Source of the DNA: Octopus sinensis
Taxonomy: Eukaryota
Reading direction: 5' to 3'
Length of the DNA stretch: 64,000 nt
Assembly (NCBI RefSeq): GCF_006345805.1
Contig: NC_042998.1
Span: 135,222,001 to 135,286,000, forward strand
Shown: piece by piece, positions 1 to 64,000 of the stretch
Layout of the letters: each line of letters begins with the position of its first letter
How positions within the stretch are numbered: position 1 is the first letter of the stretch
Translations under genes and position numbers: made by a program
The notes under the pieces: generated by a model
Databases searched by the model: none
What the model was told of the DNA's origin: nothing
Seen by the model: only the letters and a program-made list of their open reading frames with translations

Positions 1-14319: not shown

Positions 14320-14575
14320 ACACCGCTGGTCACAATGCACTTCCTCCCAGTGTTGTTGTAGCTTTCGAATAATGCTACCTTACTGGCTAGGCGGCAGGCA
14401 AACGTTCCTCGTGAATGGAATATCAGTTCATCACAGGGCTTCCTATTTACAGCTGAATGGACTCGGGCAACGTGGAATGAAACGTTTTGCTCCAGAACAC
14501 TACGCACAGCCGGTCTGGGAATCGAAATCGCGATCTTGCGATCGCAACACCATAACCAGTTGGCTATATGCCTTC
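14320..14575 (-). mobile_element. Diverged tRNA-headed SINE
   Basis: Minus strand GCATATAGCCAACTGGTTA...GATTTCGATTCCCAGACCGG...; body related to 51784-52103. Confidence 0.6.
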
Positions 14576-14649
14576 ATACACACACACACATACTCACGCA
14601 TACACACACACTCAATACATATACACATAAACGTAATACTCTACTCTTT

Positions 14650-14785
14650 TCGCCGAAGTCGAATTTGCCTTTCATGCTGTCGGGGTCGATTAAAATAAGT
14701 AGCAGTGAAACACTAGGATCGATGTAATCGACTTACCCTCCCACCCCCGAACTTGCTGGCTTTGTGCCAAAATTTGAAACCAATG
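14650..14785 (+). mobile_element. SINE family B, 5'-truncated
   Basis: Core and tail similar to 6558-6771. Confidence 0.75.
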
Positions 14786-14799
14786 TTCAAGATGAAACC

Positions 14800-15540
14800 A
14801 AGCTAACGTAGAGAAGAGAAAAATTGTAGTATCAGGATATTTGGAGTGGAAAGTTCTAGAGATTCATGAGTACATTCTGCGGGCCTTATTGGCTTTACTA
14901 TTGAAGTGTGACTCCAACTTAGGTTGTTGTCCACTGTTACACTTAAGTCTATGGCTATGAGAAGCTCTTCTGGGGGAAGAGAGTACAATAGTTTAAGAAT
15001 ATTATCTTTTCCCAAAGGGAATGAACTTAAAACTTTCCCAGTCAGCCTACTGACTTCCACCTACCCATCAAAGTACAGCGTAAAGATTGGATTGGAGTTC
15101 TGTTCGGTTACAGAGTTATCCGCAAAGATTTATATTTCACTATGTCATTTATGTAAATAATAAACAGAAGTGACACCAAAACACTTTCCTGGGAGGCACC
15201 ACTAATGACTTTTGCTAGTCTTGCATAAATTCCGTCGTTCTCGACATGTTGGGTTCTGTTTGTCAAGAAACATTCAATCCACAACAATAGCTTACCATGG
15301 ACACCGAAGGATAATTTCTTCAATAGAGACCTATTGGTCGGCTCTGTTGAAAGCTTTACCGAAGTCGAGATAAATGGCATCTGTATTGTAGCCTCCTCCC
15401 AAAGCATTAAAAACGCCATCAAGGTAGTGAAGGAACTGTGTTAAGCAATCTCTGCCACCACAAAAACCAAGCTTGTTGAGATTAGAGTTGATTTTCCCCT
15501 AGAAATGCAGTTAATTTTAAATCTCACCATCCTGAGAGAT
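14800..15540 (-). mobile_element. CR1-clade LINE reverse transcriptase remnant
   Basis: DAIYLDFGKAF, FGVHGKLLLWIECFLTNRTQHV, SGASQESVLVSLLFIIYIND. Confidence 0.85.
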
Positions 15541-16152
15541 AGTGAGATCGGACGATATGCCACACTGGGACAAAAAAAGAAAAAAAATGTTCAAGAATAA
15601 AACCTGAGTCCAGCGAAATCCTCTAGAGATTAGCAAGAGGATATGTAAGTTGGTGTCTGCACTCCTTCAAGAAAATAGCGGAGAATCTGTCAGAACCCAC
15701 TACAGAACTGAGTTTAATTTTATAAGTCGCCGCAAATATGGCTGCAGAGCTGAAAGTCATGCGAGGAGTGTTACGTTTAAGGATTTACTTCAAAACTACC
15801 TACGTCAGCTGCATCCGGATCATATGGAGCAGTATTGCTTCTGTAGTATCTCAACTATATCTTTGGCTCCATTGTGAAGAATGTATTCATCGATGGATAA
15901 AAAAAAGTAACCCTATACATTTTTGTAAAGGAATCAGAATACTTTTGAAATGTGTCTAATGCTTTCACTTGTTCAATCTTCCTCAGTGGTCTTTTGGTTA
16001 TTAATAAGAGACTTCATTTAGTCCTGACGGTGTTGCTTTTCTGACTGTAGTGTAGTTATTGCCTTTGAGATGCAAATTTTTTTGTCGATTATCTTTACAT
16101 ACACACACACGCACACGCACACACACACACACACACACGCACGCACGCATGC

Positions 16153-16197
<45 letters not shown>

Positions 16198-16518
16198 ACA
16201 CACACACACACGCACGCGCGCGCACACAAAACGAATGCGTCTGGGTAAGAATAACATTTTTCTAATAGTCGTGACTTAAGTACCATATGCTACTATTATG
16301 TGGTTCACGACGGAAGTGAAATCTATAAGAGGAACCAGATCCGAACTCTTACACTCTTCTAGTATAATAAATGCCTTGTTTGTTGGAACACGTACTGTCC
16401 TCATCTAAAGATGAAATAAAAACCGGATCTGTGCTTGTTTTTCGACAGAAACGTTTGTGTGGCCAACAAAATTTAATGATTAGTTAGGTCTTAACTTTTT
16501 TCTCTGTCTGTCTGTCTG

Positions 16519-16566
<48 letters not shown>

Positions 16567-17087
16567 TCTCCCTTTCTCTTTCTCCCTCTCTCAAATCATT
16601 GTCTACTTCTTACCCTACCTGTACGTTATCTGTCGTTTCTCTTTCATTTCTTTCTCGCTGATTTTTCCCCCACCACCTCTTTCCCTCTCTCTTCTTCGAG
16701 ACCCCAGAGTCTATCTTATCTTGCTTGCCCCGTAGTTTAATAATAGAAATACTTCTGCGACTAGTTAACACTTTTCCATACATTTTCTCTGTTTGTCCCT
16801 CTTAATCGTTTTCCTGTCCGATGCATCGCATCTGACACTTAGGACATGTTTCGCTGGCGTCCAAACAACTTCTTTGATTTACATTTTCAATTTTTTCCAA
16901 CCACCAGAGAAACTTGTGACTTATGAAAAGAAAGCCTTACATCACTCAGAATATAGGAAACAAGGGCACATTTTAAAAAGTCTGAAAACAAGCATAGACG
17001 TCGAGGATGAACTTATGAAAATGCTTCGGACAAACTGTTAACTACTTGCATCGGTCTTCCTTACATCTTTCCTTCTTTTATCTTTAA

Positions 17088-17313
17088 TCTTTTACTTGTT
17101 TCAGTCATTTGTCTGCGGCCATGTTGGAGCACCGCCTTGAAGGGTTTTAGTTGAGCAAATCGACTCCAGGACTTATGCTTTTAAAGTCTAGTACTTATTC
17201 TAACCGTCACTTTTGCCAAACCGCAAAGTTACGGACACGTAAACACACCAATACCTGTTGTCAAGTGGTGGTGAGGGACAAACATACACGCACACACACA
17301 CACACACGCACGC

Positions 17314-17347
<34 letters not shown>

Positions 17348-17913
17348 CACACACACACACATACACACACACGACAGACTTCTTTCAGTCTCCGTCTTCC
17401 AAATTCACTCACATGGCTTTGGTCGGCCCGAAGCTATAGCAGAAGGTACTTGCCCAACCATGTGGTTGCAAAGCAAGCTTCTTATTTTCTTTACTGCTCA
17501 CAAGGGGCTACACACAGAGGGGACAAACAAGGACAGACAAACGAATTAAGGCGATTATATCGACCCCAGTGCATAACTGGTACTTAATTTATCGACCCCG
17601 AAAGGATGAAAGCAAAGTCGACCTCGGCGAAATTTGAACTTAGAACATATAGACAGACGAAATACCTATTTCTTTACTACCCACAAGGGGCTAAACACAG
17701 AGAGGACAAACAAGGACAGACAAACGGTTTAAGTCGATTACATCGACCCCAGTGCGTAACTGGTACTTAATCCGAAAGGATAAAAGGCAAAGTCGACCTC
17801 GGCGGAATTTGAACTCAGAACGTAACGGCAGACGAAATACCGCTAAACATTTCGCCCAACGTGCTAACGTTTCTGCCAGCTCGCCGCCTTACCACACAGC
17901 CGCGCTTGCGCCT
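17088..17913 (-). mobile_element. SINE family A interrupted in its head by two tandem family B SINEs (17484-17665 and 17666-17889)
   Basis: Family A head is split at AGCAAGCTTCTTA | CCACACAGCC, with two head-to-tail minus-strand family B copies between the halves. Confidence 0.85.
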
Positions 17914-18549
17914 GATTATCTTTTCATTCTCCCTCTCTCGCTCACTTCACTTTGCCAGAATAAATCAGTATATTTCCCGTTCTTTGTCGCTTAGTTTCTT
18001 TGTCTAACCGTAATCCTCAGTTAATTTTTTTTTCAGACAAACATACTTACACGCGCCAATCCTTTCTCTCTCCCCTCCCTTTTCCGTCTCCTCTTCTGTT
18101 TTCAACTTCTACCCCACGTGTCCCTCTTTCCCACTCCCCTCTCCCTAACATGTGCACTCCCTCGCTTTCTGACTCTTAGCCTCCCTACTACTAAGCCGAA
18201 TTTGGTATCCATTTTCTTGACAACAAATTTACTTTTCCCGCCAGAAGTATATGACGTCAGAGGTCATCCCCTCGGGGATAAAATGACTGAGTGATGTCTG
18301 CTTTGTTGCTCCAGACTAAATTCAGCTTCCTACTAGGATCAGGAAGTAAATCCATGTTAGACGCACAAACAAATAGCTGACTTGCTAGATATGTAGATAA
18401 ATAGATATAGAGAAAAGCAAGGCAGTGACAAACAGATCGGCAAATAGATTGAAAAGAGCAGCGAGAGAAAAAGAGAGAGGGGTGGGAAAGCAGAAACAAA
18501 GAGACATGGAAGGAAAGGAAAATGATAGGGAACATATGTAGAAACAAAT

Positions 18550-18785
18550 TGGTGGCGGTGGGGAACAGCCATGTTAGAAAGGATACAAGGGACTGTCAAA
18601 GTTAGTAAAACGACGGTCAAAATGTTTCGTTGTATGTGTTCTTGTTCTTTACGTTCTGAGTTCAAAATCACACCGAGGCCAACCTTGTTTTTCATCTTTT
18701 CGGGGTCGATAAAAAAAGTACCAATAATGCATTAGGGTGGGTATAATCGACTCCTCTCTCCACAAATTTCGAGTCTTGTGCTTTT
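18550..18785 (+). mobile_element. Diverged SINE family B (further diverged copy at about 19255-19420)
   Basis: GTTCTGAGTTCAAA...CTTTCGGGGTCGATAAAA core. Confidence 0.7.
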
Positions 18786-19869
18786 TTAAAACATAAAATA
18801 AATATGAGACAGACAAGTAGCAAACTATAGGAAATTGCTTTTAAGAAGGAAATAGTAAGAATACGACAGCTGCCCGACGCTTTAAATATTTCTTTCAATC
18901 CAAAGCAGCACCTAATTCACATACTTTGAGGGAAGGATACAGTCGATTACATTCGCCATCGTTAAGGCCTCTAGAAGAAGTTTTGTAAGGTGGAACAAGA
19001 CTGTTTTCAGACTCCCTAGGTAGTGGTGGTGGTGGTGGTGGTGTGTGTGTGTCGGGGAGGGGGGAGGCTAGTCTCAAAATTTAAACGAACTGTCAGGGTT
19101 TTTTTTTGTTTTTGAATGAAGCGAGACGGGTCCTATCAGATATTTATGGGGCCCTCTTTTGCTCCCTGGGCTTCGTAACGAGGTACGGCTCATAACACTC
19201 ATTGATTCGAGTATTAGTGATCACTTATTTTATCTACCTCAGAAAGGCACCAAACTGGCAAAATTACTAGAGCACCAGGAAAATGCTCGCATTTCTGAAT
19301 TCAATCCTGCTGAGATCAACTCTGCCTTTCATCCTTTTGGGGTCGATAAAATAAAGTACTAGTCAAATACTGGGGTCGATGTTATAGACAAATTGCCCTT
19401 ACTGAAATTTGTTGGACTTGTTGCCTGAATCAGACCCCAACGAGATTTAATTCAGAGTATAGCTAGGGGAAGGCGAGGGGACAGACCACCTCGGTCGACG
19501 CTTTTATGTATCTGCTGTATAAGCATGCATTCGATTGTTACTCTACCACATCAAAGAATCAAATACCTTCTTATAGGGGGAGTCCTATTCTCCCTGTTTA
19601 GTAAAAAAAACAAAAAAACTGCCATTTATTGTCAGAACCTGGCATTTACTTGTTTTCTTGGCCTGTTTTTGTTTTTGCCGCCTCTTGTTATTTCATATCA
19701 AAAGGATGTGGGAGTCTAATTAATGCAGCAAAGGTCATTCTGTTTTTATGTTGGTATTAGTATAGTACATAATTATATGCTTTGCTTTTCCACGTGGGTG
19801 TACCTCGTTACGAAGCCCAGGGAGCAAAAGAGGGCCCATAAATACAGACAGACACACACACACACACAT

Positions 19870-20040
19870 CTTTTATCTTTTACTTTTTTTCAGTTATTAG
19901 ACTGCGGCCATGCTGGGGCACTACTTTGAATGTTTAGTCGAATGAATCGACACCAGTACTTATTTTTAAAGCCTGGTACTCATTATATCGGTCTTTTTCG
20001 CCGAACCGCCAAGTTACGGGGACGTAAACACACCAACACA
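19870..20040 (-). mobile_element. SINE family A, 3' half
   Basis: Matches the tail of 9748-10213. Confidence 0.85.
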
Positions 20041-20287
20041 TGGAGTATGTGGAGCAAGAGTACACACGATAACGAAAAGTATCGCTGAAGAGGACACAAA
20101 CGTGTGATGAAAGATTTCCGGACAATGGACATGAGTTAAAATAATAAAATAAGAACAGTAATAAACGAGTGAAGAAAATGTATATAGTACGTGTGTTTAT
20201 TTGGCAAAAAAAAAAAAACCCAAAAAAACATAACCTTCCCGAAATACACACGATTTCACATCTTGCAAAAGGAATTGATAAATAAAG

Positions 20288-20376
<89 letters not shown>

Positions 20377-20382
<6 letters not shown>

Positions 20383-20692
20383 CGTAGTGGTTCGGCATGC
20401 AAGAAATGGCAACCAACTCCCTTCCAAATTATACGCTATTGTCTCAAATAAAAAAAAAGCATGCATTGTACAAAGTAGATTTTGATATATAAAAGGGGCG
20501 GAATGGTCATGGCTGGAACGCTTTTGACCTGTAGATCTGCGCAATCAGGGCTGACTTGTGGCTTGTTAAACAAAAATCAACTGAAGGTGGTGTCCCAACA
20601 TTGATCACAGTCAAATGATTGAAACTAGAGAAAGAATAAGTAATATATATATATATATATATTACTTATAATGCTTTTGATATGTTTATATA

Positions 20693-20727
<35 letters not shown>

Positions 20728-20732
20728 ATATA

Positions 20733-20771
<39 letters not shown>

Positions 20772-21075
20772 ATATCAAAAGCATTATAAGTAATATATAT
20801 ATATATATATTACTTTCTTTCTCTAGTTTCAATCATTTGACTGTGATCAATGTTGGGACACCACCTTCAGTTGATTTTTGTTTAACAAGCCACAAGTCAG
20901 CCCTGAATGCGCAGATCTACGGGTCAAAAGCGTTCCAGCCACGACCATTCCGCCCCTTTTATATATCAAAATCTACTTTGTACAATGCATGCTTTTTTTT
21001 TTATTTGAGACAATAGCGTATAATTTGGAAGGGAGTTGGTTGCCATTTCTTGCAGGCCGAACCACTACGTAGATA
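20377..21075. repeat. Large inverted duplication (arms about 310 bp) centred on a (TA)n tract
   Basis: 20377-20690 is the reverse complement of 20764-21075, with about 4 substitutions and small indels. Confidence 0.95.
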
Positions 21076-21519
21076 TTCCCTTACTTCGAGTATTTATTGG
21101 TGTGGTATATTAAGTTGGCAACAGGTAGAAATGTTAAATTTAGTATATGGGAATTACCTCAGAGCAATAAAAGAGTGGAATTTAATTCAAGAATGAGATC
21201 TGTTTGATATATATATATGTATGAGATAACTGCTTGGAAAGGTTACAAAGAATCATAAAATAACGATAACCCTTTTATGATCAACTTACGATCGCAGATA
21301 GAATTCAGACAAAGCAAAGAAACTAAACCGTTCATTGAAAGCTAAAAACAGCTACTGCGGTAGTCTGGTTTCGTAACTTTGTTTAAATTACACATTAAAA
21401 GCAGACGAAATGGTGGAACTAAAACTTCGAGAGAATTATTAGTGCTTAGCTCCAGTCTGGCCCTTCACTGGGGAGATGGGCTAGCAGAGTTCTTGGAGAT
21501 TTGGACGAAGTATCTGCGA

Positions 21520-21760
21520 TATGTCATGGCTGTGCGGTTAAGAAATTCACTTTGAAACCATGCAGTTTTGGATTCAGTCCCACCCACTGCTTGGTCTCTT
21601 CGGCAAGCGTCCTCCACTGTAGCCCCGGGCTATATATATATGACGGGCTTCCATACAGTTTCCACGTCTAGCACATTCATTGACAAGGCATTCGCCGGCC
21701 CGGGGCTATAATGGAGGATGCTTGCCGAAGAGAACGCGCAGTGGGTGGGACGTAACCACC
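21520..21760. mobile_element. Two partial family A SINE heads in opposite orientation meeting at a short (TA)n
   Basis: 21520-21630 on plus and 21640-21760 on minus both match the family A 5' half. Confidence 0.65.
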
Positions 21761-21769
21761 ACCTCTGGC

Positions 21770-22045
21770 GGCACCAACACCAGCAGCACCAGTTCCAACA
21801 TCAGCAGCAATATCATCAGCATCAACAATATCAACAGTATCAACAGTGGCAACAACAGCAACAACATCAACAGCAGCAGCAACAACAACATCGTCAGAAG
21901 CAGCAACAGCAGAAGCAGCAACGGCAGCAACATCGGCAGTCACAACTACACCAACAGCAACAACAGTCACAACTACAACAACCGCAACAGCAGCAACAAC
22001 AGTAGCAGCAGCAGCAGCAACAGCAACAACAGCAGCAGGGGCAAC
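21770..22045. repeat. (CAG/CAA)n trinucleotide low-complexity tract
   Basis: Seen directly. Confidence 0.9.
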
Positions 22046-22084
22046 AAGAACAATAATAGGTACACCAACGACAGCGCGTGTTCA

Positions 22085-22400
22085 CGGAAATATATTGGTT
22101 GTACCGAAAATTCATTCAAGAAACATTTTTCCAACCATGGATCCTCCTTCAGAGTCCCGGAAAGGAGATACATAACATCACTAGCCATCCATATTTGGCA
22201 ATTAAAAATCAGTAACATCGTCCTTGTATAGGACTGCCACATTATGTTGGCAAATAAATTAATATAATATAATATGAAATTAATTCAAATGCATTTCAAT
22301 TAATTTTTTCACAATCCATCCGACCTTTCACACGGAATTTCGTCTGTCTATACACCAAAGCTCTGAAGAGACTTATATAAGTGGATATGTATGTATCGTT
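22085..22400 (+). mobile_element. Penelope-like element remnant: GIY-YIG endonuclease fragment followed by a degenerate hammerhead
   Basis: KYIGCTENSFKKHFSNHGSSFR...TSLAIHIWQLK matches the PLE endonuclease. Downstream CTGAAGA-GACTT-ATAT-AAGTG-GATA starts at 22363. Confidence 0.8.
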
Positions 22401-22833
22401 TATAAATCAAACAATCGAGTTCCACACTCGATCTCGTAGAAAATCCTCGAATACCCAGGCCCCTACATTAACGGGATGAAATGCTGTAAGCTATGCAAGA
22501 GAATCCCAAGGGACTCACTTTAGCCAGGGGCTATGCTTCACTCCAGAACGGAGACTTTAGTGCCATGTCTGCATTTTAGATTTCTTCTAGCCTTTTGAGA
22601 ACCACCAGAAGTTGCTGTCGAACAAGAGCGGGAGGTAATCCCTTATTGTTTACCCTTATAACTGATCGATGGCAGCACAGCTGGAAGTCGACAGCCATTC
22701 CCCTTCATATTTTAAAGAAGTCATAGGCCAACAGGTCTTGGGATCTGAAGACACGCCATAAAGTTAAACCCTTTATGAACGGTAAATCCAGTGTAACCCC
22801 ATAAACCGGCCATCACCAGGAGTATATATATAT

Positions 22834-23749
22834 AGGATCTTGTCGGTTTGGCTGCCAACATCAATTCTGTTCGAATTGATTTCATATTCGGTGTAATGAT
22901 ACACTTTTATAAGCTGATTAATGACGTGAAAGTAATTTTCGCTATAAATCAATAAATGAAAAGTTAGTTATGAAAGTTTGAAAATTTTGGTCATTTCCGC
23001 CAATCGTAAGCCACAGACACATTCATGCCTGTTTCGATAGTAAGAAGCAGAGGATGAGAACACTTTTGTCTGTTGCCATACTAAGAGTCTTTGAAAAGTT
23101 TTTTATCTGTGAGGAAGAACGTGTTGACAATTTTGACGCTGTGTTCTGTGTGATTATGGCAGCAAGCTCCAGTAACTTCGCTTCTATTATGGAAACATTG
23201 AAAACAGAGGAGGATATTTTTAAAATTAAAACTGAAAGTTAGAAATACATTCAATCAAAAATATTTTGTAGTGTATTGCTTATTGCATGCTTAAATGTTT
23301 GCTTTAAAGCATATTTTCACTCTTAATTTCATATATAATATATAAACATGTACATCTTTAGGAACATTGTCATTTTATAAGATTTTGCAGGAAAATTTTT
23401 AAATCAACATAAACGTTTATTAACATGAAAGAAAGTTGCCGGAGATATAACACGTAGTGTTTACAAATATTGACAACACGTGCTATTTTCAGGATATTGA
23501 CGACAAAATGTGCAGTGACGCACAAAATGACATCTTCCAAATCTGGTTTCCTGACTGGGTGAAAATGATCAAATTTTAAACCTTTATAACTTTTTTAAAA
23601 ACATTTTTCTGGAAAAAAAATGAAATAACTCCAGCGATTCAGTTTAAAATTTGTTACAATAATACAAGTGTATTATTGTAACAAATTTTAGAATTTTCGT
23701 TAATTTTTAAATTTTGAAATAATGGCAGCAGCCAAACCGGTAAGATCCC
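22834..23749. mobile_element. Non-autonomous TIR DNA transposon, superfamily unassigned
   Basis: TIRs GGATCTTGTCGGTTTGGCTGC / GCAGCCAAACCGGTAAGATCC; sits between TA-rich microsatellites. Confidence 0.75.
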
Positions 23750-23852
23750 ATACATACGTACATACATACATACATACATACATACATACATACATACATA
23801 CATACATACATACATACGTACGTGTGTATGCACGTATGTAGGTATGTATGCG

Positions 23853-23925
<73 letters not shown>

Positions 23926-23926
<1 letters not shown>

Positions 23927-24110
23927 TGATAGATCGTTAGCCACTACACACATTTTTTCTCTCCTTGTTTTTTCTGTGTCCCTTTCTGTAGGAGAGCGTA
24001 GGCTCGAAACGTAAAAGACTTTTTCTATTCCTGAGCGTTATACTAATACATCTGTTTGTTTGTACACCACCTGCCTTCGTCTTTTGTTTTTTTCGTAAAC
24101 TTTCCCTATA
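23926..24110 (+). mobile_element. Hammerhead-bearing mini-element of about 185 bp embedded in (TA)n
   Basis: Highly similar to 46013-46210; contains an HHR-like fold at 23982-24017. Confidence 0.8.
23982..24017 (+). ncRNA. Minimal type I hammerhead-like motif with variant core
   Basis: CTTT-CTGTAGG-A-GAGC(GTAG)GCTC-GAAA-CG-TA-AAAG. Confidence 0.6.
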
Positions 24111-24498
24111 TATATATATACGTACGTGTGCGTGTGTGTGTGTTTACGTTTGTCCCTTATCTGAGAAATGGCATCGGTTTGTTTACATTCCCGAAACATA
24201 GCGGTTCAGTAAAAGAAACCGATAGGATACGAGAGTTAAATAAGTACTACAGTATATTATATAATTATATATTCACATAAGCCATTGTAGATATGGACAG
24301 AATTAAAATCGAAAGAGTTGACCAAAGATAATTCGGATACAATCTAGATGTCTTGGACTACTCTATCCAGTGATTTACCCTCTTCTTTTAAGACTGTAAG
24401 TTGTAATATCAGATAAATTTAGCTGCTTTTTCTAGTCAGTCTAATGACCACGCACAAACTTTCTTTGTACGTTCGTAGCCGACATATATCTTGCAATA

Positions 24499-24730
24499 AG
24501 GCGGCGAGCTGGCAGAAACGTTAGCACGCCGGGCGAAATGCGTAGCCGTATTTCGTCTGCCGTTACGTTCTGAGTTCAAATTCGCCGAGGTCGACTTTGC
24601 CTTTCATCCTTTCGGGGTCGATAAATTAAGTACCAGTTACGCACTGGGGTCTATGTAATCGACTTAATCCGTTTGTTTGTCCTTGTTTGTCCTCTCTGTG
24701 TTTAGCCCCTTGTGGGTAGTAAAGAAATAG
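24499..24730 (+). mobile_element. SINE family B, full length, young subfamily (tail ...TTTAGCCCCTTGTGGGTAGTAAAGAAATA)
   Basis: Near-identical to the reverse complement of 17666-17889 and to 35165-35367. Confidence 0.92.
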
Positions 24731-25796
24731 ATATATATCTTGCATTCAATTCCACTCATTTATTGCTTTGAGGTATTGCTTTTGAAGTATATTGTGTGGT
24801 CAGATACATTTGTTCATTCTCCCCCACTCCCCGTTATTTTTAATCCTTTCCAGTGATATTTGAATGAACACGAAAAATATTTTTATCGTAGTTGTTTTAT
24901 GATTTTTATAGCTCTATTTTCCCTCTACAACTTTTGTTTATCGTTTTTGAAACTTGAATAAATTTTTATCTCTTTTCAGGCATATGCTGACGCGTACCAA
25001 GCAGAGAAAAATCTCCCCGCCAAAAAAAAAAAACAAAGCAAAAACGAACGAATTTATCTGACAACCTAATACTACATAAAGATTCTGGTAGCTGCAATTC
25101 TAGATTATTCTGATCTCTAATGAAGAAAACATATCTTCGAATATAAAATAGAATGTCTCAGCGTGGCCACCGCCAAATAGTTGGAACTTTTAAAATAATA
25201 AAACTTATTCATTTTAAAAAGAAAATAATAATTTATTGTAGGGTCAATGTAATTATTGTGTGTGTGTGTGTGTGTGTGTGTGTCTGTGTGTGGAGCAGTT
25301 TCTTGTTTATCTTTGCAGCATACGGTGTCAAATACCATCTGCCTAGTATGTTTCTCTCTAATTTCTACCTTCCAGCACCCATCGTATTTTTGGGTTGCTT
25401 TTTTTCCCGCTCACGAGTTCTCTATATGCTCCTGTCAAACTGCTTGCTATAATATTTGGTTACTACCGTTTACATTTATTATCCTTTCTTTCAGCCACTG
25501 CTACCAACTACCATAGACTTCTTTTTTTTTTTTTAAATCTTCCTGTTCCCTTCATGCCATTCCATATTCAGTTCACCTCCCACCTTCACTCACTCAAATT
25601 TCTTCCATTTGAAGAATTCTTTCTTTGTCTTGCTCCACTTTTATTGCTGTCAAATTACCTCCCCCTGTCTTCTCATTACTAATGTTTTAGACTTTATTTT
25701 TCCCATGTCCCTATCGTCACCTACTCTTACTATTTGCATTTCTTCTTTCTTTTCATTCAACTTCGTCTTTCATTTTTTCCCCCAGATTTCTTTCAA

Positions 25797-25846
<50 letters not shown>

Positions 25847-26013
25847 GCCTACCTTTCTGAGTGTCTGTCTGTCTGCATCTTTGCCTCTTTGTCTCTCTTA
25901 TATATATGACACGTAAAATTCTTTCAGTACATTAAGCGTCTTTCAACTTTCTCCATGGACATTAATATTTGATGCCTTTTTCCAATTCTTCATCATCGCA
26001 TACAGAGAGAGAG

Positions 26014-26052
<39 letters not shown>

Positions 26053-27764
26053 GGGGAGAGAAACTGAGAGAGACTTGTGTCGTACTTTAGAAACACCGTT
26101 TATAAGTACAGGGTGTCAGATACACATAGAACAAGCAACAGTTCGCATACACATACAAATATATTCACGAAGAAGCTGTTATGTAGTCACTCACTCTTCT
26201 AGAAATAACAGCCAGATCATCCCCCAAATTAAACTTGTCCATTTTAAAAAGAAACGAGCACTTTAGATAGTGTAGTCCTAGACGCCTCCTAAGAAAATGG
26301 AGTCCCTTTCATAATAGATCTACTCGATTAAAATTGACCTGGCACTGAACATCCAAAATATCATACACATAAATATGCACGTACAAACCAACTTATAAAT
26401 TTATATTGTAACTATTCTGTACTAACACGTTACTGTCTTACCAACTGAATTTTGATGGAATCATGATGGTCATTTAAATATATGTGTATCTAACGTACAT
26501 AACACGGAGACATGGGAAACGTGCCTCACTGACGAGATCTATCAAGAACGAAACATCTCCGTTACTTACATGAGTTACTTTTAAATGAAAATTCATGCCT
26601 ATCTTTGTTGCCTTCATTTCCTAAAAATTCAAATTAGGTGCTAATGCTGGAGCAGTGGTGTAACTAGAGTGATGTCACCCGAGGCAGCACATCAGTTTGC
26701 TCCCACCACCTTTAAAAATGGAGACGTGTACCAACACTGCCTTGTGGCAGACTTTAACAATTGTGAAGATGTCTTCACATGAAACCATCGATTACCTTTT
26801 TACCTTTTTAACTCACAAATAAAATATATACATCAGTGTCTCTGATATAAAAGAATGTAAACTGGGCTCTGTCCGTCTAGATAGATAAATAGATAGATAA
26901 AGTGCCTCCCTAACTGAGAATTTAATCATAAAAGAGCAAAGAGGGAAGTCATATATCTATTTTATGCAATCAACAGGGAGAATGTGATGTACCCTCGAAA
27001 GAGAAATTACAGGGTCCCTAATTGATAAGTGGCAGGGTTTATGCTCCTTCGAAACGGGCAGAGTATATGGAAATGTTTGGCTGTTGATTAAAACAGAAGA
27101 TGGGGCGAGATGACAGGCTGGTTTCATGCGTTATGATTGTAATCGCAACCCTTTAACTGCTAGGTTACGTTCCTTCAAGAAAAGAAGTGGGGGTGGTGAA
27201 AATCTTATTGGGAAGGCACTTTACTGCCCACATTGGTTGGACTTCAAGGATCTCCGAAATAATAATTAAGAGTTTGAAGAAACTGGCGAAAATGCTAAAA
27301 CAGGGTATAACATACTCTGTTGGCCGAGGGCGAAGTAAAGGACGAACACCCAAATCATGAGACGAGAGAGTTTGGTAACACTAACATTCTATCAACAACT
27401 AATATCCCTGCTTCAGGGCATATGGGAAACTTCGTGATTCGATCCAACAAATGGGTTTAGGGGGAATTCGGAAGATTCGAAATACAGTTGGGAAAGTGCA
27501 AGGAATACCCAGAGTAAAAGATAATCAGAATCGTAAAGTAGACACCCCTATTGTCTCTCGAAGACGGTTACTCACCAGTTTACTGAGAGGTATCTTCGTT
27601 TGTCTCCTAATTAAGTTTTTACTTATCTGCTATGCTGTATAAAAATTTTGCCCCATCCACGGTTTATTGTGTAAGTACAGCACAAGTTTTTCCAACCTTT
27701 CTGTATAGGTTTAGACCCTTGTAGCCAATAAAGGAATTCTAGTTGTTATTATAAGGTGCCTCAA

Positions 27765-27935
27765 AGGCGGTGAGCGGGCGGAATCGTTAGCATGCCAGAC
27801 AAAATGCCTAGTGGTATTTCGTCCGTCTTCACGTTCTGAGTTCTAATTCCGCCGAAATCGACTTTGGCTCTCATCCTTTCAGGGTCGATATATTAAATAC
27901 CAGTGAAATACTGGGGTGGTGTAATCAACTAGTCG
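27765..27935 (+). mobile_element. SINE family B
   Basis: Head and core match. Confidence 0.85.
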
Positions 27936-28869
27936 CCGCCTCTTATCTACCTATGGTACTATATTCTTTCTTAACTACCTATGGGAACTATATTTTTACT
28001 GTTGTTTTATCATCGCCGTCTCTATTTCGGGCATCACCCCCGCCGCACATTTTAACTGCCGTTTCTATTTCTGGCGTCACCCCCGCCAGATGTTTCGTGT
28101 CTGAAACATTCAGAACATCAACAACAAACATGGAGTCTGACTCACTGCTGAGAAAATTAATATGAAGGGTTTGCATCTTCTGAGAGGAAAGAAGACAACC
28201 ATGACATCACCAACATAGCTACCACCGCCGTCACCATATAGTTATAACTACCATCGCCGCCGTCACATCCGTCGCCGTCGCCACCACTACCAACATCACT
28301 ACCCTTACTATAATCACCATCAATATCACTATTATCACAACCACCACAATCATTGCCTACAACATCACAATCATTTCCAACTACCACCACCACCACCACC
28401 ACCACCACCACCCCAATTAACAACAACAACAAAAAACAATTGCAATAACAGCAGCCGCAGCAATGCTTCCGTAAAGCATGAAAGCCAGCAAATATCCATA
28501 ACAGACGGAGCAGAACGCCCCACCAATATACATACAAAATCTAAACTGCCTTCCTAGTTCCTATTCAGTTGGGGAATTAATTACTCCACCGTTTCTATGT
28601 TCAAACTTACAGACAAAAAATTCGGTTCCACAGACTAAAAGCTAAATAAAAAATCAGTTAAAGGAATAAAACAAAAAACAAAACCCAAGCCATTCTAAAC
28701 TATTCTTAACATTAAATTTTCTCATTTCATATTTCTTTTTTGCTTTTGTAGACAATGAAACAAGACTAATCGTAGAACACTTAGTTGTTTAGTCATAAGT
28801 TAACTTTGATCAAGCAGATGTGAGTCTATATTGATCTCATCATGCGTCGATATCCTTTACTTTTAAGGT

Positions 28870-29335
28870 AATGATTGAATGATTTAGTAAATGATTGAGT
28901 GAATGCTTGATTGCATGAATGATTGATCGATTACATGTTTTATCGACTGAATGATTGATTTATAAAGGTTGAATAAATGTTTTATTGATTGAATGATCGA
29001 TTAGTTGCTTGAATGATTTAATAAATGCTTAAAACACTGAATGAATGAACAGTTGAGCTTTTTACTTTGAATGAATGTTTGAATGAATGGTGTTCGAATG
29101 AGCAATTGATTGAACGAATGATAGTCTGATTGAAATGGTTAAATGATTGTGAAGGATTTTTTGAATGATTGAATGAAGAAATGATCGAATGATTGAATGA
29201 CAAAATGATTCGACAAACGAACTATCAATTGATTAACTTAATGAATAAACAAAATGAATGATTGGTTGACTGAATGGATGGATAAATGACTGAATGATTG
29301 ACTTAATTTAATAATTGATTAGCTAATAATTAAAT
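28870..29335. repeat. Degenerate (TGAA/TGAT)n tetranucleotide tract
   Basis: Seen directly. Confidence 0.85.
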
Positions 29336-29336
29336 G

Positions 29337-29625
29337 GTGGAGGCGCAATGGCCCAGTGGTTAGGGCAACAGTCTCGCGGTTTCGATTCCCATACCGGGCG
29401 TTGTGTGTGTTTATTGAACGAAAGCACCTAAAAGCTCCACAAGGCTCCGGCAGGGGGTAGCTTTTGTACTCTTTCGCCCCAACTTTCTCTCACTCTCTCT
29501 TCCTGTTTCTTGATTATCGCTGCGATGGACTGGCGTCCTGTCCAGCCGGGGGGAACACATACGCCACAGAAACCGGGAAACCGGGCCCATGAACTTGGCT
29601 AGGATTGAAAATGGCGCATAAATAA
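29337..29625 (+). mobile_element. SINE family C (tRNA-derived head GTGGAGGCGCAATGGCCCAGTGGTTAGGG), alternative tail
   Basis: Head shared with 57941 and 62502; the 3' tail differs. Confidence 0.85.
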
Positions 29626-30319
29626 TAAAAAAGTTATTAAATGAAGGTGCGAAAGAATAAATGAATGAATTAGTTCAATTACTGAAGATTTATATTTTCG
29701 GTTGATCATCTCTAATATTGTTTAAATATTAGGATTATCTTGGCTATCTTCTAAGCGTCGAATCGTTGCTGTTACCGCTGTTGTTTAGTCGTATACAGTA
29801 AGCCTCTGATAAAATTTGTTCTAGCCGTGATCTTTGATCTTTTCAGGAATACTATCTATAGGCTTGCATTATCCTGTGTGTTCTTCCTACTTTAAAGACA
29901 CTAAAGTGTGACGTGAGGGAAATTGGCTTGCTATTTTTGAGCTTGTTGATCCACTGCATAGAATCTTCCTTGTTTGATCCTATATCAAGGTGTTATACAA
30001 ACTGGTGATTAGGTTCGGTTTCCAGGTGTTAAACGGATGAGATATATAAACTTCTCCCATTGGATTGAACATCAGTCCAACGAAGGCAACACTCCTAGGT
30101 AATTTGTTGCATATTCCTGAGAGCTAGGTTGAAAACAGAAAATTTGGTATAAAATGTGTCCATTTTGTAAGGCTCGGTCAGAGGAGGAAGGACACAAATT
30201 CCAGTGTCCCTTCTTTGCAAGCATACCAAGACTGGTTGGAGAAACCACAGCTCATGGACTCTTCTCAGACCGGGGACCTATTGTTGGCCTCGTATCAAAA
30301 TCAGAAACAATTATCAAAG

Positions 30320-30530
30320 GGTGGATGAATGGCAGAGTCGTTGGCACGTCGGACACATTGCTTTGTAGCATTTTGTCCGACACTTTATACTGAGTTCAAA
30401 TTCCGCTGAGGTTAACGTTTCCTTTCATCCTTTCGGTGTTGAAATAAGTACCGGTTGAGCATTGGAAATGATGTTATCGATTTCGCTTGCCCCTAAGATT
30501 ATTTCCATTGTGCCAAAATTAGAAAGAAAT
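30320..30530 (+). mobile_element. Diverged SINE family B
   Basis: CTGAGTTCAAATTCCGCTGAGG...CCTTTCATCCTTTCGG. Confidence 0.75.
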
Positions 30531-30686
30531 ATTGTTACAGAGGGCGGCGAACCGGTTGAAACGTGAGAGAGTATTAAAAAATTGTTTTACAATATTTGTT
30601 GAGGATCTTTACGTTCTGAGCTTGAAATCCCAACTGTTACCACCTCCAGCCCTAAAATAAATTGTTCTAATACTATAAAACGGATA

Positions 30687-30902
30687 CGAGGGGTTGCTGA
30701 AAAGTTCCTGGCTTTGGGTAAAAGAAAATACAGGAGGATCAGTTAATTATGATTTTATTCAACATATTACCCTCTCAGGTTCACACACTTATTGCAGCGG
30801 TTCTTCAGTTTTTCTAAGTCCTGTAAAAGAACTCGGAAAGTTGGACCCCCTACCAGGCCTTTCACGATACCCTTAAAGCCAGGAACATTTCAGCACCTCC
30901 GC
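30687..30902. mobile_element. Mariner-derived MITE
   Basis: TIRs CGAGGGGTTGCTGAAAAGTTCCTGGCTTT / AAAGCCAGGAACATTTCAGCACCTCCG, with TA at the left end. Confidence 0.8.
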
Positions 30903-31208
30903 ATATATTTCACACAGTAAAAGTATTTTAACTAGCTTCTCACATGAAGTAAGAAGGTCGCATCGAACCATTGGCATTTTGTCAACTAAGAGACCTGTTA
31001 GGTGTCTAAATTATCAAGCTGCTGAGTCAAATATTTCTTCTCGAGGTGGAAATATATTTAGCACAAATCTTGTAAAATTAAATTTACCTGTTACGCATAG
31101 AGCTATATTGATGACTGTTGCTAATCCGAATTCAAATTACTAAGACGGGAGACTAAATTTAAATCTTCGTTTTGATTTTCCCTGAGTCATTACACTATTT
31201 GTCATAGG

Positions 31209-31240
<32 letters not shown>

Positions 31241-31242
<2 letters not shown>

Positions 31243-31484
31243 TCACAATCAAGGAACGGCCATAATAGGCCATTCACCCACTAGAAATAACAGCCAAAGC
31301 TTCAACCGCAAAATAACATTAATTCCGTAAACCAGGAGAAAATTAAAAAACATTTACCCTGTAAAAACATTTACCCTGTAAATTTTCTCCTGGTTTACGG
31401 AATTAATGTTATTTTGCGGTTGAAGCTTTGGCTGTTATTTCTAGTGGGTGAATGGCCTATTATGGCCGTTCCTTGATTGTGATG
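31241..31484. repeat. Perfect 104-bp inverted repeat with 36-bp spacer, adjacent to (TA)n
   Basis: 31241-31344 is the reverse complement of 31381-31484; the spacer is AAAAACATTTACCCTGT repeated twice. Confidence 0.95.
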
Positions 31485-31577
31485 TTGAACTTAAAAATGG
31501 TCTATGACTATTTAATTTTTCCCACTAGGCCGCTGGTGGCAAAAAAATTCTGCAAAATTTTTTGCCACCCTATATTG

Positions 31578-31631
<54 letters not shown>

Positions 31632-31719
31632 TATATATATACAGTACATACGCCTATACATACACAGACAGATATATATACGTATATAGACACACATATG
31701 TATATCTATACATCTCTCC

Positions 31720-31769
<50 letters not shown>

Positions 31770-31849
31770 ACATACATACATACATACATACATACATACA
31801 TACATACATACATACATACATGCATGTGCATACATGTATATGTGTATGT

Positions 31850-32062
31850 GTGTGTGTTTGCGTGTGTCTGTTATTGTGCTTATCTCCCAAACACTTGACA
31901 ATCGATTTTTTGTTTTACGTCCCGTAACATAACGGTTCGGCAAAAGACGTTGATTGAATGAGTTCCTGACTTAAAACCATTAAGTACTGTGGTCAATTTG
32001 TTCGACTAAATCCTTCAGAGCGGTACTCCAGCATGGCCGCTGTCCAATAACTGAAAGAAGTA
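31850..32062 (+). mobile_element. SINE family A, 3' half
   Basis: Tail homology. Confidence 0.8.
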
Positions 32063-32184
32063 ATGAACTCTCGTCAGATCCCGAAGTGATCGTAGACGAA
32101 CAGGAAATAATGTGTTTTGCTCAAGAACACAATGCATCACCCTAACGACTAGGTCACGTGCTCTCACCCCCCACACCACGGAAA

Positions 32185-32940
32185 GGGTGTATTCGAACTA
32201 AGTTTGACGATTTTGATTCCAGCTTGATGTATTGGTGAACAGTCAACGGCATTGATTGGAGAGCATAAAGATTAAAGTCGTAGTTAAGAAAGTCGTATTA
32301 GATGGCATGGAGAATTGGAAGCCATCTGAATATTGGAAAAGAGAGTTACCTGCATCGTGATGGTTCGCACCGGGTGTCAAAATGCCGAAACATGACTACT
32401 GCTCAGTGCTCCTTGAACACTGTTACGGCTGTAAGACATGACATGGACAACTGCAACAGAGACTACGAATCCGTGGCAAGCAGAGAAGGATACAGCAGGC
32501 GTTCTCACCGTGTCCCCATGGACAGAGTATCAGGATCAATTTAGACGGTTATGTGAAGCTGCTGAAGACTGTAGTCAAACCCTGGATGGATGTGTGGCAG
32601 CAGGATTTAACTCATATGTGTGGCAGCAGGATTTAACTCTTTGCCATACCTCCGGAAGTAATCAGAAGTAGTTATTGGAGAATTTCTACGACTTTACCAG
32701 CCTCAATTCTAGCCGCCTAATTAATGCGATTGTAATGCCATTGATTACCTATGTAAGGGGCGTTGTTGAGAAAGATATTAATCGTTTTACCTGCCACACC
32801 AAGTTCGAGCTAGTGGACAAGATCAATGAGGTTTTCGAAGATCTTTCCAGGGTCACAGTGAGTAATGCTACAACAGGTCCCGGAGCCGTCTTGACGCCGT
32901 GGTGGTCACTTTGAGTAGATTGTTATCTCTCAAACATAAT
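32185..32940 (+). mobile_element. Internally deleted maT (DD37D) transposon
   Basis: YVWQQDLTLCHTSG...ENFYDFTS...VVEKDINR; left TIR GGGTGT..TCGAACTAAGTTTGAC; homologous to 52823-53692. Confidence 0.8.
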
Positions 32941-32957
32941 GTAGTTTGTATATATAT

Positions 32958-33431
<474 letters not shown>

Positions 33432-34125
33432 AGCGCATTCTATCGAACAATGCGAAACACAAATGGAAAACAAAACAAACAACATAAAGAACGATCTTTC
33501 ATCAGTTGTTGGGTGTTTTTCTAGTCTCGTATTTCGAGCATTTAACAATATACGCTTTCGATAAAACAGTTGCTCCCGCAAAGAAAATCTAATAAAATTT
33601 GGCATTTTGCGGAGGGTCAAAATAGGTAACACAAACAGGACAGTGAAAACAAACAGGAAGGGCTGGTAAGCCTAAACGAAATGAGATAGTGAACGCGAAG
33701 AAGCAAGCTTGGACAGGAGACAGACAATAATACGTCTGATTCTTCCAGCTGTATCAAGAGGAAAAAAAGAAACACAAGTTAGGGAAAGAAAGAAAGATGG
33801 CCGATGATCGCGTGGGAGCCACGAGAGGACAAAGGAGGGAGAGTAAGGGAGAGAGAGTGACAGAGAGAGAATGGCGAAGGGGAGAGAAAGAAAATTAGAG
33901 AAAGGATAAGAGAGAAGAAACGAGAGGGGGAGAAGAGGAGATAAAAAGAATTAGAGTGAAGAAGAGAGAAAACGAAAGAGTGATAGAATAATGGACAAAT
34001 AGAAGAGAGAAATCGAAAGAGTAACAGAACAATAGAATAGAATTGAAAGTGTCGCATCAGAATTATTGAGATAAAACTTATTTGGAAATGGATGCGTGGT
34101 GTTCAATCATATAATAATACAAATA
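33432..34125 (-). mobile_element. Non-coding Penelope-associated (pLTR-like) element with structured RNA region; partial second unit at 34190-34400
   Basis: Same layout as 44565-45870: purine/pyrimidine tract, hairpin, GAAA...CTGATGA module; adjoins (TA)n. Confidence 0.6.
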
Positions 34126-34136
34126 ATGTATATATA

Positions 34137-34201
<65 letters not shown>

Positions 34202-34400
34202 CGTATATGTACATACTTACATATATACGTATATACATATGCATATGTAGGCACAGGACGTCACAGAACGTAAACGACAAAAAATACGAAAATAGGGAGT
34301 ACGAAATACGAATACATGGAATATGAACTTATTTTGCGAACAACGAAGGAAACAAATGGAAAACAAGACACTCAATATAAAGAATGACCATCATCGGTGT

Positions 34401-34455
<55 letters not shown>

Positions 34456-34456
<1 letters not shown>

Positions 34457-34599
34457 AATTAGAGATAAAACCACTATTAGGCAAATCAAACAGTGAAAAA
34501 ATATAAACCAAAACATAGAAATAAAATTAATTAATAATTTCTGTTTTGGTTTATGTTTTCACTGTTTGATTTGCCTAATAGTGGTTTTATCTCTAATTT
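34456..34599. repeat. Foldback (hairpin) element flanked by (TA)n on both sides
   Basis: AAATTAGAGATAAAACCACTATTAGGCAAATCAAACAGTGAAAA followed by its reverse complement. Confidence 0.9.
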
Positions 34600-34789
34600 A
34601 ATATATATATATATTTATACTGTAAAATTAGATTTAATCCTAAATCTAATTTTCCCTGTAAGTTTGGATTTACTCCCAAACTATATTTACTCCCAAATAT
34701 ACTCCAGGTATATTTATGTGTGTATATATATATGCATATATACATATATTTATGTGTATATATGTTTATATACGTATATACGTATATAT

Positions 34790-35550
34790 ATTTTGGAAAA
34801 CTTGGAGAGTGGTTACATGGCTTTCTATCAGACGGAAGCCAGGGTCTGGTATCCGACAGGGTACTGTCTTTATGGGTCATTACTATTGATAGTGAATCTC
34901 TCGGACATACTGCAGCTGCTCATCCCTGCTAGCTGTTTATGGAGATGATGCAAAAGTCTCTCAGGTGATACAGATCCCTGGTGATGTTGGATGCAATATA
35001 CAGGTAGGCTGAGGTCAATAACATACAGTTTAATGCTGGAAAATATGAAGCCTTGCGCTACTAACGCACGAAGCTCAATGAAAGGCTGACGGGATACAAT
35101 GTCCCAGGAGGGACTGCAGTCTCTGAATCAAAATCAGTGCGCGGCCTGGGCATTGACATGAGTTGCCGGGCGAAATGCGTAGCCGTATTTCGTCTGTCGT
35201 TACGTTCTGAGTTCAAATTCCGCCGTGGTCGACTTTGCCTTTCATCCTTTCGGGGTCGATAAATTAAGTACCAGTTACGCACTGGGGTCGATGTAATCGA
35301 CTAAATCCCTTTGTCTGTCCTTGTTTGTTTCCTCTGTGTTTGGCCCCTTGTGGGTAGTAAAGAAATATATAATGCATCTTTTCTGGTATATTTTACTAAG
35401 TTGGCAAGAGACCTACTTGGGGTGGATGTAGGTATCTTCAAAACAAAACTGGATTTCCTCCTCTCAAGAGTTCTGGAGGAAAGCAACATCAAACTCCCTC
35501 GCTCATCGAATGCATCATATCAGAGGAGAATTCATGTAGTGAAAGTGTAG
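34790..35550 (+). mobile_element. CR1-clade LINE remnant interrupted by a family B SINE (35165-35367)
   Basis: GKLGEWLHGFLSDGSQ, QFNAGKYEAL, SVRGLGIDMS, DLLGVDVGIFKTKLDFLL. Confidence 0.75.
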
Positions 35551-35829
35551 CAAAGCTAAAAACACAACCGCAATGAAGTATATATGTATATTTTTCAAAT
35601 CCTAATGAACACTTATAGAAAATCGAATAATAATCCTTGTGAAGGAAGAAGAGCCTACAATTTTCTTATAATTACATTACAATTACAGTAACGAATATTT
35701 CTGAAAATGCCAGTTTCACACAAATTTTTAGACACAGGACTGAACTATAACGATAATTAATCTTAAGTAATAAGCAGTTAGACTCTGTGGGGGTAGAGTT
35801 CTCAGACACCTTGTCCATAGGGTCCTATA

Positions 35830-36200
35830 AGAAATAACCGTTGTTGCTTTTTCTGGCTGCATTCCCAAACGTAACTAACTGAAACTATGGATATTGTCCA
35901 ACGATCTCACTCGTGGTCTACCCTTAAGTCTCCTGCCAGTTGGTTAGGTTTGAAGAAGCCATCATGTTAACCTTTCCTGCGATATTTTAACTACCTGTCC
36001 GTAGTACCAAAGCTGTGACATGCCAATTTGGAGAAGTGGCGGCTCGATCTGGAGAGAGTCTTTGACCTCTGAGCTATACACCATCTCGAGTAACGTTGCT
36101 CCACAGATCCTTTGGAGAAATCCCATTTTCGCTGTTTGTATTTGGTCGTTAACCCAACATTTACGACCGTAGGTAAAAATAGGCACGGAAACAGAATTTT
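35830..36200 (-). mobile_element. RTE-clade LINE 3' remnant
   Basis: VPIFTYG..CW...IQTAKMGFLQRICG...LQIEP.LLQI..SQLWYYGQV. Confidence 0.8.
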
Positions 36201-36240
36201 TCCATGAGCCTAAAATTTCTCTGATTATTTCAAAAGTATA

Positions 36241-36324
36241 TTTCATATTTCAGTTTACCCACCTGCCTATTTCATATTTCAGTTTACCCACCTGCCTATT
36301 TCATATTTCAGTTTACCCACCTGT
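36241..36324. repeat. 29-bp tandem repeat, 3 units
   Basis: TTTCATATTTCAGTTTACCCACCTGCCTA repeated. Confidence 0.95.
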
Positions 36325-36875
36325 CTTCCAAAAATGACGTTGCTATAGACTATGAATTAATTTATTTCTTATGGTAAAAGATAGTAATTGTCTCACAAGT
36401 TTTTCCGAGAAAAGTGCTACAGGTTATTTCATACAACTACTATTTTGGTCAGAATTACTGTAGTTTCAAATAGATCATCAACTGTCTGCTAATCGAGACT
36501 GCATCAAGCTGAACGGATCAGGTAACATTAAGATAATAAATAGCTAACACCTAAGCAATTATAATAAAAAATAATAATAACAAAACAAGCTTCCATGTTT
36601 TAAAATAAAATATGACATAGCTACGATTTTTTCCGCATTAAATACGTTCTATACGATTTTTGGCGTTTTTCATCTATTTATAAAATAGCCTGGTTTCTAA
36701 CTGTAATTATTATTTATTATATACTTTTTCGTATTTCAGAAGCATGCAAATATAACATAACGTAAACATTCCTGCCGAGCCGAACTATTTCTTCATCACA
36801 GCATATTATAATAAAATAGTTTTTTTTTTTTTTATATTTGGAGTTGTGTCAGTTTTCAAATACTGCGAAGAGTTT

Positions 36876-36996
<121 letters not shown>

Positions 36997-37121
36997 GTGT
37001 GTGTGTATTTAATCTACACACGCGCACATCTATATATGCGAGTGTGTGTTTATGTATTTACACACAGACGCGCGCGCGCACACACACACACACTCTCTCT
37101 CTCTCTCATTCGCAAAGACAA

Positions 37122-37208
<87 letters not shown>

Positions 37209-39139
37209 GCATACATTTTAAAATTATTTATTTGGAAGAGGCAAACTGGCACCCGTGACCTATACAGGTCAACCATATTGCGAAGGATGAGTGTTCAGGC
37301 TGAGGTTTTGTAGGTTAACACCTGCAGGAATAAGCATACATTGTTTTTATTTATTCATTTATTTGTTTTTGATACAGAGAATTATAGTTCTGGGATGGGG
37401 AAAAATTGATTAGTGCTGGATCTTGAAATACTTGTGTGGGAATGTCGAGGGAAAGAGAGACGGATGTGTCGGCTGGCTTGGTGGAGGGAAATGGTACGCA
37501 GACTTAATTCTCTTACTGAATGGCTTAGTCAGAGGAAGAAGAACCTTCCCCCATGATTTTCTTGTAGGGTCTCTGACAGAAATGGGAGGGAAAGAGCGGA
37601 TCTCATGTGTTATCTTCAGAATAGTGATATGGTCTGAATGCTTGCAGTAGAATAGTTTCTGCTAAAGATATCTGTGGACCTGATAGTAACAGTGATGGTG
37701 GTGAAAATGGTGGTGGTAGTGGAAGTGTTAGTGTTGGTGATGGGTGGTGAAATGGCAGTGGTAGTGATAGTGGTGGTGGTGGTGGATTAATTCTATCATC
37801 CCAGCGCAAGTGTACACCATCCGACGAGACCCAAGTATCTCTTCACATAATTCCACTCAAAATGCTTGAGTAGACCAGAGTTTGTAGTAGAAATTACTTG
37901 CCCAAAGTGTTACACAATGGGACCAAAACGGTAGCCATGGAATTGCAAAACAAATGTCTTAACCAAACGGCTGTGTAGTGGAAGCGCACAACTGTGGAGT
38001 AGACATAAAACTGAGTAATAGAGTCATAGAGCTGTGTAGTGTGCGCAGTAGAGAAAGTCGTAACAGAGATATCGGGTCACTATGTATGATGTTGGCGGGG
38101 AAATCTTTTATGTTTTTTTGTTTTTTTTCGCATGTGGACTTGAATATATGTATATGTAGCAGCAAGGAATTCTGCAAAGCAGATTTTACTTATGCGATGT
38201 TTGAGGCCAGCAACTGACGAGAGAATATTTTCTGGCTCTGAAGAATAATTCTAGTGTTTGTGATTTTAGCAATGCTGTATATGCATGGGTTCTCGATGAG
38301 AAATCATAAGATTTTGTGACGCAAAACATTAGTGACAACTCTGAATCAATTGTTATAGGTAAAAAATAACCTAAACAGAATTGATCCTAGTATGTTACTG
38401 GAGTTTATTTTTAAAATCTTGAAGGGGTGAAAAACAAAGCCGATCCCTGTGGTTTATAAACTCAAAATAATGAAACTTCTTGGCAAGTGTCTTCTTCCAT
38501 AGCTTCGAGTTCACCATTCCACTGTGAATGAAATTTGGTAGAGAGAACCTGTGTGGAAACTTGGCAGTGTGACTGTCTTCACCTAGAGTGTCTTTTTCGT
38601 AGCCTGCTCTGTTGCATGTACACTGACCAACTTTTTATTTGGAGGTAACAACTTACTCCCACTAGCCACCGATCCCATGAAAATGGTCATGGACGCTGTC
38701 TTTCCTTTTCTGTTTAAGTCTTGTTTAAGCATTCACTCTGTCGATAGAATAGCTCAATTCTTCACAAATTTCTTGAAACTAAGCGCGATCCATGTAATAT
38801 TGTCCTGTTTAAAGTTTATTATTTCACCTAATATATCTCCAATTACTTTTCTGTTTACAAAGAAAATAAGTTGTTCTTTTATCGCCTTAGTCTTTACAGC
38901 AAAAACCTTCAAATAGCCGTAGAGTTATCTACTCTATACATGTTTTAGGTATTTAAAAATTTTCAATTCTTTTTAAAACAGTTGCAAAGATTATTTTAAA
39001 GTTCTTCCATGATAAATAGTACCAAATAAATTTTATACCACAGTAAGTTATCTCACAAATAATCAAGATTTTAACAATTTAATCTACAGACACATCCCCA
39101 CAAAACATCAGGTTTATTGCACAGAAACACTTATTTAGA

Positions 39140-39495
39140 GTGGTGGATTGGCTGAATCGTTTGAACGCCGGACAAAAATTGCGTTTATGTTTTGAGTTCA
39201 AATCCCGACGAGGTCAACTTTGTCTTCCATCGACTGAGCCTTCTCCTCCCCAATTTGGAACTGTCAGAAACAATTGGTAAGGCTGCGAGCTGGCAGAATC
39301 ATAACTGCGCCGGAGAAATTGAATAGTAGTATCTTTTCCGGCTCTTTACGTTCTGAGTTCAAATGCTACCGAGACCACCTTTGCCTTTCATTCTTTTGCT
39401 GTCGATAAAATAAGTACCACTTGAGCTCTGGTAGTTAATGTAATCGACTAAACTCTCTCCCTAAAATTGTTGGCATAGTACCAAAATTAGAAAGA

Positions 39496-39561
<66 letters not shown>

Positions 39562-39856
39562 TCTGGCAGAATAGTTAGCATACTGGGCGAAATGCTTAGC
39601 GGCATTTCGTCCGTCTTTACGTTCTGAGTTCAAATTCCGTCGAAGTCGACTTTGCCTTTCATCCTTCCGGGGTCGATAAATTAAGTACTAGTTGAACACT
39701 GGGTCAATGTAATCGACTAGTTCCCTCCCCACAAATGGCTGCCCTTGTGGCAAAATTATTATTATTGTTATTTATTTCTTTATTGCCCACAAGGGGCTAA
39801 ACACAGAGAGGACAAACAAGGACAGACAAACGGAATAAGTCGATTATATCGACCCC
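39140..39856 (+). mobile_element. Cluster of family B SINEs (39140-39230, 39280-39490, 39563-39755, plus a minus-strand tail at 39775-39856)
   Basis: Repeated head and core motifs separated by (TTA)n. Confidence 0.8.
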
Positions 39857-39973
<117 letters not shown>

Positions 39974-40527
39974 GAGTGAGAGAGCAGTGCATGCCATCAA
40001 AGTGACACGAGTAAAATATACGAAGCCCAGTATGCCCATCGTGACTACCTGTCTGATAAGGGTACACCAGGTCCATGCATCACAACCATATGTGCGTGAC
40101 ATGGTGATCTCATATCAAGATAAACAGCGCATGACCTTGCAGGTGGGGCTCAGTTAGAATTTCGTCTGGTCGAGTAGCCTATCCCGCTCAAAAGATCCTT
40201 GAATTGAATAAGGATTGTTTAAGGATGTTGAATGAAACACTCATGTTTCCAAAGGTGAATTATCCAAACCTCCAAGAATTCCTTTCGACACATGGCTATG
40301 ATGCTCCCCCACTACTTCTGCTCATGATCAGAGATGCACATCTCATCAGCCACTAAGGAACATGCTCAACTGGTTATGGTCAAACAACTGACAAGCAAAT
40401 CTGTGGTATTGATCAGAGTATTTGCTGTAGCCCATCTTTAATACCAAGACAAAAAACAATGTGCAAGATAACACTTCCAATCAGATCAGAAACCATGAGA
40501 GCCACTGTCTGCTACTGCATCACCGCA

Positions 40528-40530
<3 letters not shown>
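39974..40530 (-). mobile_element. Non-coding retroposon of about 555 bp in (TAA)n, copy 1
   Basis: Fixed end ...CTGCTCTCTCACTC(AAT)n on the minus strand; both flanks are (TTA)n. Confidence 0.8.
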
Positions 40531-40609
<79 letters not shown>

Positions 40610-41128
40610 GAGTGAGAGAGCAGTCCATGCCATCAAAGTGACACTGGGGTAAAATATACGAAGCCCAATATACCCATCATGACTACCCGTCTGATAAGGG
40701 CACACCAGGCACATGCATCACAACCATATGTGCGCGGCATGGTGATCTCATATCAAGATAAACTGCACATGACCTTGCAGGTGGGGCCCAGTTAGAATTT
40801 TCTTCAGGTTGAGTAGCCCATCCCGCTGAAACGGTCCCTGAATAAGGGTTGTTTAAGGATGTTGAAAAACCCACCCATGTTTCCAGAGGTGAATTATTCA
40901 AACCCCAAAGAATCCCTCTCAACACATGGCTATGATGCTCCCCCACTACTTCTGTTCGTGATCAGAGATGCACATATCGTCAGCCACTAAGGGACATGCT
41001 CAACTGGTTAAGGTCAAACAACTGACAAGCAAATCTGTGGTATTGAGCAGAATATTTGCTGTAGCCCATCTTTTATACCAAGACAGAACAATGTACATGA
41101 TAACACTACCAATCAGTTAAGATCAGAA

Positions 41129-41129
<1 letters not shown>
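40610..41129 (-). mobile_element. Same (TAA)n-inserted retroposon, copy 2 (5'-truncated)
   Basis: Homologous to copy 1. Confidence 0.8.
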
Positions 41130-41164
<35 letters not shown>

Positions 41165-41222
41165 TATTATTATTATTATTATTTATTATTATTATTATTA
41201 TTTATTATTATTGTTATTGTTA

Positions 41223-41293
<71 letters not shown>

Positions 41294-41309
41294 TATTATT
41301 ATTATTATT

Positions 41310-41828
41310 GAGTGAGAGAGCAGTCCATGCCATCAAAGTGACACTGGGGTAAAATATACGAAGCCCAATATACCCATCATGACTACCCGTCTGATAAGGC
41401 ACACCAGGCACATGCATCACAACCATATGTGCGCGGCATGGTGATCTCATATCAAGATAAACTGCACATGACCTTGCAGGTGGGGCCCAGTTAGAATTTT
41501 CTTCAGGTTGAGTAGCCCATCCCGCTGAAACGGTCCCTGAATAAGGGTTGTTTAAGGATGTTGAAAAACCCACCCATGTTTCCAGAGGTGAATTATTCAA
41601 ACCCCAAAGAATCCCTCTCAACACATGGCTATGATGCTCCCCCACTACTTCTGTTCGTGATCAGAGATGCACATATCGTCAGCCACTAAGGGACATGCTC
41701 AACTGGTTAAGGTCAAACAACTGACAAGCAAATCTGTGGTATTGAGCAGAATATTTGCTGTAGCCCATCTTTTATACCAAGACAGAACAATGTACATGAT
41801 AACACTACCAATCAGTTAAGATCAGAAG
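41310..41828 (-). mobile_element. Same (TAA)n-inserted retroposon, copy 3 (near-identical to copy 2)
   Basis: Same truncation point as copy 2. Confidence 0.8.
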
Positions 41829-41857
41829 TTATTATTATTATTATTATTATTATTATG

Positions 41858-41911
<54 letters not shown>

Positions 41912-41921
41912 GTTATTGTTA

Positions 41922-41960
<39 letters not shown>

Positions 41961-42010
41961 TATTATTATTATTATTATATTATTATTATTTTATTATTAT
42001 TATTATTATG

Positions 42011-42335
42011 CAGAAGTCGACTTAGTACTTTTTGGTTATCTCACCCCCATTAAAAAATATCTGTACTTTTGGTTATTTCCTCCACCGAAAGAAATTGTTT
42101 AACCCTCAATAAAACAAAACAACGAAAAATGAAAATAATCAATCAACCTGAAAACTGAAAACATGGAAACTGAAAAAATCATTCATCTTAGGCGTAGGAG
42201 CGGGTGTGTGGTAAGTATCTTGCTTACGAACCACACTGCGTAGCACCTTGGGCAAGTGTCTTCAACTATAGCCTCGGGTCAACCAAAGCCTTGCGAGTGG
42301 ATTTGGTAGACGGAAACTGAAAGAAGCCCGTCGTA

Positions 42336-42402
<67 letters not shown>

Positions 42403-42729
42403 ATGTTTGTGTGTCTGTGTTTGTCCCCCCAGCATCGCTTGACAACCAATGATGGTGTGTTTACGTCCCCGTAACTTAGCGGTTCGGTAAAATAGCGGTT
42501 CGATAGAATAAGTACTAGGCTTACAAAGAATTATAACAAATCATACTATGCCTATTGAGGAGGCCAAACGTCAACAACATGTTGAAGTATTGAATCAAAA
42601 GGCTCTAACACTTTTGATCCGATATCTTGTCACCACAAACTCAGTTTTTTTATGGGTATGTAACCTAATTTTTTAATGGTAATTTTCTAATGGGGGTGAG
42701 ACAACCAAAAAGTAACGTCGACTTTACTG
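42011..42729. mobile_element. pogo/Tigger-like MITE containing a family A SINE (42190-42531)
   Basis: TIRs AAGTCGAC..TACTTTTTGGTT.TCTCACCCCCATTA / TAATGGGGGTGAGACAACCAAAAAGTAACGTCGACTTTACTG|TA. Confidence 0.8.
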
Positions 42730-42863
42730 TACATCCTTTCAGGCTCGATAAAATAAAGTACCAGTCAAGTACTGGGGTCGATGTAGTCAACTTATTCCCT
42801 CCCATGAAATTGCTGGCCTTGTACCAAAATTTGAAATAATAATAACAATAATAATAATAATAA

Positions 42864-42933
<70 letters not shown>

Positions 42934-43316
42934 TATAGCTATATTAATAGTAATAGCAATATAATAATTTTAATAAAGTAATTAATACAATAATGATAAT
43001 AATGGTGTTAATGATAGTAATGATAATGATGATGATGCAACGACGATGGCGATGATGATGTTTAAAGTTATTTCTATAACTTTACAATACTTCCGGTGTG
43101 TTGTTCGTACTGTAAAGCAACAGCTATACCCGTGGTTTTTGGCAGAGCCAAATTTGGCGTTGTCGATGATTCTAACATCGACAATAGATTTCTCTCACAC
43201 TGGCACACACGCATTCTTTGAGCGAACGAGTTGGATTTTAAAGGCGAGCAGGCAAGCTAGACAAACTACGGCTGCTGATTTTGTTTGGAGGAATTCCTTG
43301 TGAGCAAGACAGCGTC

Positions 43317-43644
43317 ACCACCACCGCCGTCGCCGCCGCCACCACTGCCGCCGCCGCCACTTTTTTTTTTTACCGTCATTATTAACGTTCTTTGCAGTAA
43401 TAACCATTACCATCAACCACCCGCACCATCATCACCATCGCCACCACTACTACCTACATCTCTACCGCCATCAACACCACCACCGCCACCACCACAACCA
43501 CCGCCGCCGCCGCCGCCATCATCATCATCCTTAGCAGCTATACCGATTGCCATCCTCGACATCATCACGACTACCATCTACATTTCAATTATCATCATCG
43601 TCGTCTTCTTCACCATAACCACTGTTCCTCTACTACTACTACTA

Positions 43645-43693
<49 letters not shown>

Positions 43694-43930
43694 GCTGCTG
43701 CAACGAGAGAAAGAGAAGGAGAAAAGGGGGGGGGGGCATTACCATTGCCAATCCTTCCGTCCCAGTAGCAATATCACTATCAAAAAGTACTGACACCAGT
43801 CACACCTCTATTGCTATCTCCACCGACAACACTGCTACCTTATCTTACCACCACCAGTAGCAGCAGCACCATCACTATCACATTTACCATCACCACCACT
43901 GCCGCACCACCATCACCATAACCATCATCA
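43317..43930. repeat. (CCA/CCG/TCA/CTA)n trinucleotide low-complexity region
   Basis: Seen directly. Confidence 0.9.
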
Positions 43931-44095
43931 CTAGTTCTGATTTTATGCCTAGCCACTCTGATGCTTTCATCAGTGTTGCTTATTGGTTCCAGTAAAGACA
44001 AACCAGATTCAACGAACTTAGATCAAGTTTAGAAGAGTAATGGGCAAGAGGGGAGGAGGAAGAGAGAAAGAGAGAATGATATATATATATATAAA

Positions 44096-44314
44096 CTTTT
44101 AGTTGTTTCAGTCATTTGACTGTGGCCATGCTGGAGCACCGTATTTAGTCGAGCAAATCGACCTCAAGACTTATTCTTTGTAAGCCTAGTACTTATTCTA
44201 TCGGTCCCTTTTGCCGAACCGCTAAGTTACGGGGACGTAAACACACCAGCATCGGTTGTCAAGCGATGTTGTGGGGATAAACACAGACAAACAGACATAT
44301 ACACACACATACAT

Positions 44315-44351
<37 letters not shown>

Positions 44352-44499
44352 TACGACGAGCTTCTTTCAGTTTCCGTCTACCAAATCCACTCACAAGGCT
44401 TTGGTTGGCCCGAGCTATAGTAGAAGACATTGCCCAAAGTGCCACGCAGTGGGACTGAGCCCGGAACATGTGGTTGGTAAGCAAGCTACTTACAACACC
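44096..44499 (-). mobile_element. SINE family A
   Basis: Reverse complement of family A. Confidence 0.92.
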
Positions 44500-44514
44500 C
44501 ATATATATAATATA

Positions 44515-44564
<50 letters not shown>

Positions 44565-44567
<3 letters not shown>

Positions 44568-45870
44568 ATAAAATAGAATATATGCATATTATAAACATAT
44601 ATGTACGTACCTACCTCTACATGTACTATACACGCATATATGTGTACAGGACACCAAAAAGACGTCGAACACATAGAGAGACGAAACACATAGACACAAC
44701 CAAGGAACAAGACAAGCAAAAAAAAGGGGAGATACAGGACAATAAGCACAACGAAAAAACCCCCTTCTTCAAGTCGCAAGATTTTATCTACTAAACGTTT
44801 CGAAGGATAAAAGCGAGACGTATACTTCGAAGAAAAATTCCTTCCCGCGAAAAGCAAATCAATTAAAATTCTGAGATCTTTTCGCAGAGGGGTAAAAAAA
44901 GGCAAGACGGTAACGACAGTACAACATATAAACAGTAAAAAATATATATAAACAGTGGAAAAATAAATATATACAGTGAGAGACAAGACAAGGAGAACAA
45001 GATAAGAAGGGCTGTTAACGCCAGACGAAAAAAGTATTGTAAACGCTGGATTATCGTGGAAGACAGAGAGGGAAATTTTGTCACCCAGAGCCTTGCAAGG
45101 CGGGAGAGAAAAGACAGGATAGCAGTTACGACGGAAGTATCGTCGCAGATGGATGACGGGAATGGGGGAGGAGGAGCAAGAGGAAGAGAGAGAGAAGAAG
45201 GGGAATGGTGTCGAGGAGACCATGAAGAATGGTGAAAGGGAGTAGAGAATGAAGAATGAGAGAGAGAGGAAGAGACAAGTTAAGTGAGGGAAAAAAAGAC
45301 GAAAAGGGAATGGGAGAGAAAGAAAGAAAGATGCAGAGTCGCGTGAGAGTTAATATCAAGGCTAACTTGATAAACAGAACAATCTTACTTAGTAGGGTGC
45401 GTGCGTTTAATAATCGTATAATATGTTAATAAAATAGAATATATGCATATATATAAACATATATGTACGTACCTACCTCTACATGTACATATACACGCAT
45501 ATATGTGTACAGGACACACCAAAAAGACGTCGAACACATAGAGAGACGAAACACATAGACAACAACCCAGGAACAAGACAAGCAAAAAAAAGGGAGAGAT
45601 ACAGGACAATAAGCACAACGAAAAAACCCCCTTCTTCAGTCGCTAAGATTTCATCTACTAAACGTTTCGAAGGATAAAAGCGAGACGTATACTTCGAAGA
45701 AAAATTCCTTCCCGCGAAAAGCAAATCAATTAAAATTCTGAGATCTTTTCGCAGAGGGGTAAAAAAAAGGCAAGACGGTAACGACAGTACAAACATATAA
45801 ACAGTAAAAAATATATATATAAACAGTGGAAAAATAAATATATAACAGTGAGAGACAAGACAAGGAGAAC
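44565..45870 (-). mobile_element. Non-coding element with pLTR-like partial tandem structure (44565-45000 repeated at 45425-45870), inserted in (TA)n
   Basis: Direct repeats of about 440 bp with a period of about 860 bp; carries an HHR-like module; no ORF with transposon homology. Confidence 0.75.
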
Positions 45871-46012
45871 AATATATATATATATTACGTAAAACTATTA
45901 ATATTATCATTATTATTTTTTCTATACTTTCTAAACTTTCCTATATCATCTTTACTTTGTTATCTCCCCTACTTCTTCGCTCTCCTGTGTGACCCTTTTG
46001 TCCGGCAGTCGC

Positions 46013-46210
46013 CATGATAGATCGGTAGCCACTACACACATTTTTTTCCTCATTGTTTCTCTCCTTCTTTCTTTCTGTGTTTCTTTCTGTAGACGAGCGT
46101 AGGTTCGAAACGTAAAAGACTTTTTCAATTCCTGAGCGTTATACTAATACATCTGTTTGTTTCTACACCACTTGTATTCGTCTTTTGTTTTTTTCGTGAA
46201 CTCTCCCTAT
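46013..46210 (+). mobile_element. Hammerhead-bearing mini-element, second full copy
   Basis: TCTTT-CTGTAGA-C-GAGC(GTAG)GTTC-GAAA-CG-TA-AAAGA at 46082-46119; ends CCC(TA)n. Confidence 0.8.
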
Positions 46211-46458
46211 ATATATATATATATATATATCGCGGTTCACCTATCGCGATTCGCCAACCATGGTGTTTATTTAAGCTTCCGTCGATTCCTGCGTGGTGTT
46301 GTTTTGCATTTATAATAAAACGAATATATCATATATAATAAAATGAATATATACGATCTTTTTTACTGAACCGTTAAGTTACGTGACATAAACACACCAT
46401 CATCGGTTGTTAAGCGATGGCGGCGGGGACAAACACAGACTCACTTACACAAATACAT

Positions 46459-46523
<65 letters not shown>

Positions 46524-46825
46524 AAAGAGAGATTTATACAGCAGCAGCACGATAAGGTGATGTTATGTTGCCAACATAATGTGGCAGTCCCATGAAAGGG
46601 AAGAATGCTACTGCTATTTAGCCCTAGGAAACACCGTTTCCTGTTGACCATGAAGTATTTTCTCTGGATGCTGGTTTTGCTGGGTGGAGGTGCTCCTCCT
46701 TTGAAAACAAGGACACAGAAAATGTTTCATGGCCAACTGAAAACGGTGTTTACTGTGGCTAAATAGCAGTAGCATTCTTGCATTTCATGGGCTGTCATAT
46801 TAAGTTGGCAACAAACCATCACTTT

Positions 46826-46859
<34 letters not shown>

Positions 46860-46860
<1 letters not shown>

Positions 46861-47050
46861 CCCCCAAAAGAAAAACAACACAAGAAGCAAAAAACAACAA
46901 CGCGAGGACGTGATACACGCGAAGTATTAACAGACGCTCAGGGAGGGAAAGAAAGTTAGTATTTCATTTCGAGCAAAGTCCTTCTTCAGAAACAGGAGAT
47001 AGGGAAATGTCCTAGAGAAAAGGAAGATGGAGGAAAAAAAATCACCACAA
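46860..47050 (-). mobile_element. Diverged relative of the hammerhead mini-element
   Basis: Minus strand GTTT-CTGAAGA-A-GGACTTTGCTC-GAAA...CCTGAGCGTC. Confidence 0.55.
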
Positions 47051-47057
47051 TACACAT

Positions 47058-47102
<45 letters not shown>

Positions 47103-47272
47103 ACACACACACACACATATATATAGGACAGTGTTCATAGGGTTAGGGCTCATGGAGAAAATGGGTGAAAAAAATGAGTTGATTCATAAATATTTTCATT
47201 TGTAGGTGAGGTGATTTTTGCACCGTTTCAGACAGGGCTGTTTAGCTTCCCACTTTCTCTCTTACACACACA

Positions 47273-47325
<53 letters not shown>

Positions 47326-49659
47326 ACACACACACACACACACATACACACATACATACATACACACATACATACACCACACACACACACACACACACAC
47401 TTGTATACATATAGTTATGTGCTGATTATCCTATGCTCTTTTGCATCCCCCGTGACGTTTCAGATCTTGCGGTCTTTTTGATCCCACTAAACCAGACTTT
47501 GCGGTGTTCTTGATCTCACTAAATTTGCCATGTGATGAGTCAGCCGAGCAAGTGCTCAGCCTTATATCTGGGAGGGTAACAGACTACAGTCGTTAAGTTT
47601 GGTTGATAATCTCTGAAAATGAAGGGTATTGCCATGTAAAAAGATACACACAGCTTCTTTACGCTTGATACTGTCATCCTCAGCAATGTATCGCGAGTTT
47701 TGGCCGCGGCATGCGGTAGTTAAATTGGCCACCCCCTTTCTTTAATCATAACATAATTTCGACTACCTCAAACACACCTATATAAAGTACCCGCCCTTTG
47801 CGTCTGCAGACTTTATACATCCCCGCGTTACACCACTGGCTACCTATGGAATAGTGAACCATTTTTTGCCTACTGATCCCCTTTGGTTCCTATCTTACTG
47901 TACTGAACCCTTATGAACATTCAATGTTTTAAAAAGTCCCATTATATTTTTATAGTTAAATATTATTAGGAATCGCATACAAAAATGTTAAAATATTTTG
48001 TGTTTTGTGGAAGTATAACTAATTTACTGTACATAACATTTTATACAGCAAAATCTTATGTGGATCCCGAAGGGTCATGTAGAACCCGGTTAAAAACCAC
48101 TACTATAGAACTTTAATAGTTCTTTATTGACCGCATGATTGATATCGACTAGTTCCCTTTTGTTGTTGGGTAGCCACAAGTCAGCTTCAATCGAAGTGAA
48201 TTAAGATAAGAGCATTCGTCATATAGTTTTGTATATATTTTTATTTTGTATGACGAAAGGATGGAGTTTGAAGAATATTTGGCAGCTATTTCTTGTATGT
48301 CATAAGAAACTGAGGCTCGTGAAACTTTCTGAATGGCACGCCAAACGGAAAATCCTGAATTTTTTTTCTCTTACTTACGCAGCCCGCCTGATGGTGAACC
48401 GTGTCTCACGCTGCCCACTTCTAAAAAAAAAAAGACAACCCATGCCTAGTGCAGGGGCTTTCTCGTTAGCTCGCCTGCAAGTTTTCTCTTCCAGTAGATC
48501 GAAGAGGTGCACTGATTCGGTATTCTCTAATAAAGACTTGATGTGTAAAGACCACAGGGAAGCAACAGAAAGTGAAGACGTACTTTCGCTTTTGCTTTTA
48601 TTGGTTCAGTCATTGAACTGTGTCAGTGTGTTCCAATACATGTGATAACGAAAAAAAAAAATGAAGCATAGCATTTTCGTTAATTGAGTTATTCGCACGC
48701 GTGCGTGTGTGTGAACTTTATCGTAAAAAGATGTTCATGCAGATGTAAAGGTTATGGTTGGGTGCTATACCGTTTACTTGTCACCAAAACAACTCGTTAC
48801 CAAACCAACAAAGCAACTTGTAAGTGTCCTTGAGTTCATATGAACAACAGCCAAATATCCTCAAATCTCATCTTACCGTCCATAGTAGATATTACAAACG
48901 GGTCCAGACAGTAGCGGAAAACAGAATGAATGATTTTGGCTGGAATGTATTTGATCAAAGGTCAGCTCGAACAGGGCCGCCTTGGGTTAATTGATAACTT
49001 TTGAGTGGAAAACCTGCGAACATTTAACAGAAAAGTTTATTGTCACTCATGAAGACAAACTACGTTGGCTATTTAGAGTTAACAATAGCGATAATTACAG
49101 CCTGGGAGAGAGATACTGCTCTGATATTACAGAAAGCTAGTGGGACGGCAAAATAGGATTTGCCCAACATATCTGAAAACAATTGTGCTATCTTCGTGGC
49201 GACGATGGTTCCTGGTCATCTATCTTAACCGTCTGTCTTGGCCGTCTTCTCGGGTCGCCTGCTTCGACCGTTTGGTTGTCGGATGGCAAGAATAGAGATA
49301 CATGTCGCTCAACTGCCTCAACATTCTGCAAAGAGTGTAAGCACCAAAAGCATCTCTTTTATAGTGTACGAGAAGATTCTAGAAGATTGAATCACGCGAC
49401 GGCTTCATGTTGACTGGTTGCTTAATGACCGATCGCGTGAAACTATTGTGGTTCGGTCGTGGTGTCAGACAGATTGCTTAGAGTAAAAAGAAGAAAAGGA
49501 GTAATAATATAAATTCGAAGAATGAATAATTCCACAGAAGAGGAGACTTCCTTGGGCAGTTCTTGGAAACCCCACATAACCATGGTCGCTCTGACCACTA
49601 AGGCAACTTACCTCTCCTCATCGTCTTCTATTGGTTTACAGGTGCACACTTTGTGTAGG

Positions 49660-50170
49660 CCCGTTCACTCGAACCATTTTGTCACATTCACCCACCTTTC
49701 AACAAATGTACTGAAACACAGCACTTCTCTCTTCACCCTCATTTTCCTTTTCAAGTGGAACCTGAAAAAGTTGAGAGCTTGTCCAAAGAGGAAAGCGCCC
49801 ATCTTCAATCCTCCAGCCGTCTATGTACAACCTCTTTCTCCATTGCCACCAAACAGAAAAACTGCTTGCCTTTCTCGGCTAAAGGAAAGCGGCTGAACGA
49901 TCTTCACAATAAGGAGAGTCGGCTGATTGCCGGGTCCGTCCTACACGCGACAGTAGGTTTTCGACATAACAAGTCAGCAATGGTCGAGCACTGTACAAGT
50001 GCGTACAGAGCGGTTTCGTCGTTAATGTAGGCGTGGTTGAGACACTAACATTCCTGTAGAGTTTATTTCGAACCGGCAATGCCCCTCAGTAACACTGCCA
50101 TGACCAGGGATTTTCGGAAGTTATCCATGGGCTCCGGGAAAAACCAGCTAGGTGATTTCCATTGATGCCT
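49660..50170 (-). mobile_element. L1/Tx1-clade LINE ORF2 C-terminal remnant
   Basis: PMDNFRKSL.WQCY.GALPVRNKL, DETALYALVQC (zf-RVT-like), NFFRFHLKRKMRVKREVL...FVERW. Confidence 0.75.
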
Positions 50171-50874
50171 AGGGCATCTCCAGTAAACGTCGTCGCTCTT
50201 ACCCGCCACGAATCCTCTGTAGAATGCCTTAGGTATAACAGTATACATAGTACACATAAATATTTGAACATATCTATGATGTAGCTCTCCTGATACAGGA
50301 GAAACTCTAACTAGGGCCAATCAGGGAACCCCATAGATCCAGGATCACTCTGACCACCAAGCATTCGCTGAAATGTTCTCCTGTCTATAGGTGCATGCTA
50401 AACACTGATTAGTTAATTGGTTGAATGTTAACAAATATACTACTACTAATAATAAAAGAAGTGAAACAGAACCACTTTTTATTGGCACAATGACCCGCCC
50501 AAAATACAGCAAAATATGTTTCAACACATGAGTTCACCTCGAGAATTCTGCAAACCAAATACAAAAACAAAACAATTATTCCTCTTCTAAGATGGAGTCG
50601 ACCTCATTAAAATATAAAACAAAGAGTAATCCAAAATGTGATGGTCGAGATTTGAGTTGGTGAGGAGTGTAGAATGTAACTACTTCTTCAACACTTGACC
50701 TGTATTTGACATCTAGTATCGAGTGTCACTCCCCGCTTTGCATTGGTTTTAATGTCCTTATATTTCCAGCTCAATCTTCAAACAATCAGAAATGAATGTC
50801 TAAGTACTTTTTCGATTTGAGTTCCATTAAAAATATCAGACAACTTATGTTTTCACTGACACCCACTCTTCACT

Positions 50875-51237
50875 TCCTCGTTTCAATCATTGCACTGTAG
50901 CCATGCTGGGGCACTGCTTTGAAGGTTTTAAGTCGAACAAATGAACCCCAGTACATTTTTTAAAAGTCTGGGATTTATTCTAACGGTGCCTTTTGCAGAA
51001 TCGCTAGATACGGGGATGTAAACAAACCAACACCGGTTGTCAAGCGGTGATGAGGGGACAAGTAAAAAGATACCCACTCACAATACCCCCCTTATATATA
51101 CATGTGCGATGAGCTACAACGCAGTTTTCGCCTACCAAATTCACTCAAAAGGCAATGGTCAGTCCGGGGTTATAGTAGAAGACGCTTGTTTAAGTTGTCC
51201 AAGGTGCTTCACAGCGAGACTGAACCCAAAACCACAC
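50875..51237 (-). mobile_element. Diverged SINE family A
   Basis: Reverse-complement homology. Confidence 0.8.
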
Positions 51238-51589
51238 ACTCATATTTCATCCAATATTTCATTCCGCTATATCTCGCTGCATTCATATATAATTTCTTAC
51301 ACGTGCGCAACTACTTCAACCAGCGAATGAGCCTCTAAGTGGTTACTCGGCTGGCTAGAAAAAGCAGCCAAATCCCCCGAATCCCATCAACAGTACTACC
51401 TGCCGGATCTGAGGTAAATGGGGCTAAATAAGCTTAAAGACGAGTATAAATAAATTCTGTTTTGTCAGCTTATTTCAAGAGAAGACGATTTGAAGGCACT
51501 TCGGTATTCAGTCCTCAGTTAAACTTTATTTATTATCGGCCTGCATTCTTAATTTTTTAAAGATGGTCTGATGTGGATTCATAAAAAAG

Positions 51590-51785
51590 AGAGTTCATAT
51601 GAGAAAGGAAACAAACGTATCAATCATATCTTAAGTGAATGCAGTAAGCTAGCTCAAGAAGAGTATAAGCAAAGGCATGACTGCGTCATTAAAAGACTGC
51701 ATTGGAACATTAGACAAGTATGTGGATTCAAAGTAGCAGAAAAATGGTATAAAGACAAAGCAGAGGCTGTGTTAGAGTACAATAA
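51590..51785 (+). mobile_element. R4/Dong-type (restriction-like endonuclease) LINE fragment
   Basis: INHILSECSKLAQEEYKQRHD...LHWNI..CG....WY....EAVLE, the post-CCHC motif. Confidence 0.75.
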
Positions 51786-52103
51786 AGACTCCCCAACCAC
51801 TTCGGTCATCAATGACCTAGAGATTACACCTAGAAAATTCCCCTCCGAGGCACAAGTCCCGGCAAGGCTGTTTTTATCGAAGACCAGCAGTCGCCAGTGC
51901 ATACCAACCTCCCCTCTCCACGTCACTGATGTTATCCAAGGGGAAGGCAAGGGCCGATACAGCTTGGCACCAGTGACGTCGCAACTCATTTCTACAACTG
52001 AGTGAACTGGAGCAACGTGAAATAAAGTGTCTTGCTCAAGGACACAACTCACTACCTTATGATCGTGATCCCGACGCCCTAAGCACCGAGCCATGCACCT
52101 TCA
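51784..52103 (-). mobile_element. tRNA-headed SINE (family D)
   Basis: Minus strand GTGAAGGTGCATGGCTCGGTG...GTGTCCTTGAGCAAGACACTTTATTTCACGTTGCTCCAG, shared with 8165-8210. Confidence 0.8.
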
Positions 52104-52479
52104 CTAGAGTATAATAATTATTCAATTTTATGGGATTTGGCTACTGTTTCTAGTAGATTGGGCAGCCGTACGAGAGTTCCTCTGTTGATTCGTCAAGCTT
52201 TCTATTCAACTATTTTTCTACTATTCACTTTGGGAAATAACCAGTGTAAAATGTCTACAAAACCTGTTGTATTTTCGATGTCTTCATATACGGACGATAC
52301 AGCGTTCAGTTCTTACGCAATAAATTATCAAAATAGGACCCTGAGTTAATGAGTGTAGCACCTCAATGTGGGTTGCTTGATCTGCAAGAAATAACAGCCA
52401 ATCTCCTTTAACACGCGAACTATCTTTTAAAAGTAAAGATACATTGAATAAATTTTCAAAAAATTCCTCTAACAAACGT

Positions 52480-52608
52480 TCAGAACCAGTAAAAGTAAAT
52501 TCTTTGATGTATTAAAGCTGTAATTGATGCCAAAGGTGGACCGACTCCGTATTAGATAACAAAACGTCCATTTAACAAGTTGTTTCCATTATTTTATGCA
52601 ACGTTTGT
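52480..52608 (+). mobile_element. Tc1-like transposon 3' fragment
   Basis: CIKAVIDAKGGPTPY* followed by TIR-like GTTTCCATTATTTTATGCAACGTTTG|TA. Confidence 0.65.
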
Positions 52609-52822
52609 ATATCCTGCTTTCAACACAGCAAGTCTATGAATAAATTTTCTTTCATATATACTCGGTGAACACAATTGAAACAGCTTTAAATTAAAATAGC
52701 CAGCTATGTATCCTACTTAATGTATATACACTGATGACATGTGTATGTGTGTGTGTGTGTGTATGTATATATATGTGTGTATATATATATATGTATGTGT
52801 GTGTATATATATATATATATAT

Positions 52823-53692
52823 AATGTTTAAGCTAAATTTGACAGTCTGGATTAAAGGAAAAACAATATCTCATTCAAACAAAATTGTATTTAAAAAGAA
52901 ATTAAAAATGTCAACGAGACTAAGGCTGAGAGATAGCTTACTCAAAGTAACCACTCTCAGCTTCCAACACGGCCACTAAACGGCTCCATAAATGTTCCTC
53001 GCTGTGTCCCTAGAAAGATGTTCAAACACCTCCTTGTACTTGGCCACCAGCTCGGCCTTGGTGTTGCAGGCAGAGCGGTTGATGTCTTTCTCAACCGCAT
53101 CCCACACATAGACACTCATGGGGATACAATCGTAGGAATTAGGAGACCAGTAATTGAAGCTGGTGAAGTCGTACATATTCTACGACAACCACGCCTGACT
53201 CTTTCCGGAGGTATGGCAAAGAGCCGAATCCTACTGCCACACACATGGTTTTCCAGCAGCAACCCTTTCCTACCAGGAATCGACCACACTTTCCAGCAGC
53301 TTTACAAAGCCCTCTGAATCGAGCTTAAGTCCCTGTTCAAAAATGTGGGAACGAATTTCGGCATGTGAACGCAGAACACCCGCTGTGTTCCTTCCTGCTG
53401 GCCATGGCTTCGTAATCTTCATTGAGCCTGTCCTTGTTACGTCTTACAGCCTTTACAGTTTTCACAGAGCATTGAGCAGCAGTCATTATGTCGGCATTTT
53501 GACTCCCGGCGCGAATCGTCATGATACAGGTAACTCTTTCCCAATGGTTTCCAGTCCTCCATATCAGCTAACTTTTTCTCAATCGCAATTTTAATCTTCA
53601 TACACTCCAACACCGTTGACTGTTCACCAATACTTCAAGCTGTTCCTAAAAAAAGAAGACATTAAATATTGTCAAATTTAGCCCGAACACCC
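52823..53692 (-). mobile_element. Internally deleted maT (DD37D) transposon with both TIRs
   Basis: TIRs TGTTTAAGCTAAATTTGACA / TGTCAAATTTAGCCCGAACACCC|TA; VWQ*DSALCHT...WSPNSYDCIPM..YVWDAVEK. Confidence 0.85.
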
Positions 53693-53859
53693 TACATATT
53701 CCATTAAGGCTTTCTTTCCTAGATTGCAAATCGCTCCAAAATTATTATCAGCACCACGAAGAAAGTAAAAGACATTTTCTACAAGTGGCAACAGCCAAAT
53801 AACACCCAAAGCTTTGAAGTTTTTTGGTCCTAAGTTTTAAAATATTTAAGAATAACGAT

Positions 53860-54910
53860 GGAGGCCCAAATTACGGCGACGAGGCAATGGGATCCAGGTG
53901 ACTGCGATGGCACTGAAAAGACTTCAAGTCAAGTGAAGCATCCATTTGTCACTGTTCCTTTTGACGTTTGAATAGGTGGTATATCGTGAATGAAGCTAGA
54001 ATAGCGAAATCATATAGAAGAATAGCTTTAAGGAATGAAGGTGACTGTGCGATGTGACTGTGTGAAGTGGAAGACCCATTTGTCATGGTTTCTTTTGACA
54101 TTGGAGTAGGCCATATGCCCAAGGAGAATTGAAAGATTCTGTTTCGGATCGGGACCAGAGTGACACTACGACTATAGATTTAGGTTTGCGCGTGTCTCAT
54201 CCTCGTTTTCTGCTGCACGTTGTGCGTTTGCTTGGTGTTCGCTTTTTGACGGTCTTTTTTTAGGAGACTTTTTTTTCATTAGAAATATCAGTAATAGTGA
54301 AATGAAATTACAAATGTGTCCTGTCAATGTTAGTGCTGCAATTCCGACGCTATATTACAGGAATGGAAGGCAAGGCAACAATAAGTAATAGTCCAATGAA
54401 ATTACAAATGCTGTCTCCTGTCAGTCATATTTAGGTTTACTTGTCCTGTATCTGTGTATAATATAAGAGAAGTAGAAAATAGATGGATTTCATATACGTA
54501 CTTCTGTTTGTTCTTCAAGTTGCAATCCAGCAACTTTTAGTGTTTGGCCCTGACTTTTATTAATGCTCATGACAAAGGAAAGTGGGATAGGAAACTGTAT
54601 GGGCTTAAATTTGAATGGGACATTAGATGGTATAACTGGTATTCGAGGAACGAACACGGTGTCACTTTTGCCACAACCAGTGAGAATATTTGCCTCAGTG
54701 CAGTTCGTCATAGGTTTGTGCACAATTAGTGTTACCTCCCTTGAAAATTTACTTTCACTTTATGGGACGTTTACCCCAACCAGTGACAGAATTTTGTCTC
54801 GATGCAGTTCGTCATAGGTTTGTGCACAATTAGTGTTGCTTCCCCTAAACCATTTACTTTCACTTTATGGAACAAACAAACACACAAACGGACAGAATAT
54901 CTCTTATATA
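53860..54910 (-). mobile_element. Helitron-derived region including a PIF1-type helicase C-terminal fragment (54490-54723)
   Basis: EANILTGCGKSDTVFVPRIP...FKFKPIQFPIPLSFVMSINKSQGQTLKVAGL. Boundaries approximate. Confidence 0.8.
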
Positions 54911-55350
54911 TATATATATATATATAACTAGTCCAGATCGTATATTGTAATAGACACTATATTCCACTTCTGCAGCTTTTTCTCCTTGCGAAAATTTTGA
55001 AACAAAGTCATTCTTGTTAAGATGTCAAAATTTAGCTTGCCTGGAAGTGGGTATCACATAGCATCCCTTACCACGTAGGGTCTTAGCAGCAGTGTTGATA
55101 ACTACATTGGACAAATCAATGCACTGTATTTTATTTATTAACAGCAAGCACCACAACATACATAGATCAGAATTGGGTCCTTAGACATGAAGCTCCCTCC
55201 TGGGAAATTGCCTAAAGTGCCCATTCTTTAAGACGGCATTGCTCCCAAGGTGAACGTATGCTTAAAGTTAAACAGCAACAACAACGACAACGACAACAAC
55301 AACAGCAACAACGACGACGACGACGACGACAACAACAACAACAACAACAA

Positions 55351-55412
<62 letters not shown>

Positions 55413-56545
55413 TTAGTTTCAGTTAGGATGGTTCTATTGTAATTCCTGTTGTCATCAGATCCTGCTATTGCTGTCAATGTGACGTTAAGGTCACCAGTCC
55501 TGATGTTATAATTTCCACTCCTTACTTGTGTCCACTGTTGTCAATCCAGTGACCACTTGAGTTTCTTATTGTTTGTTTATTCATTATTTTTAGGAGTGAA
55601 GTAGCAGGTGTCGTAGATGAGACGTAAGATTAACGCCACATGACATATTACGCCGACAGTGCGATCAGGTTTCGACCTCTCGCTTTGTTTCTGTGTGTCT
55701 CTCTCTTGTTTTGCTTTTGTGTGTGTGTCTCTCTCTCTTTCGAATTTCCTTTTACTGCGGAAATCAGATATATCCACTGAAAAAATCCTTACCCTTAACA
55801 GCGGAAAACAGTTTTATATACCAATCTCTCTTTTGTTGAGGAATGTAATGTTTGAAACAATTTTTTTTTGAGATATGTCAAGTTTACTGAGGCAGCGTGG
55901 CTTGAAGAAAATACCAATTCTATTTTTTGGCAGATATCTTACATCATTACTGGAATAACTATAGAATATAATTTCGCTGTTTAAGGGTTAATAAAAGGCT
56001 TGAAACTGACATTTCATTAATACCACTAATTCCCTCCAGAAAGGTCCTATAAATCAGATAAACACGAGCCAATGATTGAGAGTCCACGTGGTCGCTCGAC
56101 CTGCTAGAAATAGCGGATATATTGAAGAAGAATTAATAAAAATAAGACTCATTTAAAGTATGTAGTAGACATCCCATAAATTAAGGATGTTGGAACTACT
56201 ACAGTGAGAAAATATGTCACTAGCGCATGTAGGAATTTTATGTAACAGGAGATATCGCATTTCAACTTGTAGCAGAGTCTAAAATTGATATTACATGTGG
56301 AAATATGATGTAATGAGAATGAAATTTTCAAGTACAATTCCTATGATTACAAACATGCAGTTACTAAAAATGAAAAGCCCCGCATTTGGAAAGATATGAA
56401 AAATAGTGTAGCAGAAGAAATTCATATTCAATCGGTTTGTAGCTTTAAAAGGAAAAGTATTGAATATGTGAAACAAATTGACGACAAATGTTCTAACACT
56501 GAAAATATTTGTGTGTACATTACAAAGCAAGGGGAAAACTTCCCG

Positions 56546-56710
56546 GCTTAGCGGCGTCTTTACGTTTTGAGTTCAAATTCTGCCGAGGTCGATTTTGCCT
56601 TTCATCCTTTCAGGGTCGATAAAATAAGTACCAGTTAGGTACTAGATTTGATGTAATCGACAAATCCTCTCCCCTCCAAATTTCAGACCATCTGCCTATA
56701 GTAGAAACAA
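56546..56710 (+). mobile_element. SINE family B, 5'-truncated
   Basis: Core homology. Confidence 0.8.
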
Positions 56711-57940
56711 TTACGTATTTTTGAAGAGGAAACTTTGAAATATTTTCATGTGAAATGTTAATGGATCTCGTTCGATAGATGGAACTAGTTATTCCTTGAA
56801 TTATTGTGTTAGCGGCTGAGTATTCCACAAATATTTGTACTCTTAAATGTACTCCTTAAGCAAAATCGGTGTTTGAATTACTCGTACAGATCATCCGACT
56901 ACTTTCTACAAAATTTCCGTTGGCCCGAATGCATTAAAAAGAATAGGATCAACTTCAAGCAATGGAAGAAGGCACCTGTTCAAGATGCTGCGTAATGGAA
57001 TCAAAACCAGGTCCTCATGACTATCAAGCAAACTTCTTACACTATATTAATTGATTTTCTATAGAATTAGATTCTGTATTAAAATTGATTAAACTAAGCG
57101 ATTGTGTGCTGCGCAAGATCTGTTTGAAAGTTACAAAAACATCTTCAACTATAAGATGGTGAATTGATATAATCGTTAGAGTACTGGATACAATGTCTCC
57201 AGGTATCTCTTTCAGCTCCCGCTGAGGTCAGCTTTGTCTTTCATCCTTTCGGGATCTATAAAAAATTTACACTTCAGGGTAGTGGAAGGATGGAATTGTT
57301 AGAGTATTGGATAGAGGTGTCTTGCGGAGTCTGTTCAGGCCCTTTGCGCTCTGAGTTAACGTCTGCAATTACACTGGAGCCAGGCTGTATCGGGTACCAA
57401 GTTGGTCTTTTCCTTGGACAATTTTAGTGGTGGGAAAGTTTGCATACATAGTTAACTACCAGCCTTCCACACACACACAAAAAAAACCTTGCCCAAACCT
57501 GTGAATACAGAAACCCTAACAAGTGGAGTCCCTTATGTAGATTTGGAAAGATTGACGAAAAACGTTCTAACACTGAAAAATATTTGTATGTACTTTACAA
57601 AGCAAGGGGAAAACTTCCCAGCTTAGCGGCGTCTTTACGTTTTGAGATCAAACTTACTAAGTAAAATACATCCGTATATATTTACTTAGGAAAATGGATA
57701 ATAATAATAAGATGCAGCTTATACCATTTATTTCCTAAATACATTCCATCATTGTGGTTATATGTATTCTATGTAGTGAGTGTTCAAAGAGCAGTTGGAT
57801 GTTGATCTGCAACAGTTCAACAGGTCTTCAGGATAACACCTTATTACATTCCATTTATACAGATCAAATAGTATTTATACAGATCAGTAGTAACCACACT
57901 AGGAAGTAAGCAGGACGTCGATACTCTACGTAATACTCTA

Positions 57941-58325
57941 GTGGAGGCGCAATGGCCCAGTGGTTAGGGAAGCGAACTCGCGGTCATAGGATCGCGGTTT
58001 CGATTCCCAGACCGGGCGTTGTGAGTGTTTATTGAGCGAAAACACCTAAAGCTCCACGAGGCTCCGGCAGGGGATGGTGGTGATTCCTGCTGTACTCTTT
58101 CACCACAACTTTCTCTCACTCTTACTTCCTGTTTCTGTTGTACCTGTATTTCAAAGGGCCGGCCTTGTCACTCTCTGTGTCACGCTGAATATCCCCGAGA
58201 ACTACGTTAAGGGTACACGTGTCTGTGGAGTGCTCAGCCACTTACACGTTAATTTCACGAGCAGGCTGTTCTGTTGATTCGGATCAACCGGAACCCTCGT
58301 CGTCGTAACCGACGGAGTGCTTCCA
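57941..58325 (+). mobile_element. SINE family C, full length
   Basis: tRNA-like head with A/B boxes; apparent TSD ACGTAATACTCTA at 57928-57940 and about 58331-58343. Confidence 0.9.
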
Positions 58326-59024
58326 CTCCCACGTAATACTCTAAATTCACCAGTTAAAGTCGTACATCTAAATATACAGATAGAAAACATTATATATCTA
58401 TTTAGTAAAATTCAGAATAAATTACTCATTGTTTGTTCATCTGTATGAACAAACAAAAGTTAAGTGAGCGTCGACATTTTTAAAAAAGGGAGCATCAAAA
58501 GTTAGATAAAAAAAAAAAGGGATAAATTTATGCAGTGAGGGTAAAACATTCGAAACTGGTGATTACTTTGATTTTTTCGGGAAAGACGAAAGTCAACCCC
58601 GGGCATACACCAGACTTATTAGACCTCCTCAGCGAATCATTGGCCTTACCGTACGAACCAATGTACTGATGGAAAAACCACTGACGGGAGAACCACCACT
58701 TTAGTCCACAAGAATATACACTGATTGATGTATGCGTTCTCAATGCATGGCCAAATCCTTCTGGGAGAAAATTTGGTTGAGAGAAACTGTACGGAAGCAT
58801 GTCGGAGGAACAGTATTTTTCTCGAGTAGTAGACTTGGTCCGTCACCTGGCGTCAAAAGCACACTACTCGGCTTTTAGGCGACTTCAGTGGAGTACACAG
58901 TTTTATAACATTTGGACCAGGTTCTTTTGTCATCGGGTAACTCCTTATCTTCATCTCGTCATCTCAGAAGCACGGAAAATGGTCATGGACGCTGTTTTCA
59001 CCGTCTGACTAAGCCATAAGAAGA

Positions 59025-59112
59025 GGGAGAGAGAGAGGGAGAGAGAGGCTGGGGAGAGGGACAGAAAGGGAGAGAGTAGGGGAGAGAGAAAAGAGAAGCA
59101 GAGAGACTGAGA

Positions 59113-59206
<94 letters not shown>

Positions 59207-59325
59207 GGGGAGAAAGAGAGAGAGGGGGTGAGAGAGAGAAAGAGAGAGAGAGGGAGAGGGAGGGAGAGAGAGAGAGAGAGAGAGAGAGGGAGTGAGAAAG
59301 AGAAAGAGGGAAGGAGAGAGAGAAA
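59025..59325. repeat. (GA)n/(TA)n microsatellite
   Basis: Seen directly. Confidence 0.95.
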
Positions 59326-60267
59326 GCAGCAGTCAGTTTTGAACTCAGGAAAGTATTATGCTGAAATAAAGCAGTGAAACCAATTCTTGAATTCCATCTG
59401 TTTCAAGAATACACCAATATCGAAACGTAATATGATCTCTGATTATCTGGAATCTATGGTAATTGTAGAAGATCAGATTGGATTTCACCCTCAAAATAGC
59501 ACCCTACTTTTGTTAGCTTTGATAAATAACGGGTAAGAAAACTTTCGGGTGTGGTGTTACCTTGGTGTTATGATGGTAGTGGCGATGATGATGATGATGG
59601 TGGTGGTGGTAATGATGATGATGATTGTGATGATGGTGTTACTGTGGGGTGGCAGTAATGGTAGTGGCGGTGCTAGTGGTATTAATGTTGGCGATATTAA
59701 TAGTAATGATAGTGGTGGTAGAAGTATCGATAGTATTAGTGGTAGTTGTGGCATTGACAGCATTAGATCCGATGGGAACGATGATGATGATGACGATGAC
59801 GACGATGATGATAATGATGATGGTGGTGACAGTAAAGGTTGTGGTAGTTGTAATAGTGATAGTACTGGTGATATTGATGGCAGTGTTAGTGGTGGTCGCA
59901 AAAACAGTAACACACCTCATTTATTCAATATTTTCTCAAAGGCAACAAAGAAATATCTTCATAAATGCTCTCCTCATCACATTGATCTGTGTTTTTTAAA
60001 CACCAAAGTCTTACAGTTCATGTTCACTCCTTAGCTATCAAAACACTTATCATAAATCTAGAAGTTACGATCGCCAAGTTATCTCTATACTTTCGTCTTT
60101 CTTGGTCAGTTAACATTTGTAAATATCCACAACACTAACTTAAAAGCATTTTTTTCAATCATAAATCGTTAGTTTTAGAAAAAAAAATCATCACTAGAGT
60201 GCAAAGCTGTAATAATTTCGAAAGGTCACATCTGAGTTGTTAACTGAATAGATCACAAGGTCAACTT

Positions 60268-60520
60268 GTACATAAGCTGTGTAAATCACATTGCTATCGT
60301 TATACAATAGTTGCGTAAACAGCAGTTATTGTACATTAGCTGCATATATCAAATCGCTATTATTGTACCATAACTGTAGATATATCGCTACCATTGGACA
60401 TTAGCTGGGTAAAACAAATAACTATCATTGTACAATAGCTGTGTAAATAACACAGTTATTGTTGTACTCTAGCTATGTAAATAATATCATGGTTAACATT
60501 GTAGAACAACACAGTAAAAT
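60268..60520. repeat. Degenerate minisatellite, 30-37 bp units, about 8 copies
   Basis: Recurring TGTACA.TAGCTG.GTAAA...CTAT.AT. Confidence 0.75.
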
Positions 60521-60943
60521 ATAATTACACCTCTGCATGTCAGTTTTGTGAAACACACTCCATTCTACCGCAGCTGTTAAAAAAAAAACGACAACCTCTT
60601 TACAAGACAAACATTAAACGTATTAAGAAAACATTATCGCACCCCACCAGTATTGAACAAAATCACCACGCAAGTATAATCCTCAAGACTGAATCCCCTA
60701 AAGAAGACACATCTTTGATATAGCGAATATTTCCATATTAAGATTGGTATTTCTTTTCGGAGCCAGAACACACCTCAGTTCCCCAACAACTTCTCACCCT
60801 CAACAGAGTTCAAGTGAGGCTCAAAATTCAGTAGTGCTCTTATATATTAGCCTGCATACAACGAAATGTCACCCGACTGATTAGCACCGGTTGTCAAGCA
60901 ATGGAGAGGGGATACATACATACATGCATGCATGTATATATAA

Positions 60944-61012
<69 letters not shown>

Positions 61013-61089
61013 TGCAGCGTGGAAAGTGTTTATAAGCCATTTAAGAAATACACAAAAGCCGTTAGATTCACTTCAACATTTAAATTTAA

Positions 61090-61140
61090 TTTGTCAAAAT
61101 ATTTTCGTCGCTTTGAGACCGCGACCTGTTCACTGACAAA
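61090..61140 (-). ncRNA. Type I hammerhead-like ribozyme with G3:C8 core variant
   Basis: TTTGTCA-GTGAACA-G-GTCGC(GGTCTCAAA)GCGAC-GAAA-ATAT-TT-TGACAAA. Confidence 0.7.
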
Positions 61141-61211
61141 ATTCCGTGCAGCACGGAATTTTGTCAGTGAACAGGTCGCTGTAATATATATATATATATA
61201 TAATATATATA

Positions 61212-61270
<59 letters not shown>

Positions 61271-61271
<1 letters not shown>

Positions 61272-61653
61272 ATGATAAATATCAAAGTGAGTTATATACA
61301 GTAGCGGTAACACATCGTGACGTATATTTGCCATCTCAATATGGCTACCCCTAAGGGTGGATGCTACTGTAGTTTTTAGCCCCAGGAGGACACACTCCTC
61401 CAGCTGGCCATAGACACACTTTCTGTGTCCTGTCAGTATTTGCAAAGGGAAGTCATCCTTCCCGTCTTCAACTTATGATACACACGGACTCGAGTTTCGA
61501 GGTATTGACCTCTCGTCAGCGTGTGACAATCATAGTTGTCGGCGAGAATTAGATTTCCTTCACCCACCCTTAGGGGTAGCCATATTGAGATGGCAAATAT
61601 ACGTCACGATGTGTTACCGCTACTGTATATAACTCACTTTGATATTTATCATT
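61271..61653. mobile_element. 383-bp element with perfect 90-bp inverted ends enclosing a hammerhead ribozyme
   Basis: 61271-61360 is the reverse complement of 61564-61653; left flank is (TA)n. Confidence 0.8.
61469..61538 (-). ncRNA. Canonical type I hammerhead ribozyme with extended stem I
   Basis: CAACTATGAT-TGT-CACACG-CTGACGA-GAGGT(CAAT)ACCTC-GAAA-CTCGAG-TC^CGTGTG-T-ATCATAAGTTG; all core positions intact, GUC cleavage triplet. Confidence 0.92.
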
Positions 61654-61957
61654 GTTTGATTTCACTTTTTCAATATCAGCGACAGTGGACGCTGGAAAAA
61701 GTATAAGTATTTGTACTGTAGTAAAATTAATGGGACGGGACGATGAGGGTGGTCCGTCCTGGTCGGTGCTTTTAATGGGGACTGTTATTTTCGGTCTGCT
61801 GTATAAGCCTGTTTAGGAGGTGAGTCGGCATACTGAAGTTCTGCACTGGGCAGTACAGACTCTGGCTACTCCACTGATTTTGAAATATATAACACACAGC
61901 GACAAAGTCTCAGTGCCTTTTTCTTGATAAATAAATCTGGATTTAATATTTTCACCT

Positions 61958-62173
61958 GAGCGGTGAGCTGGCAGAATCATTAACATACCAGACAAAATGC
62001 TTAGCGACATTTCGTCCGTCCTTGTGTTCTGAGTTCAAATTCCGCCGAGGTCGACTTTGCCTTTTATCCTTACCAGGTCGATAAAATAAATACCAGTTGA
62101 TTATTGGGGGTCGATGTAATCGGCTTACCCCTCCCTCGAAATTGCTGGCCCTGTGCCAAAATTTGAAACCAAT
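61958..62173 (+). mobile_element. SINE family B
   Basis: Head, core and tail homology. Confidence 0.88.
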
Positions 62174-62501
62174 ATTTTTCACCAGAGTTATTTCGTTTGG
62201 TCGTGAAATATCAAACGCCCTTTGACATTATTTACTTATGTCAATTTTAATTGTAAAATAATATTCTTGCAACGACAATTTAAATAAATTTTCTACTCAT
62301 CATAATTATAGTGTTACTATAAGGGTGATTTAAATTAATTAATTAATGCAGTAATTAGTATTTAATAAAATTGAAAAAATAAATCTAGAAATTATCGTCA
62401 CTTAACATTAAAATATTAGAGAGCAATGCTCTTGCCTAGACAGAAATTAAGCATATGTTCATGGAGAAACTTGTCATACTCTATGAAGCATATGAAGCAT
62501 A

Positions 62502-62859
62502 CGTGGAGGCGCAATGGCCCAGTGGTTAGGGCAGCGGACTTGCGGTCGTAGGATTGCACTTTCGATTCCAGACAGAGCGTTGTGAGTGTTTATTGAGCGA
62601 AAACACCCAAAAGCTCCACGAAGCTCCACTAGGGGGTGGTGGCGAACCCTGCTGTACTCTTTCACCACAACTTTCTCCCTGTTTCTATTGTACCTTATTT
62701 CAAAGAGCCAGCCTTGTCACACTCTGTATCACACTGAATCTCACCGAGAACTACGTTAAGGGTATATGTGTCTGTGGAGTACTCAGTCACCTGCACGAGC
62801 AGGCTGTTCCGTTGATTGGATCAACTGGAACCCTCGTCGTCGTAACCGACGGAGTGCCA
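62502..62859 (+). mobile_element. SINE family C
   Basis: Homologous to 57941-58325; flanked by ATGAAGCATA repeats (TSD-like). Confidence 0.9.
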
Positions 62860-64000
62860 TGATGAAGCATATGTTTATAGAGAAAATTGTGGCATTTGCC
62901 ACTCGCTCTGAAGCAAAAATGATACCCATTTTGCCAATTTTCCAGTAAAGCACTAAAAGTTATAACATGGATCAAAGGTGACCCAAGGATCATCTGCTGA
63001 GAGCTCCCGAAGTCATAAAATAGAAAGGTTTTTTGTTTCCATACAACTTTTCTCATCCTGACACACGTTCCTGAGTCAATACTTCAACAGTCATATTTGG
63101 GTAATACTCCCGTATCTGTCATATTTATTTATCAAGATCAACAGTGAGAGCCTCTATATCGTCGTTCGATCTGTTAGAAATAGAAACCAAGTTTTCTTCA
63201 TATCATACCCACCATCACACACACACACACACACACACGAGAATCAAACAGATAATTCCTAGATGAGATGGTCACAGTTGGAATGTTTTTGATCATTTGT
63301 CTGCTCAAACCCAGTTAACATGGGGGTAAACAACACATTTGTTGCGCTACAGTACGAGAACGCTACGTCGTAAGTTCGTATCTGTTAACGACACAGCACC
63401 GTGTCTGTAATAAAAAACTAAAAAAATGGTCCAGATCGCATAACTGTAAATAGGCACCATATGACAGCAACATCACGACACACGAAATTGTGGCAGTTTT
63501 ATAATATTTATATGTTGTCTCTTAGTTTGAGGTACTTTCAACCTTCAAGCAAATTTAAATCCAAGAGAGAAAGAGTCTACCGGGATAGTTTAACTAAGCG
63601 ACACCACCTGAAGATGAAACCTTCATTGGTGTTCCAATTACAATAGAAGTTTTAGTTATACGCAACACATTATTCATTGTGTAAGCTACAACCAAAATAA
63701 GCTTCAAATCGAGTTTAGTGTATTTCAGTTTTATCGACAAGATGTCTGACAAACCGGTGCTTTAGAACAAAGTTGCTTGTAATATTTGTTTGGTATTGAG
63801 TAAGACACTACTGTCGTCAGAAGTAAAATGACTCAATGATTGACTCACTGGAAGCCTCTAAGCAACAACGTTATTGTTCGGAATATACGACTTAAAATAG
63901 AAAAAAAAGGGTAATTCCTTATGAGAGAGGAAGATGTCCTCTTATTGGTGGATGAGAATATCCTGTGCATATTTAGTTTAATGCAGAGTAGGATCTTGCC

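Follow-up and report, generated by a model that had tools for sequence, protein, structure and literature searches.

A hammerhead-like motif in a truncated Penelope-like element copy

The window, by which we mean the whole 64,000-nt stretch of Octopus sinensis DNA analysed here, contains a 141-base, 5′-truncated pLTR copy of a Penelope-like retrotransposon (PLE) of a family that we call A (61009..61149, minus strand). This copy holds a hammerhead-like motif, a short 5′ UTR and the first ORF codons, and it terminates at family A's fixed short end, where it adjoins a (TA)n microsatellite (60944..61008) that is the likely insertion target. The opposite flank is also a (TA)n microsatellite (61185..61270). 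An inverted partner copy with the 5′ half of the hammerhead lies on the plus strand (61147..61184); it comprises a 29-bp arm (61151-61179) followed by five bases matching the end of the family tail, and is likely a second copy that, we infer, has suffered an internal deletion. When recomputed, 61121-61149 is the exact reverse complement of 61151-61179 over all 29 bp, with one central base between the two arms, as an earlier note on this DNA had described. That note had likened the palindrome to an inverted PLE terminus, which proved apt: this is a 5′-truncated pLTR copy with an inverted partner, and its parent carries an RT/GIY-YIG ORF.

The motif runs from 61140 to 61090 on the minus strand. 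The 7-nt 5′ arm of stem I (61134..61140) forms seven Watson-Crick pairs with the 3′ arm (61090..61096), in which a common A-to-G variant at 61094 retains its pair as U-G. Then follow the core strand G3-U4-G5-A6-A7-C8-A9 (61127..61133; G3 at 61133, C8 at 61128) and, at the A9/G10.1 junction, an unpaired extra G (61126), a trait of the minimal hammerheads of Penelope elements. Stem II has 5 bp (GUCGC/GCGAC, 61125-61121 with 61111-61107, including G10.1-C11.1) and, with its 9-nt loop II, spans 61107..61125. It is followed by G12-A13-A14 (61106-61104), the 6-nt palindrome AAUAUU (A15.1 to U16.1, 61103-61098), through which stem III would form between two copies, and U17 (61097) of a UUU triplet. 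Hammerhead numbering places the predicted cut between 61097 and 61096. The ATG that opens the long frame in a full-length copy (L363) corresponds to 61038..61040, 56 nt 3′ of that cut. Every part that the earlier note had listed, namely the 7-bp stem I, the 5-bp stem II, GAAA, AAUAUU and the core GUGAACA, was found, but its description lacked the strand, which is minus, and the extra unpaired G at 61126.

With 7-bp and 5-bp stems around the core and an open end at stem I, the motif has the type I minimal PLE form. It departs from the canonical core C3-U4-G5-A6-N7-G8-A9 at G3 and C8, and retains U4, G5, A6 and A9. Watson-Crick complementarity between positions 3 and 8, G12-A13-A14, A15.1-U16.1, a non-G at 17 and G10.1-C11.1 are all present, as are the extra base between 9 and 10.1, a palindromic stem III and, in L363, two copies per element. 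A hammerhead descriptor allowing any Watson-Crick 3-8 pair found two matches in the window, this motif and a canonical one at 61519, and none in 150 simulated windows of equal dinucleotide make-up. The Rfam model Hammerhead_1 (RF00163) matched the canonical neighbour and left the G3-C8 motif unmatched at E ≤ 1. The fold of the motif was only modestly better than that of shuffled sequences (z of −1.7 and −2.5).

The neighbour is a canonical type I hammerhead (61481-61525, minus strand; C3-G8, GUC triplet, 8-nt palindrome) 390 bases away, scoring 32.2 bits against the Rfam gathering threshold of 34. It sits in a 383-bp unit (61271-61653) of the same (TA)n tract. The unit has inverted arms of 93 bp and is probably the terminus of a different Penelope-like family, and its hammerhead provides a natural control for the G3-C8 motif. 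The window also holds two copies of a tRNA-headed SINE-like repeat (57941-58320 and 62503-62857), 4.56 kb apart.

The parent is a Penelope-like element with two G3-C8 families

Walking upstream through longer copies led across a ∼1 kb microsatellite-rich stretch into coding pieces for RT and endonuclease, and a protein search recovered closely related copies with long open frames. The parent of one such family, B, has a 973-residue frame with RT, a C-x3-C-x2-C linker and a GIY-YIG endonuclease, and its hammerhead lies ∼1 kb after the stop codon. As in EN+ PLEs, this single ORF places RT before a GIY-YIG domain with CCHH residues (protein P0001, motifs read by eye), and the linker fits the Zn-finger-like CX2-5CxxC pattern of the Neptune/Nematis clade. 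A Pfam search of P0001 gave no match. Its nearest named homologues, among 120 listed, are labelled reverse transcriptase, and the nearest named protein, from Octopus vulgaris, is nested in a further family, C. The 30 best endonuclease matches, all of family B, are 96-100% identical, and family B is young. The motif was present at 24 of these 30 loci and was always G3-C8, with the same stems as in family A and a different loop II. The window copy belongs to family A; the ORF copies of that family show more decay and share 85-87% DNA identity with B.

The full-length copy L363 has two direct hammerheads 4361 nt apart with a frameshifted ORF between them; the long frame opens 3′ of the motif, and a stop codon directly precedes its ATG. 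Two end points are fixed: 36 of 93 copies stop at a short end, as the window copy does, and 52 of 93 after a ∼60-nt tail, a pattern described as the signature of two priming sites (PMC11167929). TA-rich sequence flanks 29 of the 36 short-end copies. Partial pLTR tandems, inverted 5′-truncated copies and an optional tail are likewise features of EN+ PLEs found here. A non-LTR retrozyme was rejected as the source, the window copy being single with an inverted partner and the parent encoding its own RT. Same-strand pairs 1-5 kb apart, considered as candidate full elements, proved to be local duplications.

Three further arrangements were seen. Short tandems of the pLTR unit with ∼170-400 nt spacing occur at L350, L351 and L352, each with the G3 motif and some with C8G; these are possibly early retrozyme-like arrays. 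An identical inversion junction recurs in 16 of 93 sampled copies (L251, L254, L256, L282, L294, L309 and others), indicating that a composite pLTR palindrome was amplified as a unit within a larger repeat. Contig C20 is unusually dense in family A copies of long 5′ extent over ∼1-8 Mb (17 of 100 listed matches).

G3-C8 is the family state

The earlier note had proposed to establish whether G3 and C8 are fixed in the consensus, and they are. A DNA search of the 2.72-Gb genome returned 1029 candidates, of which 40 were scored, and a 35-base pattern that accepted any letter at positions 3, 7 and 8 had 1031 exact genomic matches. Among the 100 of these that were listed, 86 had both G3 and C8 (counted by eye), five departed at position 3, nine at position 8 and none at both, and no C3+G8 copy was found. 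Of 53 matches with a non-G at position 3, seven had C3 and none of these had G8; when both positions were forced to differ, four matches remained genome-wide, none of them C3-G8. Copies chosen instead by a word downstream of the motif, which occurs 3723 times in the genome, had G3 in 54/55 and C8 in 49/54 of those reaching these sites (67 of 93 copies used, with family B and one composite repeat left out). In all four public runs, from three other related organisms, no alternative letter reached 3% at 61133 or 61128. Variants that are common in the family fall in loop II, outside the stems or where pairing is preserved. Together, these results show that G3-C8 is the state of the family rather than the product of decay in one copy.

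The 3-8 pair covaries across sister families

The same genome holds two sister families, C and D, with 55-59% amino-acid identity over the region used for the tree (52% for one decayed copy) and hammerheads at the same place in the element as families A and B. In family C the core pair is C3-G8, position 9 is a C and stem II has 6 bp; its pattern had 2417 matches, with C3-G8 in 96 of the 100 listed. Since family C has C at 9, cores in this clade tolerate departures. Family D has U3-A8 (1856 matches; U3-A8 in 93 of the 100 listed) and a stem II of GUUGC/GCAAC where family A has GUCGC/GCGAC, so that both sides of one pair have changed. Across families A-D, whose ORFs align at just 63-65% in DNA, U4, G5, A6, G10.1-C11.1, G12-A13-A14, A15.1-U16.1 and U17 are constant, and all four families share the extra G. 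Copies of family C, which is young with long open frames, have a non-palindromic AGAACU for stem III (e.g. after the ORF of L172), and those of family D a 4-nt palindrome and a UUU triplet (e.g. L180, ∼770 nt past the endonuclease match).

Seventeen related loci in metagenome contigs were scanned without regard to 3-8 pairing, and a post-ORF hammerhead was found in five, with C3-G8 in L213, L217 and L226 and U3-A8 in L214 and L215. The hammerhead-like motif of L213 (4973-5035) has a 6-nt palindrome and U15.1-A16.1 in place of A15.1-U16.1, for which reason it was read by eye. Scans behind L216, L218, L219 and L220, contigs that end early or differ, found no hammerhead, and neither did a scan behind the degraded ORF of L181. 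In a quick IQ-TREE tree of 38 rows, built without named references and without L064 and L109, which were too short, the families of this genome form one clade (support 100) and C and D group together (99); the branch of L226 is long and its placement unsure. G3-C8 is restricted to families A and B, which share a branch 0.29 amino-acid changes per site long, and therefore arose once here. Positions 3 and 8 are paired in all nine lineages in which a hammerhead was seen, namely families A-D and the five metagenome contigs.

The earlier note had argued that two compensating core changes are unlikely to result from decay. For a single lineage this argument is weak, because three of the nine letter combinations pair once both positions have changed; the comparison of sister families is the stronger form of it. 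Since the sisters have C3-G8 or U3-A8 and different but still paired stems, the 3-8 pair covaries. The identity between A and B alone fails to single out the hammerhead, because the sequence 3′ of it is about equally conserved. The earlier note had inferred selection for function; selection on the structure is well supported by the sisters, C-G and U-A families whose stems covary, and pairing at 3-8 is likely kept by selection.

Most insertions derive from uncut RNA with a probable capped start

The 5′ ends of 93 copies showed no excess at the predicted cut (1/93), and the single copy ending there is an inversion junction with shared bases. Of the 93 copies, 35 end 10-20 nt before stem I, near a likely upstream start, which points to uncut RNA as the main template; seven extend further. 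Among copies starting at the AG of AGAUGCAG, the preceding letter is G in 15 of 25, where the template has a pyrimidine (three locus sets pooled, a few loci sharing a junction; binomial p ∼4e-6 at 18% G). Loci with the untemplated G include L004, L026, L248, L253, L260, L329 and L331. An untemplated G before the AG suggests that transcripts are capped and begin 16 nt ahead of stem I, in which case the motif would fill the leader between start site and ATG. The insertions thus seemingly record an RNA cap, by which a promoter can be mapped from DNA alone. Splicing at the same AG was considered and rejected: four sets of RNA-like contigs contained no such joint, and the capped start fits better. 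Contigs of these RNA-like runs do cover the motif, the RNA origin of the runs being a guess.

Folding and alternative explanations

In the lowest-energy monomer, G3 is paired with U17 as a wobble. In a model that ignores tertiary contacts, a hammerhead-shaped dimer was calculated at −27.0 kcal/mol; two separate monomers reach −29.0 and the most stable dimer −32.0. The hammerhead-shaped dimer is therefore reachable but not favoured unless tertiary contacts or a protein assist it. Read-through of the window copy, in either direction, would give a hairpin with 29 bp and −53 kcal/mol; this copy is itself likely inactive because the 5′ half of its hammerhead would be held in that hairpin by the inverted partner. 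We consider that the hammerhead of the G3-C8 family likely still works as a weakly self-cutting RNA whose folding would depend on a second copy and probably on the element protein (probability roughly 0.6). That selection acts on the fold appears very probable from the comparative data, and cleavage by the motif is plausible, with the odds somewhat in its favour; selection for cleavage is only inferred.

The most serious alternative, to which we give about one chance in four, is that the fold is selected without any useful cutting, as a protein binding site, a structure for packaging or priming, or an internal promoter, with 3-8 pairing kept for shape. The insertions carry no footprint of cleavage and their likely capped 5′ end lies upstream of an intact motif. 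The motif occupies the interval from the likely start to the ATG, the expected position of an internal promoter (review PMC6765202). G3-U17 pairing competes with the active fold, and hammerhead mutants are reported to have no effect on insertion in vitro (PMC11167929). Against this, cleaved RNAs could exist without leaving genomic copies, the residues G5, A6, G12, A13 and A14 and a non-G at 17 are constant in all families, and three different 3-8 pairs favour the geometry of an RNA active site over a DNA sequence.

It is improbable, although less easily set aside than what follows, that the hammerhead died in the ancestor of A and B and that G3 and C8 then drifted in the master element, their pairing being coincidental. 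The change from C-G or U-A to G-C requires an unpaired intermediate, G3-C8 arose once here, and after two changes one outcome in three pairs by chance. On the same 0.29-change branch, however, the other invariant core bases did not change and stems I and II are still paired; moreover, single changes would be expected to be commoner than double ones, and yet none of the nine lineages is unpaired at 3-8.

Very unlikely is an origin of the letters at 3 and 8 in protein coding or a splice signal rather than in RNA structure. A branch-point-like motif, a pyrimidine tract and the AG ∼16 nt before stem I do occur in longer copies, and a short open frame crosses the motif, but the long frame begins after it with a stop directly before the ATG, any frame across the motif would be shifted by the one-base difference in loop II length between A and B, no spliced joint was seen in the contigs of four RNA-like runs, and no conserved peptide or exon running through the motif turned up. 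Least likely of all is that the window copy is a decayed member of a canonical-core family or a chance look-alike in a MITE-like palindrome: its 29-bp palindrome does dominate the local fold and it has no Rfam hammerhead match, but the pattern searches at positions 3 and 8 rule out a canonical consensus (no C3-G8 copy in tests of 1031 matches), the simulated windows held no look-alike, and inversion points vary among copies, as in 5′-truncated retrotransposon copies.

A possible route to G3-C8 and its implications

In the proposed mechanism, transcripts begin ∼16 nt ahead of stem I, and pairing through the AAUAUU palindrome would join the 5′ copy of a transcript to its 3′ copy, or one RNA to another. 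The paired copies would swap stem I strands to form two active sites, in which the G-C pair would hold the 2′-OH of position 8 in place, at a rate lower than with C-G. Cutting could then strip cap and leader from the RNA, 56 nt upstream of the start codon, or shorten transcripts of tandem copies. Since uncut RNA gave rise to most of the inserted copies, cutting is likely to be slow or to depend on conditions. As G3 makes only a wobble with U17 and would make a full pair with C17, the U17 of this clade may have permitted the swap; within a dimer, the core of one RNA would cut the site of its partner, which might have sheltered an unpaired intermediate. The complete proposal, of a natural functional G3-C8 hammerhead that is fixed in a young animal retrotransposon with thousands of copies, is one of three Watson-Crick states among sister families of one genome, and flipped through a dimer-covered inactive intermediate with U17 allowing the change, is tentative, and we rate it somewhat below even odds.

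RNAs of this kind, and the elements that host them, are already known; what is new relative to the literature searched is the natural, family-wide G-C swap. The 3-8 pair is a central contact of active hammerheads, and in that literature its G-C form comes from mutants, with natural variation reaching as far as U-A. A large, recently active family fixed for G-C beside C-G and U-A sisters gives this pair phylogenetic support, and families A-D offer a ready natural comparison of what the hammerhead does in Penelope-like elements. Rfam and sequence descriptors miss real hammerhead families. If the reading holds, searches for CUGANGA overlook a whole class, and some 'hammerhead-less' retroelements may carry one. 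The impact is bounded: biochemical work had already made such a swap predictable, and any cleavage may prove weak.

Comparison with known hammerheads and Penelope-like elements

The parent resembles the Neptune/Nematis-type EN+ PLEs of Craig et al. 2021 (PMC8557442) in its RT, Zn-finger-like linker and C-terminal GIY-YIG with CCHH, and also in its partial tandems, inverted 5′-truncated copies, optional tail and microsatellite targets. Its tail is longer (∼60 nt versus 30-40), and the likeness is one of features, with the clade assignment provisional.

Minimal type I hammerheads in the pLTRs of metazoan PLEs were described by Cervera and De la Pena 2014 (PMC4209133). These carry an extra base between 9 and 10.1 and cleave weakly as dimers even with canonical cores. 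The G3-C8 family shares with them the type I form, the extra base, G10.1-C11.1 and a short palindromic stem III, together with the pLTR location, thousands of solo truncated copies and frequent U17. The small PLE hammerhead variants of Lunse, Weinberg and Breaker likewise have a diminished palindromic stem III and dimer cleavage (as reported in review PMC6765202). The UUU triplet, which the earlier note had called a poor substrate, is no special defect: U17 occurs in 24 of the 56 published representatives, counted by eye, and UUU in one of these, from Crassostrea gigas (PMC4209133). At positions 3 and 8 the same 56 have C3-G8 (53), U3-A8 (2) or U3-G8 (1) and never G3-C8, unlike octopus families A and B. 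A descriptor built on their consensus core, CUGANGAH, would miss the G3-C8 family. No natural G3-C8 or octopus hammerhead was found in the literature searched, a scope that excludes the variant set of Lunse et al.

Natural covariation to U3-A8 was reported by Perreault et al. 2011 (PMC3088659), who in the passages used describe U3-A8 only, and in the Schistosoma Cercyon elements (PMC4209133). There the same tertiary pair is compensated, and family D is such a case. U-A retains a pyrimidine at 3 and a purine at 8, and a U-G wobble offers a path to it, whereas G-C flips both and has no wobble route from C-G or U-A.

The earlier note had stated that positions 3 and 8 form a tertiary pair and that the double swap restores at least partial activity; both statements are in print (PMC11167929, PMC9901934). 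C3G/G8C partly restores cleavage by the Anolis Poseidon hammerhead, which cuts only with the element protein and is dispensable for insertion in vitro (PMC11167929), and a full pairwise screen found C3G/G8C to be the sole rescuing double change in that core region (PMC9901934). According to Kalweit and Hammann, who do not show the data, the activity of G3-C8 is higher when position 17 is G than when it is C (PMC3884650). These laboratory mutants (PMC11167929, PMC9901934 and review PMC8495972) carry the same swap and have partial activity; they are engineered changes among other stems and triplets, whereas the octopus family combines the swap with U17, the extra base and a 6-nt palindrome.

Follow-up and report, generated by a model that had tools for sequence, protein, structure and literature searches.

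A partly inverted hammerhead repeat in the Octopus sinensis genome carries a probable insertion footprint of Penelope-like elements

In a 64,000-nucleotide stretch of the Octopus sinensis genome (the window), a type I hammerhead motif lies between two perfect inverted repeats. Do these mirror-image ends belong to a mobile unit, or did they arise when this copy inserted? The window is non-coding and microsatellite-rich and belongs to a host genome of 2.7 Gb. The preliminary description of the locus had proposed the former, namely a 383-bp mobile unit that would fold into a long panhandle RNA. The 90-bp arms (61271-61360 and 61564-61653) are as perfect as it had stated, with zero mismatches, and the inverted repeat prolongs to 93 bp at 99% identity. 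The proposed unit and its boundaries did not hold: the right piece goes 61 nt further, to 61714, and is followed by eight more unit-derived bases, and the unit of the family is a 352-nt tandem monomer. The entire copy (61271-61714 plus 8 nt) derives from this tandem unit, which is numbered here from the ribozyme cut site of its natural monomer. It consists of a 293-nt arm and an inverted 151-nt piece, both from one 352-nt unit, and the 90-bp inverted repeat is the overlap of the two, unit positions 127-216 being present twice. All three pieces of the copy match the natural-monomer unit exactly. Its parts are as follows.

61182-61270, no strand: (AT)n microsatellite, likely the target site beside the fixed 3' end (from the sequence; (AT)n adjoins nearly all fixed ends in the 60-locus set)
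61271-61563, minus strand: main arm of 293 nt, unit 276-352 then 1-216, with fixed site B (216) as its end; no difference from the natural monomer at locus L013
61271-61316, minus strand: 46-nt 'tail' from fixed end A (unit ~170-173) to fixed end B (216-219); 53 and 37 of 99 segment 3' ends lie at A and B
61469-61538, minus strand: type I hammerhead with extended stem I, core at 61481-61525 and palindromic stem III at 61488-61495 (RF00163; pair counts, three subfamilies)
61564-61714, plus strand: inverted piece of 151 nt, unit 127-277, whose first 90 nt (61564-61653) are the right repeat arm (exact identity)
61715-61722, minus strand: 8 nt, unit 114-121 (exact match)

The outer end of the inverted piece (unit 277) adjoins the position at which the main arm stops (unit 276), and the terminal 8 nt are likely a last short template jump before the unique flank. 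Past 61722 the flank gave weak genome matches only (8/8 candidates, itself included). A 308-nt contig from a different run (X16) covers the right junction with zero differences, so the junction is no assembly error; no empty-site allele was recovered. The copy is recent, as had been suggested, since the natural monomer at another locus is identical. It is also non-coding: the unit has a GC content of 0.43, neither the unit nor the 64-kb window gave a protein match to Penelope-like elements (PLEs) or a reading frame with reverse transcriptase (RT) and GIY-YIG endonuclease, and the only long stop-free frame touching the copy is mostly microsatellite. Taken alone, the inverted repeat of the window is ordinary.

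A genome search returned near-identical matches at 352-nt spacing, among them an array with a period of 352, 3.8 copies and 99% matches. The exact 36-nt ribozyme core occurs 614 times in the genome (reversed control: 0), so the core is common to the family, a point that the preliminary description had named as decisive. For the family anatomy, the first 100 of the 614 core matches were taken, which cover contig 1 and most of contig 2 and represent 60 distinct loci, all of which were used; choosing loci by an intact core biases toward longer arms. Tandem arrays reach 7 units with no ORF between units, and three subfamilies all wrap directly from unit to unit. Contigs of two runs, which we guess to be RNA, contain the unit together with the tandem junction, which is no proof of transcription. 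5' truncation, partial tandems, an inverted truncated copy and an AT or microsatellite target are all present in the family.

The 60 loci carry 63 insertions, two of them local duplicates, and the 3' ends of their segments (n = 99) concentrate at two places: 53 lie at site A (unit 169-179), 37 at site B (215-223; one of these is a short internal piece) and 9 elsewhere. Both sites adjoin (AT)n and are about 46 nt apart; the true end at A is ~170, which BLAST reads as 173 because of a TA overlap. Thirty-one insertions are two-armed and head to head. In 27 of them an A end is paired with a B end, and the remaining four, the window copy included, have one fixed end. Every insertion with two fixed ends in this set is therefore A+B (27/27), with neither A+A nor B+B found (0 each); 26 of the 27 are distinct and one is a local duplicate, which gives a chance of 1.5e-8 at 50:50. 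Single-armed insertions end at A in 24 cases, at B in 6 and elsewhere in 2. A second set of 28 end-selected loci added 13 clear A+B insertions and 1 likely one; two of its loci (L115 and L122) have an A end paired with a near-A end. The A and B ends persist in subfamilies at ~89% and ~73% identity. Two fixed ends ~46 nt apart and paired A with B are the 'tail' footprint of a PLE, which intact PLEs of the same genome also display. The inversion point varies from copy to copy, and about half of the insertions have no inversion. Accordingly, there is no support for the inverted repeat being part of the mobile unit or for a functional panhandle RNA; the mirror-image ends are a by-product of how the window copy landed. 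This agrees with an alternative that the preliminary description had also offered, a locus-specific inverted pLTR-like arm, as other copies invert elsewhere or never.

Some further patterns in the same segments were rejected or noted in passing. Clustering of 5' ends at the ribozyme cut site amounts to 5/99 at positions 1-4, one of which (L064) is a mapping artefact; these are too few, and the range was chosen after the fact. A TA 'scar' inside an internal unit was seen at a single locus only. Near start site A a stem is conserved, but only 1/16 pairs is double-changed and the covariation term is ~0. Unit positions 121-156 form a hot spot of 5' ends (27/99) around a small palindrome, and the inner inversion point of the window copy (127) lies within it.

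Every hammerhead part that had been named is present on the minus strand, including the position of the cut at the GUC site, predicted between 61487 and 61486. Stem I (CACACG/CGUGUG) is formed by 61525-61520 and 61486-61481, followed by CUGACGA, stem II (GAGGU-CAAU-ACCUC), GAAA and a palindromic stem III, ACUCGAGU. The claimed extension of stem I is found as well, with a distal stem, CAACUAUGAU/AUCAUAAGUUG, past a 3x1 internal loop. The motif thus has the sequence features of a type I hammerhead, with the CUGANGA core, GAAA, NUH and three stems of which stem I is the open one. The Rfam model for the type I hammerhead (RF00163) matches 61481-61525 over its full length with 32.2 bits (E 6.5e-6), just 1.8 under its gathering score of 34, so that a gathering-level Rfam scan of the whole window gave 0 matches. 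In the isolated motif, the catalytic fold lies ~6 kcal/mol above the predicted minimum. The circular monomer is predicted to fold at -117 kcal/mol, compared to -83 +/- 5 for shuffles (0/60 as low), with the extended stem I formed.

To follow the ribozyme across the family, 25 cores were aligned: the window core and 24 of 29 non-identical older-subfamily cores. Left out were five cores, on account of indels, chimeric joins or a single core defect, and the remaining near-identical young copies. Double-sided changes occur in 8/25 pairs, and 85.8% of cells pair versus 20-47% when slid; the count of double-sided pairs is not above shuffles (54/500), and few subfamily-level events lie behind them. 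In 11 copies the stem III palindrome has changed from CUCGAG to CCCGGG, a double change of an older subfamily that may be a single evolutionary event. In a monomer this pair would have just a 2-nt loop to close, and its preservation therefore suggests a dimer, as had been proposed. The covariation between subfamilies suggests that the palindrome is maintained, consistent with dimer cleavage. Short-stem-III hammerheads require dimers, according to the accessible part of Cervera and de la Pena 2020 (PMC7229834). In the young subfamily, including the window copy, stem II has the canonical G-C at its base, a pair missing in 21/25 aligned copies; U4C occurs in 9/12 copies of the older subfamily B. 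Older subfamilies spread with these less canonical cores. In view of these changes and of the 1/9 Xenopus dimers cleaved in vitro, the ribozyme, which had been described as probably active, is regarded here as a candidate.

Taken together, we consider it very probable that the window copy arose recently from a 352-nt tandem hammerhead repeat (a non-LTR retrozyme), of which it is a partly inverted copy, and that the RNA of this repeat was likely copied into (AT)n by a PLE RT with GIY-YIG endonuclease. In such a process, multi-unit copies would be transcribed, the hammerhead would cut the transcript, with the stem III palindrome likely serving to form a dimer, and the monomers would be circularised. 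A PLE complex would then nick both strands of an AT tract, and reverse transcription would be primed at internal RNA positions, A for one strand and B for the other. Each cDNA would extend a variable distance, often beyond the cut site, and the two would end up joined head to head. The window copy has a fixed end on its B-primed arm alone, and its second piece would be a local inversion from the stop of the first arm; a template longer than one unit would explain why the inverted piece repeats 90 nt of the first arm. Several findings count against the explanation: this copy is among the 4/31 two-piece insertions without a second fixed end, loci L115 and L122 pair an A with a near-A end, no partner PLE was found by sequence in the loci compared (below), the catalytic fold of the isolated motif lies above the predicted minimum, and the cores of older subfamilies are less canonical. 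With its single hammerhead, the window copy would not itself release a monomer circle.

The steps assigned to the PLE correspond to what is described for these enzymes and their insertions. PLE protein nicks AT-rich DNA in vitro on both strands, starts reverse transcription at two internal sites bounding the tail, and is predicted to be a dimer (Frangieh 2024, PMC11167929). In the available text of Craig 2021 (PMC8557442), PLE insertions show partial tandems with an inverted truncated neighbour, a tail of 30-40 bp that is often confined to one end, and a microsatellite bias. The sections of Arkhipova 2013 (PMC3846280) at hand report the same pattern in rotifers and propose self-priming.

How do other explanations fare against these data? 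An element of 383 bp that moves as such, whether MITE-like with its terminal inverted repeats or as panhandle RNA, would account for the perfect 90-bp arms, and a through-transcript would indeed form a long stem (z = -23.7). It is hardly credible, having been refuted in the sample taken: the right piece exceeds the repeat by 61 nt, the breakpoints of the window copy occur in 0/59 other loci, 32/63 insertions have a single fixed arm orientation, and the repeating unit is the direct 352-nt tandem. Where a MITE or TIR element would have constant terminal inverted repeats and a target duplication, the inversion points here are variable. An inversion that starts where the first arm stops is the geometry of twin priming, known from L1. 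Mobilisation by a LINE with ordinary twin-priming inversion, or spread as a DNA satellite with later inversions, would fit the inverted piece of the window copy, which begins at the first arm's stop (276|277). The window also holds LINE-like fragments, short frames at 837-1385 (minus strand) and 51553-52005 (plus strand) which we take to resemble LINE reverse transcriptase ends. We nevertheless regard this reading as quite improbable, as family members have a fixed site at the end of the second arm, with scattered 5' ends that are not contiguous with it, poly(A) tails are lacking, and two fixed internal ends are described as PLE-specific (PMC11167929). Very improbable, in our view, is that the copies are truncated terminal stumps of a yet-unfound autonomous PLE with no independent retrozyme. 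Their insertion architecture is identical to that of PLEs, and arms below one unit are indistinguishable from pLTR stumps. Against it stand the unit-to-unit wrapping, up to 7 times with no intervening ORF and alike in three subfamilies, and several examined loci at which the unit never runs in register into a PLE ORF.

The form of the template was approached through sequence variants in 79 loci, after dropping alignments below 93% identity and positions near gaps or ends. Five variable sites divide the family roughly in half. Units within one locus agree in 266/267 tests and the two arms in 129/129; the three main haplotypes, diverged to a similar degree (0.3-0.6%), probably existed during overlapping periods. 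Twelve private variants are common to all covering units of one locus. Among 92 private variants covered by both arms, 10 (at 7 loci) occur on both and 82 on a single arm, which shows that subsequent gene conversion has not been complete; some of the single-arm variants may be assembly errors. Both arms of an insertion thus likely stem from one RNA or one source locus, and the matching variants suggest that each event used a single RNA as template; alternatively, one source may have dominated the cell at any given time. In 6/27 two-armed insertions each arm reaches unit positions that the other lacks, so that simple fold-back copying is excluded for these six. Fixed-end segments extend past the cut site in 80/90 cases, and twice or more in 29 (estimated from length), which rules out a cleaved linear monomer as the usual template. 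The usual template must be circular or an uncleaved multimer, and the data are compatible with both.

Under a variant of the preferred explanation, which overlaps with it and differs solely in the form of the template, the PLE copies a long multimeric transcript that has not been cleaved; a circle is then unnecessary, and the ribozyme either can be dispensed with or depends on protein. We consider this unlikely, though of some weight. Anole PLE ribozyme mutants insert unaffected and the ribozyme needs protein to cut (PMC11167929), only 1/9 Xenopus retrozyme dimers was cleaved in vitro in the accessible part of Li, Clavereau and Pollet 2026 (bioRxiv 10.64898/2026.07.22.740005), U4C is frequent in subfamily B, and a homogeneous array transcript would give concordant arms too. 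On the other side, core and stems are conserved across subfamilies with double changes, the circular monomer folds far below shuffles with stem I formed, and the 12 private variants are in all covering units of one locus. Going one step further than the preferred explanation, each insertion may reflect one PLE complex, plausibly a dimer, on a single 352-nt ribozyme circle, priming both nicked strands simultaneously, one at A and the other at B, with both RTs rolling round it ahead of cDNA joining. We put this forward tentatively, as quite possible. If true, the genome itself would directly document circles of animal retrozymes as substrates of PLEs, and would show that within each event the two strands use different PLE start sites. 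From the strict A/B pairing and the variant identity across arms follow single-event predictions, testable in the published in vitro PLE system with a 352-nt template.

The host has intact PLEs with RT and GIY-YIG. A young family (L198 2742-5069, minus strand, and L211-L230) has RT and GIY-YIG in a 775-aa open frame with a second frame upstream; its copies are 99-100% identical, (AT)n-targeted and have two 3' ends ~44 nt apart, with A+B pairing in 4/4 resolvable inverted copies. As a separate observation, a second intact PLE family (L191-L197) with 780-781-aa frames, 47% identical to the first, has two (AT)n-adjoining ends; its 3' region contains, by eye, a minimal hammerhead-like motif with palindromic stem III. 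No pLTR similar to the unit was found in ~75 PLE loci, a small fraction of 5029 GIY-YIG candidates. None was alignable to the unit in 50 GIY-YIG loci or 20 further PLE loci, except for two separate nearby retrozyme insertions. When the unit was compared with 12 PLE 3' regions, 10 scored below the best shuffle and 2 marginally above. At twenty further loci, 15 of them chosen by site-B read-through, no ORF stood in register with the unit, and two had separate PLE fragments nearby. L198, where an 88%-identical unit lies upstream of the 775-aa PLE frame, was rejected as partner: the unit is present in 1/21 examined copies of this PLE family, hence a nested insertion. At two loci (L237 5790-7569 and L238 4770-9187), retrozyme arms are joined to internal PLE fragments with no AT spacer and a short local inversion at the joint. 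These fusions may be template switches or nested insertions with deletion, and as they involve two different PLE families they cannot name the partner.

The family has what defines non-LTR retrozymes by sequence, namely tandem units in the range of 150-450 bp that each contain a single type I hammerhead, two or more intact units in succession, no coding capacity and a GC content <50%; the window copy itself has one ribozyme. The accessible portions of the metazoan retrozyme papers (PMC7229834; bioRxiv 10.64898/2026.07.22.740005) describe the same range of unit sizes, GC content <50%, single type I hammerhead, lack of a coding frame and dimers to multimers. Axolotl retrozymes share the short stem III and, in the same available text, act better as dimers. 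Inverted arms, two internal fixed ends, a tail and (AT)n targeting, present here, do not appear in those portions of the 2020 and 2026 papers. Shared with PLE insertions, as far as the available parts of PMC3846280, PMC8557442 and PMC11167929 go, are partial tandems, 5' truncation, the adjacent inverted truncated copy, an extension confined to one end, targets that are AT-rich or microsatellite, and a hammerhead located upstream of the ends. Unlike PLEs, the retrozyme has no RT or endonuclease, and compared with the descriptions in those parts its tail is 43-46 nt instead of 30-40 and its hammerhead core is canonical instead of a minimal variant. The accessible text of Craig 2021 (PMC8557442) describes PLEs with an N-terminal endonuclease as having no canonical hammerheads, in contrast to the core found here. 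It also describes MRC1-type non-autonomous Chlamys PLEs, which are likewise non-coding, multicopy head to tail and have PLE-type ends; unlike here, their 3' end resembles that of the autonomous partners. By its sequence the octopus element is thus a non-LTR retrozyme, and it appears to behave like a PLE passenger.

In the sections of the two retrozyme papers at hand, the mobilising enzyme of animal retrozymes was left open in 2020 and argued in 2026 from co-occurrence and phylogeny. The link to PLEs there consists of co-occurrence and pLTR similarity; here it is the insertion footprint, with no pLTR similarity found. As the family itself bears a PLE-specific mechanistic footprint, it offers unusually clear evidence for mobilisation by PLEs, and it is young, abundant and shares its genome with intact PLEs of the same target and similar tail length. 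Titles and abstracts, searched with thin coverage of the subscription literature, gave no prior report of the family, or of a PLE tail footprint in a retrozyme; the family may already be catalogued in repeat databases such as Repbase or Dfam.

The AT tract beside the window copy holds a second element (61009-61181), composed of a 145-nt arm and a short inverted arm (hairpin 61120-61180). It has relatives at 7 other loci, 90-94% identical and some with different inversion points, and is likely another PLE-type stump. Elsewhere in the genome, a repeat between AT tracts (L210 3860-3935, plus strand) contains a different hammerhead-like motif with the same ACUCGAGU palindrome and is possibly another retrozyme family. 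Two dispersed repeat families with 87-98% identity also occur in the window, one at 57941-58320 and 62503-62857, the other at 56555-56636 and 62017-62098; by eye, both have a tRNA-derived, SINE-like look.
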